Below are positions 1-64,000 of a stretch of DNA of 64,000 nucleotides, one piece after another. Origin of the DNA: Escherichia phage AV123. The stretch lies in the sequence record OR352953.1, one strand, 5' to 3'. Under the pieces are notes generated by a model, which saw nothing but the letters and a program-made list of their open reading frames with translations, searched no databases and was not told where the DNA came from. Position 1 is the stretch's first letter; each line of letters opens with the position of its first letter. Both the position numbers and the translations under genes were made by a program.

Positions 1-2
1 CT

Positions 3-752
3 GGATCAGATGACTGGGAAAACTCTACAATTGTTAGTAATATCAATTGTAATGTTTTTAAATGGCGTGGGCTACCATCTAGCTCTACCTTTAATAATAT
101 TCGTTGCCGTAGTATTGACTTTATTGGTCAACACGGAAGCGGAGAAGGAAGTGGTGGCGGTTTCTATACTCGCAGCCAATTCACGTATATGAAGTGGGTA
201 GGATGTACAGCACTTAGCGGAGATGAAACAACAGTTTCTTTTGCTAAAATCTACACTGATCGTTGCGATCAGGTTGGAAATAACTTTGGTGTTCCAACTG
301 CTGTTGATGGAACAGGTCATCGTGGGCCAGTTTTAACTACTATTTCTGAACAATATTTTACAACTTATGATGAATTCCCAGGTGGGCGTGAATTCCCTAC
401 TGGAACAGTTATTCATTGTGCAAGCGGTAAAAAACATGTTGTTACAGTAGGTGGTGCTTTCTTTAGTGCCAACGAGAAAATAAAAGCAACTGTTACAGGT
501 CAAACCTATCTACAGTCTAATGCTTTAAACTGGGCTAGTAATGGCTACGCTAAAGCAGCAGGTACTAAGATTGTTATTCCAGGTGCAGGTGCAAATGGCG
601 GCGATCTTGTGACAACTATAGCACGTGCTACATATGTGACAAATAGTTTGTACACAATAGATATTGCAGATCCAATTGTAACACCTACAGCAGAGAATAC
701 ACAAATTAAAGCTCTGAACCCTGTTACTTTTGTTACTGTCAATAATGCTTAA
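3..752 (+). CDS. C-terminal part of a structural (tail-fibre-like) protein; 5' end outside window
   Basis: Frame is open from base 3 to the stop at 750-752; track ORF 189..752 is an internal Met of the same frame; hairpin terminator follows. Confidence 0.5.
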   Translation, partial: GSDDWENSTIVSNINCNVFKWRGLPSSSTFNNIRCRSIDFIGQHGSGEGSGGGFYTRSQFTYMKWVGCTALSGDETTVSFAKIYTDRCDQVGNNFGVPTAVDGTGHRGPVLTTISEQYFTTYDEFPGGREFPTGTVIHCASGKKHVVTVGGAFFSANEKIKATVTGQTYLQSNALNWASNGYAKAAGTKIVIPGAGANGGDLVTTIARATYVTNSLYTIDIADPIVTPTAENTQIKALNPVTFVTVNNA

Positions 753-756
753 TTAA

Positions 757-776
757 AAAGGGGCGAAAGCCCCTTT
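757..776 (+). terminator. Hairpin terminator (GGGGC-GAAA-GCCCC then T-run)
   Basis: AAAGGGGCGAAAGCCCCTTT directly after the stop. Confidence 0.6.
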
Positions 777-793
777 ATAAAAGGAGTAGTAAA

Positions 794-2755
794 GTGATTT
801 TAACACGTCCAAATAGTGCCATTGCAGACATGGTAGAGTCTCGCTATAGAAAGCGTAGAAGTTTTGCAAGTGGTTTTACCTTAAGAGATGCTCGTGAAGC
901 ATTGCTCTTTGAAACTGACGGTAACTACTATCAGTGGAAAGGTTCTCTACCTAAAGTTGTACCTGCTAACTCTACTCCTACATCTACTGGAGGGATTTCA
1001 GATACAGCTTGGAAAAATGTGGGTAATGCAGATGACATTGCTCAAATAGAATCAGAATTAGATGCTATTGAAGCTGAAATTGAAGATCTTAGAGAATCCA
1101 TTCCAGAAGCTGGTAAATCAGCTTACCAGATTGCCGTAGACAATGGTTTCCAAGGTACTGAGACAGAGTGGTTGGCTTCTTTAAAAGGTGATCCAGGTGC
1201 TCCATTAAAGCTGCTAGGGACGCTATCTAATACCAACCAATTACCTACAACTGGAAACAATGCAGGAGATGCATGGATTGTAGGCGAGAATATGTATGCT
1301 TGGGATGGTACTGCTTGGAGAAAAGTAAACTCACAGGGGCCAGAAGGTAAATCGGCTTATCAAGTTTGGCTTGCAGCAGGAAACCAAGGTACAGAACTAG
1401 ATTATCTTGCTTCAATTAAAGGTGATAAAGGGGAGCCTGGCCCAGAGGGGCCACAAGGTGTACCAGGTAACAATGCTAATGGTTTTGATTACCAAGGTGC
1501 AGCTAATTCCGTTTCAGATCTTCCTTCTGCATCTCCTGGAAACACATCTCAAGCATGGAATATTGGTACATATCTATACGTGTCAAACGGTGTAGAATGG
1601 ATCAATATGGGCGCTATAGTGGGGCCAAAAGGAGATAAAGGCGACAAAGGAGATAAGGGTAACACTGGTGATTCAGCTTATCAAGTCTGGTTAAACGCTG
1701 GTAACGTTGGTACTATTGACGAATATATTGCCTCTCTGAAAGGAGAAAAAGGTGATAAGGGAGATAAGGGTGATCAAGGTGAGCAGGGTATACAAGGCTT
1801 GACGGGGCCAACTGGTGCAGGGTTGACCATTATTGATATTCTGACTGACACTTCTGAACTACCACAAACTGGAGAAGATGGTGATGGTTATCTGATCAAT
1901 AATGAACTTTGGGTTTGGTTGCAAGGAGCCACACAGTGGACAAATGTTGGTCGTTTAGCTGGTACTCCAATCACTGCAAAAGGACACGTTGCGTCTGCAA
2001 GTGCACTTCCTCCTACATCCAATTACGGTGATGCTTATTTGACGGAAGATACAGGTCATCTTTACATTTACACCTATGATGAACAAACTCAAACTGCTGA
2101 ATATGTAGATATGGGTAGTTTGAAAGGTGATAAGGGTGAGAAAGGTGACGCTGGTACTAACGGTACAGACGGTGCTACTTGGATTGTTAAAACAACAGAT
2201 CCAATCTCTAGTGATGGTAAACAAGGTGATTATGCCTTTAATATCTCCACTGGCGAGGTGTTCTTAAAAACATCTGCAACTGTCTGGACTTCTCAAGGTA
2301 CACTACCTAGCATCACAGATGCACCTAGTGACGGTAAGATCTATGCTCGTAAAGATGGAGCATGGGAAGAACTAACTAGTTCTGTAGATGGTCAAGATAT
2401 AGTTCCAACAAAAGTAACAGCTAATTTTATAGAGGTTACAGCATACACCAACAACTCTGTTACAGGGGACTGGACACCTCCAGGAACACATAACATGAAT
2501 GTGTTGAATCTTACTGGTAACTCTACTATAAAAGCATGGCCTGGTGTCGAAGATAGCACAAAACCTAAACCATTCTCTGCAATAGTTTATCTTATCCAAG
2601 ATGCCACTGGGGGTCATACTGTTACTTTAGATCCATCTTACAAAGTAATTGGTTCTAGTGATATTAATACAGATCCTAACGGAGTAACAATACTACAACT
2701 AACATATTGTGGTGTTGGTGATTACGTGGATGCTATTGTTGCTAAACGCACATAA
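794..2755 (+). CDS. Tail fibre protein with collagen-like Gly-X-Y repeats
   Basis: GTG start 7 nt after AAGGAG; repeated GDKGDKGDKG / GEKGDKGDKGDQGEQGIQGLTGPTG triplets in translation. Confidence 0.75.
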   Translation: MILTRPNSAIADMVESRYRKRRSFASGFTLRDAREALLFETDGNYYQWKGSLPKVVPANSTPTSTGGISDTAWKNVGNADDIAQIESELDAIEAEIEDLRESIPEAGKSAYQIAVDNGFQGTETEWLASLKGDPGAPLKLLGTLSNTNQLPTTGNNAGDAWIVGENMYAWDGTAWRKVNSQGPEGKSAYQVWLAAGNQGTELDYLASIKGDKGEPGPEGPQGVPGNNANGFDYQGAANSVSDLPSASPGNTSQAWNIGTYLYVSNGVEWINMGAIVGPKGDKGDKGDKGNTGDSAYQVWLNAGNVGTIDEYIASLKGEKGDKGDKGDQGEQGIQGLTGPTGAGLTIIDILTDTSELPQTGEDGDGYLINNELWVWLQGATQWTNVGRLAGTPITAKGHVASASALPPTSNYGDAYLTEDTGHLYIYTYDEQTQTAEYVDMGSLKGDKGEKGDAGTNGTDGATWIVKTTDPISSDGKQGDYAFNISTGEVFLKTSATVWTSQGTLPSITDAPSDGKIYARKDGAWEELTSSVDGQDIVPTKVTANFIEVTAYTNNSVTGDWTPPGTHNMNVLNLTGNSTIKAWPGVEDSTKPKPFSAIVYLIQDATGGHTVTLDPSYKVIGSSDINTDPNGVTILQLTYCGVGDYVDAIVAKRT

Positions 2756-2757
2756 TC

Positions 2758-2776
2758 AAAGCCCCTTCGGGGGCTT
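2758..2776 (+). terminator. Hairpin terminator
   Basis: AAAGCCCCTTCGGGGGCTT (UUCG-type loop) after stop. Confidence 0.6.
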
Positions 2777-2794
2777 ATTGTTTAAGGAGATTAA

Positions 2795-4681
2795 ATGTAT
2801 CCTATTCCTTTATTTATGTCAACAACATCAGCTTCAGTAGTAACAGCTACATCTATAACTACTTCCTCTATTGGTATTGCAATAGTTGGTGGTAAAAAAC
2901 AACTGACATACACAGTTACACCGGAAGATGGTGCATTATTTGATATAGCTTTTTCATCTTCAGATGATACCAAAATGGTTATAGATAATAATGGTATGAT
3001 GGAGTTTGTTGCCGAAGGTGGTTTTGATGCAATAATGACAGCTAAAAATAATTTAGGTGCTGTCTTAACTGATCAATCTGGTGGTTATGCTTCAGAATTA
3101 AGTGTGTACACTGAAAGTCTATCGGCTATGGATGTAGGCACTACTCAACAGTTGGTTGCTACAATCCGTCCAGAAGGTGCTAAAGACCTTCCAGACATGG
3201 TAATTACATACACCACAACAGATCCAGAAGTAGCTACTGTAAGCTCTACAGGATTAATAACTGCTCTTAAAGATGGCAATTGCCGTATAGGTTGTACTGC
3301 AACGTATCAAGGAACAGTTGTGGCCTCTGATAGTTCTTATTTAGGTGTTAATGCTATTCCTGTTATTTCTAATGTAACAGCCGTGGCAAACAGTTATGGA
3401 GACGTTCGTGTTGCTTGGGATGTAACTGATCCGCTAGATGGTGATACTTATACTGTAGAAGTATTAGATTTAAGTGATAATAGTGTCCAGTGGACTACAA
3501 CAACCACAAATACTTACGCCTACTTTGATATCTCTGACTCTATTCCTCTTTATGGGTTTGCTCCAACATACCTTAAAATTAGCGTTAAGAGCACCAAAGC
3601 AGCAGCCGTTATCTTTAATAGCTCAATAGCTACAGATGATTCATTCATTAAAGAAGTTATTGTCTTTGCTGGACAAGATAACGTAAATGCACACTTTACA
3701 GAACTATCTGGCGCAAATAAAGCAGCAATGAGTAGCACAACAGCCCGTAATGCATATGCTACGCAACGTGGTTTAGCAAATGCTGAAGTTCTTCCGTTAA
3801 ATGCAGCTTCTGGATCATCAGCAGCAGATAAATATGCAGATGATAAAGCCGGAACAGGAACGCCAGACAACTACTGGTATGATCTGGATAACACAGCAGA
3901 TGGGCCATGCTTAACTAACTTTATCACTAAAGTCACACCTTATGCAAGTAAGGTTAAAGCAATTATTTGGGGACAAGGTGAAAATGATGCTGTATCAGCA
4001 TCTTCGACTGTTGCAGGTAGGTACAGTAACACTACACGTTACCATGATGCTACGATAGCTATCTTTGATAAGATGCGTACAATAGTTCCTGCTTCTCAAG
4101 CAAAAATTGTTTGGCAGATCCTAGGACGTTCTTATTTATATGGTGTAGAAGTTAATGGTGTGGATTGGCAGAAGTACAGAAATGTACAAAGAACCATCTC
4201 TACAGCACGTGATGATGTTATCATTGGTTCTTGGGTAGATGGTGCTGAACGTTACAGTGGTTATGTTTATGAAGAAGGTATTGATGGTCGTATCCATTAT
4301 ATTTCTTCTGTATACCAAACAGCAGCTACAAAACTTGCTAAATCGGCAGCAGACGGTACAGACTTAACATCAGCGTCACCTGTTTGGGTTGATATGTCTG
4401 TTCCAACAGGAGGAGCCGCTGTAAGACAAGCTAACCAAGATGCAATTATCTCTTGGGAACCAGCAGGATATACTAAACATTACTTCCGAAATGTAAACGT
4501 CCTCACAGCAGCAATTCTTACAGAACAAACCCTGGATACTAACACTTACACATTTACTTATGCAGATCAGGTTGAACAATATGGATTTGCAGCAGGTACA
4601 ACAGCGTTTGATGTTGCACACTATGATGCTGATAATGACGTGTTATCACCTCTTGTCAGATTTACAGTCAATGTTACATAA
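2795..4681 (+). CDS. Large tail fibre/spike protein with possible SGNH/SASA-type esterase motif
   Basis: AAGGAG RBS; T/S/V-rich Ig-like N-terminal region; IIWGQGENDA resembles the W-x-QGE-xD motif of sialate O-acetylesterase-like hydrolases. Confidence 0.55.
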   Translation: MYPIPLFMSTTSASVVTATSITTSSIGIAIVGGKKQLTYTVTPEDGALFDIAFSSSDDTKMVIDNNGMMEFVAEGGFDAIMTAKNNLGAVLTDQSGGYASELSVYTESLSAMDVGTTQQLVATIRPEGAKDLPDMVITYTTTDPEVATVSSTGLITALKDGNCRIGCTATYQGTVVASDSSYLGVNAIPVISNVTAVANSYGDVRVAWDVTDPLDGDTYTVEVLDLSDNSVQWTTTTTNTYAYFDISDSIPLYGFAPTYLKISVKSTKAAAVIFNSSIATDDSFIKEVIVFAGQDNVNAHFTELSGANKAAMSSTTARNAYATQRGLANAEVLPLNAASGSSAADKYADDKAGTGTPDNYWYDLDNTADGPCLTNFITKVTPYASKVKAIIWGQGENDAVSASSTVAGRYSNTTRYHDATIAIFDKMRTIVPASQAKIVWQILGRSYLYGVEVNGVDWQKYRNVQRTISTARDDVIIGSWVDGAERYSGYVYEEGIDGRIHYISSVYQTAATKLAKSAADGTDLTSASPVWVDMSVPTGGAAVRQANQDAIISWEPAGYTKHYFRNVNVLTAAILTEQTLDTNTYTFTYADQVEQYGFAAGTTAFDVAHYDADNDVLSPLVRFTVNVT

Positions 4682-4683
4682 AC

Positions 4684-4713
4684 AAAAAGGAGCCTATTGG
4701 CTCCTTTTCTTTT
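4684..4713. terminator. Bidirectional hairpin terminator between convergent genes
   Basis: AAAAAGGAGCCTATTGGCTCCTTTTCTTTT lies between + gene end 4681 and - gene end 4717. Confidence 0.65.
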
Positions 4714-4716
4714 ATC

Positions 4717-5148
4717 TTAATCAGTGAAAATTACGCTTACATCTTCTTTAGAGAAGAGTTTATGATCTTCACCTTTTGTCTCAAGAGTTTCATACAGGTT
4801 AAGAAGTTCTGAAACATCCTTCTCTACCAGTTTCTTCAATGTTGCAATTTTCTGTTTGCGATTCTTAATACGTTCAGCTACAACCTTACGTTGGTATCCG
4901 GCAGTACGATAACCTGAGAAAGTTACACCAGTGAGACTTGCAGTTACAGGATCGTAATGACGTTCAATCTGAAATTTATTAAAAGGTACAGCGTCATCAC
5001 GAATAATCTTACCGCCATTACTTACTTGACGAAGACCAGTAACTTGTTCCAGTCGTGCCATAGAAATCTTTGGAGACAGACCAGAGTCCAGGTTCATACC
5101 GTTGTTAATCAGTGCTTTCAGGGTGATTTTGCTGTTCAGTGTACTCAT
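4717..5148 (-). CDS. Hypothetical protein
   Basis: GGAGGAA RBS before ATG at 5148; overlaps 3' end of the methyltransferase gene. Confidence 0.5.
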   Translation of the reverse strand: MSTLNSKITLKALINNGMNLDSGLSPKISMARLEQVTGLRQVSNGGKIIRDDAVPFNKFQIERHYDPVTASLTGVTFSGYRTAGYQRKVVAERIKNRKQKIATLKKLVEKDVSELLNLYETLETKGEDHKLFSKEDVSVIFTD

Positions 5149-5836
5149 TTAGTCGTTCCTCCGCTTGCTTAAAAATATTTACATCGGCTTCACAGCCTAA
5201 GTATTCTCTACCTGTTAAAAGTGCCGCAACTTGTGTTGTTGCACTTCCAGAGAAGAAGTCTAAGACTACATCTCCTTCGTTGGTGTGTATATTAATAAGG
5301 TCACAAAACAAAGTCAAGTGCTTTTGTGTTGGATGAAAACGATCTGCTCCTTGATAGATAGGATACTCAAACACACCCTTATGGTAGGAAGCATTGAAGG
5401 TTGGCTTCGAACCTTTAACACAAACAATAGCCATCTCTTTAGCGTTACTAAGGTAGTTAACACCACTGTTGATGGGTACAGGGTTTGTTTTAATCCATTC
5501 AATAGTACGGAACATACGAAAACCAAGCGGTTCAAGGATTTCACGTAGCTCCTGGATCTTCCAGATATCATACCAAACTATGCAAGTACCACCTTTTCTA
5601 AGCACCCTATAGGCTTCTTTGAATACTTCTTTAAAGTAAGGAATATCTACAACATCCCAATCACCAAAGTTGTAAGATACACGGAATCTATCTGTATCTT
5701 TTCCAGTAGGCTCTCCAGATTGAAAATTTGTATCACGAGAAATAGCATATGGTGGGTCAGTAAGAATCAAATCTACACTGTTGCTTTCGAGGGTTTGCAG
5801 GTAGTTTAATGCGGTGTTGTTTACAAATTCGCTCAT
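5105..5836 (-). CDS. DNA methyltransferase (beta-class N6-adenine or N4-cytosine)
   Basis: LILTDPPYAI (DPPY motif) precedes DFFSGSATT (FxGxG SAM motif); that motif order defines the beta class. Confidence 0.8.
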   Translation of the reverse strand: MSEFVNNTALNYLQTLESNSVDLILTDPPYAISRDTNFQSGEPTGKDTDRFRVSYNFGDWDVVDIPYFKEVFKEAYRVLRKGGTCIVWYDIWKIQELREILEPLGFRMFRTIEWIKTNPVPINSGVNYLSNAKEMAIVCVKGSKPTFNASYHKGVFEYPIYQGADRFHPTQKHLTLFCDLINIHTNEGDVVLDFFSGSATTQVAALLTGREYLGCEADVNIFKQAEERLNEYTEQQNHPESTD

Positions 5837-5854
5837 TATATCTCCTTCAAAGAA

Positions 5855-5874
5855 AAGGAGCCGTTAGGCTCCTT
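5855..5874 (-). terminator. Hairpin terminator
   Basis: AAGGAGCCGTTAGGCTCCTT between genes. Confidence 0.5.
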
Positions 5875-5896
5875 ATATTCACACAATATTTAACTA

Positions 5897-6844
5897 TTAG
5901 AAACAGTGCAGGAAGTTTCGACCATACTGCAAACCAATAGGAGCAAATGGGATATCATCATCGAAATCTTGAACAACAGGTTCTGGCTCTTTCGGTGCTG
6001 GCTCTTTCTTCTCTACTTTTTTAGTTTCTTTCTTAACTTCTTGTACTGGGGTAGACATTCCACGGATAGCAGCAGCTACTTTATCAGACAAAGCAAGAAC
6101 TTCACGAGCAGCTTCAATAATCTCTTCTGCCGTTACAGTTTTACCTGTATGATCACGACAAGCATTAAGAATTGCGTGTCCAACTGAAGCACCAAGATCA
6201 TAATCAGTTACATCAACGCCACGATCTTTAGCAATTTCAGCTTTCAGAGTAACAGTTGCAGATTGTACCACACCAGCCAAATCGAAAGCATCACCTTTCA
6301 CACCAGCACGTAGAAGCTCCAGAGCGCCGTTTACAGCGTGTCCTGTTTCAATCCCTACGGTATCACGTTTTTTGTAGTTAGGCTTGCTACCATCGTTATT
6401 AGATGGCTTATTTCCACCTTTTGAAGAAGATTGTGCTTGCTGAACACCTTCTGTTGAAAGAATAGTGATTTTACCTTTAGAGGAATTGTAGTATGTTTTG
6501 CCATTCCATTCAGAAGGTTTAACATCCATAGTTAGTTCTACACCTTTTTCGATAGTAACCCACTTATCACCATCTTTAACTTGCAGGTTTTCATGTTCTG
6601 GGTGCAGTTTAACTTCACCTAAGCTAACCCAAACACCTTTATCATCAGCACCAGCACCTTTCTCTTTAATAAGCAGAGATGCTTTGTGAGTTGATTCAAT
6701 TTTCTTATCTGGCTGACCTGCAACCTTAATATAAGAGACTTTCATTTCATCAAACTTATCTAGTTTGACATATTCGACAATACCTTCAGCCCAGAATGCT
6801 TCTTTTTTAGTACGGCGGTCGATTTCAGAATTAATTACTGGCAT
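5897..6844 (-). CDS. Putative ssDNA-binding protein with SSB-type acidic tip motif
   Basis: GAGGAG RBS; translation contains DFDDDIPF (E. coli SSB C-terminal tip) 18 residues before the end; K/E-rich linker. Confidence 0.45.
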   Translation of the reverse strand: MPVINSEIDRRTKKEAFWAEGIVEYVKLDKFDEMKVSYIKVAGQPDKKIESTHKASLLIKEKGAGADDKGVWVSLGEVKLHPEHENLQVKDGDKWVTIEKGVELTMDVKPSEWNGKTYYNSSKGKITILSTEGVQQAQSSSKGGNKPSNNDGSKPNYKKRDTVGIETGHAVNGALELLRAGVKGDAFDLAGVVQSATVTLKAEIAKDRGVDVTDYDLGASVGHAILNACRDHTGKTVTAEEIIEAAREVLALSDKVAAAIRGMSTPVQEVKKETKKVEKKEPAPKEPEPVVQDFDDDIPFAPIGLQYGRNFLHCF

Positions 6845-6860
6845 AAATTCTCCTCTATAA

Positions 6861-7259
6861 TTACATTACTTTAACACAAAACTCTCGTAAAAGAGTAGCG
6901 TCAGTTTCTTCCAACAGGTATTTACCAAGACCAATACCAAAGCCTATTTCACCACTTTCAAAATGGAGAATTTGTATCTTTTCTCCACCAAGATTAATTA
7001 CTTTTGCTTTTCCAGGATTATCCAAAACATCTCGTATTGTATCCTGTAATAACATAAGCTCACGTTTTGTGATAGTGGTTTCAGATATCTCTTTGTTTTC
7101 TACTCTCACTGTTAAACGATTGTATCCACCAAAGAGACACAGTATTTGAATAAAAAAGGTATTATCTTGAGGTTCAACATCTTTTTTGGTTAGCTCAAGA
7201 CGATTAGTTTCTCTACTGTAGAACGTCTCGACTAAGATTTTAGAACGATTATCTGTCAT
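6861..7259 (-). CDS. Hypothetical protein
   Basis: ORF with GAGGA RBS in operon context. Confidence 0.5.
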   Translation of the reverse strand: MTDNRSKILVETFYSRETNRLELTKKDVEPQDNTFFIQILCLFGGYNRLTVRVENKEISETTITKRELMLLQDTIRDVLDNPGKAKVINLGGEKIQILHFESGEIGFGIGLGKYLLEETDATLLREFCVKVM

Positions 7260-7302
7260 TCAAGTCCTCATAATAACACATAATTATAATGTTTGTCAAC
7301 AC

Positions 7303-7896
7303 TTAAATTTTAAATTCTTCATTGTTAAATGAATCCAGTGTACGTACTTCTGGTTCTTTGGGAATGAAAACGTCTTTTACAAAACGGAACATAGGGAAAC
7401 GTTCTGCCATTTTACGGACGTGTGCTTCTTTACCTGTGTATCGGTGATTAATAGTGCAAATATTAGTCTTCAATGCAAATTCAAAATCTGGATGATATAC
7501 ATAGTTTTGACCATCCCAGTAACACAGGCAGATAGCTACATCAAAGTTCCATACGATTTCACTGCGTACACCTTCTTCCATGATCATAAAGTTAAACTTA
7601 AGATCTTTATAGTATGCTTCAAATACCCATTTCAAATGTGGTAGTTCGGCATAAGTGTGTTCTGTTTGCTTAGTAAGTTGTTTCACATTACGTGCACCAA
7701 CACCCAACATCAAAAATTTCTCTACTAATACGAGTGTATTGTGGTTAGGCATACGCAAGTAAATGTCAATATCTTGCGCAGGTTTCTCTAATCGCCAATC
7801 ACGTACAGCGCCGCCAGCTACAATTGCAAACGGATCTACCAGTTGGCACATACGTAATACTTCTAAAGCTCGTACTTTTTGATCTTCAATATTCAT
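7303..7896 (-). CDS. Pol-beta superfamily nucleotidyltransferase (CCA-adding / poly(A) polymerase head-like)
   Basis: GGAVRD followed by DIDI catalytic motif in the N-terminal 50 residues; 197 aa. Confidence 0.6.
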   Translation of the reverse strand: MNIEDQKVRALEVLRMCQLVDPFAIVAGGAVRDWRLEKPAQDIDIYLRMPNHNTLVLVEKFLMLGVGARNVKQLTKQTEHTYAELPHLKWVFEAYYKDLKFNFMIMEEGVRSEIVWNFDVAICLCYWDGQNYVYHPDFEFALKTNICTINHRYTGKEAHVRKMAERFPMFRFVKDVFIPKEPEVRTLDSFNNEEFKI

Positions 7897-8033
7897 ATTT
7901 TCTCCTATCTCTTATGGTCTTTGCGTTATTCTAGATGTTCAAACATCTAATTATGAAATGGTTTAAAAGTGCGGAACAACCTTGGCAATCACAGATTGTT
8001 CCACATAAAAACTCCTTTAAAATCAAATAGATA

Positions 8034-10613
8034 CTAGTGACAACTGGCCCATGAGTTACCAACATCGTAACCAGCAGTGAGAGGTACATTAAGATTGTAA
8101 TACTCACCAGCTTTATTAACAGCGATAGATGCTAATTCTCCAGCACGACTGTAGGCTGTAAACCAACCACCTTTTGGAGACTCATGTACGTTAGCCCAAA
8201 TCTTGCCAGTACGTTTCTCTTCCTCTTCTTTCCAGGCATTAACTTTATCCAAACATTCTTTATCAATTTTCTTTTGTTCATCTGGATCATCAACTTGAGT
8301 CCAACCTAAAGATTCTTTAGAGAACCATTTAAAATGCACCAGATCACGAGTTACTTCAAGCTGTGCTTCATCGTGATATGCAATCATTTGTTGAACGAAT
8401 GACTTATTTTTCCAGTCATCAACAAAAAAGTCAACAGCTAATCCTTCTTCTTCGATAAGATCGTCGTAGATAACCATTGCTCTTTTTGCACAAATAACAC
8501 CACCACTCTGGAACAGAGAGTTAAGTATTGCGTGTGCAGATCGTGTAGGTACTTTTCTACCATCAATACCAAGAATGTATTTCTTACCTGTTTTAACCCA
8601 AAAATCATGCAGACGTTCTTTAAGAAGCGCAAGAGGTTTTGCAGCTTCCCAGAAAGCATCGTATACAAGCTGTCCTGTATACATATCACTACCTATAGTT
8701 TTTGCTACTTTTGCAGCTTGAGCACCATAAGTAATACCATACTTAACAGATTTAGCAGGGCTTCGTTCAAACTTACGACCAATAGTGTCAGAAATACGTC
8801 GAGCCATCATTGTATGAACATCATTAGGTTTTTCCAATAACAGAGCATTACAATATTCGTGTGGTTCCTGCTCGTACCGCCAACAGTAGTGTGATTCTAT
8901 TTTTGCCTCAAGAGAATCAAAGTCATAACCAATTTGGAAATATTTTGGAACTTCTACACCAAATAAGTTACGCATTTCATATCCGTACAGAGATGTTACA
9001 CGTGGGATATTTGCTACTAACCTATGTTTCATACGAGACGTAGCTGCATCACACGTTGCAGCAGGAGTTGGTATACGACCATCAGCCCTTACTGCCGCCA
9101 GATAACCTTTATCGTAATCCTCTTCATCTTCTTCCCAATCAGCACCACCCCCTAGGATAGAGTTTCTACGATGTTTATACGTAAGATACTGCACAATCTG
9201 CGTAGCATAAGGAAACTTTTCACCTAGTGCTTCCAAGTTAGGACAAATATCCTTCTCTTGCCCTTTTGTAAAGGAAGGGTTAGTAAGCACTTTAACACCA
9301 CGACCTTTAGCTTTAGCAATACGATCTCTTAGTTTCCATTCCAAAGTTTCTGGTGTGCACTCCAGATGATCACATCTGTCCTGGCAGAAGTTAGATGCTA
9401 ATGTTTGATCAACATAGTCACGAATAGCTTTCTCCATTTGTGCTTCATCTTTCTTAATCTTAGTGCCAGATTTAAGAGTGATATCTTTATCTTTATATTC
9501 AGATGGACTCCAACCTAAACCAACCAGCCAATTTTTAATATGCGTAGTGTCGTCTAAAGTAGCAGGTACTGTAGGATCACAAATAGGTTCCTCTGCTGGA
9601 ATAGGGAGTTTAAACTCTTTACCTAATGCAAATAACCACCAACCATCTTCTTTTTGTACAAGTTCACCAGAATGTTTCTCTGCAAACTTTACCATGTTAC
9701 TTGAAGGTTCACCATTCTTTTTAAACTGTAGTTTAGGTGGAATGAATGATTTCAAATAACCTTTAGTAGCAGGTTTAGGAGGTAGCACAGGTTCTGCCTC
9801 TAAACGACATGCTTCCATTCGAGCATCCAGATCACGAATATTATCTTCTGCTTGTTTCATATTGAAAGCAAAGCCACGGTGCTCTTGACGTGTAATAATA
9901 TCAGCTACACGTTGTTCTAAGTTAAATGGTTCAGACCACTTACTATAATCACCCCACTCTTCCATCAAATAACGGAACACTGCGGTGTTAGCTTTGTTAT
10001 CGTAAATACAGTAATACAGCATATCTGCTGCAAATGTTCTAAATCTTTCAGCTTCAGGAATGTTTTTTCTGAAATCAATTTTAACATCCCCTCCAGCCTT
10101 CTTAGATAACTCTGCCAGACTATGACCACCGAAGCGATCAGGGTTTAGTGTCTTACTTAAGATCATAGTATCACAAATTTCAATGTTACTATTACCCCAA
10201 GTATTGTACTTAACACTGTAGTTGAGTTTAAAAAATAATTTAATTGCCAGTAAGTCGAAGTTAATGATGTTGTGTCCAACTACTTTGGTAATTTTATAGT
10301 TTGAATTACCTTTAAATTTACCTGTTCCATTTACAAAATCAGGAAAATCTTTAAGAGGGAAATGGGTATATTCTAAATGCTCATATTCCTCCAGTCGGTA
10401 TTCATACTTTCCGTCAGTCTCAACATACGGACGACCATCGAAAAGATATTTATCACCATCATGGAAAGCAATAATCTCTCCAGTATCATGACTTTCGCAC
10501 ACAATACAGTGCATTGCAAAACTATCTTTTAAACGATATGGACTTGCCAAGTAATCTACACTTTCGTCATTAAGCAAGTTGTTACTTTCAATGTCGAAAG
10601 TAAAAGCTCCCAT
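8034..10613 (-). CDS. Family A DNA polymerase
   Basis: AGGAGGG RBS; motif A-like DFDSLEAKI, motif B-like RSPAKSVKYGITYG, motif C YHDE; 859 aa. Confidence 0.85.
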   Translation of the reverse strand: MGAFTFDIESNNLLNDESVDYLASPYRLKDSFAMHCIVCESHDTGEIIAFHDGDKYLFDGRPYVETDGKYEYRLEEYEHLEYTHFPLKDFPDFVNGTGKFKGNSNYKITKVVGHNIINFDLLAIKLFFKLNYSVKYNTWGNSNIEICDTMILSKTLNPDRFGGHSLAELSKKAGGDVKIDFRKNIPEAERFRTFAADMLYYCIYDNKANTAVFRYLMEEWGDYSKWSEPFNLEQRVADIITRQEHRGFAFNMKQAEDNIRDLDARMEACRLEAEPVLPPKPATKGYLKSFIPPKLQFKKNGEPSSNMVKFAEKHSGELVQKEDGWWLFALGKEFKLPIPAEEPICDPTVPATLDDTTHIKNWLVGLGWSPSEYKDKDITLKSGTKIKKDEAQMEKAIRDYVDQTLASNFCQDRCDHLECTPETLEWKLRDRIAKAKGRGVKVLTNPSFTKGQEKDICPNLEALGEKFPYATQIVQYLTYKHRRNSILGGGADWEEDEEDYDKGYLAAVRADGRIPTPAATCDAATSRMKHRLVANIPRVTSLYGYEMRNLFGVEVPKYFQIGYDFDSLEAKIESHYCWRYEQEPHEYCNALLLEKPNDVHTMMARRISDTIGRKFERSPAKSVKYGITYGAQAAKVAKTIGSDMYTGQLVYDAFWEAAKPLALLKERLHDFWVKTGKKYILGIDGRKVPTRSAHAILNSLFQSGGVICAKRAMVIYDDLIEEEGLAVDFFVDDWKNKSFVQQMIAYHDEAQLEVTRDLVHFKWFSKESLGWTQVDDPDEQKKIDKECLDKVNAWKEEEEKRTGKIWANVHESPKGGWFTAYSRAGELASIAVNKAGEYYNLNVPLTAGYDVGNSWASCH

Positions 10614-10680
10614 TCTCCCTCCTTAAAATATTTCTAAAGTCTTAATTTGTTAATACTGTACCATAAATTAATTGTTTTGT

Positions 10681-10699
10681 AAAGGGGCTTTCGCCCCTT
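10681..10699 (-). terminator. Hairpin terminator
   Basis: AAAGGGGCTTTCGCCCCTT. Confidence 0.55.
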
Positions 10700-10703
10700 C
10701 TTG

Positions 10704-11099
10704 TTATTTATTGTCAGCACTTAATTGTACTTTAATAAGGCAATTAGGGACACCATTGGTATTTCTCAAGCCTACACGGTCAATTTTAACTGTCCCTGTT
10801 AAGCCACTAAAAGTGGAAACAATGTTATTAATGTTTTCATCCTTACTAGCGATATCAAGAACAACTTTATCACTAACATTTTTCAGCATACGATCTACAA
10901 GCTCTCCCACAAAACCACTGGTAGTTTGAATGAGAAGGTATAGGCAACCATCCTCAAACCACAAATGTTCACCATAAGCATAACCATATGGTTCTAACTC
11001 CGATCCATCTTGAAATTTAAACTTAGCAACAGTTTTCGTATAATCATACCCTAACGCAGAAGGGGATACACCATAGAGGATATTTTCGTTGTCTTTCAT
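10704..11099 (-). CDS. Hypothetical protein
   Basis: Start moved to internal ATG (MKDNENIL) with AGGAGAG RBS, 11 nt downstream of primase stop; track ORF extended into the primase gene. Confidence 0.5.
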   Translation of the reverse strand: MKDNENILYGVSPSALGYDYTKTVAKFKFQDGSELEPYGYAYGEHLWFEDGCLYLLIQTTSGFVGELVDRMLKNVSDKVVLDIASKDENINNIVSTFSGLTGTVKIDRVGLRNTNGVPNCLIKVQLSADNK

Positions 11100-11109
11100 A
11101 TTTCTCTCC

Positions 11110-12882
11110 TTAATAAGAACCATCAGGAATATTCTCTGGGTTACTTGTATATTGATCGTAATCGTGAAGTGTAGCTGTTTTAATCTCATAGAAGAAACTA
11201 CCTGCTGCACCAGTCTCTGAGAACTCACGGTTCTTTAGAATGTAGCAATATGTACGGTTACGTTCCATAGGATCTTCAGCTTGTTTATCACGCTCCAGCG
11301 CAATTGTAATACCAGCACCTTTAGCAAGGAAGCTACTACCCATTGCATCATCTTCTACAATATGTTCATTACTATTGTTAGAAGACTTTTTAACGTGTGA
11401 AATTACAACAATGGTAATTGCGTACTCTTTCATAATGCGTTTCAGCCACGTCGCAAGTTCCTCTTGTTGTGACACGTCCATACCAGAAAGCAAATCAGAA
11501 TAAGGGTCGATAACAAGAATGGTTACTCCGAAATAAATAATCATTTCCAGAACCTTCTCTTTAATCACATCTACGTTAGCTCCACGATCATCACAAACAT
11601 AGAAACGTGGTGTTCCATCTTCTCGTTCGTAAAAATCACGAATCTTTTCTTCATTATCTTTTAAAATCTTTTCCTTCTCTTCTTTTGTTTTACGGTGAAG
11701 AGGGATATGCAAGAATGAAGACAGCAAGTTACGAGAATACTTCTTATACGTTGCCTCCAAAGATAAAATACCAAGAGTATGTTCTGGGTGTGCAAGAATA
11801 ATGTGTTTCGTAATCTCGTTAACCAACAGTGTCTTACCGATACTTGTTTTTGCAAGTATAACAGTAATTTCTTCTTCTACCAAGCCTCCACCTAACATAT
11901 TAGAAGCAACACGCATGAATGGAGGAAGGGTGATCATTTTAGCTTCCAGGCATTCCAGGGCTGCTTCATACAGTACGTTAGAAGCGTAAACACCAGCAGG
12001 TGTGTACAGTTTAGCTTTGAAAAAGCGATCAATAAAATGATCAATTTTTCCTTCTACTAGTGCCTGGTTAGGATCTTTAACATCCGTTAGTTCCATCACG
12101 TAAACTTTATTACGTGGTAAGATTTTAACACATTTCTCAACTGCTGCACGTCCAGCTTCATCATTATCCATACATAGAACAATCTTTTTAAATTGATCTA
12201 AGAATTTATAACGATGTTGAAGCTGCTTATGCAGAGATGTTTCGCCACAAGTACCAGATACTACAGCAGGAACAGGATATTTACCACCCTTATTATAATC
12301 TTTTAGCATCTGTGTTGCAGCCAGCATATCGTGTTCACCACCAACGATTAGAATAGTACCGCTGTGGTTACGATATTTAAACTCCCCAAAAAGATCACAA
12401 TCCTTTCCTGTTTCACCGATAGGATGCGAGAAATCTTTTGGATCGATACGTTGTTTATACCCAGCAATATTGTAATCTTTAGTTGTAGGGTATAGTGTTG
12501 AAATTACTTCGCCAGTAGCCTCATCGTACATATAGCGTACACCGAAAGGCTTAGAGATATCTTCACGAATACCACGATAACCTTTTGGATTAGTTCCAGT
12601 GCTGGCTTTTAGTTTATCATGTACTTCTTGATTAAACTCACTACCCAAGATATCCTCCTCTTCAATTTCTTCGCCGTGTGCATTTAACCATTTTTGATCA
12701 GGGATAGTAAAGCCACAAGAAAAACAATGTGCGCCTCGATGGTCTTCATCGGCATCTAAGCCATATACCATCAAATTGTTTTGTGATCGATCACGCCCTC
12801 CTTTCATACAACGAGGACACCCAGTATGTCCTTCTTGACTTAGATCAATGTTATACCCATATTTATTTACAACATAAGACAC
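11110..12882 (-). CDS. Primase-helicase (T7 gp4-like)
   Basis: GTG start after GGAGA; N-terminal Cys4 zinc ribbon (CPRC...CFSCGF), TOPRIM-like DNDEAG, DnaB-type Walker A AKTSIGKT. Confidence 0.85.
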   Translation of the reverse strand: MSYVVNKYGYNIDLSQEGHTGCPRCMKGGRDRSQNNLMVYGLDADEDHRGAHCFSCGFTIPDQKWLNAHGEEIEEEDILGSEFNQEVHDKLKASTGTNPKGYRGIREDISKPFGVRYMYDEATGEVISTLYPTTKDYNIAGYKQRIDPKDFSHPIGETGKDCDLFGEFKYRNHSGTILIVGGEHDMLAATQMLKDYNKGGKYPVPAVVSGTCGETSLHKQLQHRYKFLDQFKKIVLCMDNDEAGRAAVEKCVKILPRNKVYVMELTDVKDPNQALVEGKIDHFIDRFFKAKLYTPAGVYASNVLYEAALECLEAKMITLPPFMRVASNMLGGGLVEEEITVILAKTSIGKTLLVNEITKHIILAHPEHTLGILSLEATYKKYSRNLLSSFLHIPLHRKTKEEKEKILKDNEEKIRDFYEREDGTPRFYVCDDRGANVDVIKEKVLEMIIYFGVTILVIDPYSDLLSGMDVSQQEELATWLKRIMKEYAITIVVISHVKKSSNNSNEHIVEDDAMGSSFLAKGAGITIALERDKQAEDPMERNRTYCYILKNREFSETGAAGSFFYEIKTATLHDYDQYTSNPENIPDGSY

Positions 12883-12894
12883 ATGATTCTCCTA

Positions 12895-13164
12895 CTAAAA
12901 TGATTCGTTTGTCTCCATAATATATTGCATTTCCAAATCTTCCATATGTTTCTTAAATTGGTAAACAATTTCCGATGGGGAAATATCTATATCAAAAAGT
13001 TCTTTTGTGCCAGAATAAAACCTAATACCATCAACAATAAGACCACCATAATAATCCCAATCACTTTCTCGTGAGAAAGGATTAGGTTCTTCATAATAGT
13101 AATCTACTTCAACAATAATAGGTTCTTTATTATCTTGTTTATACTCAAAATCAAAAGTGTTCAT
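12895..13164 (-). CDS. Hypothetical protein
   Basis: ORF in operon, overlaps neighbour by 1 nt. Confidence 0.45.
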   Translation of the reverse strand: MNTFDFEYKQDNKEPIIVEVDYYYEEPNPFSRESDWDYYGGLIVDGIRFYSGTKELFDIDISPSEIVYQFKKHMEDLEMQYIMETNESF

Positions 13165-14108
13165 TATAAATCCTCGATAAGCAGTCTGCGGGTTTCATTT
13201 AAATCATCAATATTGTAGTTATCTCTTACATACTTAGCAAGAGCCAATCCTTTCTCAATACAAACATCAGGAGATTCGATTAAGTATTCTACAATATCTT
13301 TCCACTCTTTAACTGAATCAGCAAAGAAGATTAGGTCTTTAAATTCTTCAGTATAATAGTTCTCTCGTGGTGAACAAACGAGTGGCAAACCTTTAGCACC
13401 AGCTTCAAGAATTTTTAAATTACTTTTGGCATTATTAAAATGATTATTTACCAATGGAGCTATGGAGATTTGATGACCATCGTATGCTTCCATATAACAT
13501 TCATAAGGACGAATACCTTCATAAACACAATCTGGTTGAATATCTTCTTTAATTTGCAACCATTGAGCACTACTTAACTCTTCGTGATCTCTACGAAATC
13601 CACATAAAGTTAAATCTTTACCAAAATCAGGAAGAATTGCTAAATCATGTTTATGTGTTTCACTTCCCGCCCAAACTAGTGGACTTTTAGAATAACGGTC
13701 TTTCGTAAGAACAAACTGTCCTTCATCAAAAGGTAATCCGTTAGGCACAATATGTACATTATCATTGTATTGGCTTAATTCAACCTTTAATGCCGGAGTT
13801 GTTGTAGTTACAAGATCGCTTCTTTCAAGGAACCATTTTAGGTCATCTCGGATTTGATTTTCAAATAGTCCTTCAAGCATATGCCCTTCAGGAATAATTA
13901 AAGAATCATCCAGATCCATTACCAATTTAAACCCAAGTTGTTTAAGAGCCAGGAAACCTGGCTTTCCACGTGTTGGTACTCCATTGAACACAAAAATATT
14001 ATGCTTAGGATTAATTGTCAGTTTGCGTTTATATGGCAAAATGATTCTATGAAAATCACATACACTATACTTTTCATTTCCGCGTGTGTCAAGAATAATA
14101 TTAGGCAT
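13164..14108 (-). CDS. Glycosyltransferase (GT-B fold, GT4-like)
   Basis: C-terminal KILEAGAKGLPLVCSP matches the GT4 E-x7-E region; paralog of adjacent gene. Confidence 0.6.
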   Translation of the reverse strand: MPNIILDTRGNEKYSVCDFHRIILPYKRKLTINPKHNIFVFNGVPTRGKPGFLALKQLGFKLVMDLDDSLIIPEGHMLEGLFENQIRDDLKWFLERSDLVTTTTPALKVELSQYNDNVHIVPNGLPFDEGQFVLTKDRYSKSPLVWAGSETHKHDLAILPDFGKDLTLCGFRRDHEELSSAQWLQIKEDIQPDCVYEGIRPYECYMEAYDGHQISIAPLVNNHFNNAKSNLKILEAGAKGLPLVCSPRENYYTEEFKDLIFFADSVKEWKDIVEYLIESPDVCIEKGLALAKYVRDNYNIDDLNETRRLLIEDL

Positions 14109-14119
14109 ATAACTCCTTG

Positions 14120-15094
14120 TTAAAGACTTTCAATAACTTGACGACGCAGTTCATTGGCATCTGCAAGATTATAATTAAGACGAACGTGTTCTGCAAGCAT
14201 CATACCACGATCTTCTGTGTATCTAGGGTTCCTCATTAGCTTGACAACTTCATAATGCCAAGATGCTTTAGAATCTGCATAGATAACAGCCTTTGCATCT
14301 ACCGGATTGAAGTACGGCAGCACAGGAGAACAGATAATAGGAAGACCCTTTGCACCTGCTTCCAAAATCTTCAAATTGCTTTTACAGTTGTTGAAGTCAT
14401 TATCTACCAGGGGAGCAATTGCAATACTGTGACCGTCATACACAGACATATACTCACCTAAATTTTTAATAGCTGGTTTATACTGTGCATTTGGAATTTT
14501 ACGTTTTATTTTAACCCACTCCGCAGTAGTTAGATACTGACTGTTATTTCCAACAGGTGCAGAAGGATACACTTCATACCCTGCAATTGTCAATAGTGTA
14601 TCATCAAATGTATTAGCTACAAGAGATAAATCAGGTTCGTGGCTTGCTCCTCCAGCCCAGATAATAGGCGTGTCAGAATTACGGTCTTTTGTCAAAGTAA
14701 ATTGACCTTCGTCGTAAGGTAGTGCGTTTCTAATAACGACAACATTACGATTTAAATGACGAATTTTGTAAGCTAGGTATTCTGTTGTTACAGTAACAAC
14801 ATCTGCTAACTTGACCATCTCTACAATAGTCTTTGAGTGATTAGTAAATACGCCAGCCATATAATGTTCAGGATTAAGTGAATAAAAATCATCTAAATCA
14901 ACAATAATCTTAACACCTTGTGCCTTCAGGCGTTTAACCTCGTCTGCTCCACGAGAATACACTCTATTAAAAACTAAAACGTCTTTCTTAGGTTTAAACG
15001 TATTTCCAGCAAATGGCATTACAATACGATGGTAATCACAACCACTGCCTAACTTATTATCACACTTAAGTACAGGAGTATTAGGATTTACCAT
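14120..15094 (-). CDS. Glycosyltransferase (GT-B fold), tandem paralog
   Basis: KILEAGAKGLPIICSP and YDGHSIAIAPLVDNDFNNCKSN parallel the upstream gene; start set at internal ATG with GAGGAGG RBS. Confidence 0.6.
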   Translation of the reverse strand: MVNPNTPVLKCDNKLGSGCDYHRIVMPFAGNTFKPKKDVLVFNRVYSRGADEVKRLKAQGVKIIVDLDDFYSLNPEHYMAGVFTNHSKTIVEMVKLADVVTVTTEYLAYKIRHLNRNVVVIRNALPYDEGQFTLTKDRNSDTPIIWAGGASHEPDLSLVANTFDDTLLTIAGYEVYPSAPVGNNSQYLTTAEWVKIKRKIPNAQYKPAIKNLGEYMSVYDGHSIAIAPLVDNDFNNCKSNLKILEAGAKGLPIICSPVLPYFNPVDAKAVIYADSKASWHYEVVKLMRNPRYTEDRGMMLAEHVRLNYNLADANELRRQVIESL

Positions 15095-15767
15095 ATTTTT
15101 GAGCCTCCTCATAAGAGATAAAAGTTTTACCATTGCGAAGATCCTCCAGTGATTGTTTATATTGTTCCCAGTTTACACCAATCCCCTGTTCTTTCTCTTC
15201 TTTTGACAGATTCGCAAAAGGTAAAGGATTGTCTCCAAATACATCATCAGGATGGATAAACGCCATAATTCGAATAGGACATGGCACGCCTTGAATACCT
15301 CGGTTCAAACCTGCCAGTGGAACGCGATGAATCCACTCTGCATCTTCATATCCATAACCGTGGGTGTATGAGCGGAAATAGCCAGCTTTCTCAATAACTG
15401 CACGGGAATACATACCAAACTGGCACATACCTAGTTCCCAAATAACCACTTCCCCTTCAATACCTTTTACTTTATCTTTAAAGTATTCAGGCATACCAAA
15501 GAAATCCCAACCATTTTCCTTCGCCTGTTTTACAAAATATGTTTCCCAACCTTGAACAACAGGATAGCAATCATCATCAAAAATAAACCAGTAATCATAC
15601 CCTTCATCATAAAACTTTTTCATCAGTTCATTACGAGCATATGCAACACCTTTTCGTTCCCGATCATACTGTACAACAAAAGTAGCATTAGGATCAGTCA
15701 CAAGATAATCTTTAAGAGGACGCTTACCTACAGTAATAACACCAACACCAATTTTTGTATTTTCCAA
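15081..15767 (-). CDS. Putative GT-A-like glycosyltransferase
   Basis: TTG start after AAGGAG; WFIFDDDCYP DxD-type motif. Confidence 0.45.
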   Translation of the reverse strand: MENTKIGVGVITVGKRPLKDYLVTDPNATFVVQYDRERKGVAYARNELMKKFYDEGYDYWFIFDDDCYPVVQGWETYFVKQAKENGWDFFGMPEYFKDKVKGIEGEVVIWELGMCQFGMYSRAVIEKAGYFRSYTHGYGYEDAEWIHRVPLAGLNRGIQGVPCPIRIMAFIHPDDVFGDNPLPFANLSKEEKEQGIGVNWEQYKQSLEDLRNGKTFISYEEAQKYGKS

Positions 15768-15776
15768 AATAACTCC

Positions 15777-16340
15777 TTAAATAATTTTATTCATGTCTTG
15801 ACAATGTAAAAGGTGTGAAATAGCTTTTCTAGGATCATCATTACCTAAACGGTATGTGTGAAATAAGTATAACCCACGTAGTAAACCTAGCCTTTTATTG
15901 TTAGCGTGTAATGCTTTAGAGAAAATTATATCAAACTGTATTGACCTTTCCTCAAAAGGGATTTCATTCCACAGACTCTTACGAAAGAGAAGAAAGAATC
16001 CTGCTAAGATAGCATCTGTAGGTACTTCCTCTATTGAGTTTCCCCATTCTAGATGTGCTCTTTTTGCAATCTCAATGTGGTGTAATATATTCGGATCTTC
16101 ACTTCTTTCATTATTAAATAATTGATATGTTGATCCCAATCTGTTACAAGATGCACCAAGAACATCAAAATCAGGATTTGAACGGACAATTGATTCCAGC
16201 CAAGCAGGTTGTTCTGGAAGAAGAAACATTGTATCAATGTCTCTTAGGCAAATCCAACTATCTTCTGGTAAGACACTTATTGTGTCATTGATACCTTTTC
16301 CAATATCTCCAGAAAGATAGGGAGTTATGTGAAATATCAT
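15777..16340 (-). CDS. Putative nucleotide-sugar glycosyltransferase-like protein
   Basis: GGAGGGAG RBS; LRDIDTMF DxD-like motif. Confidence 0.4.
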   Translation of the reverse strand: MIFHITPYLSGDIGKGINDTISVLPEDSWICLRDIDTMFLLPEQPAWLESIVRSNPDFDVLGASCNRLGSTYQLFNNERSEDPNILHHIEIAKRAHLEWGNSIEEVPTDAILAGFFLLFRKSLWNEIPFEERSIQFDIIFSKALHANNKRLGLLRGLYLFHTYRLGNDDPRKAISHLLHCQDMNKII

Positions 16341-16397
16341 ACTCCCTCCGTATTATTACTTTAGCATTTTTAGACTAAAAAGTCCAAATGGTTTTAC

Positions 16398-16592
16398 CTA
16401 TTGATTACGTTTTGCGAGTTCCATTTGGATAGCTAAACTGTGATCTCGTGCTTCCATATACTCTTTATATGTTTCATTAAGATGATCACGACAAACATCA
16501 CGCAGTTTAATCAGTTTATCTGTAGGGATACCACTAAGATCATCCCAAGATTTTACAACTTCACCAGTATCATTGATCCCAATGGTTTTCAT
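16398..16592 (-). CDS. Hypothetical protein
   Basis: AAGGAGG RBS. Confidence 0.45.
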   Translation of the reverse strand: MKTIGINDTGEVVKSWDDLSGIPTDKLIKLRDVCRDHLNETYKEYMEARDHSLAIQMELAKRNQ

Positions 16593-16800
16593 CTACAACC
16601 TCCTTAATTGCTACAGCACAGTTTTTGCAGATACACTGCCCTTTACCTTTAGAAATCTGAATGTAAGGTTCATTTTCATTTTCGCCCTTACGTGAGTCAT
16701 ATATTACAGTATTGAAGCACACAACGCAAATATTTTTTAAGATTGTATACTTATCAACTTTCTTTTTTGTTTTAAAGTTAACTTCAATAACATCAGCCAT
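16570..16800 (-). CDS. Zinc-ribbon microprotein
   Basis: Start ATG overlaps upstream stop (TGATG); two CxxC pairs (CVVC...CKNC). Confidence 0.45.
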   Translation of the reverse strand: MADVIEVNFKTKKKVDKYTILKNICVVCFNTVIYDSRKGENENEPYIQISKGKGQCICKNCAVAIKEVVDENHWDQ

Positions 16801-17078
16801 CAGTGTAACACTCCCAGTATATTGCTTTGTGACATAACCATAGAACATTCAACATTATCGTGACTACGTGAAAAACGTTCCCAAACCTCTTCATCGACTC
16901 GTAAAGCTATACAAGGATAGACGTTATCATTGATCATTTCAATTGAATAAACATCCATATTGTCTTCGTCTTCGATGAACATCATTGCAAACTGTTCTAA
17001 ATGTTTCCTAATGTAATGTACATCCTCTTCTGTAAGACCAATAACAAGATAACTTGCAACGATAACGCCATCTTTCAT
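16800..17078 (-). CDS. Hypothetical protein
   Basis: ORF in operon. Confidence 0.45.
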   Translation of the reverse strand: MKDGVIVASYLVIGLTEEDVHYIRKHLEQFAMMFIEDEDNMDVYSIEMINDNVYPCIALRVDEEVWERFSRSHDNVECSMVMSQSNILGVLH

Positions 17079-17088
17079 CTATATCTCC

Positions 17089-17598
17089 TTAGCGATAAAA
17101 TTGATGTTCTTTGTAGCGGTACACTAGAACCATATCTTTTTCCCAGTGTGCTCTTATTGTAGATTTTTTAAAGTATAATGCTCCTTTTGTAATATCTAAT
17201 GCAATTCGTAATTCTGGAAAATGCGTATCGAGATAAAGTAGACGTTCTGCTATAGCCTTAGCTTCCTTCCACTTATCACGTTCCATAACGTTGAATGTCT
17301 TTGTGTAAGAGAATTGTCCTTTTTGAAACAAAACTTCTTTTATAGTATCAGGGAAATATGAATCTCTAGCCCTATTCAATACTACATTACCAACAGCAGA
17401 CATACCGCGCTTTCCTTGATTACGACTTTCTGCATAGATTGCACAAGCTAATAGATTTTCTTTACTATCACGCTTTGTACACTTGTGAACTACTTTAGCA
17501 GTTTTTACGTTTGCAGCTTCGGCTTGCGCCACAACAGGTGTAAATGTAAAAGCAGTTAAGGATAGTAACGCAATTGCGACAAAGGTTTTTATTGACAA
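17089..17598 (-). CDS. Secreted cell-wall hydrolase (SleB / Hydrolase_2-like), candidate endolysin
   Basis: TTG start after AGGAGG; N-terminal signal peptide ending AQAEA; AVGNVVLNRARDSYFPDTIKEVLFQKGQFSY resembles the SleB-type core. Confidence 0.6.
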   Translation of the reverse strand: MSIKTFVAIALLSLTAFTFTPVVAQAEAANVKTAKVVHKCTKRDSKENLLACAIYAESRNQGKRGMSAVGNVVLNRARDSYFPDTIKEVLFQKGQFSYTKTFNVMERDKWKEAKAIAERLLYLDTHFPELRIALDITKGALYFKKSTIRAHWEKDMVLVYRYKEHQFYR

Positions 17599-17660
17599 AC
17601 TTGCCTCCTATTTTGTTAAACGAACTTTTATTGTAACACAGAAGAGGCTGTTTTGCAAGT

Positions 17661-17680
17661 GGAGGGGGATAACCCCCCTC
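17661..17680 (-). terminator. Hairpin terminator
   Basis: GGAGGGGGATAACCCCCCTC. Confidence 0.5.
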
Positions 17681-17690
17681 TTACATTCTG

Positions 17691-18293
17691 TTAGATACTG
17701 TAAACCTTCGTATGAGTTACTACACCATCTTCTACAAAATCAATACGTTCTTGATCCGTAACTAGTGCAGACAATACTTTAAATTTAATTGTTACACGTT
17801 CAAAAGCTGGTTGACCATCTTTAAGATAATTATGTTCAGTTGTTACTGTCTTGTTTACAAAATCAACTTTTGCTTTACCGTTTTCGCGCAAGTGGAATGT
17901 TTTTCCTGCTTTATACACAATTTCAACATTACCTTCGAGAGTAATTCCTTCAAAAAGTTCACCCTCTTCTTCATTTTCTTCATTTTTGAACAGACGACGA
18001 AACTCTTCCATATCAAGATAAACAACATCTTCAGAATAACTATCAGTAAGGTATGTCTTACCATCCATTAACCCGAAATATTGCCAGATTGCAGAATAAA
18101 CATCACTAGTTGATCCAAGGGTTTCTCTGAGTTTAGTTCCACGGATTACTTCATAAACTTCAAAATTGAAACCAGACTGCAAAGCATTAAACAGTACATC
18201 ACTAACTTCTAAAGCATAATCTTCATTGTTGTCAATATCCACAAGAAAATTACCGCTGCGAATAAGTTTTTGACCTTCTAAAGTAATACCCAT
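17691..18293 (-). CDS. Hypothetical protein
   Basis: GAGGAGAA RBS; acidic 200-aa product. Confidence 0.5.
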   Translation of the reverse strand: MGITLEGQKLIRSGNFLVDIDNNEDYALEVSDVLFNALQSGFNFEVYEVIRGTKLRETLGSTSDVYSAIWQYFGLMDGKTYLTDSYSEDVVYLDMEEFRRLFKNEENEEEGELFEGITLEGNVEIVYKAGKTFHLRENGKAKVDFVNKTVTTEHNYLKDGQPAFERVTIKFKVLSALVTDQERIDFVEDGVVTHTKVYSI

Positions 18294-18322
18294 TGTTTTC
18301 TCCTCTTCTATTTAAAATATGC

Positions 18323-18338
18323 GCCCCGAAGGGCGCTA
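18323..18338 (-). terminator. Hairpin terminator
   Basis: GCGCCCCGAAGGGCGC. Confidence 0.5.
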
Positions 18339-18345
18339 TGATTTA

Positions 18346-18942
18346 TTACTCGAACCAATCGTCGCCAGCGCCAAACGCTTTAACTACATCATAAATGTCA
18401 AGTCCAGCTTTACCTACACCATATGCTTTCAGTTTCCATTCGCTATCTTCCCGCACCAGGGAGGCAACGTGGCAAATGGTATTACCTGCAAGTTCTGGAG
18501 CCAAGAAGTCAAAATCCAGCAGTTCAACGTTACGTTCATCATCGAAGATTTTAAGGAAACCTTCGGTAGCGTGACCAAGGCGTTTCTTACCCGTTTCGTC
18601 ATCAATAGTGATTACGAATGCAATTTCCTGTGCTTCAGCAGAGATATTATCCAGTGTAACATCAATCTGCTCCATTTGTCCTACACCGTCACGAACATCT
18701 TCACCTGCAAAAGTAGAACGTTCAGGATCAAATTTCTGTGCGTAGCATACCAGGTGGCGAGGAGACAACAGTTCCGGCAGACCAGATGCATTGTGTCGGC
18801 AAATCAGAGCACTAACATCCAGATCCAGTTTTTCGTTAGATTTCCAAGAGAATTCCAGACGAATGCGTTTCAGTGCTGGTGCAATCTTTTTCAGAGAAAC
18901 TTTTTCGCTAGAACCTTTTTTCAGGGAAATTTTCTGAGTCAT
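18346..18942 (-). CDS. TerD-family protein
   Basis: N-terminal ISLKKGSSEKVSLKK and acidic GEDVRDGVGQME region resemble TerD signatures; about 198 aa. Confidence 0.65.
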   Translation of the reverse strand: MTQKISLKKGSSEKVSLKKIAPALKRIRLEFSWKSNEKLDLDVSALICRHNASGLPELLSPRHLVCYAQKFDPERSTFAGEDVRDGVGQMEQIDVTLDNISAEAQEIAFVITIDDETGKKRLGHATEGFLKIFDDERNVELLDFDFLAPELAGNTICHVASLVREDSEWKLKAYGVGKAGLDIYDVVKAFGAGDDWFE

Positions 18943-19014
18943 AATTTATTATCTCCTTTGTTGTTAATTTACGTTGTCTATTTTACTAATCTTTTCTACA
19001 AAGTCAAGCGTTTT

Positions 19015-19809
19015 TTACGCTTTTGCTCCAAATTTTTTAACCCACTCGCCAAACTCTTCGGATAGCAGTTTATTGTAAAGTTCTTCGTCAGACAAGGACA
19101 AATCTGCAATACCGATAAAATCAACGTTATCGTATTCTTTTGCCAAGTCTTTCAGGAATTTAAAGTTTGCATTACCTACACCAACCATAAACCAGTAAAC
19201 AGGAGTGTTGCGGTGTTTGTTCAGCAAACTACGTACTGCTGAAGTATCCATGTTCTCCCCGTCAGTTTGGAAGAAAATCATTGCAGGAGTACGATCAACT
19301 TGTGCATCAGTATCTACAACCTGTTCTACAACAGTACGTGTAACTTCTACACGTTCTTTTTTACCAGTTAGTTTAGCAAGGAAACCCTTAGCCGGAACTT
19401 CTTCATACTCAACGACTTCGCGTGTAATATTTTTCATAGGTACACTACCGAAGTATGTATCATAGATCTCTTGCATTACTGGAGCATAAGCTGTACCACC
19501 ATTGATGCAAACATTAGACATACAAGAGCCGACATAATCATCATATACATCAGCCGTTGCAGGAGGCAGTTCAAAAGAAGAACTATTGAAAGCCCACATG
19601 TCAATCTGTGCATTATCATCAAACTTCATACCAAACGGCAGCAGCTTACCTACAAAATCACTGACAGTGCCATCACGATACAGCTCACACATACTACCCG
19701 AAATATCTAAGGCGCTACCTACACGAAGAACAACATCGTTAATCTTTTTCTTACGCAGGGATACAGTAAGAGTTTCTTGACGTTTTTTAAGACTGATTTT
19801 ATTGGACAT
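19015..19809 (-). CDS. vWA-domain protein (TerY-like)
   Basis: MIDAS motif DISGSM after a hydrophobic strand; TerD-like ISLKK N-terminus. Confidence 0.6.
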   Translation of the reverse strand: MSNKISLKKRQETLTVSLRKKKINDVVLRVGSALDISGSMCELYRDGTVSDFVGKLLPFGMKFDDNAQIDMWAFNSSSFELPPATADVYDDYVGSCMSNVCINGGTAYAPVMQEIYDTYFGSVPMKNITREVVEYEEVPAKGFLAKLTGKKERVEVTRTVVEQVVDTDAQVDRTPAMIFFQTDGENMDTSAVRSLLNKHRNTPVYWFMVGVGNANFKFLKDLAKEYDNVDFIGIADLSLSDEELYNKLLSEEFGEWVKKFGAKA

Positions 19810-19810
19810 A

Positions 19811-20080
19811 TTATTTCTCCTTTCTGACTGTAATGTTAGTAACTTCTAAATCCACTTCTACCACTTCTGTATCATATAAAATACAGTTAAGTTGACCTCT
19901 TTGTGAACCGTTCAGACACATTGCTTGGTTTGTATTAACCTTAATAAACACTAAGTTTCTGAACGTATCTAAACCAGCATCTTGATAGGCAACATAATAT
20001 ACGAATGTATCACCTGTGTCAAGTTCTCCAAAACATTTAGGTTCATCTGATTTGTCGTCTTTGATATTAAATTTAAGCAC
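19811..20080 (-). CDS. Hypothetical protein
   Basis: GTG start after AAGGAGA. Confidence 0.45.
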   Translation of the reverse strand: MLKFNIKDDKSDEPKCFGELDTGDTFVYYVAYQDAGLDTFRNLVFIKVNTNQAMCLNGSQRGQLNCILYDTEVVEVDLEVTNITVRKEK

Positions 20081-20636
20081 TGTCTTCTCCTTTACCTGCT
20101 CTCAAGCCTAAATAGAAAGCCTCTCTGGTGATCTTTTGCAACTCGTTTAAAGAGATAGTTACAACTAAATCATCTTCAATTTCTAGCTTTGAGTCTTCTT
20201 CTGTCTCAATGCAAGTATTATGCACTTTGTGGTAAGGATTGTCAACACGTTTAAATTTATTATTTTCAGTGCTGAAGAAGCAATCTGGATCTTCTTCCCC
20301 ATCACCCCAACCCTGGTTAGGATCTTCTTCAGATCTTTCTGTTGGGATCTCGCCTGTAAAGTGCTCTTCTAATACCAGAGCAATCCCATCTCCAAGATCG
20401 GAAGAGAACATCAAATTACAAACTTCTTCCCAAGGCATAGACCACTTAAATCTTTTACGATTGCCATGTTTATCTTCTTCGTTAGAGAAAACACTACCAT
20501 AGCTATCATAATTCCCATACATCTCTTCGACAACCTTACCACCTTTCAAAAGAAATAGGTAGCAAGGAGAGCCATCGAAAGAGGTAGAAAGAGCAGCATT
20601 ACCAGACTCTTTGCACAAGAAACTAAAACACCCCAT
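20073..20636 (-). CDS. Hypothetical acidic protein
   Basis: Start overlaps upstream stop (TAATG). Confidence 0.45.
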   Translation of the reverse strand: MGCFSFLCKESGNAALSTSFDGSPCYLFLLKGGKVVEEMYGNYDSYGSVFSNEEDKHGNRKRFKWSMPWEEVCNLMFSSDLGDGIALVLEEHFTGEIPTERSEEDPNQGWGDGEEDPDCFFSTENNKFKRVDNPYHKVHNTCIETEEDSKLEIEDDLVVTISLNELQKITREAFYLGLRAGKGEDSA

Positions 20637-20836
20637 TATACACCAGCCTTAAGATCAATTAAAGCCAAAGTTGTTTCAGAGTGTGTTTGCTCGTCTACAG
20701 GTGCAGTCATATGATAATACAAAAAATCTTCGGCATCATACCAATCTGATTCTTGACCTTGTTTCCAACCATCAATGAAAGCATCTTCCATAATGGTTTG
20801 CAATTCTTCACGAGTTAAGTGAATATCTTTACTCAT
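20636..20836 (-). CDS. Hypothetical protein
   Basis: Coupled ORF. Confidence 0.4.
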   Translation of the reverse strand: MSKDIHLTREELQTIMEDAFIDGWKQGQESDWYDAEDFLYYHMTAPVDEQTHSETTLALIDLKAGV

Positions 20837-21069
20837 TACACATTCTCCTCTTTTACCAATTCCATTGTTGAATTGTCAAAACCATCTTTAGAAGAATAGG
20901 TATAGACAGCACGTAGTTCTCGCAGGACAGTGAATACATTAGGATCATCTAACCAAGCATCCTGGAGGAGAACATAACGATCTTCATTGTCATACTGGAC
21001 AGCAATCATAGAGCCAGACAGTTTGTAAATTTTAATATTCATAATATATTTCTCCTTAAAGTAGACCAC
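20836..21069 (-). CDS. Hypothetical protein
   Basis: Coupled ORF. Confidence 0.4.
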   Translation of the reverse strand: MVYFKEKYIMNIKIYKLSGSMIAVQYDNEDRYVLLQDAWLDDPNVFTVLRELRAVYTYSSKDGFDNSTMELVKEENV

Positions 21070-22159
21070 GTTTAACAGTTTGAATCATACCATCTTCAAG
21101 AGATTGCACTTCTTGAATGTAATCAATACGAGCAGCACGGGCTTCAGTGTTGATTCGGTTAGTTTCTTCCAACATTTTAACTAAGTTTTCTTGATCACGA
21201 CGCAATGTTTCAATATCCAATACTTGACGATTAGCAAGTTGTGTAGCTTCAATCTGGTTTTGTGCAGCCAGATCACTACCCATTGCAATAGCAGCATTAA
21301 ATTCATTCAGTACGTTGTTCTGTGTATCGGCTGCTTTCTTCTGGCGCAGACTTTCAATATACATAGAAAAGTTTGCAGAGTAAGCAGGAATAACATTGTT
21401 CACAATATTACGGGCTGATCGCATCAAACTTGCAGATACTTTCTGCATACTTTGTACACGTGGCCCCATCTGAACGCACAGTAAGCGTAAGGCTTTCAGG
21501 TCTGCAATACGAATTTCAAGCAGATCCATAGTGTCACGAGTACGTTGACGCTCTTCTACTTCATTTTCAGGTAGTGTATTAAGGCGAACTTCTTCTTTTT
21601 CATAAGTAGCTGTTAGAAGCTCTATATCCCTGTTTAAGCTAAGAGCATATTTTGCAATAGCCTCCTCTAAACGTTGCAGATATCGTAAAGAATCTTCTTC
21701 TTTTTTCAAGTCTGTTTGGAGTGTCTTTACCAAACCCTCAATACGATTATTGATGGTGTCAAATTCTCCAAACAAATCTTCTTTCATACCTAATACTTTC
21801 TTAACTAACTTACCTAAACCTTTAGATTGTTTAATAGAATTAGGATCAAGTTGCTTTGCTTGCTTAATAAGTGCAGTTAAACGTTCACTCATTTCATCTC
21901 CCTGAGATGAACGCTGGTGTTTAAGCACTTCAGCATTAAGGTTACGAAGAGTAAGTCCTGCATCAGCACCAACTTGTTCAATCTCTTCACGAGACATTGG
22001 AGGCAGCATTTGTACAGGTCGTGCAACAGCAGGGGCATATACAGGACTTGCATCCATAGCACTTGGAGCAAACAAAGACTTACTTTTTTCTGTTGTTGCC
22101 GTGAATACACTCATTTCAGACGGTTTGCTTTTTACGGCACTGATAAAAGGACTGGACAT
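21056..22159 (-). CDS. Coiled-coil protein, possibly TelA-like
   Basis: 367 aa, extended heptad-rich helical regions; size and context within Ter-type cluster fit TelA/KlaB; no diagnostic motif seen. Confidence 0.4.
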   Translation of the reverse strand: MSSPFISAVKSKPSEMSVFTATTEKSKSLFAPSAMDASPVYAPAVARPVQMLPPMSREEIEQVGADAGLTLRNLNAEVLKHQRSSQGDEMSERLTALIKQAKQLDPNSIKQSKGLGKLVKKVLGMKEDLFGEFDTINNRIEGLVKTLQTDLKKEEDSLRYLQRLEEAIAKYALSLNRDIELLTATYEKEEVRLNTLPENEVEERQRTRDTMDLLEIRIADLKALRLLCVQMGPRVQSMQKVSASLMRSARNIVNNVIPAYSANFSMYIESLRQKKAADTQNNVLNEFNAAIAMGSDLAAQNQIEATQLANRQVLDIETLRRDQENLVKMLEETNRINTEARAARIDYIQEVQSLEDGMIQTVKRGLL

Positions 22160-22227
22160 TCAATTTCCTCCATATTCTTTAGTAGATGGTGATACCTCTG
22201 TACCACCATCATAACACAAATTAAGTA

Positions 22228-23079
22228 TTAAACAAACATATCTAAATAATTTGTAGTAATAAATGCTCCATCTGCTTCCAGATTAACATAACCAGTAGCA
22301 TTAGTGGTTAAGAAATCCAGATCGAAGGACTCTTTAACACCCCGTACCTCAACACGAGAGATATCGAATACAGGTAGTGTAACAGCCTCTTCGTGCAATA
22401 CCGTACCTTTGTAGGTTGCCTTAATGATAAACTTGATATTACCCGTTCCAGCATCATACAAAACACTTTCAAACCCTTTGAGAGTATATTTATCACCAGA
22501 AGTGAAGTGCAAAGTTGCTTTGTTTACAGTACGTTTTTTACGAGGAGTTCCTTTCACACGTTTATGATCACTACGTTTTTTGTACTTAGGAATGAATACA
22601 AACGATACATTCTGAAGAAAGGTATCAACATCAAGGATTTTAATATCCTCTGTTGCAGCAAATTTTGAAGTCGTTGCATCAAAATGCTTTTCCCTGCGAT
22701 CATACATAAAGATATCAAACCGATCTTCTAAATCAAACAAATTATGTATTTTAATTTCAGAATGCTTGCGCATTGCAGCAACCTTGAACTCTTCAAAACG
22801 TGGGTGTTCTACAAGTTCTTCAAGTTTTACACCAAAGACAGTATATTGCTTCGGAGTTTTTTCTGGTGTTGGCATTACAGAAGCATAATCCCCGATTGCG
22901 CTCTTAAAGCAAAATTGTTCTTGACCTGTATTTTTACCAACGAATTTACAGTATTCATCATTGTGCATACTTTCCTTAGTAGTACCAACAAACTCAAAAC
23001 CATCTTTATTCTTCTCAAGAATTTCTTGATTAAAGATCCAACCTTCCAGGTGATATACTTTACCAACTTCTAGTTTCAT
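22228..23079 (-). CDS. Hypothetical protein
   Basis: AAGGAG RBS. Confidence 0.5.
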   Translation of the reverse strand: MKLEVGKVYHLEGWIFNQEILEKNKDGFEFVGTTKESMHNDEYCKFVGKNTGQEQFCFKSAIGDYASVMPTPEKTPKQYTVFGVKLEELVEHPRFEEFKVAAMRKHSEIKIHNLFDLEDRFDIFMYDRREKHFDATTSKFAATEDIKILDVDTFLQNVSFVFIPKYKKRSDHKRVKGTPRKKRTVNKATLHFTSGDKYTLKGFESVLYDAGTGNIKFIIKATYKGTVLHEEAVTLPVFDISRVEVRGVKESFDLDFLTTNATGYVNLEADGAFITTNYLDMFV

Positions 23080-23114
23080 CTGTTTCTCCTTCTTATTTAA
23101 TCTGTATTAAATTA

Positions 23115-23720
23115 TTAACGACGACGTGAGCTACTAAAACTACGTTTCGACGAAGAATAACTTTTCGAAGACTTACTATAAGAGCTAATAGGACTTGAGT
23201 AAGACTTACGAGCAGAGTAATCACTATTCACTTTTGTTGTTGACGGGCGTGAATACGTTTGTACACTTTGCTGCTTAATTGTGTTTTGTTTAGTGGTTGT
23301 ATATGTATTCCCTTGTTTATCATAAAAACGATGCTTTTGTGTTGTATATGCTTTACTATTAGTTGTAGGAGCAGCGTTGTTATTGATAATTGTTGTATTG
23401 CTACCGCCATCTCTATAACCACCACCGCCACTATTACCACTCAACATATGACCAAGAAGCATACCTGTAGCAAACTCACCTACACCAGAAGAACCACTGC
23501 CGCCTCCTTGCACAACAACTGTTGAAGGTTGTGCAGGTGCTGCTTGAACAACTTGAGGTGCAGGCTGATTTACATATTGTTCATCTACCATCTGATTTGG
23601 TGTTTGTTGGTAACGTTGATTTTGTACATTTTCAGAATCATCACAACCTACCAGCAATGCACTACCTAAAACAACTGCAACAATAAAAGATTTAATGTTT
23701 TTCATTTGTAACCCTCTCAT
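23115..23720 (-). CDS. Putative lipoprotein with low-complexity Q-, G- and S/Y-rich regions
   Basis: Signal peptide with lipobox LVGC; C-terminal YSSPISSYSKSSKSYSSSKRSFSSSRRR. Confidence 0.55.
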   Translation of the reverse strand: MRGLQMKNIKSFIVAVVLGSALLVGCDDSENVQNQRYQQTPNQMVDEQYVNQPAPQVVQAAPAQPSTVVVQGGGSGSSGVGEFATGMLLGHMLSGNSGGGGYRDGGSNTTIINNNAAPTTNSKAYTTQKHRFYDKQGNTYTTTKQNTIKQQSVQTYSRPSTTKVNSDYSARKSYSSPISSYSKSSKSYSSSKRSFSSSRRR

Positions 23721-23898
23721 TTAAAGTCTCAACACAATTTTTAAAATCCCTAGAGAAACAATACATCTGTTCTCCGTTCCTGTTGATAGTAATTGTATGG
23801 TTATCAATGTATGTTGTCAAGATAAAAATCAAACAAAATAACCCTAAAGCAAAACAAATATTTTCAAACAGAATCCAAAGAACACGTAAAACTACCAT
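23692..23898 (-). CDS. Small hydrophobic protein (tentative)
   Basis: GAGGTGA RBS; fills otherwise empty gap upstream of lipoprotein gene. Confidence 0.3.
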   Translation of the reverse strand: MVVLRVLWILFENICFALGLFCLIFILTTYIDNHTITINRNGEQMYCFSRDFKNCVETLNERVTNEKH

Positions 23899-23937
23899 CA
23901 GATCACCTCAACAAAGCCCCCGAAGGGGCTTAATGAA

Positions 23938-24915
23938 TTAAGCAACAGTCTGGTCTTCTTTTTCAGGGAAGATTAAACTTGCAATAACACCCAACCCAAG
24001 AGTACCTAACACAATATACATACTGATCGTCGGATCAATGTGTGCTGGCAGGAAACTCATTTTTGCGTGCAGAGTTTCTGCAAACGGGTGATACATCAGT
24101 TTTACACCCACAAATACCAGGACTACGATAACTGCTTTCTCCAGATGAACCAAATACTTCAGTGCAACACTAAGAACAAAGAACAGAGCACGTAAACCTA
24201 AGATTGCACAGAGCATCGAAGAGAACACCAGTAGAGGTTCTTGTGTCACTGCAATTACTGCTGGAACAGAGTCTACTGCAAAGATTACGTCAACCATTTC
24301 CATTACAAACACACAAACCAGAGCCGGAGTTGCTACACGAACACCATTTTTGATTGTGAAGAACTTCTCACCATCCATCTGATCAGATACAGGGAACAGC
24401 TTACGAACAATGCGAGTAGCCCAGTGTTTAGAGTAATCAACTTCTGCATCATTATCTCCAGCGAATACCATTTTAGCCGCACAGAAAAGGATGACAGCAC
24501 CGAAGAAGATATTAACATACCAGCCCAAACTCAACAAGTAAGTACCTACTGCTACAAACACACCTCGGAAGACAATCGCACCTGCAATACCCCAAAGTAG
24601 AATCTTGTGCTGCAAGTGTGTGCTTTTAATACCAAAACTTGCGAAGACTGCCACAAATACTACTAAGTTATCTACAGAAAGAGATTTCTCCAACACATAC
24701 CCACTCAAAAACAAGCTCGCAAAATCAGCACCGTGTTGGAAGTATACAAAACCATAGTAGGCTAATGATACCCCAATCCAGAAAATTGACCAGCCAATTG
24801 CAGATTTAAATGAAATTTCTTTGTTTTCTCTGTGTCCAAAGAAGTCAATACAAATCGACAAGACTAAAATACCCACTAAAACAACCACATCAATAATTGG
24901 GAAACCCAGTTGCAT
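23938..24915 (-). CDS. TerC-family integral membrane protein
   Basis: Multi-pass hydrophobic profile; LEKSLSVDN matches the TerC E-x-SLS-x-DN motif. Confidence 0.75.
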   Translation of the reverse strand: MQLGFPIIDVVVLVGILVLSICIDFFGHRENKEISFKSAIGWSIFWIGVSLAYYGFVYFQHGADFASLFLSGYVLEKSLSVDNLVVFVAVFASFGIKSTHLQHKILLWGIAGAIVFRGVFVAVGTYLLSLGWYVNIFFGAVILFCAAKMVFAGDNDAEVDYSKHWATRIVRKLFPVSDQMDGEKFFTIKNGVRVATPALVCVFVMEMVDVIFAVDSVPAVIAVTQEPLLVFSSMLCAILGLRALFFVLSVALKYLVHLEKAVIVVLVFVGVKLMYHPFAETLHAKMSFLPAHIDPTISMYIVLGTLGLGVIASLIFPEKEDQTVA

Positions 24916-24933
24916 TCTTTTCTCCTCTTTAAT

Positions 24934-24952
24934 GCGGAGGACAATCCTCCGC
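24934..24952 (-). terminator. Hairpin
   Basis: GCGGAGGACAATCCTCCGC. Confidence 0.45.
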
Positions 24953-24992
24953 TCTATGTCTTATACTATAAACTGTTTTTAAAGAAAGTCAA

Positions 24993-25241
24993 CTAGTTCA
25001 GTTCTGTAATTTTAAGTTTATCTTCTTTGTTAATGACAGGGAAAGCTACAGCATCACCTACGTCATCAATAAAGCAAATAGCAATACCACCTTCCACTTT
25101 GCTAATCTGACCATTAAAGGCGTGATACGGGGCAGGAACTTGATCTCCATCTTCAAGGAGAATAGCCTCGTAAACCTTGCCGATAGTACAATCACGAGTG
25201 TTTCTAAATTTTTCAAGCACTTCAACATTTACTTTACGCAT
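24993..25241 (-). CDS. Hypothetical protein
   Basis: GAGAGGA RBS. Confidence 0.45.
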   Translation of the reverse strand: MRKVNVEVLEKFRNTRDCTIGKVYEAILLEDGDQVPAPYHAFNGQISKVEGGIAICFIDDVGDAVAFPVINKEDKLKITELN

Positions 25242-25255
25242 ATAAAAATCCTCTC

Positions 25256-25462
25256 TTATTTGTTAGATTGAAAGATACCACGAAGTACCGCAAGAATGAA
25301 CGTCACACAGACTACACTCCAAAACGTTACAGGAACATGATGCCAGTCTAAGCCGATAATGTCAATCATATAGTTGTATGCTAAAAGCAGTAGCCAACTA
25401 GGGATTAACACAATCAAAAACACAACAATAAAACAACCTAATACTGCTAAAACACCTGCCAT
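25256..25462 (-). CDS. Small membrane protein
   Basis: AAGGAG RBS; two hydrophobic helices. Confidence 0.45.
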   Translation of the reverse strand: MAGVLAVLGCFIVVFLIVLIPSWLLLLAYNYMIDIIGLDWHHVPVTFWSVVCVTFILAVLRGIFQSNK

Positions 25463-25471
25463 ACTTTCTCC

Positions 25472-26188
25472 TTATTTCAGTTTGTAAACAATTACATTTA
25501 AACCTTTGTTTACTAGAGTTTCTTCGATCATAAGTTTTACAATACTCCAAGAACCTCCAGCCAAACCACAACCAAGCATTGGTAAACCTACAATTTTACC
25601 GCCTGAAGATACAACATCGTCTCCCATACTATCTAACGCATTGTAGATAGCTTCATAATTCAGGTCACGCTTACCTTCCTCACGACGACTATAACCATAT
25701 TGTCCATATAAATTATAAATTGTCAAATTGTTTTCTGTATACTTAGTAAACGTACCTAATTTTTTATAATCACCACGTTTAGTGGCACAATCTGCTTTAA
25801 ACGCACCAGGCCACTTACTTTTAATTTTTGGTGCAATACCACTACCCATAGTGCAAAAACAGTTACAGCAGTGTGCTATAGCGTCTATATCGCCTCTCTC
25901 GGCTGCTGCTAAAAGATCACCGTATACCTCAATGATACCTGCTGGATAACTTGTTACAATTTCATCTTCCCAGTACATTTTCTCTACACCACCGATCAGT
26001 GCAAAGTTTTGTGTAATGCGATCATCAATATAGTTAAGACCTGAAACATACACAGCATATTCATCCTGTGCTGTAATACCTTGTACACGAATTCTTAAGA
26101 CACCATCTTTATCTGTTGCTACACGCCCAAAATCTTTTTCTGTAATATTGGTGATAGGATCTCCGAAAGTCATTACTTTATTAGACAT
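25472..26188 (-). CDS. Macro-domain protein (OARD1/TARG1/Poa1-like ADP-ribose processing)
   Basis: IAHCCNCFCTMGSGIA and LPMLGCGLAGGSWSIV...VIVYKL parallel the H-x-C-N...G-x-GIA and GCGLD...VYTL motifs of that macro family; start ATG overlaps upstream stop (ATGTCTAA). Confidence 0.7.
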   Translation of the reverse strand: MSNKVMTFGDPITNITEKDFGRVATDKDGVLRIRVQGITAQDEYAVYVSGLNYIDDRITQNFALIGGVEKMYWEDEIVTSYPAGIIEVYGDLLAAAERGDIDAIAHCCNCFCTMGSGIAPKIKSKWPGAFKADCATKRGDYKKLGTFTKYTENNLTIYNLYGQYGYSRREEGKRDLNYEAIYNALDSMGDDVVSSGGKIVGLPMLGCGLAGGSWSIVKLMIEETLVNKGLNVIVYKLK

Positions 26189-27038
26189 AATAATCCCCTT
26201 TAACATTAGATTTGTTGATAATGTTGCTTTCAAAAAATTGACGTAGGAAATCAAAGTTCTCTTTATATTTTTCAATGTTATTGTAGCCTTCTGCAAGGCA
26301 ACCAAAGAACAGTTGTTCTACATAATACAAAGGAAGCTGTGAAAGTGCAATTTTAAAATCAACTTCGCTTTGACTCATTAGATACTTAATAGGACGAACC
26401 AAACATTTAGCATCAGTTTCTTGCTTAATCATCTTAATAAAAGCTGCCAGGTTATTGATATAGTTGAAGTTAAGTGCAGCTTCGGTGTTGGCTTCTGTAC
26501 CTTCATACTTTGCAAAGTACAGGAAAAACGTATCGTTTTCAACACCTTCTTTGTCTAAAATTTCAATAAGTTTTTCTTCGTGCGTTCCTGTAATATTAAC
26601 ATCATCAATGAAAATCAGAGTTTTATTACCCCAGAAATCACGATTGATAGAGAAAGTGTCACCATCGATCAAAGCCTTACGATCTTCTTTGCTAAGAAAT
26701 CCATAATCATTGATATAGCTCACTTTACGATGAACGATATCCCACTCCACTGGTTTACCACCTTTGATAGAGATTAGGTAGTTGAGGTGATCTACAAAAT
26801 GTTCAGATAACACTGTAGCTGCATTTTTCACATAGTTATATGGAGATGGAATAACAACAAAACTTTCATTTACCAGTCGTTCTTCATACTTGGAAAAGAA
26901 ACTTTCAGCCAGAATGCGCCCCATTCTTTTTGCTGCCTGGTTACTACCAAACTTTAGTTTGGAATAATCTGCAATGTTAAATTTTGCTTCCTTCAGGTTA
27001 GTAAAAGTATTAGCAAAATGTTGAATTTGATTACGCAT
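26181..27038 (-). CDS. Phosphoribosyltransferase-like protein
   Basis: TLIFIDDVNITGTHEE resembles the type I PRTase PRPP-binding loop. Confidence 0.5.
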   Translation of the reverse strand: MRNQIQHFANTFTNLKEAKFNIADYSKLKFGSNQAAKRMGRILAESFFSKYEERLVNESFVVIPSPYNYVKNAATVLSEHFVDHLNYLISIKGGKPVEWDIVHRKVSYINDYGFLSKEDRKALIDGDTFSINRDFWGNKTLIFIDDVNITGTHEEKLIEILDKEGVENDTFFLYFAKYEGTEANTEAALNFNYINNLAAFIKMIKQETDAKCLVRPIKYLMSQSEVDFKIALSQLPLYYVEQLFFGCLAEGYNNIEKYKENFDFLRQFFESNIINKSNVKGDYYV

Positions 27039-27687
27039 TAATAAGTTCCTCTTTTTTAAGTTTAGCCAACAAGTCTTCTGGATTAATAATATGACAGAAC
27101 TTCATCCCTATGTCAACAGCTTTTCCATCATAAATCAAACTATCTCCAACGTGTAAAATCTCCTCTGGTGCGAGATCAAACGTCACCATTTCATCAAAAG
27201 AGAGTTTAAAAAACCTAGGATCTGGTTTACACAAGCAAAACTCGTCAGAAAAATGCATAAAGTCGAATGGTAATTTTGTTAAACCAGAATATACAGCTAA
27301 GAAACTACCTGGTACAAAATTAGTATTGCTCTTAATACTCAAAGAGTAGGTTGAACTTAGCTCTTCCAACTTCTTGCAAAGTTCAGGATTCAATGTTGGA
27401 GGATGTTTTATAAACATTGCCAAACAATCTCTTTTTAACCCATCCACTTTATCAAGATCAATGTTCAAACGAGTAGAAAGTGTTACCCAAGCATCCTTAG
27501 ACGTTCCACAAATGCCTTTTTCTGCTTTTAAATCCAAGAGAGTTTTTACCTCTTTATATACGGTAGCTGCTTCTGCCTCAGAACAAGAGGCATACTCGGC
27601 AATAACCTTGTTACGCTCTTCTGCATACAAAGGGTTAGCAGTAATAAGAGTATTCCATACATCAAAAGAAATATGCTTAACAGTCAT
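27031..27687 (-). CDS. HAD-superfamily hydrolase-like protein
   Basis: ISFDVWNTLI (motif I-like) and HVGDSLIYD (motif IV-like); start set at MTVKH after GGAGG. Confidence 0.5.
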   Translation of the reverse strand: MTVKHISFDVWNTLITANPLYAEERNKVIAEYASCSEAEAATVYKEVKTLLDLKAEKGICGTSKDAWVTLSTRLNIDLDKVDGLKRDCLAMFIKHPPTLNPELCKKLEELSSTYSLSIKSNTNFVPGSFLAVYSGLTKLPFDFMHFSDEFCLCKPDPRFFKLSFDEMVTFDLAPEEILHVGDSLIYDGKAVDIGMKFCHIINPEDLLAKLKKEELINA

Positions 27688-27689
27688 TT

Positions 27690-27845
27690 TTAATCCTCCG
27701 TCCAAAAGAATATCATCTGCTTAATTTTATTGATTTCTTGATGTAGTAACTTTCCAGCATGTGATTGATCTTTAATATTGACAGCAAGAATTTCAAGTTC
27801 CGTTAGTTTTTCTTGGATAGCTTTATATTCATCATCTGTAAGCAT
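27690..27845 (-). CDS. Small ORF (51 aa), not in track
   Basis: AAAGGGGAAG RBS before ATG at 27845; stop abuts HAD RBS. Confidence 0.3.
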   Translation of the reverse strand: MLTDDEYKAIQEKLTELEILAVNIKDQSHAGKLLHQEINKIKQMIFFWTED

Positions 27846-27856
27846 TTTCTTCCCCT

Positions 27857-28048
27857 TTAGAATGGTAATCTTTGTATGTCACTTATCCCCACACCAAGAA
27901 GTCTAGCAACATCCTTATCTAAAAGCAACTCTTTTTGTTCTAAAATGTTAATCAGATCTCCTAATACTTCTTTAATGTCACGATCATTTTTAGCAACGTG
28001 ACCACCTGCTGTATCAACTTTATCTTTAAAAACAAAATAATGATCCAT
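27857..28048 (-). CDS. Hypothetical protein
   Basis: Start set at second ATG (MDHYF) with GGAGGA 5 nt upstream. Confidence 0.4.
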   Translation of the reverse strand: MDHYFVFKDKVDTAGGHVAKNDRDIKEVLGDLINILEQKELLLDKDVARLLGVGISDIQRLPF

Positions 28049-28066
28049 AATATCCTCCATATAAAT

Positions 28067-28089
28067 AAAGGAGGCTTTCGCCTCCTTTT
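28067..28089 (-). terminator. Hairpin terminator
   Basis: AAAGGAGGCTTTCGCCTCCTTTT. Confidence 0.6.
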
Positions 28090-28094
28090 ATCAC

Positions 28095-29255
28095 TTAGTA
28101 AGAACGACCACCAAACACATACTCTGTGTAGTTTTTACGTTCTTTGTTTTTAATAACAACTTCAATGTTGTTGCCTTTATCATCGGTGAACACAAAGTGA
28201 TAACCGTCACCACCCATTGTACGGATGTGTTTTTCATCATACATCAGCAAGATACGGTCTACACCCCAGTAGTAGTCACCTTCTTCATCTTTATCTTCTA
28301 CGGTAACGACTCCTTCCATTTCAGGAAGATGCTCTTCTCCTAGCTTATGGTCTACAGCTACAACATAACGATTACCGCTAAACAAACCTTGTGCTGTCAT
28401 ACCGTCAATATCGGTATCTGACGAAACATCTCCTGTACGATCTACACCGTTAACTTTCAGAAGTTTAACCTCTTTTGCAGCATAGCGGTGTTCAGTAATA
28501 CTGATACCCATCAATGCAAGTGCATCAGAGAATTTGTCATTAGGGTAACGGTTAAGTTCTTCTACTAATGACTGAACAATATCAAAGTTCAAATCCACGG
28601 AGAGATTATAAAGCGTTTCAAAATCTGGTAAGAAGGCTTTGTTCTCCAGATTTTTAGCCAGATAATCATCCATAGTAGCTTTAGGTAGTTTCTTATAGCT
28701 AAAACTGTAGAAAATACGGCTAGGACGATTACGCAAAAATTCTGATACATAACCATCATTTTTAGTCAATACAAACAGTTTGTCGTAGCCACCAACACCA
28801 TCCAACAGGGTAAGCAAACCATCTTGTGCATCTTTTTCAGCATACAGTTTATCAAATTCATCGATCATAATCATCACAGGTTGTGTGATTTTAGACATAA
28901 AATTGATAAAACCTTCGCCATTAAAAGCACTGCCGATAGAAATAGTAGGAATACCCATTTCACGAAGAGCAGAAGACAGCATTTTAGCTTGCAAAGTTTT
29001 ACCGCTACCTTTCGTACCCTCAAGGAGAACACCTGTGTTTTTACCTTTGCGGCTAAGGAACGTTTTGATAATACGTTCTGATTTATCATCAGTATCACCG
29101 TATGTTACTGAAGGCACTTCCATATCGTTTTTAGGATACAGGAAGAACTCACCACTTTGAGTAACACCTACACCAAAAGTTCCTGCTGGAATTTCTTCAA
29201 TATCTGTACCAGATTTCTGACGCAGGAAGATTTGATTGCCGAATACTGTAAACAT
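28095..29255 (-). CDS. P-loop NTPase (AAA-like), paralog of 43218..44345
   Basis: Walker A GTKGSGKT, Walker B MIMIDEFDK; aligns along its length with the + strand paralog. Confidence 0.65.
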   Translation of the reverse strand: MFTVFGNQIFLRQKSGTDIEEIPAGTFGVGVTQSGEFFLYPKNDMEVPSVTYGDTDDKSERIIKTFLSRKGKNTGVLLEGTKGSGKTLQAKMLSSALREMGIPTISIGSAFNGEGFINFMSKITQPVMIMIDEFDKLYAEKDAQDGLLTLLDGVGGYDKLFVLTKNDGYVSEFLRNRPSRIFYSFSYKKLPKATMDDYLAKNLENKAFLPDFETLYNLSVDLNFDIVQSLVEELNRYPNDKFSDALALMGISITEHRYAAKEVKLLKVNGVDRTGDVSSDTDIDGMTAQGLFSGNRYVVAVDHKLGEEHLPEMEGVVTVEDKDEEGDYYWGVDRILLMYDEKHIRTMGGDGYHFVFTDDKGNNIEVVIKNKERKNYTEYVFGGRSY

Positions 29256-29275
29256 AGTTTTCTCCTCTATTTAAT

Positions 29276-29746
29276 TTAGTCAGATTCCCAAATGTTGTCT
29301 TTCTTAACCCACATTCGTTGATTATCTGAACCTCTATAACGTTTCGTTGTTGGTTGATTCATATCATACTTACCATCTATCACTATGTCAACCAGTTTTT
29401 TAATTTTCTCTGGAATTTCTTCAAAAAGATATCCTGTATATAAGACAATATCTTTTTTGTTTCCAAAACAATCTCTTACCTTCTCAAGAACATACTCTAC
29501 AGTGTCAATGTTCTCTTTGTCAAGAGGTTCACCACCTAAAACTGTTAATCCTTTAATGAAAGGTCGAGATAAATCTTCCAAGATAAGATCTAATGTTTCA
29601 GCAGTGAACTCTTGTCCGTAGTTATACGACCAGGCTTTCTGGTTAAAGCAGCCACGGCAACCGTGGCTACAACCGCTCACCCACAAAGAGCATCTTACAC
29701 CGTCACCGTTGAGCATGTCAACAGGTTCATATCCGGCGTAATTCAA
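29276..29746 (-). CDS. nrdG: Anaerobic ribonucleotide reductase activating protein
   Basis: Radical-SAM CxxxCxxC cluster CSHGCRGC near N-terminus; 156 aa; directly downstream of nrdD with ATGA overlap. Confidence 0.85.
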   Translation of the reverse strand: MNYAGYEPVDMLNGDGVRCSLWVSGCSHGCRGCFNQKAWSYNYGQEFTAETLDLILEDLSRPFIKGLTVLGGEPLDKENIDTVEYVLEKVRDCFGNKKDIVLYTGYLFEEIPEKIKKLVDIVIDGKYDMNQPTTKRYRGSDNQRMWVKKDNIWESD

Positions 29747-31542
29747 AAGTGTTTCTCCCTTTCTAGTACCTCTTGCATTTTACCTTTATTATAAGGGCGA
29801 GAGTTAGGGGCAGAAAGGTATCCTGACACTCTTCTGATCACAGATATGGATTCTTCTTCATGATTACCGCAACTTGGACACTCGAAGCCTTTAGCTGTTG
29901 CCTTAAATTCACCATGAAAACCACATTTGAAACACTGATCTACAGGTTGGTTCACGCCAAAATAAGGAATTTTGTTGTAGGCATAATCTACAAGAGTTTC
30001 CAGTGCTTGCAAGTTATTTTTAAGGTTTGGTGTTTCTACATAACCTATGTTCCCACCATTACTAATTTGTGCAAAACCTTCCTCATAATCCCATTTTTGG
30101 AACGGGGTAGTGTGCATCCATACAGGTTGATGGAAAGAGTTTGTCAAGTAGTCACGATCAATAGAACCAGGATAGCGATCATTTAACGCTTTGGCAAATT
30201 TATAGCACAAGGATTCTGCTGGTGTTCCATACAAACTAAAAGCTAAACCAGAACGTTCTTTAAATGTGCAACAGATATCCTTCATATATTGAAGGATGTT
30301 TTTACCCATTGCTTTTGGATTGGTGTTATTTGGGTATAAAATCTCCATAGCTTCTGCTAAACCTACATAACCGATACTAATAGAGGCATAACCACCTTCA
30401 AATAGTTTACCAATCTCTTCATTAGCTTCTAGTCGAGCTAAAGCCCCTTCCATAAACAATGTAGGGTTTTGAGATGCTTTGGTATGTCTAATACGGTTAA
30501 CACGTAGCATATGTGCCTTATACGCCATCTCCATATGTTGTTCCAACAGTTCAGTAAATAAGATGCCCTTTTCACGGGACTCTGCTGCAATGATAGGTAA
30601 GTTTAAAGAAACTACGCCTAAGTTGAAACGACCATCATATTTTTCACCTTGCTCTGTTGCATAGTATGACAAGAAGCTACGGCAACCCATGCTTGTGACA
30701 CGACCATCTGAAGATCCTGTAACTTCTTTGTTTAAAGGTACAGAGATAAAATCAGGATAAATGCGTTCAGCACAACACTCCATTGCCAGTTGCTTCAAAT
30801 CATAGTTTGGATCGCCAGCTTTCATGTTAACACCATCTTCCAAGAAGAAGATAACTTTAGGAAACACAGGAGTTACCCTATCTTTTCCTAATCCTTGTTT
30901 GTGCACCATTAGGTAGTTTTTAGTGATCATTCTACCAAAAGCAGAGGTATCCAAACCTAAACTAATTGTTATAAAAGGTGACTGACCATTTACACTCATT
31001 AGGGTGTTCACCTGGTAGATTAAAGTTTGCATTGCATCGTAAACCTGTTTATCTACCATACGCATAGCAATATCATAATCGCCAACATCGGCATATATTT
31101 TGTTAAAACTTGCTTTAACGTATTGACTAAGCCCAGTATCAATATGTGCACAAGTTTGTCCACCATATTGGCTAGAAGCTACTGCTTGAATAATTTGAGT
31201 TAGGACAGTAGTTGCTACGCCAATAGATTTTGGTTTTTCAATATGTGCATTACCAATACGGAAACCGTTCTCAAGCATATCTTGGTAATTTACCAGGCAA
31301 CAATTAGTTAGAGGTGAGAGTAAATAATCTAAATCGTGAATGTGACCATACCCACTTTTATGCCATTCTGCTAGATCTTCCGGTAAAATATGGGTCATTG
31401 CCATGTGCTTGCTTAGGATACCTGCTAGTAAGTCTCGGTGAGTATTAACAATCATTGCAGGTTTGTTTGCATTTTCACGAGTAAATTCTTCGGATGTTTG
31501 TTCGAGGAATCCGATTACATCCTCATATAGTTTTTGGGTCAT
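29743..31542 (-). CDS. nrdD: Anaerobic ribonucleoside-triphosphate reductase
   Basis: C-terminal zinc ribbon CFKCG...CPSCG and glycyl-radical-like RVSGYL; start set at MTQKLY after GGAGGA. Confidence 0.85.
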   Translation of the reverse strand: MTQKLYEDVIGFLEQTSEEFTRENANKPAMIVNTHRDLLAGILSKHMAMTHILPEDLAEWHKSGYGHIHDLDYLLSPLTNCCLVNYQDMLENGFRIGNAHIEKPKSIGVATTVLTQIIQAVASSQYGGQTCAHIDTGLSQYVKASFNKIYADVGDYDIAMRMVDKQVYDAMQTLIYQVNTLMSVNGQSPFITISLGLDTSAFGRMITKNYLMVHKQGLGKDRVTPVFPKVIFFLEDGVNMKAGDPNYDLKQLAMECCAERIYPDFISVPLNKEVTGSSDGRVTSMGCRSFLSYYATEQGEKYDGRFNLGVVSLNLPIIAAESREKGILFTELLEQHMEMAYKAHMLRVNRIRHTKASQNPTLFMEGALARLEANEEIGKLFEGGYASISIGYVGLAEAMEILYPNNTNPKAMGKNILQYMKDICCTFKERSGLAFSLYGTPAESLCYKFAKALNDRYPGSIDRDYLTNSFHQPVWMHTTPFQKWDYEEGFAQISNGGNIGYVETPNLKNNLQALETLVDYAYNKIPYFGVNQPVDQCFKCGFHGEFKATAKGFECPSCGNHEEESISVIRRVSGYLSAPNSRPYNKGKMQEVLEREKHF

Positions 31543-31560
31543 TAATCCTCCGTGGAAAAT

Positions 31561-31584
31561 AAAAGCCAGCATTAAGCTGGCTTT
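31561..31584 (-). terminator. Hairpin terminator
   Basis: AAAAGCCAGCATTAAGCTGGCTTT. Confidence 0.55.
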
Positions 31585-31631
31585 AGGGTGGATCTTTATT
31601 TTAAATCTTTTTCGTAAGATTGTCCTTGATC

Positions 31632-32582
31632 TTAGTCAAGGTTTTTGGTAATACGTGTACAACCGTCAGAAGTCAAACCGTCAACTTGAGTTTCCCAAGT
31701 ACCATGAATATTTCGGAACAATGTTGTTACACCTTTTGGTTCATTAATAATGATTGCCATAACAAGTTTAGGATCGATAACAGACATAATCTTTTCCTCA
31801 ATACCCTCTGTAATAACATTATTACGCACAATATTAATTACATCTTCTTGTACAGTAAGAGTGCTTACGTTCTTAAGAGTATATACCTGCTGCGTAGTGT
31901 AAATGATACGAACATAACTTACAGAACGAGTAGGCACAGGTTTACGTGGACGACGAAAACGTGGTTTTGGTGAAGATTCAGTCTTACTTTCATTTTTTGA
32001 ATAATACTCCTCAAACAGTTTAGTAAATGTTTTTACATCAACTACAAACCGATCTTTCCTATATGGAGAATTCTTATGTGCACCATTAATACCACTATTT
32101 TCATCGAAGAAAGTAATGTTTTCTTCAGTTGAATACATTAGATAATGATCTGCATTTTTCCAATGTGGTTGTGGACAATGAGGATTACAAACGGAAAGCA
32201 AGTAATTAATATTTTCCTCCGTGGCCTCAGTATCCAGGAAACACGTATTATGCACAGTCAGTTGTACTTTTTCAGCCATATCTTTTTCTTTATCCTCTTT
32301 AGCAAGATATTCAGTACGAATAATCTCCAGAAAACCTTCAGGTGTTACTTCCATAAATGTATATTCAGGATGAAGCTCCATATATTCAAATCCACAACCA
32401 TCTAATTGCTGTAGAAAGTTAGGGTAGAAGAACAAGTCATTAACACTGTGAATCAGATCATTGATTTCTGCTTCGGTTGTGTAACCAAAACTCTTGTGAA
32501 TTGCTTCGTTAAGAATATGCAGGATACCCATCTCTTCTGCTGCTTTTTTAACTTCCAGTTTATTAGCGTAAAATGCAATCAT
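31632..32582 (-). CDS. Hypothetical protein
   Basis: AAGGAG RBS; 316 aa. Confidence 0.5.
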   Translation of the reverse strand: MIAFYANKLEVKKAAEEMGILHILNEAIHKSFGYTTEAEINDLIHSVNDLFFYPNFLQQLDGCGFEYMELHPEYTFMEVTPEGFLEIIRTEYLAKEDKEKDMAEKVQLTVHNTCFLDTEATEENINYLLSVCNPHCPQPHWKNADHYLMYSTEENITFFDENSGINGAHKNSPYRKDRFVVDVKTFTKLFEEYYSKNESKTESSPKPRFRRPRKPVPTRSVSYVRIIYTTQQVYTLKNVSTLTVQEDVINIVRNNVITEGIEEKIMSVIDPKLVMAIIINEPKGVTTLFRNIHGTWETQVDGLTSDGCTRITKNLD

Positions 32583-32599
32583 TATGTTCTCCTTCTAAA

Positions 32600-33034
32600 T
32601 TAGTTTAAAATTTCTTTTGCAATGGTAGAAGCAAGTTTTCCATCATATTGATTCGGATACTCTGCTTTAAGGTGTTTCATCATATCTGGCATTTTCTTGC
32701 CTGTCAAGGCAAATTCTTCAGCAATAGCTCGAAGATCATCTTCAGATAGCATTTCTGGCAAATATTTTTCCAGAGTGGTGATATCACGCATAGCTCGCTC
32801 ACACTTGCTAATGGAGGCATTAACTTTCTTAAGTGAGTCTAGTTCCTCTTTAGCATGTGCAATACCAATCTTAACAATGTTAATCATAATATCGTCTTCT
32901 GATTTATTCAGATTTGCCTTTTGAGTACGAGCAAGGTCAAACTCACCAATAATATTAGTTAACAAAGCAAAAGCACCCTTATCGGTTGTACGTGCTAAGA
33001 TACGATCTGCTTTCATTTGTGTCACAATAGACAT
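32600..33034 (-). CDS. GatB/YqeY-domain protein
   Basis: LEKYLPEMLSEDDLRAIAEEF...MPDMMKHLKAEYPNQYDGKLASTIAKEIL matches the YqeY signature (yLP...G...DGk...v...L). Confidence 0.6.
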   Translation of the reverse strand: MSIVTQMKADRILARTTDKGAFALLTNIIGEFDLARTQKANLNKSEDDIMINIVKIGIAHAKEELDSLKKVNASISKCERAMRDITTLEKYLPEMLSEDDLRAIAEEFALTGKKMPDMMKHLKAEYPNQYDGKLASTIAKEILN

Positions 33035-33046
33035 TCTATTCTCCTC

Positions 33047-33619
33047 TTATTTGCTAATGCTTTGAATCTTATTTACAACACGGTTTATTGCCAGTGAAGC
33101 CCTAGGCTCCGCAATACCTGTTGCATAGATATAAGGATGACCTTTTGGAGACTCCCTCATACCGAATGAACCTAATTCTAAACCATATTCATCCTCTACG
33201 TCAACCCCAATATTAGTGGGTACTAAATATGTTTTAACTCCATAATAAGTAGAGAAGAAACAGCGCATAGAGTTAGCATACTCTTCAATTGTAGCATCAG
33301 GGTAGAACTCAATCAACTCCAATTTCAAGAAAATATTAAAATGGGTATCATCTAAATTTTCTTCTGTGCGGTAACATGGTGTTAGTGCCATATAAGGATT
33401 ACCTGCTGCAAATTCAAAACCATCCTTCTCCATTTGCAGGAAAGATTGTTCTGCACTAGCTACATAGTATTTACCGTTAGGATGCCCTAATGGGCGATCC
33501 TCTTTATTTTCTGGTAGTGTGTACGCCAGTATATCAGCATCCACGAGATATGGAACTTCCAACATTTGTGCAAACCGACCATAGTAATCAATAGCTTGAG
33601 CTATTACTGCAACATTCAT
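33047..33619 (-). CDS. Hypothetical protein
   Basis: GGAGG RBS. Confidence 0.5.
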   Translation of the reverse strand: MNVAVIAQAIDYYGRFAQMLEVPYLVDADILAYTLPENKEDRPLGHPNGKYYVASAEQSFLQMEKDGFEFAAGNPYMALTPCYRTEENLDDTHFNIFLKLELIEFYPDATIEEYANSMRCFFSTYYGVKTYLVPTNIGVDVEDEYGLELGSFGMRESPKGHPYIYATGIAEPRASLAINRVVNKIQSISK

Positions 33620-33867
33620 GATCGACCTCCATTGCGGAATGCACGTTTAGTAATGTTCGACATAGTGATCAAATCTTGAAGCGTCATATCAGGAAAATGC
33701 TGTTCAAGAACACCTTCAACAGCGCCTACAATATCTGATAACTCAATAAGTTGCATCAGCTTGCAATCTTGATCAATAGCATCCTGAAGTTCATAAAGCT
33801 CTTCTTGAATTTTAGCAATAGAACCATATTCCTCTTTGCTAATCTCCTTCAAATGATACCCTGCCAC
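33616..33867 (-). CDS. Small all-alpha NTP pyrophosphohydrolase (MazG-like)
   Basis: GTG start after AAGGGGG; EELYEL...ELSDIVG metal-binding-type helices; 83 aa. Confidence 0.45.
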   Translation of the reverse strand: MAGYHLKEISKEEYGSIAKIQEELYELQDAIDQDCKLMQLIELSDIVGAVEGVLEQHFPDMTLQDLITMSNITKRAFRNGGRS

Positions 33868-33877
33868 TTTAACCCCC

Positions 33878-35614
33878 TTAGTTTACCAGTTTATTTATGT
33901 CTGGTAAAAGATTTATTTCACCTAAAAAATCACCTTCACCTTCCTCTAGCCAACTCTCATATGCTTGTGCATGATTATAGTTACCATCAAAAGAATCTGC
34001 AACAAATTTTTCTACAGTTTTTCGAGATGTGCCAGCGCCAAATACACCAAGTTTAATACCATTGATCGGTAAAGTGGTACTTGTGGGTACTTTCTCTGTT
34101 GCAACACGGTTGATATCTATAATCTCCTGTACGGTTGTGTTCCATTGTAAGCATTTAACACAACGGGTATGCGCTACATACAGTAGGTTTCGCTCTGCCT
34201 CTTCCAGTCCTACCCATTCACCAGTCTTTTTATCATAGTTGGAAGGAAAATCATTAGCAACAATAACCTGATCCCACTCCAAACCTTTAGACTTGTGTGC
34301 TGTAGTCAGTGTGACTTTTGCTGTAGGAGAATTTCTATGCGTTCTAAGTGTATGTGCTATAGTGTTTGCCTTACCAGAAACTACGATGTTTAACAAGCGT
34401 TTAGCATCTGGATCAGCCTCTGCACACTCAACAAATTCATCCCAGTCTGCGTAAGGTAATACAGTTTCATGTTTTACTTTCTCAATATCTCCTCTACGAA
34501 GAGCATTAACACTATCTACCATAGAGATAAAATCCCTGGTATCTACGTTAATAATAATTTCTTCCCCATCTGCAATACGATCCATTGCCTCCATAAGCAA
34601 GGTTAAATTCTTGCGAAAGATGATAGTGTAAGGTTTTGTATAGTCTACAACATCTGATTTGTAGCTACCTACTACAGTATCAAAGCCTTTACCAACCAAA
34701 GGATGACGCAAAGGTTCTTTATCGCTTAAAATCATATTGGCAATGTTTGCCACTTTGGGGCCAAAACGGAAGCAAGCAGTTAATGGAAGCTCTGCCCCAT
34801 ATGTAGAGGTTTCCTTCATCATATTTTGGCTTCCACGGAACTGGTAGATGCTCTGATATTCGTCACCCACCACTACTACTTGTTTTGCAGATTTAGCATT
34901 TCGCAGAATAGACAAGAATGCAGGGTTAACATCCTGGAATTCATCCCCAAAAATAATGTCATAACCAAGATCAGCACCAGACAATTCAAACAATTTTACA
35001 TAGGTGTCATGCGTCATCAAAGTATCTGTATTAGGATCAATGCGCTCTCGCCACAATTGTTTTGCATACTTAACTACTTCTGTAATTAGTTTGTGTTCGT
35101 TAATACCTTTTCTTTTAATATCTGCAAGATGTACACCAGGAAAATGTTTACGGCTGATAAAAGGATCATCCGAAAATTCAAACTTACCTACGGTTTGCTT
35201 GATCATTAAACCAATCATAGCACGAGTTAAAAGTGTTTTCCCTCGCTTATCAATAAGATTATTAATCTTAAATTTCTTTGCTATTTCACTACCTGTACCT
35301 GCAACGTTAACATACTGTCCTTCTGGTCGTGACAGTTTTGCACGTAAACGATGATCCAGGAATTGATAGCAAATAGAATGCAATGTACGGCATTCTACAT
35401 TTAGTGGCATCTTACGTCGTGCTTCTTCTGCCATGCTTTTATTGAAAGCTAAGTAAAGAATGCGATCTTCTGTACTGTTAGCCAGCAAATAAAGTGTTGA
35501 CGTTTTGCCTGATCCAGATTTAGCTTGGATAGTTAAAAAGCGATGGTCTGGAAAAGCCTCCTTAATAGCTGTTTGCTCTTCTGTTGGAGTGAAGCTCAAC
35601 TCTTTCTTAGCCAT
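33878..35614 (-). CDS. UvrD/Rep-family DNA helicase
   Basis: Walker A AKSGSGKTS, motif II GDEFQD, C-terminal TAHKSKGLEWDQV; start set at MAKKELS. Confidence 0.8.
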   Translation of the reverse strand: MAKKELSFTPTEEQTAIKEAFPDHRFLTIQAKSGSGKTSTLYLLANSTEDRILYLAFNKSMAEEARRKMPLNVECRTLHSICYQFLDHRLRAKLSRPEGQYVNVAGTGSEIAKKFKINNLIDKRGKTLLTRAMIGLMIKQTVGKFEFSDDPFISRKHFPGVHLADIKRKGINEHKLITEVVKYAKQLWRERIDPNTDTLMTHDTYVKLFELSGADLGYDIIFGDEFQDVNPAFLSILRNAKSAKQVVVVGDEYQSIYQFRGSQNMMKETSTYGAELPLTACFRFGPKVANIANMILSDKEPLRHPLVGKGFDTVVGSYKSDVVDYTKPYTIIFRKNLTLLMEAMDRIADGEEIIINVDTRDFISMVDSVNALRRGDIEKVKHETVLPYADWDEFVECAEADPDAKRLLNIVVSGKANTIAHTLRTHRNSPTAKVTLTTAHKSKGLEWDQVIVANDFPSNYDKKTGEWVGLEEAERNLLYVAHTRCVKCLQWNTTVQEIIDINRVATEKVPTSTTLPINGIKLGVFGAGTSRKTVEKFVADSFDGNYNHAQAYESWLEEGEGDFLGEINLLPDINKLVN

Positions 35615-35615
35615 T

Positions 35616-36092
35616 TCAACCTCTCTTAATTTGTTTAACAAGCATAGGAACAAAATCTCGTTTTAAAATTTGTTCAATAATATGATCAGGTAGCTGTTGG
35701 AAATTATAATTAAAAGCTACTGTCTCACCTTTAGGTGTTTCTACCCGCACATATAACATGTTACGAAGTTTATCCACTTGTGCTGTATATTCTAAACCAT
35801 GTAATTGATGCATTGCAAACATCAAATCATCAGTTTCAGTTTGTAATCTATCATTTGCTTGCATCAAGGACAAGGTAAAAGGTAGATTTTCCCTAAGAGC
35901 CACCTTCTTAGGAACTAGTGAAGGAAAATACTCACCAATAACTTCCTGTGTAAGCTGGATACACTCTTTTTCAAGTTGGTTTTGTTCCTTAAGTTCACAA
36001 ACACTTTTTTGTAAAGTGTTAACCTCTTTTTGCAAAGCTGCTAGTTGAGCACTTAACTTTCTTTTTTGATTACGACCAAAACGTTTAGACAT
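35616..36092 (-). CDS. Hypothetical coiled-coil protein
   Basis: AGGGGGAA RBS. Confidence 0.5.
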   Translation of the reverse strand: MSKRFGRNQKRKLSAQLAALQKEVNTLQKSVCELKEQNQLEKECIQLTQEVIGEYFPSLVPKKVALRENLPFTLSLMQANDRLQTETDDLMFAMHQLHGLEYTAQVDKLRNMLYVRVETPKGETVAFNYNFQQLPDHIIEQILKRDFVPMLVKQIKRG

Positions 36093-36100
36093 ATTTCCCC

Positions 36101-36616
36101 CTAGTAAAACCCTTTAACAATCTGTATTAACTCGGCACAACGGTTGACCAACTTTTCCTCATACAATACACGTTGTGGCATATGTTGTATAATATACTCC
36201 ATTTGCTCATGCCATGTCCACTTTTCTTTTTTGTCTGGGATAACATCACTAGCACGAGAATTATCTTTTAATGTTTGTATAATCCAATTGCTTGGAAAGT
36301 GCTCTCCACCTTTCTTAAATGGTTTATAGTGGCCTAGAGTAAATTGAGAATCCCCTGTTAGAGCACCCAATTTATTTAGATGGATAATCAAACTACGAAA
36401 CACATAGTATTCATAGATGTTATCCACCGTATAGCAAGCATAATATTTCAAGATGCCCTTATCTCGCGGATACTTACCAACATCCAGATTGCACCAGTTG
36501 ACATTTTCTGGATCATAGTGGTGTTCCTTAAGCCATATTTCTCTTTCATCAAAGTCTGGATATATTACCGCTCTGCTTACAGAGTCAACAAGTGGAGATT
36601 GAGCATCAAAAAACAT
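36101..36616 (-). CDS. Hypothetical protein
   Basis: AAGGAA RBS. Confidence 0.5.
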   Translation of the reverse strand: MFFDAQSPLVDSVSRAVIYPDFDEREIWLKEHHYDPENVNWCNLDVGKYPRDKGILKYYACYTVDNIYEYYVFRSLIIHLNKLGALTGDSQFTLGHYKPFKKGGEHFPSNWIIQTLKDNSRASDVIPDKKEKWTWHEQMEYIIQHMPQRVLYEEKLVNRCAELIQIVKGFY

Positions 36617-36637
36617 TATATTTTCCTTATTGGTTTG

Positions 36638-37003
36638 TTAAACGTTTTCTAAATCTTTTAAGGCATTACCCAACGTTAGAACAATAACATCATTTGCTGC
36701 CTCTTCCCCATTGATATTGGTGAAATTTGGTGTTACAAAAGTAACCATATAAAACTCGTCCACCTGGAAGATAGCAATAACACCATCCATCTTAACATCT
36801 TGACGAAAGGAAAAACCAATCATCTTCTCTTGCAAAGGCATATCCCCTTCCTTCATTACTGCCAGGGAGTCTTCAGGAATGTTATATTTATCTGCTCCGA
36901 TGTAGATGTATGTAATGTTATCTTTATCGTGATGATACAGGGTTGCTTTTTCCATATCTAAACCTGACAGATCAAATACGTTAATTTCTTGTGTAGTCTT
37001 CAT
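36638..37003 (-). CDS. Hypothetical protein
   Basis: Start set at MKTTQE with GGGAGGA RBS. Confidence 0.45.
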   Translation of the reverse strand: MKTTQEINVFDLSGLDMEKATLYHHDKDNITYIYIGADKYNIPEDSLAVMKEGDMPLQEKMIGFSFRQDVKMDGVIAIFQVDEFYMVTFVTPNFTNINGEEAANDVIVLTLGNALKDLENV

Positions 37004-37367
37004 AAATATCCTCCCAAATCCAATAATCATCTGTGTAAGTAGGATGCCTTTTATCCCACTCTGTTCTAGCCCAAGCAACCGCTGCTACCAACACATCACC
37101 ATGACAAGGTTGAGGTGCGCAGAAGCAAACTAAGTCTTTCCCTTCTAATTCTAACAAATCCTCAAGAGTGATTTTACCACAACGAATTTGTTCCCACAAC
37201 CACTCTTTATATCTTTGTATAGTTGACCCTCGTGGTTCATCATCCTTTAACTTAAAAGGATTTGCAAACTTTGAGGCTTTTAACCCCATATGAGGCATAG
37301 CTCTGCCAATGTAAACTGCACCTTCAGGTATTACTTTACCTAAGTGGTAAAAATTTAATACTTTCAT
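36981..37367 (-). CDS. Hypothetical protein, DUF4326-like motif pattern
   Basis: YIGR...NPF and GKDLVCFCAPQPCHGDVL; start ATG one nt after upstream stop. Confidence 0.35.
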   Translation of the reverse strand: MKVLNFYHLGKVIPEGAVYIGRAMPHMGLKASKFANPFKLKDDEPRGSTIQRYKEWLWEQIRCGKITLEDLLELEGKDLVCFCAPQPCHGDVLVAAVAWARTEWDKRHPTYTDDYWIWEDIYEDYTRN

Positions 37368-37368
37368 A

Positions 37369-37719
37369 TTAACCCAAACACATCTGTGCAATCAAGCCCT
37401 GTATAAATTTATTAGCTTCTTTACTGTCGTAGTCAGTCTCTTCTGGATATCCATCTTCATCGTACACAACTGTACCTTCAATATACCCTGCCTCAATTAA
37501 GGCGCGGATCATATCAAATTGCCAGCATGAGTTACCAAATGGACGTTTACCATTAAAACACTCTTCTTCTCTCCATAACGTAGAGAGTAGTTGTCGGAAA
37601 TATTCCCGTACAGTGACAGTACCAAGATCTGAATCCTCAAACATAACATCCAAGGCATCAGGATTGCTTTTCTCTACATAAGGAATATATTTAACACCAT
37701 TAATAGTTACATCAAGCAT
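37369..37719 (-). CDS. Hypothetical protein
   Basis: AAGGAGAAA RBS. Confidence 0.45.
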   Translation of the reverse strand: MLDVTINGVKYIPYVEKSNPDALDVMFEDSDLGTVTVREYFRQLLSTLWREEECFNGKRPFGNSCWQFDMIRALIEAGYIEGTVVYDEDGYPEETDYDSKEANKFIQGLIAQMCLG

Positions 37720-38082
37720 TTATTTCTCCTTATCATCATATTCTAGGAACATATCTGCACGATATGCTTTACGCTCTTCAAACTTAGCAGGATCTACAAC
37801 AATAAGCAATACAAGGTTAACATCTAAATACTTCTTAACAAATAGAAATAAATCTTTTCCACAGTTAAAACCTACACCAGTATAGGCATCCCCATATTGA
37901 TCTACTGATTTAATCTTCTTACTAACCGTACACTCTATGCTATTCTTTTCTTCTTGGTATAAGGCTTTCCCACCCCAATATGTAAAGAATTTAGTACCGT
38001 CAGCACCAAGTTTAAAACCCTCTGTTGCATGTCCCGCAAATGAAAGTAAACATAACCAAGTGATCATCAGGTACTTTAGCAT
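37720..38082 (-). CDS. Secreted hypothetical protein
   Basis: Start at MLKYLM with GGTGG RBS; signal peptide ending AGHA. Confidence 0.45.
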   Translation of the reverse strand: MLKYLMITWLCLLSFAGHATEGFKLGADGTKFFTYWGGKALYQEEKNSIECTVSKKIKSVDQYGDAYTGVGFNCGKDLFLFVKKYLDVNLVLLIVVDPAKFEERKAYRADMFLEYDDKEK

Positions 38083-38083
38083 T

Positions 38084-38566
38084 TTAACCACCCAATTGTA
38101 AATGTTTAGAAAGAACAATATCCCATTGATCACCACAGCCGTTATCTATGCGGAACATAATGTACGTATCATCTTCTTCTACGACATATAATACCTCATA
38201 GGAATTACAACAACCTTCCCAATTTTTAACAGCCTCTGGTGTATCATGTGTAAGAATTTCATTACCATCGTATGACCAAAACAAAGGGGTAAGGTTTTCG
38301 AAGGTCAGTGAAGTAGGGTTTACTTCATCTTTAACTGCTTCCTCATATTCTTTATGCGTTTGTACTGCTTTAGTTAGTGTACTCATGTCTATCTCCTTTT
38401 CTCCTTCTTGACTATGGAGGATAGCGAACTCTCTAAACTCCACTTCACGCCATGTTTTTAGGTAGTGCTTTATAATTTTATCAACATCTGCCTGTTCAAC
38501 ATTACTTTTCAAGCAATAGTAATCATGGTCTTCGCCCATTCTACCCCATATGCTATACCTTGTCAT
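38084..38566 (-). CDS. Hypothetical protein
   Basis: ORF in operon. Confidence 0.45.
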   Translation of the reverse strand: MTRYSIWGRMGEDHDYYCLKSNVEQADVDKIIKHYLKTWREVEFREFAILHSQEGEKEIDMSTLTKAVQTHKEYEEAVKDEVNPTSLTFENLTPLFWSYDGNEILTHDTPEAVKNWEGCCNSYEVLYVVEEDDTYIMFRIDNGCGDQWDIVLSKHLQLGG

Positions 38567-38834
38567 CTGATTGATCCTTTACATTGCTCTTGGTATACAC
38601 AGGAATAACATCGTGTTGATCTTTATTACTTTCATCTGTTAAAGCCCAAAACAACTTACCTGCTGGATGTTTAAAGATGTAGGCAATAGGTTCCTCTTCC
38701 TGTGCTTCTTTGCTACGGATACCATCCCGCCAGGCAAGCCAAGTGTAGATCATCACTTCTTGACGTTCTTCTTCGTTAGGCCACATATGTGGTGGGAAGG
38801 TTTTATCAAACCATTGCTTAAATTCTTCGGTCAT
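38553..38834 (-). CDS. Hypothetical protein
   Basis: AAGGAG RBS. Confidence 0.45.
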   Translation of the reverse strand: MTEEFKQWFDKTFPPHMWPNEEERQEVMIYTWLAWRDGIRSKEAQEEEPIAYIFKHPAGKLFWALTDESNKDQHDVIPVYTKSNVKDQSDDKV

Positions 38835-38844
38835 AATCTACTCC

Positions 38845-39009
38845 TTAACGTACAAAGTTAACCTCTGCTTCTTTCAGCTTTGACACTTCTACATAACCAC
38901 CATGATCATCTTTAATCCATTCTTTTCCTTTACGGATGATAACAGGGTAGGTAGAGTGAGTAAGTTTAGGTACAGATCTTTTTGTTTTAGTGATAGAAAT
39001 GTTTTGCAT
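38845..39009 (-). CDS. Small ORF (54 aa), not in track
   Basis: AAGGAG 6 nt before ATG at 39009. Confidence 0.35.
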   Translation of the reverse strand: MQNISITKTKRSVPKLTHSTYPVIIRKGKEWIKDDHGGYVEVSKLKEAEVNFVR

Positions 39010-39069
39010 AATAATCTCCTTAGTAAACTTTACATAGAGTCTAGATTATTTAGTAGATAGAGTCAATAA

Positions 39070-39336
39070 CTAATTACTGTTAGATCTGTATTCTGTCTTC
39101 CATTCACAATGGTAAACTTCAACAGGTTCTAACTTCCAGTGTTCAGGAACTAGTTCAGGACAATATCTACAAAAGAGAAATAGATAGATAACTAAGACAG
39201 GTATTAAATAGTAAAATGGTATACGATCATAACCATACTTACGAGATAACATGTAGACATATAGATATGGTATAACAATTAAACCTATAACTATAAGTAA
39301 GAAGAGAAGTATAAACCTTAGTGTAGTAACATCCAT
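39070..39336 (-). CDS. Small membrane protein
   Basis: AGGAGAA RBS; two TM helices. Confidence 0.45.
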   Translation of the reverse strand: MDVTTLRFILLFLLIVIGLIVIPYLYVYMLSRKYGYDRIPFYYLIPVLVIYLFLFCRYCPELVPEHWKLEPVEVYHCEWKTEYRSNSN

Positions 39337-39500
39337 AGTATTCTCCTATACAGTAATATACTCTGTTCCTGCCCCTCCATGAGTGACAGGAACAATATCT
39401 ATAGAGAATACTAACTCGCTTCGCTCGTCACCTTTCAGGTTTAGGGTAGCATGTTTTTCTGAAAAAGTCAATACTCTCCACAAAACTTTACAAAATACTT

Positions 39501-39773
39501 TTACATAGGTACAACAGAATCTGTTTTGAAGTCGTACATATGATTTACACCTGTGATTTTTGACATAGAGATTGCACGTTTAGCACCTGCAATTACCTGG
39601 TCTGTCTTCTTAATCTCTTCACGGAACTTACGTACAGTTAAAGAGAAGAAACGATGATCCATCCATTGACGATTCACACGATCACGCTTGAAGTGACGGA
39701 AATCTTCAATCTGCTTATTGCGCAATCGGCGCAGTACATGCAATAGTTGATAGTAAGGGTGTTTATTTTTCAT
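39501..39773 (-). CDS. Hypothetical basic protein
   Basis: GGAGAA RBS. Confidence 0.45.
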   Translation of the reverse strand: MKNKHPYYQLLHVLRRLRNKQIEDFRHFKRDRVNRQWMDHRFFSLTVRKFREEIKKTDQVIAGAKRAISMSKITGVNHMYDFKTDSVVPM

Positions 39774-39776
39774 AAA

Positions 39777-40205
39777 TTATTCTCCAAATCGAAAATCGTC
39801 AATATCATCAAACCATACACAATGGCGAGTCCTTTCTTTTTCTGTTGCAGACATTGTTTCAACAGCTTTAGGACTAAGCACAACAGGAGTGTAACGAATA
39901 GGTCGTTCATAATAGTAGCCATACTTTTCTGTATTAGCTGCCTCAAAGACTTTACGGCGTTCTTCAAGATCTTCTATGGTGAATCCTACCATATAACCAT
40001 CATGTTTGCTACCCCATCCTTCCTCACTTTCAACAATCGGGATATAAAAGCCGTTACGCGTCCCTGACACTGGTTTTTCTTGAGCCTGAAGGCAAGCCTC
40101 CCATCCTGCTTTAAAGACGTTATAGAGCGATTTACGCACGTTATGAGTGCCGCTTTCGCTTGCTGGATAGAGTTCATTAAATTTGTCTTGAATTTGTTGT
40201 GTCAT
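39777..40205 (-). CDS. Hypothetical protein
   Basis: AAGGGGCG RBS. Confidence 0.5.
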   Translation of the reverse strand: MTQQIQDKFNELYPASESGTHNVRKSLYNVFKAGWEACLQAQEKPVSGTRNGFYIPIVESEEGWGSKHDGYMVGFTIEDLEERRKVFEAANTEKYGYYYERPIRYTPVVLSPKAVETMSATEKERTRHCVWFDDIDDFRFGE

Positions 40206-40348
40206 ACTCGCCCCTTAGTGATTATTTGACCAGCTAAACAAATAGCTTGTAGTACAATAAAGAAGTAGCCTAATTTTACACTACCTAATACCCAGAATGC
40301 AATGTTTGCAAACAAACAGAAAGCAATATTAAGTTTAAAGAATAACAT
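40202..40348 (-). CDS. Small hydrophobic ORF (48 aa), coupled
   Basis: GAAGGGG RBS; ATGA overlap with downstream gene. Confidence 0.3.
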   Translation of the reverse strand: MLFFKLNIAFCLFANIAFWVLGSVKLGYFFIVLQAICLAGQIITKGRV

Positions 40349-40549
40349 TTAATCCCCTTCATATTTAGGTAAAGGCATATATGCCACAATAGGAGGGTAA
40401 TCAAAGTGAAAATGATGGTTCACCACAATAATCTTACCAGACATACTTTTATGCACTTCACAATACCCTTTTTCACCATCTTCCATTACCACCACATACT
40501 CACCTAGTGGGATATCGTATGGATCTTCTACTTTTACCCATCCTGTCAT
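40349..40549 (-). CDS. Hypothetical protein
   Basis: GAGGAG RBS. Confidence 0.45.
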   Translation of the reverse strand: MTGWVKVEDPYDIPLGEYVVVMEDGEKGYCEVHKSMSGKIIVVNHHFHFDYPPIVAYMPLPKYEGD

Positions 40550-40698
40550 TTTGTAAACTCCTCATAGTAAGGTAAAGCCTTGATCAGTTGTTCTGAAGTG
40601 CCATTTTGCACCCACGTAACACCATTGTCAACAGAAACATACCCTTTTTTGTCAATAAATTTACGCAGACAACCAGTGAACTTATTTTTGTAGATCAT
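40546..40698 (-). CDS. Small ORF (50 aa), coupled
   Basis: ATGA overlaps at both ends; AAAGGAAAG upstream. Confidence 0.35.
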   Translation of the reverse strand: MIYKNKFTGCLRKFIDKKGYVSVDNGVTWVQNGTSEQLIKALPYYEEFTK

Positions 40699-40862
40699 TT
40701 CTTCTTTCCTTTTTTGATTACAGCCCCATCACTTCCTTGCCAAACTTCCGCTCTAAATTCCATCTCAAACCACTCACCACCGCAAAAACGGCTGTGTTCA
40801 ACACGTCTATCTTCCTTCATTGCTTCTTTAGCTTCGATAGAAGTTAGTTCGATGTTTTGCAT
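40695..40862 (-). CDS. Small ORF (55 aa), first gene of - strand block
   Basis: AAAGGAGAAAAG before ATG at 40862 (MQNIELTS...); track ORF 40695..41036 is an upstream extension. Confidence 0.4.
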   Translation of the reverse strand: MQNIELTSIEAKEAMKEDRRVEHSRFCGGEWFEMEFRAEVWQGSDGAVIKKGKKK

Positions 40863-40980
40863 TTGCTTTTCTCCTTTCATTTGGTATGCGCTAATCTTAA
40901 CAAAATAAAAATGTATGTCAATACTTGATTTGAAATTAGTTTCTGGTACTCTGTGTGTATCGTAACAAAAGAGGTTAGAT
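40863..40980. promoter_or_regulatory. Divergent promoter region at strand switch
   Basis: 118-bp AT-rich gap between divergently oriented first genes (- 40862, + 40981). Confidence 0.4.
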
Positions 40981-41271
40981 ATGAACATCACACTAGCAAC
41001 TAAGAATATTACAGAAACTTTCGATGGTTTTGGCATTATTATTGCTGTTCATGGGCATAACGAAAAATGGTTAGCCTCTTTTGAAGAGGACAAAGAACGC
41101 AATGTACGTTTGAATGCACCAATCAAAGTTTTACACCAGGTAGGTGAGAATAAGAAACAATGGAGATCATACAAAGAGTGGAACATTACAAACGAATTAA
41201 TACACAAACTTGACAAAGTGCTAAACATGTTCGACAATGCACCAAGCAGTGCAAAACGTGTTTTACTATAA
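40981..41271 (+). CDS. Hypothetical protein
   Basis: ORF with AGAGG RBS. Confidence 0.5.
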   Translation: MNITLATKNITETFDGFGIIIAVHGHNEKWLASFEEDKERNVRLNAPIKVLHQVGENKKQWRSYKEWNITNELIHKLDKVLNMFDNAPSSAKRVLL

Positions 41272-41282
41272 AGGAGAGTGAT

Positions 41283-41636
41283 ATGAAAATTGTACACGAT
41301 GAAATTCAATTTGAAGAGAGTGATCTTCTTGATCTGGATGTGACACTAAGTAAACTGATCTACAACGCACTTTCTGCATATCGTGCAAAAGTGATAGCCA
41401 CAAACAATGTTAAAATTCCTAGCGGGTTACTTCGTCGGATGTACCCACACGCTAAAGGTGACTATCTACCTTATATGGAAGAACGAGCAGCAGAACACTG
41501 GTTAGAAATTCTTGAAAAAATGGAGTCCTCTTTTAAGGATTCAACTCCACCTGAAGAAGTTAATGAAAAACAACGGCAAGAGCGTTTAGAAGGTCGTATT
41601 TTGTTTGCTAAGTATTTCCATAATTTGTGGAGCTAA
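41283..41636 (+). CDS. Hypothetical protein
   Basis: AAAGGAGAG RBS. Confidence 0.5.
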   Translation: MKIVHDEIQFEESDLLDLDVTLSKLIYNALSAYRAKVIATNNVKIPSGLLRRMYPHAKGDYLPYMEERAAEHWLEILEKMESSFKDSTPPEEVNEKQRQERLEGRILFAKYFHNLWS

Positions 41637-41716
41637 ACATATCTGGTAAAATCACTTATATGTTCTTAGTATACTTGTGTAAAGAAGTTATCGGTCTAAT
41701 TAATTAAGGGGAAGAT

Positions 41717-41968
41717 ATGATTCAGTTTCAAAAAGGTCAAAAGATGACAGTTCACGATGCAGAGGAAATGGAGTTTGCACTTAAACTTCTCGAAAATGCT
41801 GGGTTTGTGTGGATCAACGGTGGAGAGAAGCCTACAGCTTGGCTTCCGCATGAGAAAATAGCCAACCACACCTTCCCTGATAGTATCAATTGGCATTCTG
41901 ATGGTAAGATTTGCCGTGGAAGTTACCCAACAGGTGTTGAGTGGACTATTAAATTAGGAGGGCTTTAA
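41717..41968 (+). CDS. Hypothetical protein
   Basis: AAGGGGAAG RBS. Confidence 0.5.
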   Translation: MIQFQKGQKMTVHDAEEMEFALKLLENAGFVWINGGEKPTAWLPHEKIANHTFPDSINWHSDGKICRGSYPTGVEWTIKLGGL

Positions 41969-41969
41969 T

Positions 41970-42308
41970 ATGTTTAGTAAAGAAATGAGAGAAGTAATTG
42001 CCACTTTGGTAGTTGATCATGGTGTTGAAGTTGAGCGTCACGTTTGGAACGATGAACCTCCTTTCTTCGATTTGGCATCACGAGCTAAAAGTCATATGCA
42101 CCTGCTGGAAGACGGTAATGAGTTTGTTCTCCGTATGCGTTATGATCGAGAGTTTCGAATTCCGCTTGACACTGAACCAGATGGTGTAGTAATGTGGTTG
42201 GCAGAACATTTCGCATACGATGCACTACATGGAAGAAGTTTTGGTAATGAGCGTTGGGATGCCATTTGTCGTAAGCATAATATTGAACCAGAGTACGGAG
42301 TTTTATAA
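41970..42308 (+). CDS. Hypothetical protein
   Basis: AGGAGGG RBS. Confidence 0.5.
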   Translation: MFSKEMREVIATLVVDHGVEVERHVWNDEPPFFDLASRAKSHMHLLEDGNEFVLRMRYDREFRIPLDTEPDGVVMWLAEHFAYDALHGRSFGNERWDAICRKHNIEPEYGVL

Positions 42309-42559
42309 TGTTAAGTATCAAACCTAAAATGATAACAGCAGATGAAGCAGACTTTATTTTCAAATGTGGACGTGTATGGAGAGAATTCACAAAAGGGAAT
42401 GAAGTGGTGGTTGTTGTCGAACACAAGATATCTATCCAGGATCTGTTTGGACAATATGTTGATGTTATTAAATTAGGTATTGACAAGGGTTTAGTTGAGG
42501 TGTTAACATTAGATCAAGTTGAAGCAGAGCACCTCGACAAAGTAGTGGTTGAATTTTAA
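42308..42559 (+). CDS. Hypothetical protein
   Basis: Coupled (TAATG). Confidence 0.45.
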   Translation: MLSIKPKMITADEADFIFKCGRVWREFTKGNEVVVVVEHKISIQDLFGQYVDVIKLGIDKGLVEVLTLDQVEAEHLDKVVVEF

Positions 42560-42579
42560 AATACAGATGGGAGAAAGGT

Positions 42580-42753
42580 ATGAGTTTCTTTGTTACAGTA
42601 TTTATGGCTATCTGGATTGTAGTCTCACTCGTTCTTTTCCTGGTGGGTTGTCTGGAAGAGATTAAGAAAGCGGTTATTTGCGGTTTCTTTGGCTTTATTA
42701 TCTCTCCTGCCTGGATGTGGTTCTTCATTATGATTGGTTTCCTTAAAAGGTAA
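42580..42753 (+). CDS. Small membrane protein (57 aa), not in track
   Basis: GGGAGAAAGG RBS; two hydrophobic helices. Confidence 0.4.
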   Translation: MSFFVTVFMAIWIVVSLVLFLVGCLEEIKKAVICGFFGFIISPAWMWFFIMIGFLKR

Positions 42754-42767
42754 GTGAGGAATAAAGA

Positions 42768-43205
42768 ATGAGTAAAACAAACGCAATCGCAGATAAAGCA
42801 ACTGATGTACTTCTGAACATGGTTAACGTCACTATTCAAACAATGAGTGATGTTGTAGAGTTTGGAAAACAACAAATTCCAGAAGTAATTCATCAATTAT
42901 TAATGTGGAAAGCAGTATCCGCAGGTTTATGGCAACTTTTTAGTATTTGCTTTATGTTTATTACTTTTATTGTTGTGCGGAACCTCATAAAAGCAATTAA
43001 AGATAAAGAATGTCTGTGGTCACGAGATCGCTATGGTGAGGTATCTGCTTTGCCTATTGTTGGTCTTGTTGTCTGTGCTTTCTTTTTCTTTTTAGGATTT
43101 GTTATTTTCTTTTCGAATTTCGATTGGCTAAAAATTATTATTGCACCAAAAGTGTATCTGATTGAATTTGCTGCTGATTTAATTCGTTCATCTCAACAAA
43201 GATAA
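42768..43205 (+). CDS. Membrane protein
   Basis: GAGGAA RBS; several TM segments. Confidence 0.5.
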   Translation: MSKTNAIADKATDVLLNMVNVTIQTMSDVVEFGKQQIPEVIHQLLMWKAVSAGLWQLFSICFMFITFIVVRNLIKAIKDKECLWSRDRYGEVSALPIVGLVVCAFFFFLGFVIFFSNFDWLKIIIAPKVYLIEFAADLIRSSQQR

Positions 43206-43217
43206 AAGGGGTTTAAA

Positions 43218-44345
43218 ATGAAATACACGATTTATGGTGATATTGTAAGTGTAAATAAAGATATGGGCGTGGAATCTAACTATCTTCCACCTGGATTCTA
43301 TACTGTTAGTCGTGATCCCCTTGGCAATTACTTTTTAAGCCGTGGTAATCTAACAGGTGTACCGGATGTTCTGTATGGTGAAACAGAAAAACGAGCAAAT
43401 CACGTTATTCGTACATTCCATCGCCGGAGTGCACAAGGTAAAAATACAGGTTTGCTCCTGACAGGCACTAAGGGCAGTGGTAAAACTATGTTAGCCAAAC
43501 TCATTAGTCGTGACCTTGTAGAAGAAGGTATTCCAACTATTATGGTTACTCAAGCCTACAGCGATGCTAATTTCATTGAACTTATTAGCAAGATCACCGA
43601 CAAAGCAGTGATTATTTTTGACGAGTTTGATAAAGTATATGAGAAGAAACAAGATCAAGAAGCACTTCTCACTTTGTTAGATGGTACTGGCAGTGGTAAT
43701 AAACTGTTTATTCTAACTAAAAACAGTGGCTTTATCTCTGAATTCTTTCTAAATCGTCCTAGTCGTGTGTTTTATAATTTTAATTATGATAAAATCTCAC
43801 TAGAAACTATGATTGACTATTTAGATAAAAACCTGGATAACAAAGCACACTTTGATAATTTCCAAAGGCTTTGGGATGTAAGTTTAGAGTTGTCCTTTGA
43901 TGTGATCCAAGGTATAGTAGAAGAACTTAATTTCTACCCTGATTTATCCTTTAAAGAATGCATCTCTATGATGGGCGTTTCTTTGGGTGGTGGTAATAAG
44001 TGGGATATCAGCAGCGTTGTTATTAATGGGAAACTTCAGAAAGTTAGCTGGGTATCTAGTTGGCATAACTTCACACCTGCAATCTTTTTAGGTGGCTCGT
44101 GCACACTAGACGTGTACTTGTCATCTCCAAGTGATGCAGACTCTAAAGAAGCCCTTGCTAATAGCTCTTACGTGGTTTTTGATGATGAAGGAGATGCTCG
44201 AATTCCATTGAATGCGACAAAAATGAAAGCAGATCTTATTACAGGCGGTAAAATCGTTGTGTTTAGTGATGATCCAGAAGATTCTTTCCGTATTGTTCTG
44301 GAACCAACTATCACCAATGGTGCAACTTTGGCAAGCGTGTTTTAA
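43218..44345 (+). CDS. P-loop NTPase (AAA-like), paralog of 28095..29255
   Basis: Walker A GTKGSGKT, Walker B IIFDEFDK; LLTLLDG and NRPSR segments shared with the - strand paralog. Confidence 0.65.
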   Translation: MKYTIYGDIVSVNKDMGVESNYLPPGFYTVSRDPLGNYFLSRGNLTGVPDVLYGETEKRANHVIRTFHRRSAQGKNTGLLLTGTKGSGKTMLAKLISRDLVEEGIPTIMVTQAYSDANFIELISKITDKAVIIFDEFDKVYEKKQDQEALLTLLDGTGSGNKLFILTKNSGFISEFFLNRPSRVFYNFNYDKISLETMIDYLDKNLDNKAHFDNFQRLWDVSLELSFDVIQGIVEELNFYPDLSFKECISMMGVSLGGGNKWDISSVVINGKLQKVSWVSSWHNFTPAIFLGGSCTLDVYLSSPSDADSKEALANSSYVVFDDEGDARIPLNATKMKADLITGGKIVVFSDDPEDSFRIVLEPTITNGATLASVF

Positions 44346-44360
44346 GTAAGCCAGCAAATA

Positions 44361-44388
44361 AAAACCCGCTCCGGCGGGTTTTCTTGTA
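44361..44388 (+). terminator. Hairpin terminator
   Basis: AAAAACCCGCTCCGGCGGGTTTTCTT. Confidence 0.65.
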
Positions 44389-44419
44389 TTGATGCCAGAT
44401 TTAATAAGAGGAGTAATAG

Positions 44420-45409
44420 ATGACAGCACCAAAATCATGGGAACAATATAAAGAAGAGTGTATACCAATAGCAGAGAGTAAGCAAATCCAAATCTTAGGA
44501 TGGACGGGACAATGGAAAGGGGTCCACACAAAACTTGATTTGTTGTGCCATTGTGGTTATAAATGGGATACTACAAGTATTAACAGTTTTAAATGTGGTA
44601 GCGGTTGTCCACAATGTAGGAGGAAGAATATAAGGAAGTCACAAACAATGTCCGACGATCAACATATTGCAGATTTCTTTTCTACAGGGGAATTTAAGGA
44701 AGGCACTATCTTCACTAACACAGGAACACGGGGTAAAGGATGTAGGAATATTATCTGGATGGTTGAATGTCCTGTTTGCTCTCATGATGAATATGTTCAA
44801 GCAGGTGTTTGTGATGGTAAATTTTACTCTGAAGGAGATAACCTTAAACGAGGGTATATTCCGTGTCGTTGTGGGAACTATCGGTATACAGAAGACCAGA
44901 TCACCTATAGGGTAAAAAAGGAAGTAGAAGGGAAAGGGTATGTCTGGGTAGATTGGATTACCAAACCCTCTTCTATAGGTAAGTTTAAATATCTTTGTCT
45001 TGTGCATGGTGAGCAGATAGGGAGTGCTAATAATTTATTAAGCCTCGGTCGAGGTTGTCCTATGTGTGCTGGTCATAGTCAGCAGCAGTTATATATTAAT
45101 ATTGTTAAGGATGATAATATTATAGTTGCTCTTAAGTTTGGTATAGCTAAAGATAGTGATAGGCGATTAAACATTCAAAATAGCCGTAATCTGTTTTTTA
45201 TGGAACGTATTTGTTTATATGATTTTAGCACAGTGAAACAGTGTAAGGCTGCTGAAAGAGCTATAAAGAAAAAATTAAAAACTGGTATTTTAACAGCAAG
45301 AGAGTTGAAAGACGGTCATACAGAAACAGTAAGTGTTTCTGATTTGGAAAATCTTCAAAAAATTATTACACAATATGGTGGCAAGTTAGTATACAATAAG
45401 GAGGTGTAA
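44420..45409 (+). CDS. Multi-zinc-ribbon protein with C-terminal T5orf172 (GIY-YIG-like) type region
   Basis: At least four CxxC pairs; C-terminal LYINIVKDDNIIVALKFGIAKDSDRRL resembles T5orf172 core. Confidence 0.4.
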   Translation: MTAPKSWEQYKEECIPIAESKQIQILGWTGQWKGVHTKLDLLCHCGYKWDTTSINSFKCGSGCPQCRRKNIRKSQTMSDDQHIADFFSTGEFKEGTIFTNTGTRGKGCRNIIWMVECPVCSHDEYVQAGVCDGKFYSEGDNLKRGYIPCRCGNYRYTEDQITYRVKKEVEGKGYVWVDWITKPSSIGKFKYLCLVHGEQIGSANNLLSLGRGCPMCAGHSQQQLYINIVKDDNIIVALKFGIAKDSDRRLNIQNSRNLFFMERICLYDFSTVKQCKAAERAIKKKLKTGILTARELKDGHTETVSVSDLENLQKIITQYGGKLVYNKEV

Positions 45410-45961
45410 ATGCGGATTACTGATAAGTATGTGTTCTTCTTTTCAGCAAAAGATGAATTTAGCAACTGGTATCTATCATCTTTTATTGAACCTTTAGCAC
45501 CCAAGTATAATAATTCTATTACAAGTTCTGTTGAATTTACTTGTGTGGAACAATATATGATGTGGAGAAAAGCATGTTTGTTTTATGATTACAGTATTGC
45601 ATCTTCTATTTTAACCGGAGATCTAAGATATACAGGAGAAAAAGAACAAGCATATTATAAGCGACTAGGCAGATTAGTTAAAGATTATGATGAAGATACC
45701 TGGACTTCTTTACGGGAGAAGATTGTCAAACGTGGTTTGTATCTTAAATACACACAAAATGAAGATCTCAAAAATAAACTTATAACCTACGCAGATAAGG
45801 AGTTCGTAGAGGCAAGCCCTTATGATTCTATTTATGGTATCAAAATGGGGATGTGGGATCGTGACGTGGAAAATAAGGACTGTTGGAAAGGACAAAATCT
45901 TTTAGGAAAATGGCATACAGACCTTGCTGTTTATCTAAAAGCACAATCTGATATTTCCTGA
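45410..45961 (+). CDS. NADAR (YbiA-like) domain protein
   Basis: FFFS...SNWY...F...EQYMMWRKA...LGRLV...EASPYDSIYGIKMG...GQNLLGK matches NADAR signature blocks. Confidence 0.65.
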   Translation: MRITDKYVFFFSAKDEFSNWYLSSFIEPLAPKYNNSITSSVEFTCVEQYMMWRKACLFYDYSIASSILTGDLRYTGEKEQAYYKRLGRLVKDYDEDTWTSLREKIVKRGLYLKYTQNEDLKNKLITYADKEFVEASPYDSIYGIKMGMWDRDVENKDCWKGQNLLGKWHTDLAVYLKAQSDIS

Positions 45962-46177
45962 TATTTTGAAAATTTTTATTTTTATAAAAAGGGGTGTGGG
46001 TTTCATGTACGGAAATTCACCCTCTGAATAATATATTCAGAGTAAATATTATTTTGTACTCTGTTAATAAATTATTTAATTTGTTTGTTGGATTATGATA
46101 TCTGGTTTTTAAAAGGCATACTATCTCTTAACTACTATTTATAACAGAACAGTAAAATCATTTTTATAAAAAGGACA

Positions 46178-46390
46178 AAATTATTTAAAGTTTTTACAGA
46201 TTTTTGGATACAAATTTTGAAAATGAAAAGTTCAAGTTTGGTCAAAATTATTTAAAGTTTTTGTATGTATTTCTATCCAGATTTTGAAAATGAAAACTTC
46301 AATTTTTTAAAAATTCCCCAGTTTATTTAAAGTTTTTTTGCCTTTTTCCGTAGAAAAATCAAAAATGAAAAGTTCAATTTCGTGTTTTTA
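46178..46390. repeat. Three tandem direct repeats (66-78 bp units)
   Basis: AAATTATTTAAAGTTTTT...TTTTGAAAATGAAAAGTTCAA recurs at about 46178, 46244 and 46320. Confidence 0.6.
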
Positions 46391-46394
46391 TAGG

Positions 46395-46510
46395 TGTGTT
46401 AATGAGAATCATTTTCGTTTGTAAATGAGAATCATTATCATTTAACTATGTAAGTGATAATCATTCTCACTAAGAGAATGAGAATCATTAGCAAATGAGA
46501 ATTTTTCTCA
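46395..46510. promoter_or_regulatory. Cluster of Fur-box-like palindromes
   Basis: AATGAGAATCATT (46401), AATGAGAATCATTATCATT (46424-46442), GATAATCATTCTC, and perfect inverted repeat AATGAGAA-TTT-TTCTCATT (46492-46510). Confidence 0.5.
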
Positions 46511-46774
46511 TTTAGAGAATAACGCGCAGGGGTGGTGTTTGTCTCGCGCTCCCGTGTCCCCTCGCCATACAATAAGAATAGCATAACCAACAACAAAAGC
46601 AAGCGATTATTTTTATCTTTACATTTCTTTACAAATTTATTTTAGACGAGCTACCAGCGATCAACCTTCCAACCAGTGCCCCCTGGTATGTTAGCCCCGC
46701 CTTTACGCCGTGGGGATGGCGCTTCCTCTTCTGTATGTAAAACAGTATAAGCCCGATCCCTGGGCTTGTCAAGA

Positions 46775-47041
46775 TTATTTTTTGTTTTCTTGCCAGGATA
46801 GGACACCTAACCAAAAATACATGTCGCCCCGCGCCCCTGGCGGGATCTTGCTTTCCCCGCCGCCACTGCAAGCCCATAGATAACCATTTGCGAACGTATC
46901 AAAATGATCTATTTCTTCCACCTTATGATCGCCCAGGTTGAGAACGGTTTCAACCTTTAAGCCCGTTGCGCTTGCTACCTGGTGCACCGTGCCGCCTTGC
47001 CAGCCTAATGAGTGCATGAGGTGTGAAGTAGTATTTGTCAT
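46775..47041 (-). CDS. Hypothetical protein, GC-rich gene on opposite strand
   Basis: AAAGAAAGGGCG leader and GCGCC...GGCGC hairpin upstream on - strand; GC-rich codons. Confidence 0.45.
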   Translation of the reverse strand: MTNTTSHLMHSLGWQGGTVHQVASATGLKVETVLNLGDHKVEEIDHFDTFANGYLWACSGGGESKIPPGARGDMYFWLGVLSWQENKK

Positions 47042-47246
47042 GGTATCGCCCTTTCTTTGATGTGCGCCCTGGTTGGCGCGGTAGAAAGATAATAGCCCTT
47101 TCCTTTATAGATAGCAAGCAAAAAAGAAATGAAAAAAAGATTAAAAAAGGGGTTGACGGTTGGAACGATTAACGCTATTTTGTTAGCCGTTCCAGTGTGG
47201 ATCACTGTAGCAATTGTTGTTTCAATCATTCTATAAGGCGCACACT

Positions 47247-47529
47247 ATGAGCAAGGTAATTAATCATAAAGAGTTAAACCCTACCCTTTCAATGAGTGAA
47301 TGTACCGATGGTTTTTGGCTGTATGATGATACGCGCGGTATGAATTTAGCCATGCGTGAAAAAAACAGAAGAGGCGGCGTATATTAAAGCCCTGGGCTAC
47401 TATCAGGAGCGATTAAAGGAAGTAGAAAACAATTATAATAACCTAAAAGCAAAAGTAGATCACTTTATCAGCCAGGTAGCTCATGACGACGATGATCACT
47501 ACTGCGAACAATGTGGATCATATAGTTAA
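47247..47529 (+). pseudogene. ORF interrupted at an A7 run (possible +1 frameshift or sequencing error)
   Basis: Frame from ATG 47247 stops at 47385-47387; downstream frame is open to 47527-47529 and reads as a coiled-coil continuation; A7 run at 47359-47365. Confidence 0.35.
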
Positions 47530-47547
47530 AATTATCTAAAAATATTC

Positions 47548-47607
47548 TTGACAACGTTTTTTAATCTGATAAGATGTAACAAATAAGGCGGGAAGTGGTT
47601 TCCCACC
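47548..47607 (+). promoter_or_regulatory. Sigma70-like promoter plus leader hairpin (PeSL-like cassette)
   Basis: TTGACA 47548-47553, -10 TAAGAT, hairpin GGCGGGAAGTGGTTTCCCACC 47587-47607, then RBS and ATG 47633. Confidence 0.55.
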
Positions 47608-47632
47608 AGGCAATCAAAGAAAGGGTAACACA

Positions 47633-47995
47633 ATGAGCAAGCAAATCAATACTATCATGTTAAACCTGGTATCTTTCCGCGATGACGTGAAAAACCTTCC
47701 GCGTGATGCAGTGGATGCACGGATCGAAAGCTATCGCACACAGATCGCAACATTACCGTTAAAACGTGATCAACATGCCGCTAATATGATGCTTGATGCT
47801 ATGATTAAAAAGATGATTCAGTGTGATATTACCCTGGCTTATGAATATGCTGGCGATCTATTTGTAACATACAATAAACCCGTTCCAGGTATGAGCACAA
47901 CCGAAGAATTGCATGCCTTAAATCTGAGACAAGATGCATGGGATAACATGCGCCGTGTTATGGTATGGGTAGAAAGCGGCAAAATTTACGCGTAA
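47633..47995 (+). CDS. Hypothetical protein
   Basis: AAAGAAAGGG RBS after cassette. Confidence 0.55.
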   Translation: MSKQINTIMLNLVSFRDDVKNLPRDAVDARIESYRTQIATLPLKRDQHAANMMLDAMIKKMIQCDITLAYEYAGDLFVTYNKPVPGMSTTEELHALNLRQDAWDNMRRVMVWVESGKIYA

Positions 47996-47998
47996 AGA

Positions 47999-48051
47999 TT
48001 GACATTGCACTAAAACCTGATAAGCTATCTTAAAGCGGGAACTATTCCCGC
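47999..48051 (+). promoter_or_regulatory. Promoter plus leader hairpin
   Basis: TTGACA 47999-48004; hairpin GCGGGAACTATTCCCGC 48035-48051. Confidence 0.5.
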
Positions 48052-48070
48052 TTACATAGGATAAAACTTT

Positions 48071-48217
48071 ATGAAACAATATGTAATGAGTATTCACACC
48101 AAAAACGGCGCTACTGTTACGACTCCGGCACGGTTTGCACTTGTAAACCGTTGCAAAAGACTAAAACGAGAGCTAAAAAACAACCGTGCAACGGGCTTTA
48201 AACGCTGGGGAGGATAA
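48071..48217 (+). CDS. Small basic ORF (48 aa), not in track
   Basis: ATG 48071 after hairpin; stop 48215-48217. Confidence 0.3.
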   Translation: MKQYVMSIHTKNGATVTTPARFALVNRCKRLKRELKNNRATGFKRWGG

Positions 48218-48219
48218 TC

Positions 48220-48480
48220 TTGTTTTTTCTAAAAGTTTTTGATAATGTGATCGCTTTTGAACATGCTACAACGTTCGACCTGGCGAGATACGCTATCAGG
48301 TTTAAAGATAATGTTTATCCCCGTGCTGGCGGCGGTTACACTATTTTTAATCATCGCAACGCGCAACTAACTGATATAACTAATCCAGATCCTGGAGTGT
48401 ATCGGATAGGCTGGCTACCGTCAAAAGATGCGGCAAGCATGTTTAAGGTATGTAAACTACTAACAGAAGAGGCGAACTAA
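48220..48480 (+). CDS. Hypothetical protein
   Basis: TTG start 8 nt after GGGAGG. Confidence 0.45.
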   Translation: MFFLKVFDNVIAFEHATTFDLARYAIRFKDNVYPRAGGGYTIFNHRNAQLTDITNPDPGVYRIGWLPSKDAASMFKVCKLLTEEAN

Positions 48481-48481
48481 C

Positions 48482-49036
48482 ATGGGGCGTGAATATGTGA
48501 TCCAGTCCTGGGTAAAGCATGATGCTAATGATCCGCGCATAATACCAGATGACATGATCGATCACATGGTAGGGTATAGCGGGGAGCAGATAGGAAATCG
48601 AGCGGCAAAGAGCAACGGCAACACCAGGACGCGATCCGTTCGCCCTGGATGGCTGGCAAATGGTAACGCTGACATTGCAAGCGCCGCAGATCCAAGCGAT
48701 GACGCTAAAAATAATCCCTTATACAGTATTGATCCGGCTTTTAAGGTGTTGGAAGAGTATCCCGCTAAATTAGCCGCACTAGATAAAGCATACGAAGAAA
48801 AACGGGTGGCATGGACTGTATACAACACCGCTAAAATGGTGCTAGATGCAAAATTGATTAAAGCCCAGGAGAAGATCAATAAACTTGTTACCATAGCGCG
48901 AGAGGAAGACCAGGACGACCAGGAGGAAGAGGAAGAAATCATGCCTAACCTGGAAGAGGAAGAGATCCAGCCATACACGCCGACAGAAGAGGAAAAAATA
49001 CAAGCCTTAAAAAATTATAAAAATTGTATTGTGTAA
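48482..49036 (+). CDS. Hypothetical protein with acidic E-rich C-terminal region
   Basis: Coupled to upstream (TAACATG). Confidence 0.5.
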   Translation: MGREYVIQSWVKHDANDPRIIPDDMIDHMVGYSGEQIGNRAAKSNGNTRTRSVRPGWLANGNADIASAADPSDDAKNNPLYSIDPAFKVLEEYPAKLAALDKAYEEKRVAWTVYNTAKMVLDAKLIKAQEKINKLVTIAREEDQDDQEEEEEIMPNLEEEEIQPYTPTEEEKIQALKNYKNCIV

Positions 49037-49039
49037 GGC

Positions 49040-49095
49040 TTGACATATGCAAACAAGCCCCGTAATATGTACCACATAAAGCGGGGCAACGCCCC
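49040..49095 (+). promoter_or_regulatory. Promoter plus leader hairpin
   Basis: TTGACA 49040-49045, 17-bp spacer, TAATAT 49063-49068, hairpin GCGGGGCAACGCCCC 49081-49095. Confidence 0.55.
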
Positions 49096-49117
49096 ATAAG
49101 GTGAAATAAAAAATCAC

Positions 49118-49145
49118 TTGACACCTGAAATCAGTAAGCTATAAT
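49118..49145 (+). promoter_or_regulatory. Consensus sigma70-like promoter
   Basis: TTGACA 49118-49123, 16-bp spacer, TATAAT 49140-49145. Confidence 0.6.
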
Positions 49146-49182
49146 GCTTATATAGATTGAAACATTACTAAGGAATAAAAGC

Positions 49183-49362
49183 ATGGCTATTATTGCAAAG
49201 ACTGAGATCGTAGGTTTAGATTCTATCATCCTGGCATATGAGGAAGCTATAGAAATGTATGTGGTTTCCTATGGTGATTATATCCGTGAATATAAATCTA
49301 TTGATCTAGCTTTTGAATGCTATATTCGCCAGGTCAATAAAGCATATGATGATTATCGTTAA
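49183..49362 (+). CDS. Small ORF (59 aa), not in track
   Basis: AAGGAA RBS; sits behind two tandem promoters. Confidence 0.4.
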   Translation: MAIIAKTEIVGLDSIILAYEEAIEMYVVSYGDYIREYKSIDLAFECYIRQVNKAYDDYR

Positions 49363-49381
49363 AAGTTTTAGTCTTGTGCTA

Positions 49382-49411
49382 TTGACAACGAACGATAGTA
49401 CAAGCATAATA
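49382..49411 (+). promoter_or_regulatory. Sigma70-like promoter
   Basis: TTGACA 49382-49387 and CATAAT about 17 bp downstream. Confidence 0.45.
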
Positions 49412-49457
49412 ACTTTTATCGGGAATACTCCTAACTAATCAAAAGAGATTAAAGACT

Positions 49458-49823
49458 ATGGCTAAAAATATCAATGTTTCTGCTTATGCTACCCTGGCTA
49501 ACACTGCTAAAATTGAACTATCCAGCATTGAAGCGGTACATATTAGCGCCCGTCGCTGGTTTCAAAAGTCTTATGGTAATACTTATTTCTCTTTGATGGT
49601 TGACGTTGAGATCGGCGGTAAACTGATTGAAGTCGTTAACGTTCCGTTTCAATATGGTTATGGTGATCATTTTGATACCGTTGCCCTAGAAGAGTTTAGC
49701 AAGGTTATCAACCTGGAAGGTAAAGAGTTTTCAAATTATGCATACCTTTCCCGTTTTTGCCGTGATAATGGGATCGCTGTATACAGTCATGCAAGCGATG
49801 TTAAACGTAAAAAAGATTTATAA
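49458..49823 (+). CDS. Hypothetical protein
   Basis: AAGAGA RBS. Confidence 0.5.
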   Translation: MAKNINVSAYATLANTAKIELSSIEAVHISARRWFQKSYGNTYFSLMVDVEIGGKLIEVVNVPFQYGYGDHFDTVALEEFSKVINLEGKEFSNYAYLSRFCRDNGIAVYSHASDVKRKKDL

Positions 49824-49829
49824 AAAGCA

Positions 49830-49887
49830 TTGACAGCACGAATAAAAAGCATATAATACTTATATCGAGAGCGGGAATAGTTCCCGC
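49830..49887 (+). promoter_or_regulatory. Promoter plus leader hairpin
   Basis: TTGACA 49830-49835, TATAAT 49852-49857, hairpin GCGGGAATAGTTCCCGC 49871-49887. Confidence 0.6.
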
Positions 49888-49911
49888 CTCACTGAAAAAG
49901 AGATTAACATC

Positions 49912-50151
49912 ATGGCTAAATCTAAAATGTTCTTAGGTCACAAAAACAAAACTCATTGGAATGTAAGCCTTTGGATCAACAACGATGAAGGTTTTTATAA
50001 TCTTGCGCGTGAATTTATCGCAGCTAACACCAATAAGAATGACGCAGCGCGGGATATGATGTTATTTCTTGAAAGTATGGATCAAGATAAAACGCCAGAC
50101 GGATTCAAGTTCAGTAAAACCGCGATCCGTGCCGCTATGGTTGGAATGTAA
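49912..50151 (+). CDS. Hypothetical protein
   Basis: AAAGAG leader. Confidence 0.5.
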   Translation: MAKSKMFLGHKNKTHWNVSLWINNDEGFYNLAREFIAANTNKNDAARDMMLFLESMDQDKTPDGFKFSKTAIRAAMVGM

Positions 50152-50246
50152 AGGAGGTATAAAAATGAAACATCGTTCGACCTATCTCACAAAACGTTTT
50201 AGCTTAGATCATAAGTTAGGCTATTACGGAAGAAATAGAAAATAAT

Positions 50247-50306
50247 TTGACACTGTTTAAAATTCTGGTATAGTTTATCACATAGGGCGGGAAATGGTTT
50301 CCCGCC
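50247..50306 (+). promoter_or_regulatory. Promoter plus leader hairpin
   Basis: TTGACA 50247-50252, TATAGT, hairpin GGCGGGAAATGGTTTCCCGCC 50286-50306 (9-bp stem, 3-nt loop). Confidence 0.6.
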
Positions 50307-50328
50307 AAATCAAAGAAAGGTTATCATT

Positions 50329-50556
50329 ATGGCTATCGTTATTGTTCGCGTATCCGGTACGGTTGGAAGCTCCCAGGTAGTAGCAGTTATCACAGAGAAG
50401 AAAGGGGATGATCTTCACTCCTCCTTGAATAGCTGGGCGGTCGCTAACTTTGGGCAATGGTCGAGCGTTGAGTACATCGAATCCTACCAGGTGCCAACGA
50501 TTAGCCTAACCGATCTAAATGTTGATCGCTTGTTGTGCCTGGATCAATTAAACTAA
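50329..50556 (+). CDS. Hypothetical protein
   Basis: AAAGAAAGG leader. Confidence 0.5.
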   Translation: MAIVIVRVSGTVGSSQVVAVITEKKGDDLHSSLNSWAVANFGQWSSVEYIESYQVPTISLTDLNVDRLLCLDQLN

Positions 50557-50564
50557 AAATAATA

Positions 50565-50620
50565 TTGACAAGATAACTAAAATCAGTAAAATGTAATGCA
50601 TAGGGCGGCAATAGTGCCGC
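50565..50620 (+). promoter_or_regulatory. Promoter plus leader hairpin
   Basis: TTGACA 50565-50570, TAAAAT, hairpin GCGGCAATAGTGCCGC. Confidence 0.5.
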
Positions 50621-50643
50621 TCCTAGTGAGAGAGATTATCAAG

Positions 50644-50859
50644 ATGGCTAATATCCGCACACTGTTAAAAAATGCAAGTCAAGTTTTATTTTCAGATGAC
50701 GAGTATTTCAACAAAGACATTACAGGCGTGAAAAATTTAAAAGACGTGAAGGATGTTATCGGTATCCGTGGATCTTTACGTAAAGGTGACATATACGGTA
50801 ACAAGGTGCAATATAAACTGTCAAAAGATTATGATTTTACTTTGACATTTATTTCATAA
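50644..50859 (+). CDS. Hypothetical protein
   Basis: Start at MANIRT after leader; track start is an upstream extension through the hairpin. Confidence 0.5.
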   Translation: MANIRTLLKNASQVLFSDDEYFNKDITGVKNLKDVKDVIGIRGSLRKGDIYGNKVQYKLSKDYDFTLTFIS

Positions 50860-50865
50860 AACCGC

Positions 50866-50926
50866 TTGCAATACTGCAAAAATAAAGTAAACTGTATTCA
50901 TCAAGGCGGTGGAATAGCCCACCGCC
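50866..50926 (+). promoter_or_regulatory. Promoter plus leader hairpin
   Basis: TTGCAA, TAAACT, hairpin GGCGGTGG-AATAGC-CCACCGCC 50905-50926. Confidence 0.45.
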
Positions 50927-50949
50927 TAACAAAGAGAAGAGGAAACATC

Positions 50950-51120
50950 ATGATCACTTTCGCTACCCGTGAAGCCGCTCGCAACGTTGCACGTAAAGTT
51001 AACGCCGCCAACCTGGGCGCTACGCTTAAAGCCCCGGTAAAAGATGAATCAGGTAAATGGATCTTCCCTGGTCTGCGTCACGCTGATAAGCTGGGAACGT
51101 TAACGCTAAAAAATAAATAA
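50950..51120 (+). CDS. Small hypothetical protein (56 aa)
   Basis: AGAGAAGAGGAAA leader then ATG 50950. Confidence 0.45.
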   Translation: MITFATREAARNVARKVNAANLGATLKAPVKDESGKWIFPGLRHADKLGTLTLKNK

Positions 51121-51127
51121 AATCCGC

Positions 51128-51186
51128 TTGACAGTAGCATCATTTATAAGTAAAGTAACAACAACGGCGGGAAATGGTTTCCCGCC
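51128..51186 (+). promoter_or_regulatory. Promoter plus leader hairpin
   Basis: TTGACA 51128-51133, TAAAGT, hairpin GGCGGGAAATGGTTTCCCGCC 51166-51186. Confidence 0.6.
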
Positions 51187-51206
51187 ATCAATAAAGAGAT
51201 AAGATC

Positions 51207-51566
51207 ATGAAATCAGTAAAAGCAATTAAAACTTACATTGTGTCGGCTATTTCTTTTGATGGTACTACAACCGAAAAAGAAAAGATCACCGAACTGATGC
51301 GCCGTTTTAACTCTGAATACTGGTATCCCGATAATCAAAAACGTTACAATTATAACGTGATCAAGGCGATAGCCTCATGGTTACAAGGTTTACCGTCAGA
51401 CATTAACATCGCCTTTGATTATAACGAGATTGATCATTTATTAATTGAATGGAAGTACATAAAAGAAACAAGCAAAGAAACAACCGTTACCCGTGAGCGG
51501 GAAAATTATTGGTTATATATTGCAAGCATGATCGTAATCCTGGCAAAACAGCATAACGTGGCGTAA
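51207..51566 (+). CDS. Hypothetical protein
   Basis: AAAGAGA leader. Confidence 0.5.
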   Translation: MKSVKAIKTYIVSAISFDGTTTEKEKITELMRRFNSEYWYPDNQKRYNYNVIKAIASWLQGLPSDINIAFDYNEIDHLLIEWKYIKETSKETTVTRERENYWLYIASMIVILAKQHNVA

Positions 51567-51581
51567 TTAAGAGGAAGAAAC

Positions 51582-51719
51582 ATGAACGCATCACAGCAGA
51601 TCGAAAAATTCAACCGCAGCAAGGCGCGTAAAGATTGGAACGAAGAGATCACCAAAAAAGGCGACAAGCGGAACAAAACAAAGAGAGATCGCAGCACAAA
51701 AAGATACTGGAACGAATAA
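51582..51719 (+). CDS. Small highly basic ORF (45 aa), not in track
   Basis: GAGGAAGAAA RBS; K/R-rich product; terminator follows. Confidence 0.35.
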   Translation: MNASQQIEKFNRSKARKDWNEEITKKGDKRNKTKRDRSTKRYWNE

Positions 51720-51723
51720 CAAA

Positions 51724-51747
51724 AAAGGGCGCAATAAGCGCCCTTTT
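51724..51747 (+). terminator. Hairpin terminator
   Basis: AAGGGCGCAATAAGCGCCCTTTT. Confidence 0.65.
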
Positions 51748-51838
51748 AGCTTATATAGAGGCTTGTTACCCATAGGCAATGGTAACGCCAGGATAAGCCT
51801 ATAAATCAACGTTAGACGGCTTTACAGGAGCTTTAAAA

Positions 51839-52021
51839 ATGAAATTAGACGAAATAAGCAAGGCACTAGCCCAGGGGCAAAGGTTATGCGCCCGATATCG
51901 TGATCAATATGGCTTCATAACTAGCGGCGTGATCCTGGGGATTGAAGGCAATAAGATTTTTATTGACACGTTGAAAAACGTTGTATATAGTGACAATATA
52001 ATCTCAATAAAACATATATGA
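51839..52021 (+). CDS. Hypothetical protein
   Basis: AGGAG RBS. Confidence 0.45.
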   Translation: MKLDEISKALAQGQRLCARYRDQYGFITSGVILGIEGNKIFIDTLKNVVYSDNIISIKHI

Positions 52022-52029
52022 GGCAAGAA

Positions 52030-52431
52030 ATGAAAAAATTATTGATCGCTGGTTTAATCTCTTTTGGCATGGTTGGAACATCTAGCGCGGCGATATCCTC
52101 CACAGTAGCAGAATTAAGCGCCGTTGATGCAATGGAAAACGTCATGCTTATTAATAATGCGATCCCCGATGAAATCATGGAGGATTCACACATGATCGCT
52201 TATGGTGCTGTTACACAACTAACGGCAAAAATAGATAAATCTATTGTTAACGGCTTAAATGAAGATGTGCCATGTGAAATTATTACCAGTGTGCTGACTA
52301 CTCAAAATTTTACGCCGTGGTTAAAAAGTATTCAAAAAGTACACAGTACAGCCGCAGATCGTAGCAATGAAAAACTAGTGTCAGCACTTGCAACGTATAC
52401 CCTAGCAAAATGCACCGAGATAAAAGATTGA
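52030..52431 (+). CDS. Secreted hypothetical protein
   Basis: Start at MKKLLIAG with GAGG RBS; signal peptide ending SSAAIS. Confidence 0.5.
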   Translation: MKKLLIAGLISFGMVGTSSAAISSTVAELSAVDAMENVMLINNAIPDEIMEDSHMIAYGAVTQLTAKIDKSIVNGLNEDVPCEIITSVLTTQNFTPWLKSIQKVHSTAADRSNEKLVSALATYTLAKCTEIKD

Positions 52432-52456
52432 CAACATAGAAAGCACGTTATAAGAT
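52428..52456 (+). promoter_or_regulatory. Sigma70-like promoter
   Basis: TTGACA 52428-52433, 17-bp spacer, TAAGAT 52451-52456. Confidence 0.5.
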
Positions 52457-52478
52457 ACACACAACAAAGGAGAACTAC

Positions 52479-52781
52479 ATGAACGGCATAGCTAAAACGT
52501 TTTTTCTTTTTTCTGGTGTAAATGATCCATCAATAAAAGTCGATAGTGTAAAAGAAAACAATACTATCACCGCTAAATTGTTTCAAGATGAAACAAATAA
52601 CGTGCTAATCATTAATCTTAAAGAAATAACGAAAGGTTATTATACTATTGCTTACCATGCAATCTATCGTGCTGGTACTAGTGAGGAAGTGCAAACAAGC
52701 AACAACGAAAGCGCGGCACTACCTGGTGATCTGGTGCTGGGCGTTATCAGTTTAATTGTCAATGATTTTTTTAAGGAGTAA
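52479..52781 (+). CDS. Hypothetical protein
   Basis: AAAGGAGAA RBS. Confidence 0.5.
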   Translation: MNGIAKTFFLFSGVNDPSIKVDSVKENNTITAKLFQDETNNVLIINLKEITKGYYTIAYHAIYRAGTSEEVQTSNNESAALPGDLVLGVISLIVNDFFKE

Positions 52782-52785
52782 AACC

Positions 52786-52881
52786 ATGCCCTATTTACAT
52801 TTATTTTTCGGTATCTTATTGACAGGATCTTTTTTCTTCTGTATGCTTGTTTCTATTGTAAACCACGTTTTAAGACATTAA
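52786..52881 (+). CDS. Hydrophobic micro-ORF (31 aa), tentative
   Basis: AAGGAG 7 nt upstream of ATG. Confidence 0.25.
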   Translation: MPYLHLFFGILLTGSFFFCMLVSIVNHVLRH

Positions 52882-52890
52882 GGAAACAGC

Positions 52891-53010
52891 ATGAAAATTA
52901 TTCCCGTACAATATAGCGTAATAAATCCAGCATACGAGGAAGGAAGGAAAACAAGCATGGCTTTATGTTGTATTGCTACTATAGCCATGTTGTTATACAT
53001 TGTGTTTTAA
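52891..53010 (+). CDS. Hydrophobic micro-ORF (39 aa), tentative
   Basis: AGGAAA RBS; C-terminal TM helix. Confidence 0.25.
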   Translation: MKIIPVQYSVINPAYEEGRKTSMALCCIATIAMLLYIVF

Positions 53011-53110
53011 TAGGTTTTATAGTTGTACGCTTTAAAGGCTTGACAATTTTTTGTTATGCTTTAAACTATATCTTGAAAACGGCAAAGGCCGCAAACAAAA
53101 GGGTAAAATT

Positions 53111-53434
53111 ATGAAATCTGTGATCGGTGTTTATTTGGATAACTCTGATTTTTTCTATCATCGCGCGCGTTTACTTGATGCTATTGAAATGATAGAATCA
53201 GGCTTTAAAGAGTATCGCCTTGCACATGATGACCTGGAAGCATTACAGGGCAATAGTGTTTTTACATTGCAAGCGAAAGCACTATGCAAAAGCCGGATCG
53301 AGATTGCAAGTAAAAAGATACAACGCGGCATGTCCTGGTTGCGCACCGCAGAAATCAACATGGGGCAATGGTACGGCGAAAACTTAGAAAATAAACGCAC
53401 TTTTGTAAATGTAGAAAATCTTAAAGATTATTGA
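53111..53434 (+). CDS. Hypothetical protein
   Basis: Start at MKSVIG; TTGACA at 53040-53045 upstream. Confidence 0.5.
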   Translation: MKSVIGVYLDNSDFFYHRARLLDAIEMIESGFKEYRLAHDDLEALQGNSVFTLQAKALCKSRIEIASKKIQRGMSWLRTAEINMGQWYGENLENKRTFVNVENLKDY

Positions 53435-53496
53435 TTGACAGCACACCTAACAGATAGTATATTGTATCTCATAGAGCGGGGAAATGGTTTCCCCGC
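53435..53496 (+). promoter_or_regulatory. Promoter plus leader hairpin
   Basis: TTGACA 53435-53440, TATATT, hairpin GCGGGGAAATGGTTTCCCCGC 53476-53496. Confidence 0.6.
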
Positions 53497-53516
53497 CTTA
53501 ACAGAAGAGATAAGCT

Positions 53517-53801
53517 ATGAAGATCACAAAAGCACTTTCCAACTATGCAGCACGTCGCGGATTATGTTTAACCGTTGAAAATTTAGGGAAAGAAGATTTT
53601 TTGTGCTTTTGGGAGCTTGAGAATGATAATGAGTGGATCTTCTCTTATTCTATCTGCGAAGATCAAAACGGTTGTTTATTAACCTGGCGCGGTAATATCT
53701 ATCTACCGGAAGAAATCAAAGAAGAATTACCAGGCACGATCATGACTGAGAAACAGCTTAAGGAAGTGATCAATTTTGTAGGGCAAAACATTAAAAAATA
53801 A
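53517..53801 (+). CDS. Hypothetical protein
   Basis: AGAAGAGA leader. Confidence 0.5.
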   Translation: MKITKALSNYAARRGLCLTVENLGKEDFLCFWELENDNEWIFSYSICEDQNGCLLTWRGNIYLPEEIKEELPGTIMTEKQLKEVINFVGQNIKK

Positions 53802-53802
53802 T

Positions 53803-53862
53803 TTGACACTAGGCAAACAACGTAGTAAAGTTTATCACATAGGGCGGGAAATGGTTTCCCGC
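53803..53862 (+). promoter_or_regulatory. Promoter plus leader hairpin
   Basis: TTGACA 53803-53808; hairpin GCGGGAAATGGTTTCCCGC 53844-53862. Confidence 0.55.
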
Positions 53863-53885
53863 TCACAACAGAAGAGAAACAAATC

Positions 53886-54056
53886 ATGATCCCAACTATG
53901 TTTTATGTATCGCGCAAAGGTCACAATATTTTTTGGTCTGAAGATTTAAATGAAGCCATGACGTTTGCCCGTGATCGTGTTGCTATCGGTGGCGTTAACA
54001 TTACTGTAACCGATGAAAACGGCATTGAATACTATAACGGCGACGATGAAGAGTAA
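53886..54056 (+). CDS. Small ORF (56 aa), not in track
   Basis: AGAAGAGAAA leader. Confidence 0.4.
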   Translation: MIPTMFYVSRKGHNIFWSEDLNEAMTFARDRVAIGGVNITVTDENGIEYYNGDDEE

Positions 54057-54063
54057 TTAATAA

Positions 54064-54084
54064 GGCGGGGGAGTATTCCCCGCC
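54064..54084 (+). promoter_or_regulatory. Intercistronic GC-rich hairpin without own -35/-10
   Basis: GGCGGGGGAGTATTCCCCGCC; no T-run after it. Confidence 0.4.
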
Positions 54085-54103
54085 GTCAATAAAGAGGTAA
54101 ATC

Positions 54104-54373
54104 ATGAAAATATCTTTGGACGTTGCAATCAAGGCCATTGAATCCGGTTACACCCTGGTAAAAGATGATAAGGCTAAAACCGTGCACCACGTTAACAAGG
54201 AAACAGGCGAAAGCATGATCACATATAAAACCGCCTATTTTCTCCAATCAGTAGCAGATCCGCGCGTACAACGCCAGGTTACGGCGGCTATTGCTAAAAA
54301 ATTATGTGCTTTACAGGGTACAAGTTTTAACGAGATCGCCCCGTGTTTTGACTGGTCGAGCTTGAAAAAATAG
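54104..54373 (+). CDS. Hypothetical protein
   Basis: AAAGAGG leader. Confidence 0.5.
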   Translation: MKISLDVAIKAIESGYTLVKDDKAKTVHHVNKETGESMITYKTAYFLQSVADPRVQRQVTAAIAKKLCALQGTSFNEIAPCFDWSSLKK

Positions 54374-54374
54374 T

Positions 54375-54430
54375 TTGACAACAATTATAAATCGGGTAGA
54401 ATGTATTTCGTAGGGCGGCAATAGTGCCGC
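54375..54430 (+). promoter_or_regulatory. Promoter plus leader hairpin
   Basis: TTGACA 54375-54380, TAGAAT, hairpin GCGGCAATAGTGCCGC 54415-54430. Confidence 0.55.
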
Positions 54431-54453
54431 TCACAACTAAAAGAGAAATCAGC

Positions 54454-54648
54454 ATGGCGCTTAAAAAACTAACAAGCAATACTCGTTGGGATGAAATCGA
54501 CGGAGAAGTTTACATTTTCGCCCGTAAACCAGGTGATCAAAAATGGTCTAAGGCTTTTACTTGCCACCCTGCAACAATAGACCTGATAAAAAGGGAAGGT
54601 TTACGTGAAGCGGTAGCAAGAAGTTTACTGATCCCTTATAAAAAATAG
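54454..54648 (+). CDS. Hypothetical protein
   Basis: Start at MALKKL after leader. Confidence 0.5.
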   Translation: MALKKLTSNTRWDEIDGEVYIFARKPGDQKWSKAFTCHPATIDLIKREGLREAVARSLLIPYKK

Positions 54649-54713
54649 TTTGACAATACGCGGTTATCTGGTAAAGTGTACGACATAGGGCGGGGCAATA
54701 AGGCAACGCCCAT
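54649..54713 (+). promoter_or_regulatory. Promoter plus degenerate leader hairpin
   Basis: TTGACA 54649-54654; GGGCG...CGCCC stem. Confidence 0.4.
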
Positions 54714-54729
54714 TAATGAGGGTAGAATC

Positions 54730-54834
54730 ATGTTAGAGAAAATTTTCACGGTTGTAATAGTTGGCCTGGCGTTATCGGTTGGATTGGTTGCAACTATGGC
54801 TAACATGATCCTATCTTCCCACGGTATTGGATAA
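54730..54834 (+). CDS. Hydrophobic micro-ORF (34 aa), tentative
   Basis: GAGGG leader; single TM helix. Confidence 0.3.
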   Translation: MLEKIFTVVIVGLALSVGLVATMANMILSSHGIG

Positions 54835-54844
54835 GGTGAATCAA

Positions 54845-55060
54845 ATGATCACGAATAAGACAGGTAAAACAGAATTTTTACGCGGCTTGCAAATAGGTAA
54901 ACCTGAGATCTGGCATTGCACTAAATCCGCGCATAATGAAATGAAAGATTTTACCGCTACTTTACAACGTGTTAAAATATCTATCACGCAGAAAAAAGCC
55001 TTGTTAGTAGTAGAAAACGAGATACCGCAAACCATTATTATTGTCGAGCGTACAGCATGA
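54845..55060 (+). CDS. Hypothetical protein
   Basis: AAGGTGA RBS before ATG 54845. Confidence 0.45.
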   Translation: MITNKTGKTEFLRGLQIGKPEIWHCTKSAHNEMKDFTATLQRVKISITQKKALLVVENEIPQTIIIVERTA

Positions 55061-55443
55061 AAACTGAAATCATTATTGAAATCATCAACGGTTATAAAGA
55101 AGCCTTTATTTTTGCTGAATCAGCCAGGGATCATGAAGGCTATTTTATTGATAACTTAGACGATTATGATTTTTCAGATCAAGCCCATCAGCGGATCATT
55201 CATGACGTAGCGGCTTATTGTGATGCCAATGATGCTGCTATCTCTGAGGCAATGAGCGACGGCGCTACAGCAAACCAGATCGGGAATGATTTACATTTTA
55301 CCCGTAACGGTCACGGCGTAGGCTTTTGGGATCGCCCTGAAATATACACTACTAACACCGCCAACCGCCTAACAAATGCAGCTAAATTAATGCCATCGGT
55401 GCATGCTTACATTGGTGAAGATAATTTGATTTATATTGAATAA
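55057..55443 (+). CDS. Hypothetical acidic protein
   Basis: ATGA coupling. Confidence 0.5.
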   Translation: MKTEIIIEIINGYKEAFIFAESARDHEGYFIDNLDDYDFSDQAHQRIIHDVAAYCDANDAAISEAMSDGATANQIGNDLHFTRNGHGVGFWDRPEIYTTNTANRLTNAAKLMPSVHAYIGEDNLIYIE

Positions 55444-55449
55444 AAAGTA

Positions 55450-55508
55450 TTGACACCGATCCCCAATATGTTATTATTTACCACGTAGGCGGGAAATGGT
55501 TTCCCGCC
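55450..55508 (+). promoter_or_regulatory. Promoter plus leader hairpin
   Basis: TTGACA 55450-55455; hairpin GGCGGGAAATGGTTTCCCGCC 55488-55508. Confidence 0.6.
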
Positions 55509-55531
55509 AGGTAATCAAAAAGGTAAATACT

Positions 55532-55921
55532 ATGCGCAACCTGGTTTCTGTTTCTAACGTTGAAAAATTCCAATCTTTACAGGGTATCGTTAACAACGTA
55601 GCGCCTTTTTTAGTCAATGGCTTGATTGCAAAGATGAAAAATAAACATCATGCGGCATGGTCTGCTTACTGCTTTGATAATGATGAAAAAGCGGCTGAAA
55701 TGATGTTAAATATGCTGTTAGACAGTGTAGAATCATCTTTACCGGAAAACATCGCAGAAGAGATCACCTATCGTTATAATATGGCGATCACTTACCAGGA
55801 GGTTGCGCAATTTAATATGATGGATGATGACGAACAACAGGATCAGGAAATGTTCTGGGAGTATGCAGATCGTCAATCGGCTTTTGATGAAAAGTTAGCG
55901 ATGTATTATAACGAATATTAA
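55532..55921 (+). CDS. Hypothetical acidic protein
   Basis: AAAAAGG leader then ATG 55532. Confidence 0.5.
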   Translation: MRNLVSVSNVEKFQSLQGIVNNVAPFLVNGLIAKMKNKHHAAWSAYCFDNDEKAAEMMLNMLLDSVESSLPENIAEEITYRYNMAITYQEVAQFNMMDDDEQQDQEMFWEYADRQSAFDEKLAMYYNEY

Positions 55922-55934
55922 TACACGGTAAAAG

Positions 55935-55962
55935 AAAGGGGCGCACTAAGCGCCCTTTTTTG
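55935..55962 (+). terminator. Hairpin terminator
   Basis: AAAGGGGCGCACTAAGCGCCCTTTTTTG. Confidence 0.7.
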
Positions 55963-56305
55963 TATTCTTTTTCACAATGGAAGCGACACGTAAAGAATAG
56001 GCGTAAAGGTGGCGTAAAACCATCTAAAACCGACTGTAACCGCTTAAACAAGGTAGGAATGATTAATCACCTTACCAGGATGAAAAAGCTGTTATAAAGC
56101 TATCTAGAGCGTTTAAAGCACATAGGAAATAATTTGCTTTTTATCTTGCCTTTTATCCTGCTTTTGATTATTATTATGGAACGGGCGGCACCTGGGGACA
56201 GGGGAAGATAATCACCGGAAGATCCCGCTATATATTAATAGCTAATACCTATCAAACAACAAAACATCAAAGGAATAAACTATCAAATCTTTACAATCCT
56301 ACCTA

Positions 56306-56365
56306 TTGACACCGGATCGCCCTTATACTAAGATGTATCACGTAAGGCGGGAAGTGGTTTCCCGC
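56306..56365 (+). promoter_or_regulatory. Promoter plus leader hairpin
   Basis: TTGACA 56306-56311, TAAGAT, hairpin GGCGGGAAGTGGTTTCCCGC. Confidence 0.55.
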
Positions 56366-56384
56366 TCAATATAGGAATCATATC

Positions 56385-56615
56385 ATGATCGAACAAATTA
56401 AACGCGCTGAAGCTATTAACGGCAATGTGATCTATTCTGTCAGCAATAACGAAAAAGGCGTACCCTATGCAGCGGTGATAGTACAGCCTGACGGTGATTA
56501 TTGGTTTACTGTATACGGATCTTATTCTTTTGGGCGTCCAGTACATGATAAAATTTTGAAAGTAGCTAATCCCACTGGGAAGAATATCACAGTAGAAAAA
56601 TTTTTTGAAAAATAA
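56385..56615 (+). CDS. Hypothetical protein
   Basis: AGGAAT leader. Confidence 0.5.
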   Translation: MIEQIKRAEAINGNVIYSVSNNEKGVPYAAVIVQPDGDYWFTVYGSYSFGRPVHDKILKVANPTGKNITVEKFFEK

Positions 56616-56690
56616 CTTGCTTTATAGCCTCTGTTAACTTATAGTTATCGTGTAGGGCAAACAATTTTAAACGGTAAACGAGGAATCACC

Positions 56691-57074
56691 ATGAGCAATA
56701 TCATCAACCTGGCGGCTACTGTAAACGGTAAAGACTTTAACGGCGCTGTAGACCGTGATCCTATGTGGTGCTTGTCAGTGTTTAAAGGTGACTTGGTTGA
56801 AGTTAGAACAACCGAAGGGTATAGCGATGATTATAAATGCGAGATCCATTTACACAACTGGTACACGGGTAAAACTTATGCACTGAATCATGCGTTTATC
56901 GGCAAGGTTGAATATAGAGAAATGATCGACGAAGAAACGGGGCAAGATTTTAGCGAGCATGTTTATATTCGTTCAGAAACATTAGCCGAACGTTTGATCG
57001 AGAAAATGAAAGCAAAAAATAAAATTAATTTATCTCATTGGATTGATATAACAAACGATCCAGCTTATCAGTAA
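56691..57074 (+). CDS. Hypothetical protein
   Basis: ACGAGGAA RBS. Confidence 0.5.
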   Translation: MSNIINLAATVNGKDFNGAVDRDPMWCLSVFKGDLVEVRTTEGYSDDYKCEIHLHNWYTGKTYALNHAFIGKVEYREMIDEETGQDFSEHVYIRSETLAERLIEKMKAKNKINLSHWIDITNDPAYQ

Positions 57075-57088
57075 ATAACATTTCAAAC

Positions 57089-57116
57089 AAGGGCGCTTAT
57101 TGCGCCCTTTCTTTTT
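57089..57116 (+). terminator. Hairpin terminator closing the island
   Basis: AAGGGCGCTTATTGCGCCCTTTCTTTTT. Confidence 0.7.
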
Positions 57117-57321
57117 ACCTAAATAAAGATGATAGCTTTTACCTATCAAAAACGTTCACCGAAAAAAGTGAATAGATCGCGGTATCGAGCTAATCAAGGA
57201 GCAGATGAACAACCATACCATGAAGATCATAAGGCGCTTACAACGTGTTTTAGACCGCTTATTTTTAATTTCTTCATGTAATTACCTGGCAAAAACAGCC
57301 TTTTTCTTGTCTTTCCTCTTA

Positions 57322-57397
57322 AATGATAATCATTCTTATTTATAGCTGATTATTTATGCAATAAATTGCATAATGCAATAATGAGAATCATTCTTAA
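57322..57397. promoter_or_regulatory. Fur-box-like sites flanking an 18-bp palindrome
   Basis: AATGATAATCATT at 57322-57334 (exact Fur-box core), TAATGAGAATCATTCTTA at 57378-57395, palindrome TATGCAATAAATTGCATA between them. Confidence 0.5.
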
Positions 57398-57689
57398 CTT
57401 AAGACCATCTAACCTATAAAATAATAAGTTATCTAACTAAATTAAAACTAATTATCTCACCTTTATTTATAACTTACTGTTACTATCTCATTGATAACAT
57501 TGTATTAAACAATAATAACTAATATAAATCATTACTAAGCTAAATATAATCTATCTAACCCTTAAAACTACAATTATAATCTATCGAATTGTTGCACAAA
57601 GTAACTATTAAATTGTTAGTAACATTACTAAATAATTCACATCCTATCTATTTATGATCTAATCTTTACCTTCCTATCTATTACTTAGA

Positions 57690-57737
57690 TAATCATTTCA
57701 TACAGTAACCATTTCATGTAGTAATCATTCCATACAA
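57690..57737. repeat. Three tandem 16-bp iteron-like repeats
   Basis: TAATCATTTCATACAG / TAACCATTTCATGTAG / TAATCATTCCATACAA. Confidence 0.55.
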
Positions 57738-58241
57738 TAACTATAACAAGAAATATAATTCGCAAGCGTATCATTAGCAGCCTATGCCGGACACATAGGC
57801 GGCTAATAATAACGCAACTACACACCCCACATAATAACCATCACCGATAGTTATTATTTGTGCTTATGTAGCTTGCAACAATTGCAAGCGCAACAATATA
57901 CTAGGGTATATTGTATCCCTTACATTGTTGCGGTGCGTTATTATTAGCTAATGTTTAGAACATTGGCTATAATATAAGCTATCCAATAATAAACATGGTG
58001 AATAATGACACTGATGATCATAATGCGCCACCCTCCAGGGGGCGCTATGTGAACACAAAGAAATCTTTCTTGTCAAGAAAAATATCACCATTATTGCGCA
58101 AAATTATTTATATCTGAATAGATGATTTTTCATACTATTGCCCCCTTGATTATTACCATTTGTTGAGCCTACTTTCTTAAAAGCGCAATAAAATAGAATT
58201 ATATTGATTTTTAGTCGGTTTTATAGTACAGAAAGTATGCA

Positions 58242-58455
58242 AATGATAATCATTATCAGCTATCTTCCACGGGTGGCACTATTTCACACCAGATCATTTC
58301 ATTTGGCAAGGTGTATATAGATGTTTAGACTTGCCAAGCCATTGATTTCCTTAGAATTTATCTGTTTTGTTGTGAGTAGTACCTTTCTTGCTTAGAAAAT
58401 AATCAAAAGTCTTATAAGTCATTGAATGATAATACAAATGATAATTATTCTCATT
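58242..58455. promoter_or_regulatory. Fur-box-like sites upstream of the 58.8-kb gene block
   Basis: AATGATAATCATTATC at 58242-58257 (16/16 to positions 4-19 of GATAATGATAATCATTATC); AATGATAATTATTCTCATT at 58437-58455. Confidence 0.5.
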
Positions 58456-58814
58456 GATATTTGAGGGGGACGGTCGGCAGAAATCGGGGGGTGCTGAAAA
58501 TCGCGTTAAGCACCTCTCGCAAGCGAGCAGTATTTTGCGGCAAGTTATTGATATTATTGACTTTACGCTTATGAAAAGGGGGTGTGTCGAAATAAATCGG
58601 GTATACCGGAAAATTTTTGTGGCATAGATATTTATTTGTCTATATTATGTACAAAGGGGTGTGTTAAAAATAATAGGTATATATAGAATAATTGATAGGG
58701 AATATCTATACTAATTCCTCCATTAATGATATTCCTATGCTACTGCTCTTGTAATAGATGAAAAGACGCTGTATGATGTGTGGCATGAAACGTAAACTTA
58801 TAAAGGAGTCTGAT

Positions 58815-59180
58815 ATGTGTGTTCCTCTTAGCAGTCCACTGCTGTTAGAATTTTACAAAGCATGGATGCAAGATCATTCCTCAATGCATCGTGAGAATGT
58901 TGGTTTGTGTATTTGCCTTATGGATTATCTGGCAACCACTATGTCAAAGAAAAAACCTACGCGAGAAGATATAGAACATTTCAAAATGGTTCGCAGTAAA
59001 ACGCTGGAAGAGATGAAATTGCAATTCACGTGTGCTGGGCTATCCTCCTTCCTGCCCTTTAATGATGATCTTCTGTGTTATGAAGATGAAGGTAAGAAAC
59101 ATTCTTGCCATACTAACCCAGGGAGATTGCAGTGGGTGAAAGACAGACTCGAAGATGCAAATAATGCTTGCATTGAATAG
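58815..59180 (+). CDS. Hypothetical protein, paralog family member 1
   Basis: AAGGAG RBS before ATG 58815; shares LLxFY, GLCxCL, LxPFN, RxQWVxDR blocks with 60961..61329 and 61953..62537. Confidence 0.5.
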   Translation: MCVPLSSPLLLEFYKAWMQDHSSMHRENVGLCICLMDYLATTMSKKKPTREDIEHFKMVRSKTLEEMKLQFTCAGLSSFLPFNDDLLCYEDEGKKHSCHTNPGRLQWVKDRLEDANNACIE

Positions 59181-59250
59181 AAATGCCTGTACACTGTGTT
59201 CCATAAGATATGCAATATCGCGCATAACAAACTACTAATGAGAGGTGTAA

Positions 59251-59568
59251 ATGAGAACCTTAGCTTTGTATATTGATCCTCACTCCATTCGAGAAATGCG
59301 AGATGTACAACAGGATTATGAATTCTACCCAGAAATTTGTGAACGCTATGAAACTATTCTTAGTTCTGTAGAAGATCCAGATACTAGTGAAACAGGTGTT
59401 TCCCACTTACTGTGGATGTTGAATGAAATTCAGGATGGGTGTAATGATATGTCTGAAACCAAACGCCATCGTTGGCTAGGCTATATTCAGGGTGTTATGG
59501 TTATGAAAAACCTTATTACAGTGAATGATGAACGTAATGCTACACGCCCCGTCTTTAATGGAGCATAA
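59251..59568 (+). CDS. Hypothetical protein
   Basis: GAGAGGTG RBS. Confidence 0.5.
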   Translation: MRTLALYIDPHSIREMRDVQQDYEFYPEICERYETILSSVEDPDTSETGVSHLLWMLNEIQDGCNDMSETKRHRWLGYIQGVMVMKNLITVNDERNATRPVFNGA

Positions 59569-59569
59569 C

Positions 59570-59785
59570 ATGAAAAGCATTCAGGTGTGTATTGAAAATA
59601 ATTGTGGTTATCTGGGATTGACACATGTTGCTTTCCCTCTTATGTTAGATGCCGATATCGCTTACAGCGGAGTTGCTTATGTGTCATTCAAGACAATGAG
59701 CCAAGTACCTGGCTGGAAGTGGGAAGTAGTTGATGTTGTTGAAGGAGAAGACTATGTTTTCCTTCCACACGAATATACTGTTTAA
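59570..59785 (+). CDS. Hypothetical protein
   Basis: Start at MKSIQV, 1 nt after upstream stop. Confidence 0.45.
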   Translation: MKSIQVCIENNCGYLGLTHVAFPLMLDADIAYSGVAYVSFKTMSQVPGWKWEVVDVVEGEDYVFLPHEYTV

Positions 59786-59799
59786 AAGAGGAAAAGAAG

Positions 59800-59976
59800 A
59801 TGGATAAAGAGACTACTGTGTACTTAGTAACAAAGAATACCCCAGGCTGGAGCCAATGCAGCACTGTACCTTACAAAATCTGTGCAACACTAGAACTAGC
59901 ACAACGTGCAGAAGCAGAAGTGAATGCCATGCAATACAGCTATGGTGAAATCATTCCTTTTACTCTTGAACAATAA
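59800..59976 (+). CDS. Small ORF (58 aa), not in track
   Basis: AGAGGAAAAGAAG RBS. Confidence 0.4.
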   Translation: MDKETTVYLVTKNTPGWSQCSTVPYKICATLELAQRAEAEVNAMQYSYGEIIPFTLEQ

Positions 59977-59987
59977 GGAGTTGTGTA

Positions 59988-60440
59988 ATGTTTGAAATTG
60001 GTAAAGTGTATCGTTTTAAAAACCCATCTTATATCCGTAAGTTTGCTAACGTGTCTGAGTGCAATAGCAGGATTGCTTCTTTTTTAGGTGATTCCTATTT
60101 TCGTGTATTAGATGTGGATGATTGGTATGGTGTCACTGCTTTGCAATCCTTAGCAGGAGAACAAGAAATTATCGCTCAAAATGAAGGAGACTTTCTTCAG
60201 TGTTACACGTTGCTTGCAAAAAGTGAGTTTGAGTATTTTGTAGAAGTTTTAGAGGAAGCACCAAAAAGTAAACACGAAGAGAAATACCTGCTTGTAGTGG
60301 ATGGAGTTCCGATCATGGAAACCATCTCCCGTGAGGAAGTTGAAAAAGAGGCGAAACGTTACAAGCTGAATCGTACACAGAGTGTAGTTGAAGTCTATTC
60401 TCTTGTTGGTGTTGCAGATATTAGTGTGAACATTGTATAA
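59988..60440 (+). CDS. Hypothetical protein
   Basis: AAGGAG RBS. Confidence 0.5.
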   Translation: MFEIGKVYRFKNPSYIRKFANVSECNSRIASFLGDSYFRVLDVDDWYGVTALQSLAGEQEIIAQNEGDFLQCYTLLAKSEFEYFVEVLEEAPKSKHEEKYLLVVDGVPIMETISREEVEKEAKRYKLNRTQSVVEVYSLVGVADISVNIV

Positions 60441-60651
60441 TATATGTGTAATGACAGATACATTCTTCGTGTATCTGATAAGTCCCCTATGTTTGACTGG
60501 CGGGCTGGTGGCTACTAGCTCCGATGCAAGGTCTGACAGACGTGGAAAAGGAGGCTTATGTGTATACAAAAGAAGAGATAGAAAGTAGCCTTTATTTGAC
60601 AGATAACATTAAGAATGGTATCTTTGAGTGTAAATTGAAAGGAGAGGAAGA

Positions 60652-60951
60652 ATGACTATTACAGAAAAACTGCGCTGTATTGCAAAGCAAAGTGGAGAAG
60701 GCTTATGGTTTCCTATTGAGGAAATTATTCAGGACTGTTATGATCAGGCTAAGACTGGCAAATACTCCAAAGCATTTAAACCATCTGTTTTCGGTTTGGA
60801 TGATTATCCAAAAAATGAACAAGCAAAGAAACGACAAGTTGATTTGATTGATCTGGCTATGGAAGCACTACGAGAGCATGGACTTAGTAAGGTGTATGCT
60901 TTAAACACCAAAGAGGGCTTTGTAGATTCAGTGATCGTAGACTGGTATTAA
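60652..60951 (+). CDS. Hypothetical protein
   Basis: AAAGGAGAGG RBS. Confidence 0.5.
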
Positions 60952-60960
60952 GGAGAAGTC

Positions 60961-61329
60961 ATGCAAGAGAATAGTAAAGTGTGTAGCATGAAAAGCAGCC
61001 CCTATTTGCTACAATTTTATGAGTGGTGGTTAGAACAAGAAGATACAAACTTTAGCAAAAAGCATTATGGTCTTTGCACGTGTCTTGTAGACTTCTTATA
61101 CAATATTGCTTGGATAAAAGATGTTGAGAATGTAGCAAACCTCCAGTCCTCTGTACGAGAGGAAATGAAGGAACAGTTTAAGAAAGCGGGTTTGAACCAT
61201 TTACACCCATTTAATACAGATTTCTCACATTACTTTACGGAAACAGAGTTAGGCATTGCACACCTTAACAAAGAACGTGTACAATGGGTGATTGATCGTA
61301 TTCGTGATATGGAGGAATACAATGGTTAA
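60961..61329 (+). CDS. Hypothetical protein, paralog family member 2
   Basis: AAGGAG RBS; conserved blocks as in member 1. Confidence 0.5.
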   Translation: MQENSKVCSMKSSPYLLQFYEWWLEQEDTNFSKKHYGLCTCLVDFLYNIAWIKDVENVANLQSSVREEMKEQFKKAGLNHLHPFNTDFSHYFTETELGIAHLNKERVQWVIDRIRDMEEYNG

Positions 61330-61540
61330 GTTTAAAACTTTCTGTGCGATTACTGTTTGCCTTATTCTTGCATACGTGTTATTCTCTGGTATCGTTCGTT
61401 TAGGCGAGTATATGGCAAGAGAAGCTCGTGAAAGTGCAGCTAAAAAAGAACAGTGTATTGTGTTCAAGCATCAAAGAGATGCTGAAAAGTTTCTCGCACT
61501 TGATTGTAATCGCTATGTATCTTATCAAATGTATGAGTAA
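61322..61540 (+). CDS. Small membrane-anchored protein
   Basis: GGAGGA RBS before ATG 61322; N-terminal TM helix. Confidence 0.45.
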   Translation: MVKFKTFCAITVCLILAYVLFSGIVRLGEYMAREARESAAKKEQCIVFKHQRDAEKFLALDCNRYVSYQMYE

Positions 61541-61549
61541 GGAGGATTT

Positions 61550-61774
61550 ATGGTAAAACGTCTGGAATGGGATGCGTGTACTGCTCACGCTTGTCACTGT
61601 GATATTGTTGAAGACCCTAATGGAGAAATGGTGTATTATGAGGATTACGAAGCATTGCATAATGCTGTGATCGCTTTACTGGATGATATTAGCTCACGCT
61701 ATCCAGGACAACAGTTTACGTGTCCACATATCCAACTGTTAGCCAAACTTACGGAGTATCCAAGTGTTCCATAG
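61550..61774 (+). CDS. Hypothetical protein
   Basis: AAGGAGGA RBS. Confidence 0.5.
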   Translation: MVKRLEWDACTAHACHCDIVEDPNGEMVYYEDYEALHNAVIALLDDISSRYPGQQFTCPHIQLLAKLTEYPSVP

Positions 61775-61775
61775 T

Positions 61776-61943
61776 ATGGGTATCCCTGAACAACTGCTAT
61801 TTATTGTAGGATTAGTAGGTTTATTGGCGGCTGGCGCTAAAGCCGCTTCTCACACGCATCACATAATGTTAAGATTTCTATTCCTACTCCCTTCTATCCT
61901 TGTATTATTAGTCATACTGATTGATAACATTTTTCACAATTAA
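61776..61943 (+). CDS. Small membrane ORF (55 aa), tentative
   Basis: Fills gap between genes; two hydrophobic helices; no clear RBS. Confidence 0.25.
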   Translation: MGIPEQLLFIVGLVGLLAAGAKAASHTHHIMLRFLFLLPSILVLLVILIDNIFHN

Positions 61944-61952
61944 GGAGAGGCT

Positions 61953-62537
61953 ATGAGTAAAGTTATACCAAGCAGTTATGAATTATTACAGTTTTATGTG
62001 TATTATATAGACTGGGTTAGTAGATCGAATGTTAAAGACAATGCGATGTTTAGTAAAAACATCTGTTTAACAGAAAGTATCTTCCGTTACTGGCACACAG
62101 GTAGAAAGTGTACACACAGTGAAGCTATGCGCATTGTAGGAGAATATCTGGAGCAATTGCAAAAAGCAGAGCTACCTGTCCTTCACCCATTCAATGAATC
62201 TAAAGAAGAATTAGAACAAGAATGTAGGGAAGGTAAGTGCCATTTGAATGAAAAACGTATCGAATGGGTGAGGCAACGTTTAGCCGATGCAGGGAATCCT
62301 CCTAGTGACTCTGACTATACGTGGTATGATGTAGAGGGTTTAGTTCAAGGTTTTGAGGCTTGTGCTATAGGTAATACCAACTTTGCCAAAGTTTTATGCG
62401 AGGTTTATGATCTGGCAGATAAAATCCGAAATCACGGATGGAAACAAGAGCATAAAGAATCATATGAACGCCTTGACAAGATTTTCAAACAGATCTATTC
62501 TAACCACAAAGAGATGTTCCAAATGGAGGATGTGTAA
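61953..62537 (+). CDS. Hypothetical protein, paralog family member 3 (extended)
   Basis: AAGGAGAGG RBS; conserved blocks plus C-terminal extension. Confidence 0.5.
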   Translation: MSKVIPSSYELLQFYVYYIDWVSRSNVKDNAMFSKNICLTESIFRYWHTGRKCTHSEAMRIVGEYLEQLQKAELPVLHPFNESKEELEQECREGKCHLNEKRIEWVRQRLADAGNPPSDSDYTWYDVEGLVQGFEACAIGNTNFAKVLCEVYDLADKIRNHGWKQEHKESYERLDKIFKQIYSNHKEMFQMEDV

Positions 62538-63223
62538 TGAAAGAGATTATGTTTGAAGGGCATCGTTACGAAGTTCCAGACAATGCAAATTTCATGGCTC
62601 GTGATATCACTGGAGATGTGTTCTGGTTTGAAGATGAACCTGTGTTTTCTTCGAACAAACACTGGTTTTCACAACAATCTTCTTCGGAAAATATGACTTT
62701 TGGCTACGTAGAGCCTAAAGTGCGCTGCAAAGCAGCTTCTTCTTTGGTAAAAATTTCCCAAGATGATCAAGAAAATACTCCAGATGTTGTTAGTGCACTA
62801 CTGAAATACATTGCAGAACTTGAGAATAAAATTAAAGAAGCAGAAACTAAGGTGAAAGCACGATCAGCCATCATTGAAGCTATGTCTGAACGTATCTTAG
62901 AGCTAGAAGATTTGTGTGGAGAGGCTTATCAAGTGGTCGGTGCACTGGCTTATGAAGCACAAATGTTTGAAACTTCAGAACAAGTTTCACATATGTTAGA
63001 TAATTTAAGTGAATGTAAAATGATTCATGATGATGTATTGCCATTTTGTTGCAATGTTAACAAAACAGAGCAAACAGAAGATTCAGAAACAGTTTATGTT
63101 CCGCTGATGTGTGTTCCAGATCATTTAAAAGGTGTATTCTCTTGTAAATGGTCACTGTTGAGCGTTACTAATTGTGGTGAAAACTATTCTGCCAACATTG
63201 AATTGCTAAAACACGTTAAATAA
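62537..63223 (+). CDS. Hypothetical protein
   Basis: ATGA coupling. Confidence 0.5.
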   Translation: MKEIMFEGHRYEVPDNANFMARDITGDVFWFEDEPVFSSNKHWFSQQSSSENMTFGYVEPKVRCKAASSLVKISQDDQENTPDVVSALLKYIAELENKIKEAETKVKARSAIIEAMSERILELEDLCGEAYQVVGALAYEAQMFETSEQVSHMLDNLSECKMIHDDVLPFCCNVNKTEQTEDSETVYVPLMCVPDHLKGVFSCKWSLLSVTNCGENYSANIELLKHVK

Positions 63224-63233
63224 GGAGAGTAAT

Positions 63234-63638
63234 ATGTGGTCTGTTAAAATCAAATATAATGCGCAGTATTATGGTGGAAAGCCTTACGAAGTTGTTATTT
63301 GTGACTGTATCTCTAAAGAAGTTGCACAGCTTTGTGGCACTGGTGTTAGTGAAGCTATGAACAAAATGCATAACTCGACTGTGCGTTACCTGGATCAAGA
63401 TATTCCAGAAGATGTAAATGACTATGCTTACGAAGTTATTTACAGTGAAGGTAAGAAGCTCTCTATTGAAGATGCACTTAAAGCACTACCTGCTATGTGC
63501 AGCCCAACACCAGAAGCAGTTAAAGAGATTTTACCAGAATCCAACCCCGATGAATATGCCTCTATGGTTGCTTCAGACATGTGGAATCTCTGTCGAGAAA
63601 CTATGATTAAAAATCTTGTGGAAATGGCGCATGAGTAA
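63234..63638 (+). CDS. Hypothetical protein
   Basis: AAGGAGAG RBS. Confidence 0.5.
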   Translation: MWSVKIKYNAQYYGGKPYEVVICDCISKEVAQLCGTGVSEAMNKMHNSTVRYLDQDIPEDVNDYAYEVIYSEGKKLSIEDALKALPAMCSPTPEAVKEILPESNPDEYASMVASDMWNLCRETMIKNLVEMAHE

Positions 63639-63849
63639 AACACACTTTATACATCCGTTTGATCCAAAGAACAAGGCGGTTATACACCGCCGTTGGACTG
63701 AAACGCGCATTACAAAATGTCCTGTGCCAGCAGCACAGGAATATAACAAAACATATAAAGCAGAATTTGTGGAGTACACCTTTGTAAATAACAAAGGGAA
63801 GGAGGTTTATGTTCCAGAATACTGCCTTTGGATAAAATGGGAGGAATAA
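63631..63849 (+). CDS. Hypothetical protein
   Basis: Start at MSKTHF overlapping upstream stop. Confidence 0.4.
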   Translation: MSKTHFIHPFDPKNKAVIHRRWTETRITKCPVPAAQEYNKTYKAEFVEYTFVNNKGKEVYVPEYCLWIKWEE

Positions 63850-64000
63850 TGCAAACATTTTTTATCGACAAGTTCAATAAAAGTATGAATACGTGGATGG
63901 CAACATTCACTATGCAATTTGCGTCATTTAAAGAAGCTCAAGAATGGTGCGATCAACACAAGGATTTTGATTTTTACTATCAAGTTAATGCAAACCTTTC
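63849..64000 (+). CDS. Hypothetical protein, 3' end outside window
   Basis: GGAGGAATAATG start overlapping upstream stop; frame open to window end. Confidence 0.45.
   Translation, partial: MQTFFIDKFNKSMNTWMATFTMQFASFKEAQEWCDQHKDFDFYYQVNANL

Follow-up and report, generated by a model that had tools for sequence, protein, structure and literature searches.

Genomic context and domain organization

The window (the whole 64,000-nt stretch of Escherichia phage AV123 analysed here, from record OR352953.1) shares 99.2% identity with Escherichia phage muut, and 55 records of phi92-like phages (Justusliebigvirus) matched it; the phage is a phi92-like myovirus, with a contractile tail. The gene discussed here is the final one of a plus-strand tail-fibre block. 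Upstream of it lie the C-terminal end of a colanidase-type tailspike (189-752) and a gp151-like fibre gene (794-2755), and 3' of it are convergent early genes on the minus strand, those for a methyltransferase and a DNA polymerase. The features identified in and around the gene are as follows:

2760-2783, plus strand: hairpin of terminator type, AGCCCC-TTCG-GGGGCT with a T-rich run behind it, read from the sequence
2784-2789, plus strand: AAGGAG, a ribosome-binding site 5 nt ahead of the ATG start codon
2795-4681, plus strand: complete ORF of 628 aa plus stop, the short allelic form of a modular tail (side-fibre / receptor-binding) protein
2795-2875, plus strand: N-terminal peptide MYPIP... 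(aa 1-27), conserved with the 40-49%-identical relatives P0034-P0037
2876-3358, plus strand: two Big_2 Ig-like domains (aa ~28-188), matched by Pfam Big_2 in two stretches (E = 2.2e-14)
3362-3625, plus strand: FN3-like beta-sandwich domain A (aa 190-277), matching an FN3-like repeat of phiAxp-3 ORF69
3626-4384, plus strand: SASA-type SGNH-fold domain, esterase-derived (aa 278-530), from the fold search and transitive Pfam matches
3671-3682, plus strand: block I, G293-Q294-D295-N296, with Asp rather than Ser at the nucleophile position (codon GAT, 3677-3679)
3809-3820, plus strand: block II, S339-G340-S341-S342, the oxyanion-hole Gly region, retained
3968-3988, plus strand: block III, W392-G-Q394-G395-E396-N397-D398, retained
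4283-4297, plus strand: block V, D497-G-R-I-H501, with the catalytic-base His retained
4385-4678, plus strand: second FN3-like beta-sandwich domain (domain B, aa 531-628), a homologue of the one to three C-terminal repeats in gp65-type proteins
4685-4708: bidirectional terminator-like hairpin, within the 35 nt that separate the ORF from the convergent minus-strand gene at 4717-5148

The upstream hairpin sits between the stop of the gp151-like fibre gene, at 2755, and the start of the gene itself; an AGGAG site is annotated in the same way for gp152 of phi92. Over its full length the product matches phrog_32204, 'tail protein', in PHROGs, and its N-terminal peptide is a possible attachment segment. 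FN3-like domain A is matched to residues 1301-1378 of phiAxp-3 ORF69 with an iE of 1.5e-10, while domain B has FN3 matches in Foldseek and a weak match to the FnIII domain of chitinase A1, and is mosaic between alleles (dS ~1.2). A sequence-only reading of this stretch had proposed a tail protein with Ig-like repeats ahead of a SASA/SGNH domain, and that arrangement is borne out by the two Big_2 domains, the PHROGs assignment and the fold search described below.

Evidence for the SGNH fold

Scored directly, the domain falls below the Pfam threshold for SASA (PF03629), with 15.1-16.1 bits and E of 0.009-0.017 where the gathering threshold is 24.8 bits. Word-indexed searches, with the C-terminal half or with a mixed profile (A1), were shallow, recovering only close relatives or fragments, so an exhaustive search of representatives was needed. 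A profile of the SGNH domain, built from the window protein and its 47-49%-identical relatives and run against 1.84 billion representatives, gave 109 matches at E <= 1e-3, of which 16 lay at E <= 1e-30, and most of the matches carry the canonical GQSN, G-S, W-x-QGE-x-D and (W)IHY motifs. Pfam SASA is matched by 18 of the 27 aligned members of the domain, and five of the strong homologues lie above its threshold (P0129, 30.8 bits; P0131, 26.3; P0146, 34.8; P0164, 48.6; P0170, 51.2). Among solved structures, sequence profile A1 matched only N4 gp65, and profile A3 matched 2apj and 1zmb weakly (E of 0.007 and 0.046); since these profile matches are weak, the link to SASA rests on the fold search together with the transitive Pfam matches.

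An AlphaFold2 model of aa 270-628, made from a 27-sequence alignment, has a pLDDT of 95 and a pTM of 0.90 (a single-sequence model of the whole protein, with a pLDDT of 32, was discarded). The predicted domain has the three-layer alpha/beta/alpha arrangement of SGNH proteins. When the model was compared with the PDB by Foldseek, N4 gp65 came first (E ~1e-23, TM 0.78), followed by SGNH esterases and FN3 domains; in a library of viral structures the matches were the orthologue from alia, phi92 gp153, a gp65 of an N4-like phage and numerous SGNH esterase tailspikes from phages. As modelled, then, the domain is a genuine SASA/SGNH fold.

Catalytic blocks and the nucleophile position

The stretch IIWGQGENDA, which the sequence-only reading had taken as a signature of SGNH or sialate-O-acetylesterase-type hydrolases, was read correctly: it comprises aa 390-399 (3962-3991) and block III is its core. 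In the structural survey of the superfamily, the blocks of 1ZMB are GQSNM (I), EGGSSI (II), HQGESD (III) and D-x-I-H (V) (PMC10792757); aligned to these, the window protein has G293-Q-D295-N-V, A-S-G340-S-S-A, G-Q394-G-E-N397-D398 and D497-G-R-I-H501, so that the nucleophile alone is altered. The two elements of the oxyanion hole, the block II Gly and the QGE-x-D of block III, are both present. H501 aligns with the family His, found in 33 of the 42 sequences covering that position, and the D-x-x-x-H spacing of block V puts D497 one residue farther from H501 than in the canonical D-x-x-H. In place of the catalytic Ser of GQSN(M), block I has Asp295, which in the model lies where strand 1 meets the following helix. 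Of the SGNH fold and Ser/His/Asp arrangement on which the sequence-only reading depended, the fold, H501, D497 and the oxyanion residues are present, but the catalytic Ser is not.

The OSK domain of Oskar is a non-catalytic, RNA-binding domain. It is the only member of the survey with Asp at the nucleophile position (5A4A, GDDFM), and was grouped there among the domains that have lost most of their other conserved blocks (PMC10792757); the window domain is like it in the Asp and unlike it in being altered at the nucleophile only. The documented nucleophile is the Ser of GQSNM, as given in a study of CE20 (PMC12313940) and, for the motif Ser, in the survey (PMC10792757). From the SASA or 'putative acetylxylan esterase-like' SGNH family (PF03629; 1ZMB, 2APJ and NanS 3PT5) the window domain differs in Asp295, in its longer block V spacing, in its sub-threshold direct Pfam score and in its setting, flanked by FN3 domains within a tail protein of a phage. 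The tailspikes and fibres of the G7C gp63.1, Possum, Moo19/B2, Sf12 and K30 type are also SGNH domains on phage receptor-binding proteins; these, however, have a catalytic Ser and are known or presumed to be active as deacetylases, while the window protein has no such Ser and belongs to the SASA/gp65 lineage. No SGNH hydrolase using an Asp nucleophile was found in the literature searched.

Conservation and origin of the Asp

The window shares GQDN with every one of the 31 Justusliebigvirus-type clusters in which block I is covered, and all of these have FAGQDN, WGQGENDA and RIHY. A separate phage group encodes the protein at 40-49% identity, and the five clusters of this sister group all have FAGGDN, so that Asp stands at the nucleophile position in 36/36 related cluster representatives covering block I, and a mutation or sequencing error private to the window can be ruled out. 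Among the wider representative homologues, Ser is found at the same column in 60 of the 76 domains that cover block I. The sister group has gone further, having lost the block II Gly (TFATSC) and the Gln and Asn of block III (WSLGEQDA), and in two of its five clusters His has become Gln (RIQY). Such loss of Gly, Gln, Asn and His is what would be expected to follow once catalysis had gone, and it suggests that activity may already have been absent in the common ancestor of the two groups.

In a rough neighbour-joining tree both Asp groups fall in one clade, with a GQSN clade (P0124, P0126) as its sister, and a single ancestral change from Ser to Asp is therefore indicated; Ser has been lost independently in P0125 (GQAN) and P0127 (GQMN). 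The change from Ser to Asp takes two nucleotide substitutions, through the one-step intermediates Ala, Gly, Asn or Tyr, each of which lacks the nucleophile. In the closest relative that has Ser, the gene comes last among the tail genes and a lysis cassette follows it.

Between the window and alia, dN/dS is 0.23 over the whole gene and ~0.11 in the SGNH domain, the latter from only 15 substitutions (11 synonymous and 4 non-synonymous), and the pocket residues are invariant across the phi92-like lineage; both point to a domain that is still in use, small as the numbers are. The ORF is intact in more than 50 genomes, and for the window copy a pseudogene is ruled out by the dN/dS, the strong ribosome-binding site and the intact frame.

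Relationship to N4 gp65

N4 gp65, annotated as a 'non-contractile tail sheath' (structures PDB 9lc0, 9yf4 and 9yf5; homologue phiAxp-3 ORF69), was the sole significant match of the window protein among solved structures by phmmer (E = 6.5e-24). The homology joins the FN3-SGNH-FN3 part, aa ~272-628, to residues 716-1075 of gp65, with a TM of 0.78 over ~370 columns. Proteins of the gp65 type occur in podoviruses (N4, Arace01, RG-2014 and phiAxp-3) and, unexpectedly, also in Casjensviridae siphoviruses (phiAxp-2 and PspYZU01). In these proteins two copies of an SGNH-like domain precede one to three FN3-like repeats, and it is with 'copy B + FN3' that the window protein aligns best, having the same order of SGNH-like and then FN3-like domain as the receptor-binding half of gp65. 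It differs in having one SGNH-like domain, not two, in having Big_2 domains in place of the gp65 N-terminal domains, and in its intact blocks II, III and V; in gp65 copy B, blocks I and III are fully degenerate and the fold is conserved. On five gp65-type proteins Pfam made no SASA call, finding only gp65-specific N-terminal families that lie upstream of the homologous region; PF23844 (NCTSP_N) and PF23845, present in N4, phiAxp-2, PspYZU01, Arace01 and RG-2014, have no Pfam match in the window protein.

In gp65-type systems an adjacent gp64 completes a heterodimeric sheath round a short tail. Here the phage is a myovirus, and no gp64 homologue lies beside the gene in the window or in L001. 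A gp64-like domain is encoded ~10 kb from the gene in muut, Eryne and EmilieFrey, and each half of the N4 sheath heterodimer therefore has its counterpart in these myophages. The window protein and gp65 are further alike in belonging to the tail surface and to phage groups that depend on the NGR glycan on E. coli K-12. The phi92-like phages need wecB and nfrB, i.e. NGR, as does N4 (PMC8669472), and the dependence of N4, the Vequintavirinae and the phi92-like phages on wecB/nfrB (NGR glycan) in E. coli K-12 (PMC8669472; PMC8594841) has been attributed to a gp64-like 'deacetylase' fibre that they share. Given this dependence of both phi92-like phages and N4, NGR is a candidate ligand for the window protein too, though that it binds the NGR glycan is speculative; the reported partner of N4 gp65 is a protein, NfrA, and not a glycan. 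No mention of gp65 together with SGNH was found in the literature searched.

Truncation experiments on phiAxp-3 showed residues 795-1195 of its gp65 homologue to be necessary and sufficient to compete with adsorption and to bind a host LPS preparation, a crude one (PMC5862860). In that protein, ORF69, residues 718-1084 (copy B and the first FN3) align to aa ~272-627 of the window protein, and the 795-1195 fragment, which begins inside the SGNH-like domain, covers the part aligned to aa ~350-627. Among functional data, those on this fragment speak most strongly for receptor binding, though they come from a distant homologue only ~22-27% identical to the window protein.

Alleles and exchange of modules

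Most database orthologues are longer than the window protein, at 936-939 aa, with an extra 311-aa C-terminal domain following '...VNVT'. By junction sequence, 28 of 54 records (among them muut, arall, ZYD, Eryne, VEcB and phi92) have the short form seen in the window and 26 the long one; in the window and those 28 relatives the FN3-SGNH-FN3 module lies distally. Other phages have the 311-aa domain as well: it occurs in phAPEC8-like ones, in 'tail tip/minor tail' proteins of siphoviruses and in structural proteins of cyanophages. Other tail proteins with RCC1-type domains contain, internally, a segment with 65-74% identity to the Big_2 cassette, and one of them has the cassette fused directly to the 311-aa domain.

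The copy in phi92 has an internal deletion of ~218 bp (window ~3385-3602, within FN3-like domain A) that is not a multiple of three. It leaves the gene in two parts, gp152 and gp153, and the annotation of gp153 reads 'no RBS identified'. Neither product is mentioned in the 2026 cryo-EM paper on phi92, and, because this copy is broken, the existing phi92 maps cannot locate the protein. In GenBank, the ALITA and KMB37 records label the protein 'tail carbohydrate esterase', and the KKE7M record has 'non-contractile tail sheath'.

Probable function

The explanation favoured here, at a probability of roughly 0.55, is that the protein serves a modular side fibre as a glycan adhesin, one that derives from an esterase but does not hydrolyse. 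This protein of the phi92-like phages, probably part of the virion tail, is put together from shuffled modules (the N-terminal peptide, two Big_2 domains, an FN3-like domain, the SGNH domain and a second FN3-like domain), and its FN3-SGNH-FN3 part is homologous to the receptor-binding half of gp65 from N4-like phages. Its SGNH domain would descend from true GQSN serine esterases on phage tails in which Ser became Asp295, while the residues of the acetyl and oxyanion pocket, Q294, N296, G340, Q394, G395, E396, N397 and D398, with His501 and Asp497, appear to have been kept under purifying selection. The Ser-His-Asp acyl-enzyme cycle would no longer be run, and we infer that esterase activity has been lost and a binding role taken up instead: the former active-site pocket and the FN3 domains are predicted to hold a host surface glycan, probably an acetylated one, so that the phage would be held on a polysaccharide layer that it does not strip. 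A partial parallel is offered by the CE2 esterases (2w9x/2wao), in which the SGNH active site doubles as a carbohydrate (cellulose)-binding site; these enzymes keep the Ser that the window domain lacks. Against an adhesin, the full retention of the other catalytic residues would fit an active enzyme too, the ligand reported for N4 gp65 is a protein and not a glycan, and phi92 is still a broad-host-range phage with its copy broken, which also indicates that this tail protein is not essential.

The sequence-only reading had envisaged a receptor-modifying enzyme, a polysaccharide deacetylase on the fibre. With the nucleophile Ser missing, and replaced by Asp295 in every orthologue cluster and in the sister group, a classical receptor-destroying deacetylase is unlikely. 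So, more generally, is an active carbohydrate O-acetylesterase deacetylating capsule, O-antigen or exopolysaccharide, for which Asp295 would have to be an unconventional nucleophile or, with His501, activate water. In its favour are the fold itself, canonical blocks II, III and V that are invariant in the phi92-like orthologues under purifying selection, nearest relatives that resemble real esterases, the active esterase tailspikes known in phages (G7C, and also Possum, Sf12 and K30), the tolerance of SGNH enzymes for unusual triads such as the water-mediated one of CE20 (PMC12313940), and the two GenBank records cited above; set against these are the absence of Ser from every related cluster covering block I, the lack of an Asp-nucleophile precedent in the literature searched, codon intermediates that would each have been without a nucleophile, and a sister lineage that, with the same Asp, has let His, Gly and Gln drift. 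That Asp295 is itself a working catalytic residue of an Asp-His-Asp SGNH hydrolase or transferase acting on a host glycan such as NGR, as nucleophile or by activating water together with His, is distinctly improbable; if true, it would give the SGNH superfamily a catalytic solution of a new kind, on a phage fibre, and would explain why all the other active-site residues are invariant in the phi92-like lineage.

It is also rather unlikely, though likelier than the other alternatives, that the SGNH-like and FN3 module is mainly structural or protein-binding and that its old active site has no ligand role, the module serving as a spacer or adaptor presenting other heads such as the 311-aa domain, or as a binder of an outer-membrane protein in the manner of gp65 and NfrA. 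The reported gp65-NfrA partnership fits such a role, as do the conserved fold of the degenerate gp65 copy B, the addition in 26 of 54 relatives of a C-terminal domain found on other phage tail proteins, the shuffling of the Big_2 cassette and heads among relatives, and the lack of an intact copy in phi92. The distal position of the module in the window and in 28/54 relatives argues the other way, as does the binding of the phiAxp-3 fragment to an LPS preparation that contains glycan; and the pocket is invariant in the phi92-like lineage, whereas the scaffold-like copy B of gp65 loses its pocket residues. The frameshifting ~218-bp deletion in phi92, the loss of the catalytic Ser and the terminator-like hairpin just upstream might together suggest a decaying, dispensable relic with no current function, but an intact ORF with a strong ribosome-binding site in more than 50 genomes, the low dN/dS overall and in the SGNH domain, and conservation at 40-49% identity in a separate phage group make this very improbable.

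Significance

Work on the phi92-like phages treats them as multivalent 'Swiss-army-knife' phages of broad host range and as candidates for therapy, and the assignment of their proteins to glycans is still largely missing. Some of the GenBank annotations already reflect the esterase-like nature of this protein; new here are the loss of the nucleophile with its pattern in evolution, the precise alignment with that half of gp65 which binds the receptor, the short and long alleles, and the finding that the phi92 copy is broken. That the protein informs host range, as the sequence-only reading had suggested, is plausible. Annotating it simply as a deacetylase, or engineering it as one, is not advisable, since the nucleophile is missing and an adhesin is the likelier function. 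With it, N4 and the NGR-dependent myophages have a second module in common, beyond the gp64-like one, and this gp65-type module is a concrete candidate for the recognition of NGR or an exopolysaccharide. The natural short and long alleles offer a handle on how enzymes become lectins on phage fibres.

Neighbouring genes and base composition

The neighbours of the gene for the 628-aa tail protein (window 2795-4681, plus strand) are the following:

window 794-2755, upstream fibre gene, gp151-like
window 4717-5148, minus strand, DNA methyltransferase gene (phrog_67)
window 5105-5836, minus strand, downstream gene without assigned function (phrog_20244)

The gp151-like fibre carries an N-terminal domain of the CBA120 TSP1/Gp66 type (E=3.6e-21) together with collagen-like G-X-Y repeats, and also gives a weak match to the C-terminal part of fibritin; gp151 itself fitted no fibre density in the 2026 phi92 paper. 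The two minus-strand genes overlap by 44 nt. Further along, near 41-42 kb (window ~40000-44000), the GC skew goes from negative (about -0.15) to positive (about +0.2), which marks either a further switch in the direction of the genes or a boundary linked to replication.

Alleles of the tail protein

The tail protein of the window is the short allele. In 26 of 54 relatives, roughly half, the allele is long and includes an additional C-terminal domain of 311 aa, as exemplified by phage alia:

L007 (alia) 4539-5492, extra 311-aa C-terminal domain, inserted relative to window ~4652-4669

A Pfam search of this domain gave no match. The domain is also present in phAPEC8-like myophages, in "tail tip/minor tail" proteins of Kagunavirus/Dhillonvirus-type siphophages and in cyanophage structural proteins. 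The BASEL phages with the long allele are dependent on the host surface glycan NGR (PMC8594841, PMC8669472), and poor use of NGR on K-12 has been reported for Eryne, which has the short allele. The correlation between allele length and NGR use is nonetheless weak, since muut, arall and outra, all with the short allele, had K-12 MG1655 as their isolation host.

The annotation of phi92, the type phage, splits the orthologue into two ORFs: gp152 holds the Ig part, and gp153 bears the remark "no RBS identified". The gene is interrupted by a deletion:

L008 (phi92, FR775895.2) ~3486-3680, frameshifting deletion of ~218 bp, corresponding to window ~3385-3602

This deletion could be a genuine mutation or a sequencing artefact. 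Because the orthologue is broken, structural work on phi92 is unable to show where the tail protein is located.

Doubtful database records

Four GenBank records of "Campylobacter phage", ~146.4 kb long and with C. jejuni given as host, are 98-99% identical to the tail protein gene of the window and its junction (compared with window 2795-4800):

MG065639, MG065645, MG065656 and MG065689, for phages A150, A145, C3 and A110a

Additional "Campylobacter phage" records contain rV5-like gp64 homologues. All these records appear to be genomes of E. coli phages, either mislabelled or present as contaminants. Phage vB_EcoM_ZYD (PQ110661.1) is classified as Vequintavirinae/Vequintavirus, yet is 99% identical to Justusliebigvirus phages in the region compared, and the label "capsid and scaffold" has been given to its gp64-like tail protein; both the classification and the label look like annotation errors.

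A possible split SGNH domain in N4-like phages

In N4, the receptor-binding sheath protein gp65 has two SGNH-like copies, A and B, and forms a heterodimer with gp64. The genes concerned are:

L002 (N4) 1811-5959, gp65
L002 (N4) 5992-7245, gp64
L005 5982-7244, L006 6049-7299 and L009 6027-7304, gp64 in other N4-like phages
L003 (phiAxp-2) 1529-5704, gp65-type gene
L004 (PspYZU01) 1997-5323, gp65-type gene

The tape measure gene lies directly 5' of the gp65-type gene in phiAxp-2 and PspYZU01, Casjensviridae siphoviruses in which a protein of this type is unexpected. The block I serine has been lost from their copy A (GDHT, GDQQ). That serine is present in copy A of N4 (GESQ), Arace01 (GQSN), RG-2014 and phiAxp-3 (GESN).

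Copy A of gp65 contains blocks I-III, but its sequence stops short of block V. In four N4-like phages, gp64 begins with a stretch of ~80 residues that aligns with the last third of the SGNH profile (E 1.6e-7 to 5e-5). This segment covers the helix with R-x-x-Q, the strand with G-A and the (I/L)-H-(F/Y) motif of block V. None of the papers searched names gp65 alongside SGNH. Since gp64 supplies a match to the very end that copy A lacks, these sequences suggest that the gp64-gp65 sheath heterodimer may assemble in trans a split, possibly active, SGNH esterase.

What the first reader, a model, noticed from the sequence alone, without database searches (positions are those of the whole stretch)
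5897..6844. SSB tip motif DFDDDIPF placed internally rather than at the C-terminus
The protein carries the exact E. coli SSB C-terminal tip, but it is followed by 18 more residues (APIGLQYGRNFLHCF), and the N-terminal region does not obviously resemble the bacterial SSB OB fold. Bacterial SSB partners recognise the tip with its free carboxylate, so an internal copy could be a decoy, be exposed by processing, or mark a different SSB family.
Basis: partly seen in the sequence, partly recalled or inferred. Interest (0 to 1): 0.45.

Follow-up and report, generated by a model that had tools for sequence, protein, structure and literature searches.

The report
Phage SSB with extended C-terminal tip
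This is the phage's own single-stranded-DNA-binding protein, whose copy of the host SSB docking tip (DDDIPF) is capped by a conserved 15-residue add-on; the same add-on recurs on many unrelated phage replication proteins and I found no description of it, so how these proteins talk to host partners is an open, testable question.

Summary
The ORF is on the minus strand (5897..6844, 315 aa). DFDDDIPF is residues 293-300, and 15 residues follow it (APIGLQYGRNFLHCF), not 18.

It is not a frameshift. 56 phi92-like phage genomes carry the same intact ORF.

The body is a non-canonical SSB: a predicted OB fold, a four-helix domain and a disordered linker. It belongs to PHROG 4477, is homologous to the DRT10 trigger Bas52_0087, and sits in the replication module.

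The extension is not peculiar to this family. It is a conserved, phage-restricted C-terminal module (PF-AP[IV][GT]L[QPM][YF]..., 14-17 aa, hydrophobic end). It occurs on canonical PF00436 SSBs, other SSB-like families and primase/helicases of gamma-proteobacterial phages.

The module is under purifying selection as a peptide and is scattered among tail-less close relatives. It moves horizontally, in documented cases together with an HNH homing endonuclease inserted directly behind it.

The tip stays as conserved when internal as when terminal. My best reading, which is inferred, is a composite or second docking motif that changes partner choice. Masking or a pro-peptide, a selfish hitchhiker and a degron remain open.

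I found no published description.

The parts
5897..6844 (-). Complete ORF (315 aa plus stop) of the phage SSB-like protein; orthologue of phi92 gp156
   Evidence: same intact ORF in 56 phage genomes; PHROG 4477 E=2.6e-101
6850..6856 (-). Shine-Dalgarno AGAGGAG, 5 nt upstream of the ATG
   Evidence: read directly
6452..6844 (-). Residues 1-131: predicted OB-fold beta domain (putative ssDNA-binding core)
6365..6451 (-). Residues 132-160: low-complexity disordered inter-domain linker
   Evidence: pLDDT 47-68
6059..6364 (-). Residues 161-262: four-helix domain. It carries the family's near-invariant D161, G164, H169, A170, N172, and D161 aligns with the DRT10-escape site D252 of Bas52_0087. It is a putative oligomerisation domain.
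   Evidence: paper 10.64898/2026.04.29.721553
5969..6058 (-). Residues 263-292: Lys/Glu/Pro-rich intrinsically disordered linker
   Evidence: pLDDT 50-69; length and sequence vary across homologues
5945..5968 (-). Residues 293-300: DFDDDIPF, identical to the E. coli SSB C-terminal tip but internal here
   Evidence: P299 and F300 invariant, D293/D295/D297 >=90% conserved in the family
5900..5944 (-). Residues 301-315: APIGLQYGRNFLHCF, the conserved portable C-terminal tail module (15-17 aa length class)
5855..5874 (-). Terminator-like hairpin AAGGAGCC-TAAC-GGCTCCTT plus a T run, 22 nt after the stop. It matches the hairpin that ends the operon in tail-less relatives.

Best explanation
The gene encodes the replication/recombination ssDNA-binding protein of a phi92-like myovirus (Justusliebigvirus, Stephanstirmvirinae). 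Its predicted architecture is an N-terminal OB fold, a four-helix (probably oligomerisation) domain, a disordered linker and a host-mimicking acidic tip DFDDDIPF. That is functionally the layout of bacterial SSB on a different scaffold.

A 15-residue tail (APIGLQYGRNFLHCF) follows the tip. It is one instance of a conserved, phage-restricted, horizontally mobile C-terminal module that only ever occurs directly after a ...PF tip. The points up to here are shown by the analyses below.

The mechanism is inferred. The tail removes the free alpha-carboxylate that host SSB-interacting proteins use to grip the terminal Phe, and it adds a second short linear motif (invariant G-L-x-Y core, hydrophobic new C-terminus). 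Tip plus tail would then act as a composite docking peptide with a partner specificity different from host SSB. It would favour one conserved partner, most likely a host protein of gamma-proteobacteria, over the general host SSB interactome.

The tail reached this lineage by recombination at the conserved tip-coding DNA. A likely vehicle is a homing endonuclease that inserts immediately 3' of it, as seen in sister lineages.
For: Identity as the phage SSB:
- The gene lies in the replication module: primase/helicase, Pol A, nucleotidyltransferase, this gene.
- It matches PHROG 4477.
- It is homologous in both domains to Bas52_0087, described as SSB-like and genetically required for DRT10 triggering.

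The tail is a real module:
- 21 of 100 family clusters carry it.
- A back-translated pattern for IPFAPIGLQY finds 38 viral contigs, against about 0.03 expected by chance on an assumed library size of about 1e11 bases (my arithmetic). All hits are ORF ends directly after an acidic tip.
- A tail profile finds 71 cluster representatives among 1.84 billion, about 55 of them with the tail, and with one exception (P0181) every match lies at the protein's C-terminal end.
- Carriers include PF00436 SSBs, DnaB_C primase/helicases, and PHROGs 2544/32668, 9002/DUF669 and 3284.

Selection on the peptide:
- Among 29 distinct class-1 tail DNAs, synonymous sites are saturated (pS about 0.8). The unconstrained last 7 codons have pN/pS 0.44, with I/L, L, C and M positions kept through 5-7 different codons.
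- Window versus P0004: 5 synonymous and 0 non-synonymous changes in the first 8 tail codons.
- Window versus PsgM04F: 5 synonymous and 0 non-synonymous changes in 24 codons.

The tip is still constrained: exact DDDIPF in 18/21 tail-bearing versus 55/78 tail-less members.

The module is phage-restricted: only 7 hits in 185,579 species genomes, and 21 of 651 plasmid matches cover >=80% of the query, mostly Vibrio plasmids of 48-104 kb that I take to be phage-plasmids.

The partner is likely host-encoded. Carriers range from large lytic myoviruses with their own Pol A to temperate phages with lambda-O-type replication and Rad52/RdgC modules and no polymerase nearby.

Mobility:
- Tail-bearing members are scattered in at least 12 places on the family tree.
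- The PsgM04F gene is 80-98% identical to a tail-less relative over most of its length. Its 72-nt tip+tail, however, is 93% identical to the window's, while the rest of the gene is 45-80% identical.
- phAPEC8 (tail-less) and ECO340P2 (tail plus endonuclease deletion scar) are 98% identical in the rest of the gene.
Against: No partner has been identified and no complex could be modelled, so the docking function is inference only. AF2 gives the tail low confidence (pLDDT about 50, coil).

Tail-bearing and tail-less alleles coexist in otherwise 97-98% identical genes of viable phages, so the tail is dispensable at least in some backgrounds.

The link with homing endonucleases allows a purely selfish spread. 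Within the large myoviruses the GRNF[LI]HC[FI] tails are young (about 93% nt identity), so selection within this particular lineage is not demonstrated.

Confidence: 0.45

Rival explanations
1. Masking or pro-peptide. The tail's role is to block the tip's free carboxylate so that the phage SSB does not engage host SSB-interacting nucleases and helicases, or defence sensors. Alternatively the tip is kept latent until a protease cuts at the invariant F|A-P junction and exposes a normal DDDIPF-COOH.
For: The tip is as conserved when internal as when terminal, which fits a tip that becomes functional later. The junction residues PF-AP are the most invariant part of the module. A related, tail-less family member is a trigger of the DRT10 defence, and its tip was proposed to interfere with ExoI/SbcB. 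That gives a plausible selective reason to hide the tip.
Against: Masking alone would not need an invariant G-L-x-Y core and a fixed length. No protease is known or predicted for an F|AP site in the cytoplasm. No truncated forms can be inferred from sequence.
Confidence: 0.2
2. Selfish hitchhiker. In this lineage the tail is a passenger delivered by co-conversion when an HNH homing endonuclease (PHROG 2340) invaded the 3' end of the SSB gene. It is tolerated rather than useful, and the endonuclease was later lost.
For: An endonuclease of one family starts inside or just after the tail-coding DNA in PsgM04F, KE23, L055/P0004, L012 (remnant) and L041. ECO340P2 keeps the tail plus a two-ended scar of that endonuclease, next to a gene 98% identical to tail-less phAPEC8. 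9 of 120 sampled copies of this endonuclease family sit directly behind an SSB tip or tail. The tip+tail block is mosaic relative to the gene body. Tail-less relatives have no gene downstream.
Against: Most tail-bearing genes have no endonuclease nearby. The peptide is conserved through saturated synonymous change. The tail is fixed and intact in all of the roughly 55 phi92-like genomes. No significant endonuclease scar is detectable after the window's stop codon (p about 0.2). A variant endonuclease also sits behind a tail-less allele, so the endonuclease does not need the tail.
Confidence: 0.2
3. Degron or localisation signal. The hydrophobic new C-terminus (…HCF, …MCM, …YALA) targets the protein for timed proteolysis by ClpXP or Lon, or tethers it to the membrane as a short amphipathic helix.
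For: The module always ends in hydrophobic residues at a nearly fixed distance from the tip. Some variants (…LYALA, …SALYA) resemble the ssrA tag end YALAA (my recollection of the tag sequence). Single-sequence AF2 drew a helix at 302-314, at very low confidence.
Against: Most ends (CM, CI, CF, VM) do not fit the ClpX LAA-type motif. The invariant part is the N-terminal APIGLQY, not the extreme end. MSA-based AF2 predicts coil. A 15-residue peptide with R/N/H is weak as a membrane anchor.
Confidence: 0.1
4. Artefact. A sequencing frameshift or a lost stop codon turned an ordinary terminal tip into an internal one.
For: None beyond the unusual position of the motif.
Against: The ORF is identical in 56 independently sequenced genomes. 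The extension is a conserved peptide found on hundreds of other genes in many codon versions.
Confidence: 0.01

Closest known systems
E. coli / gamma-proteobacterial SSB (Pfam PF00436) with its SSB-Ct tip MDFDDDIPF
   Same: Overall logic of OB core, disordered linker and acidic tip. Eight tip residues are identical. The gene sits in a replication module. Many other carriers of the same tail are true PF00436 proteins.
Bas52_0087 of Escherichia phage RudolfGeigy (Vequintavirus), the SSB-like trigger of the DRT10 reverse-transcriptase defence (bioRxiv 10.64898/2026.04.29.721553)
   Same: Homologous N-terminal OB (41% over 88 aa) and helical domain (32% over 177 aa). The escape site D252 aligns with the near-invariant D161 here. 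Same FDDDIPF motif.
   Different: Bas52_0087 has a second OB domain (408 aa) and ends exactly at ...SFDDDIPF, so it is tail-less. Nothing published on it addresses an extension.
T7 gp2.5 (SSB) and gp4 (primase-helicase) acidic C-terminal tails ending in Phe
   Same: In Vequintavirinae both the SSB-like protein and the primase/helicase end in the same kind of acidic ...PF tip (Bas52: DDDIPF and DDETPF). In Mydovirus and Seunavirus both carry tip+tail. This parallels T7, where both tails dock on the polymerase (established knowledge).
   Different: In T7 the terminal aromatic residue is the C-terminus. The window phage's own primase/helicase has no such tip. Tail carriers include phages without a polymerase nearby.
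Phage HK620 SSB, whose last six residues (NDYPPF) are needed for its cognate recombinase Sak4 (PMC5928155)
   Same: Precedent that a phage SSB C-terminus is tuned to a phage-specific partner. Many tail-bearing canonical SSBs sit next to Rad52-like annealases and RdgC.
   Different: In HK620 the motif is terminal and there is no APIGLQY-type extension. No annealase is evident next to the window gene.
Free-standing homing endonucleases next to phage SSB genes (for example T4 segG beside gene 32; from my own knowledge)
   Same: An HNH/EndoVII-like endonuclease (PHROG 2340) sits immediately 3' of the SSB gene. There are signs of co-conversion and later decay.
   Different: Here the endonuclease start codon lies inside the tail-coding DNA, and the event changes the C-terminus of the SSB protein. 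The window itself has no endonuclease.

Membership tests
Bacterial-type SSB (Pfam PF00436) | Sequence match of the OB domain to the PF00436 profile | tested here: not met
   No Pfam family at E<=1; no PDB sequence match at E<=10
Bacterial-type SSB (Pfam PF00436) | OB-fold ssDNA-binding core | tested here: met
Bacterial-type SSB (Pfam PF00436) | Disordered linker ending in an acidic tip whose last residue is Phe with a free carboxylate | tested here: not met
   Linker and DFDDDIPF are present, but 15 residues follow F300
Bacterial-type SSB (Pfam PF00436) | High-affinity ssDNA binding, homotetramer | not testable with these tools
   Needs purified protein (EMSA, SEC-MALS)
PHROG 4477 / Bas52_0087-like SSB-like proteins of Stephanstirmvirinae and Vequintavirinae | Profile match over the OB and helical domains | tested here: met
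   PHROG 4477 E=2.6e-101; BLASTP to Bas52_0087 2e-15 and 3e-14; 100 homologous clusters
PHROG 4477 / Bas52_0087-like SSB-like proteins of Stephanstirmvirinae and Vequintavirinae | Conserved helical-domain signature D161-x2-G164-x4-H169-A170-x-N172 | tested here: met
   Near-invariant columns in the 75-sequence alignment; D161 aligns with Bas52 D252
PHROG 4477 / Bas52_0087-like SSB-like proteins of Stephanstirmvirinae and Vequintavirinae | Last gene of the Pol A / nucleotidyltransferase replication operon | tested here: met
   Synteny in Eryne, PsgM04F, L052, L054, L055, phAPEC8
Tip-plus-tail C-terminal module (defined here) | Acidic ...PF tip followed without spacer by [AS]P[IVL][GT]L[QPM][YF] | tested here: met
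   DFDDDIPF-APIGLQY; P, F, G, L, Y invariant in 31 diverse tails
Tip-plus-tail C-terminal module (defined here) | 14-17 residues after PF, ending in a hydrophobic residue at the true C-terminus | tested here: met
   15 residues ending ...HCF; length classes 14 (21 variants), 15 (12), 16-17 (7); with one exception (P0181) all profile hits are C-terminal
Tip-plus-tail C-terminal module (defined here) | Encoded by a phage or phage-like element of gamma-proteobacteria | tested here: met
   The window is phi92-like; distribution
T7 gp2.5-type acidic C-terminal tail | Terminal aromatic residue docking on the phage DNA polymerase or helicase | tested here: not met
   The aromatic residue of the tip is internal. 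The window's primase/helicase lacks a matching tail. Binding itself is not testable here.
Bacterial beta-clamp-binding motif (QL[SD]LF / QLxLxL; consensus recalled from memory) | Q followed by hydrophobic residues at +1 and +3/+4 (or +5) | tested here: inconclusive
   By inspection only. QYGRNFL here and QYPALL in the 14-aa class resemble the delta-subunit type QAMSLF at best. No model or assay was run.

The most novel reading that the evidence does not exclude
The tail is a previously unrecognised phage-specific short linear motif that rewires the host SSB interactome. By converting the carboxylate-dependent tip into an internal, extended ligand, it would give phage ssDNA-binding and helicase proteins private, high-affinity access to one host factor, or blockade of it. 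Candidates are a nuclease such as ExoI, the clamp or clamp loader, or a defence sensor. Alternatively, the tail is encoded by the homing-endonuclease cassette to bias repair towards homing. Either way it would be a new class of viral host-mimicry peptide that spreads between unrelated replication proteins by homing-endonuclease-assisted recombination.
Probability: 0.3. Interest if true: 0.75.

Novelty: new variant of a known kind. Interest (0 to 1): 0.55.

Why it matters
The SSB C-terminal tip is the hub through which about 20 genome-maintenance proteins find ssDNA in bacteria. It is also an antibacterial target and the compatibility determinant for recombineering proteins.

A conserved phage-only extension that removes the tip's defining free carboxylate, yet keeps the tip under selection, implies one of three things:
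- an unknown partner;
- an unknown processing step;
- an unknown way of evading host nucleases or defences that watch phage SSBs (Retron-Eco8, Hachiman, DRT10).

The question is directly testable, because a 99.7% identical protein is present in a phage of the public BASEL collection. The documented link to homing endonucleases also shows how a protein-interaction peptide can be moved between unrelated replication genes.

Tried and rejected
- Single-sequence AF2 was useless (mean pLDDT 36). The MSA-based run was needed.
- Pfam and PDB sequence searches of the whole protein found nothing.
- Literature searches for the strings IPFAP and GLQYG, for phi92 gp156, and for phage SSB tip extensions found no description of the tail.
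It then returned only fragments under 80 aa. These were useful as extra tail variants and as allowed input for the exhaustive search, but not as a census.
- I looked for an endonuclease deletion scar after the window's stop codon, like the one in ECO340P2. The similarity is not significant (shuffle p about 0.2), so I do not claim it.
- I considered that the shared partner is the phage Pol A, by analogy with T7. I rejected this as a general explanation because many carriers are temperate phages with lambda-O-type replication and no polymerase nearby.
- I considered that the endonuclease always brings the tail. I rejected this because most tails have no endonuclease, and because a variant endonuclease follows a tail-less allele and other tail-less tips.
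- BFVD structure matches were only uncharacterised family members.

Full report
**What is in the window**

The finding's coordinates hold a single minus-strand ORF, 5897..6844, of 315 codons. It has a strong Shine-Dalgarno sequence (AGAGGAG, 6850-6856) and a terminator-like hairpin 22 nt after the stop codon (5874-5855). The protein ends ...EPVVQ-DFDDDIPF(293-300)-APIGLQYGRNFLHCF(301-315).

The eight residues DFDDDIPF are identical to the end of E. coli SSB. No other D[IVL]PF or GLQY motif occurs in a credible ORF of the window.

**Not an artefact**

Megablast finds the full 948-nt ORF in 56 phage records, 55 of them at 95-99% identity. tblastn shows that these are phi92-like phages (Justusliebigvirus, Stephanstirmvirinae; phi92 gp156 is 96.8% identical). 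All of them cover residues 1-315. Re-sequencing is therefore unnecessary. The ORF is real and fixed in this genus.

**What the body of the protein is**

- Pfam and PDB sequence searches find nothing. PHROGs places the protein in family 4477, of unknown function.
- The gene is the last one of the replication operon: primase/helicase, hypothetical, Pol A, nucleotidyltransferase, hypothetical, this gene. A few depositors already label it SSB.
- AlphaFold2 on a 75-sequence alignment gives a confident model with mean pLDDT 84.8. It has a beta domain at residues 1-131, a disordered linker, a four-helix domain at 161-262, and a disordered region from 263 to the end.
- The protein is homologous in both domains to Bas52_0087 of the Vequintavirus RudolfGeigy. 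A 2026 preprint describes Bas52_0087 as SSB-like and shows genetically that it is needed to trigger the DRT10 reverse-transcriptase defence. The escape substitution D252V falls on the residue that aligns with D161 here, and D161 is nearly invariant in the family.

So the body is a non-canonical phage SSB. ssDNA binding itself has not been tested for any member.

**The tail is a separate, portable module**

Of the 100 homologous clusters retrieved, 78 end exactly at ...PF and 21 carry an extension. The extensions have one pattern. After PF comes [AS]P[IVL][GT]L[QPM][YF], followed by 7-10 more residues that end in a hydrophobic residue.

- In 31 diverse examples, P, F, G, L and Y are invariant, and A, P and Q are at least 90% conserved.
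- There are two length classes: 14 residues (…QYPALLMCM type) and 15-17 residues (…QYGRNFLHCF, …QYARHAIYAL type).

The module is not tied to this protein family. A back-translated DNA pattern for IPFAPIGLQY finds 38 viral contigs. Chance expectation is about 0.03 by my arithmetic, assuming a library of about 1e11 bases. Every hit is the end of an ORF directly after an acidic tip, and most are canonical bacterial-type SSBs of 40-56 kb phages.

A tail-only profile was searched exhaustively against 1.84 billion cluster representatives. It finds 71 proteins at E <= 0.001, about 55 of them with the tail, and with one exception (P0181) every match lies at the protein's C-terminal end. The carriers are:

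| Carrier type | Evidence |
|---|---|
| PF00436 SSBs | |
| PHROG 4477 (this family) | |
| PHROGs 2544/32668 | |
| PHROG 9002 / DUF669 SSBs | |
| PHROG 3284 | |
| DnaB_C-type primase/helicases of Mydovirus and Seunavirus (…DDDTPF-APIGLQYA[NK]HAIYV[LI]) | |

In the Vequintavirus Bas52, both the SSB-like protein (…SFDDDIPF) and the primase/helicase (…FEDDETPF) end in bare tips. The tail is therefore an optional add-on to whatever protein carries such a tip.

It is essentially restricted to phages:

- 190 of 611 matching phage records cover at least 80% of the tip+tail query.
- Only 7 hits occur in one genome from each of 185,579 species, six of them in gamma-proteobacteria and one on a 56-kb contig of a Parasphingorhabdus (alphaproteobacterial) MAG.
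- 21 of 651 plasmid matches cover at least 80% of the query. Most are Vibrio plasmids of 48-104 kb, which I take to be phage-plasmids; most matching plasmids overall are typed non-mobilizable.

**Selection**

Among 29 distinct DNA versions of the 14-residue class, synonymous sites are saturated (pS about 0.8-1.0). The last seven codons were not constrained by my search pattern. They have pN/pS 0.44, and their I/L, L, C and M positions are held through five to seven different codons.

The window and P0004 differ by five synonymous and no non-synonymous changes in the first eight tail codons. The window and PsgM04F differ by five synonymous changes in the 24 tip+tail codons. The tail is therefore translated and constrained as a peptide.

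The tip in front of it is not decaying either. Exact DDDIPF is present in 18/21 tail-bearing members and in 55/78 tail-less members.

**How it moves**

On a neighbour-joining tree of the family body, tail-bearing members sit in at least a dozen separate places, each next to tail-less sisters. The same tail subtype (GRNF[LI]HC[FI]) appears on distant branches.

The PsgM04F gene is 80-98% identical to a tail-less relative over most of its length. Its 72-nt tip+tail block, however, is 93% identical to the window's, while the rest of the two genes is 45-80% identical. That is a recombination junction just upstream of the tip.

In Phapecoctavirus, three alleles of a 97-98% identical gene exist:

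| Phage | Allele |
|---|---|
| phAPEC8 | tail-less, followed only by a terminator |
| nepoznato | tail-less, followed by an HNH endonuclease |
| ECO340P2 | tail-bearing, followed by a two-ended scar of an endonuclease (its first about 22 nt and last about 20 nt) |

An endonuclease of one family (PHROG 2340) lies immediately behind the tail, or starts inside the tail-coding DNA, in PsgM04F, Seunavirus KE23 (behind the primase/helicase tail), L055/P0004, L012 (remnant) and L041. Of 120 sampled copies of that endonuclease family, nine sit directly after an SSB tip or tail.

Tail-less relatives of the window gene have no downstream gene at all. The 3' end of phage SSB genes is thus a homing-endonuclease hot spot, and homing with co-conversion is a documented vehicle for the tail.

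In the window itself there is no endonuclease, and I could not demonstrate a scar. Instead, a cassette of a DNA methyltransferase and a 143-aa ORF follows. It is bracketed by two copies of the operon's terminator hairpin.

**Mechanism**

Three things are shown:

- The tail abolishes the free carboxylate of the terminal Phe.
- The tail is conserved as a peptide.
- The tip remains conserved.

The rest is inferred. Carriers include large lytic phages with their own replisome and temperate phages with lambda-O-type replication and Rad52/RdgC modules. Because of this spread, the common partner is more likely a conserved host protein of gamma-proteobacteria than a phage protein.

My preferred reading (0.45) is that tip+tail is a composite or second docking motif that changes partner specificity relative to host SSB. 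The rivals are:

- masking or a pro-peptide, with later exposure of the tip (0.2);
- a tolerated passenger of homing-endonuclease traffic, at least in this lineage (0.2);
- a degron or membrane tether (0.1).

A resemblance to clamp-binding motifs (QAMSLF type) rests on inspection only and is inconclusive. No tool available here could model a complex.

**Comparison with the known, and novelty**

The protein works like an SSB and belongs to the Bas52_0087/PHROG 4477 family. It fails two defining features of bacterial SSB: the PF00436 match and the terminal tip.

The closest functional analogies are the T7 gp2.5 and gp4 tails, and the HK620 SSB tail that serves its cognate recombinase (PMC5928155).

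I found no description of the APIGLQY-type extension in 8 million full texts. The only paper on this family treats the motif as a C-terminal tip, and for its own tail-less protein that is correct.

I rate this a new variant of a known kind, of moderate-to-good interest. It is directly testable with a public BASEL phage whose protein is 99.7% identical.

Noticed in passing
L003 3047-3541; L004 3059-3511; L055 4944-5372; L012, L041; L059 2385-2816; L060 2431-2480: A PHROG 2340 HNH/EndoVII-like homing endonuclease family (N-terminus CFKCG..KPL..FYKH..MADGHLNKCKEC) repeatedly sits directly 3' of SSB tip/tail coding DNA, with its start codon inside the tail. Phage ECO340P2 keeps only a two-ended scar of it. 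9 of 120 sampled copies follow an SSB tip or tail.
   Followed up: partly
window 4684-4709 and 5855-5874 (minus strand), flanking 4717-5836: The same terminator hairpin (AAGGAGCC-nnnn-GGCTCCTT) occurs twice. The two copies bracket an N6/N4 DNA methyltransferase (5105-5836) and a 143-aa ORF of PHROG 20244 (4717-5148). Tail-less relatives have one hairpin and no cassette, so this looks like an insertion at the terminator.
   Followed up: partly
L057 32613-34691 (Bas52 primase/helicase); L004 1024-3078; L051 518-2581: Vequintavirinae primase/helicases end in an SSB-like acidic tip (FEDDETPF in Bas52) or in tip+tail (Mydovirus, Seunavirus). This echoes the shared gp2.5/gp4 tails of T7. The window's own primase/helicase (11110-12882, minus strand) has no such tip.
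   Followed up: partly
loci L013, L015, L022, L028, L035, L036 and others: In temperate gamma-proteobacterial phages the tail-bearing canonical SSB is typically flanked by a Rad52-like annealase, an RdgC(-FtsK-gamma) protein and, 10 nt downstream, an MT-A70 DNA methyltransferase. In the window a methyltransferase is also the next gene. Whether SSB-methyltransferase adjacency means anything was not tested against tail-less controls.
   Followed up: no
phage records MG065639, MG065689, MG065650: Records named 'Campylobacter phage' A150, A110a and B15 encode proteins essentially identical to those of E. coli phi92-like and phAPEC8-like phages (98.7% to the window protein for A150/A110a). The host label looks doubtful.
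   Followed up: no
P0066: UniRef names a Vequintavirinae homologue of this SSB-like protein (Salmonella phage SalP219) 'tail fiber protein'. This is probably a misannotation carried over from the neighbouring convergent tail-fibre genes.
   Followed up: no
P0130, P0132, P0139-P0143, P0164, P0167: SSB fragments labelled E. coli, Salmonella or Klebsiella in NCBI (which I take to be prophage-encoded) carry a divergent tail variant, DFDDDIPF-APVTLPFPRHAIHAI, in which G-L-Q-Y is replaced by T-L-P-F. NCBI annotates them simply as SSB.
   Followed up: no

Follow-up and report, generated by a model that had tools for sequence, protein, structure and literature searches.

Four tightly packed glycosyltransferase genes on the minus strand of Escherichia phage AV123 (13164-16340) are one version of a mobile cassette, composed of GT4 with or without GT3 and GT-B members, that is recognized here for the first time in dozens of unrelated phages and prophages. 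A second new observation is that the cassette and a phage-encoded dTDP-L-rhamnose pathway co-occur across the Stephanstirmvirinae. The best explanation, which we advance tentatively, is that the cassette O-glycosylates virion proteins with a rhamnose-containing oligosaccharide. The 64,000-nucleotide stretch analyzed (OR352953.1; hereafter the window) comes from a Justusliebigvirus, a phi92-like myophage with 99.4% identity to phage inny. The four genes are the equivalents of phi92 gp163-166 and already carried a glycosyltransferase annotation; no functional paper on gp163-166 was found in the literature on phi92, Justusliebigvirus, Stephanstirmvirinae, rhamnose and virion glycosylation.

GT4 (15777-16340, minus strand; phi92 gp166 equivalent), which opens the cassette and is conserved more widely than any other member, encodes a minimal GT-A glycosyltransferase of 187 aa. 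GT3 (15081-15767, minus strand; gp165 equivalent) encodes a GT-A enzyme of 228 aa from a TTG start preceded by an AAGGAG ribosome-binding site. GT2 (14120-15133, minus strand; gp164 equivalent) is a GT-B paralog of GT1 with a longest open reading frame of 337 aa, and GT1 (13164-14108, minus strand; gp163 equivalent) encodes a GT-B, GT4-like enzyme of 314 aa (GT1 to GT4 designate genes or their products; 'GT2-like', 'GT4-like' and 'GT4-family' refer to enzyme families). The true start of GT2 is probably M14 at 15094, giving 324 aa: this ATG has GAGGAGG 9 nt upstream and overlaps the GT3 stop by 14 nt, and the ALITA record carries the shorter form while PaulScherrer carries the longer one. Profiles, conserved motifs and predicted folds mark all four products as glycosyltransferases. 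The first-pass annotation had described a cluster of four such genes at this position, with a tandem GT-B pair and two smaller, DxD-bearing GT-A-like genes, and its description holds on each count. NCBIfam yielded zero matches for GT1-GT4. Transmembrane segments are absent from all four (maximum 19-residue Kyte-Doolittle score ≤ 1.2), and GT1, GT3 and GT4 are acidic (pI 5.1-5.6).

A small acidic open reading frame (12895-13164, minus strand; 89 aa, pI 4.1; phi92 gp162 equivalent) overlaps GT1 start to stop. It matches no Pfam family and is kept beside the cassette only in Stephanstirmvirinae-like contigs; it is a syntenic neighbor outside the mobile cassette. Promoter and terminator scans did no better than chance and, apart from hairpins near 18.3 kb and 10.7 kb, set no limits to the operon.

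GT1 and GT2 share 41% identity (E 1e-81), and both match phrog_7162 (E 2e-145 and 7e-149, respectively). GT1 exceeds the cut-off for Pfam Glyco_trans_1_2 (26.8 bits versus 25), and GT2 matches Glyco_trans_1_4 and Glyco_trans_1_2 weakly, below their cut-offs (14.4-17.9 bits). Searches of the PDB with single protein sequences returned nothing useful, as did the GT3 and GT4 profiles; among profiles only that of GT1, built from 29 homologs, reached MshA and TreT (E 6e-4). The AF2 model of GT1 (pLDDT 93.5) consists of two halves of alternating beta/alpha elements, and Foldseek aligned it at probability 1.0 and E about 1e-9 with MshA, BshA, PglA, TreT and the mannosyltransferase 7qsg, the GT4-family entries 7qsg, 3c4q, 3mbo and 8dvz being among the matches. 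The predicted structure of GT1, and by its 41% identity that of GT2, is a GT-B fold: it has two Rossmann-like domains, of which the C-terminal one contains the nucleotide-sugar site. The GT1 family has the invariant pattern K228-S229...K232...E235. In the E-x7-E motif of retaining GT4-family enzymes, the second Glu corresponds to the invariant E235, which aligns with the Glu of the MshA 'MEA' sequence, and an insert specific to this family, with the invariant K228-S229, takes the place of the first position.

GT3 and GT4 are both single-domain GT-A enzymes of Rossmann-like type in which the metal/nucleotide-binding DxD motif is invariant, and a profile-profile comparison of the two is weakly consistent with a common GT-A layout. 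GT3 matches phrog_2456 (E 2e-79), and F63-D64-D65-D66 and Y138-G139-x-E141-D142 are invariant in its family. The best Pfam match of GT3 is to TAGT (TET-associated glycosyltransferase, PF20691), which it reaches with 24.1 bits against a gathering cut-off of 27.5 and over residues 16-79 alone, just the generic nucleotide-binding/DxD part. TAGT is matched by 17 of the 19 family members, all weakly (best E 3.9e-5), and Glyco_transf_7C and Glycos_transf_2 by 11 of 19 each, again weakly. Because the score is under the cut-off and no TET/JBP dioxygenase is annotated among the genes of the PaulScherrer record, membership of GT3 in TAGT was rejected. The structural matches of GT4 include RmlT, TarP, K4CP and SpsA, as well as LH3/COLGALT1. 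A collagen-repeat tail fiber is encoded at 794-2755; the LH3/COLGALT1 matches are generic to GT-A enzymes, so a tie between GT4 and this fiber is a mere lead.

Of the 65 IMG/VR loci that the GT4 profile recovered, 34 contain a detected GT3 homolog and 28 a GT-B homolog, always on the same strand. The versions found are GT4-GT3-GTB-GTB, GT4-GTB-GTB, GT4-GTB, GT4-GT3 and GT3-GTB-GT4; GT3 is absent from some Stephanstirmvirinae relatives and is an accessory member. Together with Pseudomonas prophages, in which GT3-GTB is present (GT3 hmmsearch E 1e-79), these loci show the cassette to be a co-inherited unit. Its hosts are diverse, comprising Pseudomonas, Chitinophaga and Cellulophaga, with mycobacteria-related homologs. 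No conserved non-glycosyltransferase partner that could be an acceptor or carrier was found with the cassette; small flanking open reading frames are conserved within Stephanstirmvirinae only.

In Stephanstirmvirinae the cassette is located in the replication/early-middle block rather than the structural block, and in the window it adjoins the primase/helicase and DNA polymerase genes. Among the 30 loci from outside this subfamily with recognized head markers, the cassette is at most four genes from TerL, portal, protease, major capsid protein or connector in 28, and inside the head module in 12 (10 dereplicated groups). Pseudomonas prophages, Streptomyces phage Zuko and one further locus (L008) have it directly upstream of the terminase. 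Compared with random placement within each locus, proximity to the head module in small phages was not significant (probabilities 0.08-0.78), because the 10-kb flank on each side spans much of a 40-kb genome; since the per-locus probabilities are individually unconvincing, head proximity is taken as suggestive only. Bacterial GT-B homologs in Burkholderia and Trinickia adjoin an inverse-autotransporter adhesin with Big_1 and Invasin_D3 domains, and in Pseudomonas prophages a Big_2 protein precedes the cassette. The AV123-type phage itself has Big_2 and collagen-repeat tail fibers. The sheath is S/T-rich at its C-terminus. The most distant bacterial GT-B homologs, in Armatimonadota, are accompanied by one enzyme each of the GT2 and GT4 families and by a Wzy-like membrane protein.

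The dTDP-L-rhamnose pathway (rmlBACD) is encoded about 70 kb from the cassette, outside the window, and was examined in PaulScherrer, which is 98.5% identical over the glycosyltransferase region. RmlB and RmlD exceed the cut-offs of their NCBIfam equivalog models (443 versus 365 bits and 254 versus 224 bits), and RmlA and RmlC have strong Pfam matches, so that the complete RmlA-D pathway is present. The clades of RmlC, retrieved by tblastn, are those of the GT-B family, namely Justusliebigvirus, Phapecoctavirus and the Klebsiella Stephanstirmvirinae. In two related contigs (L014 and L054) an NDP-sugar dehydratase/epimerase gene lies within the cassette.

GT3 is almost certainly homologous, as judged from sequence profiles, to glycosyltransferases of mycobacteriophage lineages with experimentally glycosylated virions, a relationship not reported before. 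The GT3 family is homologous along almost all of its own length to MooMoo gp94 (hhalign 99.1%, E 4e-19), Bxz1 gp226 (hhalign 99.0%, E 9e-18) and Myrna gp234 (hmmsearch E 1.4e-20), and tblastn with this family matched 535 Mycobacterium phages. According to Freeman et al. 2023 (Cell Host Microbe 31:1216), as cited in PMC12363180 and PMC11256854, phage glycosyltransferases of Che8, Corndog and Myrna attach glycans to the capsid and tail tube proteins of the virions; within these sources, gp110 is the only Che8 glycosyltransferase named essential. GT3 shows no similarity to Che8 gp108-110. Both groups of phages encode soluble glycosyltransferases in clusters of two to four, and the relatives of GT3 sit in cassettes of cluster F-like (MooMoo) and cluster C (Bxz1, Myrna) phages. 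The Che8 cassette lies at the right genome end, so a location in the structural operon is not required, as in phi92-like phages. In contrast to mycobacteriophages, phi92-like phages have a Gram-negative host and a dedicated dTDP-rhamnose pathway, and no mycobacteriophage counterpart of the GT-B or GT4 families was detected.

These observations suggest a model in which GT4, GT3, GT2 and GT1 would form one soluble, cytoplasmic, Leloir-type glycosylation cassette whose product may be a short oligosaccharide with at most about four sugars. One or more of these would be L-rhamnose, donated by dTDP-L-rhamnose from the phage rmlBACD genes, and the others may be drawn from host UDP- or GDP-sugars. The acceptor would most likely be protein, namely phage virion proteins (capsid, sheath/tube or fibers), O-glycosylated in the cytoplasm before or during assembly, as mycobacteriophage glycosyltransferases do; donor, order of action and acceptor are what we infer from the genes. 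A virion protein acceptor is favored because of the mycobacteriophage homology of GT3 and the proximity of the cassette to head genes elsewhere, and also because of the adhesin and Big_2 neighbors of its homologs and the Big_2 and collagen-repeat fibers in this phage. Several points count against it: no glycoprotein reports for phi92-like phages were found in the literature, the Stephanstirmvirinae cassette is outside the structural block, head proximity in small phages is not significant against random placement, GT3 does not resemble Che8 gp108-110, lipid-linked glycans are other products of GT4-like GT-B and GT2-like GT-A enzymes, and the PDB matches of GT1 are shared by phage DNA glycosyltransferases. 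The first-pass annotation had named DNA, virion proteins and host polymers as possible substrates without choosing among them. That caution was apt, but the options can now be ranked, with DNA the least likely of the three.

Under the main rival explanation, which we consider unlikely, the soluble glycosyltransferases would work on undecaprenyl-PP-linked intermediates or LPS core where the inner membrane faces the cytoplasm, building or altering a rhamnose-containing surface glycan; superinfection exclusion, masking of NGR/LPS-core receptors from progeny, or draining of Und-P are possible purposes. O-antigen, core and capsule units are as a rule built by GT4-like GT-B and GT2-like GT-A enzymes, both systems gain and lose glycosyltransferases in modular fashion, and O-antigen clusters typically include the whole rml pathway, a likeness reflected in the annotators' names 'RfaG' and 'disaccharide synthase'. 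The best structural matches of GT1 (among them PglA, PimB', WaaG-like enzymes and TarM), the RmlT, TarP, K4CP and SpsA matches of GT4 and the Wzy-like neighborhood in Armatimonadota agree with such a role; the number of glycosyltransferases varies among relatives in a manner resembling surface-glycan diversification, and these phages recognize surface glycans (NGR glycan and LPS core). However, none of the phage loci examined pairs the cassette with a flippase, polymerase, ligase, initiating phosphoglycosyltransferase or GtrA/B-type gene, and in many lineages the cassette travels with phage head genes, lying among late head genes in small phages, unlike O-antigen and LPS-core systems. Envelope conversion is also a temperate-phage trait, whereas the AV123-type phage is virulent with a short cycle, and the GT3 relatives from characterized lineages are mycobacteriophage glycosyltransferases. 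Improbable, by comparison, is stepwise addition of rhamnose or hexose to a modified base, like the glucosyl-hmC of T-even phages or the poly-arabinosyl-5-hydroxycytosine of RB69 and DLP3, despite the position of the cassette beside replication genes, the proposal by Olsen et al. 2020 that hydroxymethylated nucleotides are rhamnosylated, the TAGT match of GT3 and a Dcm-like C5-methyltransferase in the genome. The DNA glycosyltransferases of RB69, DLP3 and RL38J1 are GT4-like GT-B enzymes that share the best PDB matches of GT1 (3mbo, 3c4q, 6kih and 7qsg), and these phages likewise encode NDP-sugar pathways and several sequential glycosyltransferases, located, as in T-even systems, with DNA metabolism (PMC13326640). 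All of these systems, however, need a ThyA-homolog hydroxylase or hydroxymethylase, a dCTPase and a nucleotide kinase, and their DNA is restriction-resistant (PMC13326640).

DNA glycosylation is disfavored by the lack of a ThyA-family hydroxylase or hydroxymethylase in the sequences searched and by the reported susceptibility of phi92-like phages to restriction-modification systems. A ThyA-family hydroxymethylase or 5hodCMP synthase is absent from both the window, where the first-pass annotation had seen no evident hydroxymethylase, and the whole PaulScherrer genome (tblastn best E 7.6, with an approximate E. coli ThyA query); the thymidylate synthase is of the ThyX type (Pfam Thy1, 36.9 bits versus a cut-off of 24.8), and no dCTPase or TET/JBP gene is among the annotated PaulScherrer genes. 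In addition, the TAGT match covers only a generic part of GT3, three of the four enzymes are acidic, and no Straboviridae-type or Rhizobium phage appears among the organism names listed for GT1 in tblastn. The BASEL study describes phi92-like phages as 'exceptionally susceptible' to restriction-modification systems despite a 'putative dTDP glycosylation machinery' (PMC8594841). Likewise improbable, finally, is a takeover or anti-defense role in which a host cytoplasmic protein or small molecule would be glycosylated, for example by effector-like rhamnosylation or glucosylation or by metabolite inactivation. GT-A enzymes with DxD motifs include protein-glycosylating toxins, GT1-GT4 are soluble, and the early/middle block that holds the cassette has many host-manipulation genes (a Ter-like module, a macrodomain protein, a phosphoribosyltransferase, a sirtuin and NAD salvage). 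Four sequential glycosyltransferases with a dedicated sugar pathway nevertheless imply that the product is an oligosaccharide, which would be out of the ordinary for effector-type monoglycosylation, and the occurrence of the same cassette in phages of unrelated hosts makes a host-specific target less likely.

A broader form of the virion-protein explanation, possible though more doubtful, is that the cassette serves tailed phages widely as a virion-glycosylation module that moves horizontally, and that the capsid, tail or fibers of phi92-like phages receive a rhamnose-containing oligosaccharide. If so, these would be the first phages infecting Gram-negative bacteria with self-glycosylated particles, overturning the view of virion glycosylation as essentially restricted to actinobacteriophages. 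Phi92-like and phAPEC8-like phages are among the coliphages with the broadest host range and are therapy candidates from a group used in therapy cocktails; a rhamnose glycan would affect antibody recognition, clearance and stability, as shown for mycobacteriophages. Were DNA or the host envelope the target instead, the cassette would glycosylate by a route that dispenses with the customary hydroxymethylase or flippase partners.

A viral precedent may exist in chlorovirus PBCV-1, whose A064R and A111/114R reportedly glycosylate the capsid. As generally described, PBCV-1 similarly combines virus-encoded cytoplasmic GT-A enzymes with rhamnose nucleotide synthesis, and the oligosaccharide is placed on the major capsid protein independently of the host; it differs in that it infects eukaryotic algae, its glycans are atypical and N-linked, and its glycosyltransferases have several domains. 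In the phi92-like phages, the four conserved enzymes and the complete rhamnose pathway occupy about 6 kb of a virulent phage genome.

Four minus-strand ORFs, separated by gaps of at most 12 nt or overlapping, occupy 13164-16340 and form a real glycan-assembly cassette. GT1 (13164-14108) and GT2 (14120-15133, the longest ORF) are paralogs (41% identity, E 1e-81) that both match phrog_7162. GT1, a protein of 314 aa, scores above the Pfam Glyco_trans_1_2 cut-off, and its AlphaFold model (pLDDT 93.5) resembles GT-B enzymes of the CAZy-type GT4 family, distinct from the gene called GT4 here, at E about 1e-9 (mannosyltransferase 7qsg, MshA, BshA, PglA and TreT). The true start of GT2 is probably M14 (position 15094), which is preceded by GAGGAGG, overlaps the GT3 stop by 14 nt and is the start annotated in the record of the relative ALITA. 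GT3 (15081-15767; 228 aa) starts at a TTG codon behind a good ribosome-binding site; FDDD and YGxED are invariant in an alignment of 19 homologs, and most members of its family show weak matches to the GT-A families TAGT, Glyco_transf_7C and Glycos_transf_2. GT4 (15777-16340) is the second GT-A-like gene with a DxD motif. None of the four enzymes has a hydrophobic segment, and GT1, GT3 and GT4 are acidic. The first-pass annotation had described four clustered glycosyltransferase-like genes, comprising a tandem GT-B paralog pair and two smaller GT-A-like genes with DxD motifs; profiles, motifs and folds bear this out, and the description is correct in every respect.

Escherichia phage inny, phi92 and PaulScherrer (Bas60) share 99.4%, 98.9% and 98.5% identity, respectively, with the interval 12800-16700. 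This interval is covered to at least 80% by 52 phage records, almost all of them with identities of 95% or higher. These identities place the window in Justusliebigvirus (Stephanstirmvirinae); judged from them, the source phage is a virulent myophage with a genome of about 147 kb. The cassette genes are conserved and had already been annotated: their phi92 counterparts, gp163-166, each carry the RefSeq label 'glycosyltransferase', and the BASEL phage collection study lists two as 'putative disaccharide synthase' and two as 'putative glycosyltransferase'.

A complete dTDP-rhamnose pathway exists in phi92-like and phAPEC8-like phages (Olsen et al. 2020). The PaulScherrer genome carries rmlB-A-C-D outside the window, at 119.2-122.5 kb, some 70 kb distant from its glycosyltransferase genes; RmlB and RmlD pass the NCBIfam equivalog cut-offs, and RmlA and RmlC have strong Pfam matches. 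By tblastn, the same clades hold RmlC and the GT-B family (105 versus 106 records in Escherichia, 8 versus 10 in Klebsiella), with Justusliebigvirus and Phapecoctavirus entries also among them. Klebsiella Stephanstirmvirinae keep rml and have only GT4 and one GT-B gene at the syntenic site, which marks this pair as the conserved core. An NDP-sugar dehydratase/epimerase gene is inserted within the cassette in two related metagenomic contigs. From the co-occurrence of rml and GT-B genes we infer that dTDP-L-rhamnose would be a donor.

The GT4 profile, run against IMG/VR, recovered 65 loci, 34 with a GT3 homolog and 28 with a GT-B homolog, always on the same strand, in the compositions GT4-GT3-GTB-GTB, GT4-GTB-GTB, GT4-GTB, GT4-GT3 and GT3-GTB-GT4. 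The cassette is a mobile unit. GT4 homologs also head larger glycan islands in other phages, containing GT-D-like, Stealth, Methyltransf_24, DegT and sugar dehydratase genes. Three bacterial contexts were found for the module: Pseudomonas prophages, with a Big_2 protein, GT3 (E 1e-79), GT-B, a phage metallopeptidase, terminase and portal; Burkholderia and Trinickia, where GT-B adjoins an adhesin of the inverse-autotransporter type that has Big_1 and Invasin_D3 domains; and, most distantly, Armatimonadota, where a Wzy-like membrane protein accompanies one GT2-type and one GT4-type enzyme. Three Trinickia/Burkholderia sequences (L020, L021 and L023, about 2.6-10.4 kb of each) share a conserved four-gene locus encoding the adhesin (IAT_beta, Big_1, Invasin_D3), a ~555-aa protein and a homolog of the phage GT-B enzyme; the remaining gene, oriented oppositely, encodes a ~490-aa protein with a weak FlgD Ig-like match. 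This locus may be an adhesin glycosylation system.

In a neighbourhood survey of 48 non-Stephanstirmvirinae viral loci, the commonest neighbour families were portal, HK97-type capsid, TerL, S78 prohead protease and head-tail connector. Recognisable head markers occur in 30 loci, and the cassette lies at most four genes from one in 28 of these. It sits within the head module in 12 of the 30 (these make 10 groups when dereplicated at 80% identity), for example as MCP-[GT3-GT4]-connector or TerL-[GT4...]-portal, and directly upstream of terminase in locus L008, Streptomyces phage Zuko and Pseudomonas prophages. Because the genomes are small and a random-placement test gave per-locus probabilities of 0.08-0.78, this association with head genes in other phages is suggestive, not proven. 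Stephanstirmvirinae phages themselves carry the cassette among the genes of the replication/early-middle block.

GT3 matched 535 Mycobacterium phage records by tblastn. Profile comparison indicated nearly full-length homology to MooMoo gp94 (99.1%, E 4e-19) and Bxz1 gp226 (99.0%, E 9e-18), and hmmsearch with GT3 recovered Myrna gp234 (E 1.4e-20); all three genes lie within multi-glycosyltransferase cassettes. Che8, Corndog and Myrna virions bear capsid and tail tube glycans added by phage glycosyltransferases, as relayed in two papers citing Freeman et al. 2023 (PMC12363180, PMC11256854). The tie to experimentally glycosylated phages is indirect: Myrna gp234 is a candidate for the enzyme that glycosylates the Myrna virion, and no similarity was found between GT3 and Che8 gp108-110. 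The best-supported mechanism, which we advance tentatively, is that the four-gene cassette would O-glycosylate the phage's own virion proteins in the cytoplasm, adding an oligosaccharide that contains rhamnose and has at most about four sugar units. What the sequence data establish are the identities of the enzymes, their paralogy, the mobility of the cassette and its co-occurrence with rml; the acceptor and the order of enzyme action, like the donor, are what we infer.

The cassette might instead remodel host envelope glycans, which is possible but rather unlikely, or glycosylate a host factor, the least probable of the acceptors considered. DNA modification would be of a sparse or unprecedented kind and is improbable: known glycosylated phage bases all start from a hydroxyl introduced via a ThyA homolog (hmC, hmU, 5hoC) or TET oxidation (PMC13326640), whereas E. 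coli ThyA had no tblastn match in the PaulScherrer genome or in the window, where the first-pass annotation had rightly seen no hydroxymethylase. The thymidylate synthase is of the ThyX type, dCTPase and dioxygenase are absent from the annotation, and, 'despite a putative dTDP glycosylation machinery', phi92-like phages are 'exceptionally susceptible' to RM systems (BASEL, PMC8594841). Fold cannot decide the DNA question: the best PDB matches of GT1 are shared by the DNA arabinosyl- and glucosyltransferases of DLP3, RB69 and RL38J1. The phage's only thymidylate synthase, PaulScherrer bas60_0224 (L004 16025-16996, outside the window), is a long divergent ThyX of 323 aa that scores 35.5 bits on NCBIfam thyX (cut-off 87.9) and reads THRLFSRNAASSR at the RHR motif position. 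We regard it as probably an ordinary, if divergent, ThyX, yet as the sole flavin-type pyrimidine enzyme that could conceivably feed an unknown DNA modification.

For glycosylation of virion proteins, both tail fibres, encoded by two plus-strand genes (794-2755 and 2795-4681), are conceivable targets. One combines an N-terminal TSP1/Gp66 domain with collagen triple-helix repeats (KGD/KGE-rich GXY runs) and a C-terminus resembling fibritin; Big_2 Ig-like domains occur in the other, which is a 'carbohydrate esterase' in the ALITA record. In mycobacteriophages, capsid and tail tube proteins reportedly carry their glycans at the C-terminus (Freeman et al. 2023). The PaulScherrer tail sheath (L039 10170-11576, outside the window) has an S/T/N-rich C-terminal tail (…NRTANSQNSNSSTVSS), Ser/Thr accounting for 9 of the last 30 residues; we regard this C-terminus as no more than a candidate acceptor.

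A gene for a SleB-type cell-wall hydrolase (17089-17598, minus strand; Pfam Hydrolase_2, E 6.5e-20) lies four genes upstream of the cassette, and its translation has a hydrophobic signal-like N-terminus. A separate endolysin is annotated elsewhere in PaulScherrer (bas60_0207); two lysins may therefore be encoded by this phage. This virulent phage also carries a Ter-like module, with a TerD-domain protein (18346-18942) and a vWA-TerF-like protein (19015-19809) on the minus strand; judged by synteny with ALITA and PaulScherrer, it continues as far as about 23.9-27.7 kb, and in the annotation of these relatives TerC, macrodomain protein, phosphoribosyltransferase and HAD hydrolase follow. We take this module to resemble the 'Ter-associated nucleoside-like metabolite' gene set of Anantharaman et al. 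2012. The DNA polymerase (8034-10613, minus strand; 859 aa) is without an intein; its PaulScherrer ortholog (L001 6500-9814) has one of 735 bp, and the PaulScherrer UvrD-like helicase is also intein-bearing. Records named Campylobacter phage A145, A110a and B15 (MG065645, MG065689 and MG065650; stated host C. jejuni) show, for glycosyltransferases and RmlC, 97.8-100% protein identity to E. coli Justusliebigvirus or, for B15, about 76% to Phapecoctavirus. They are probably mislabelled or contaminant coliphages.
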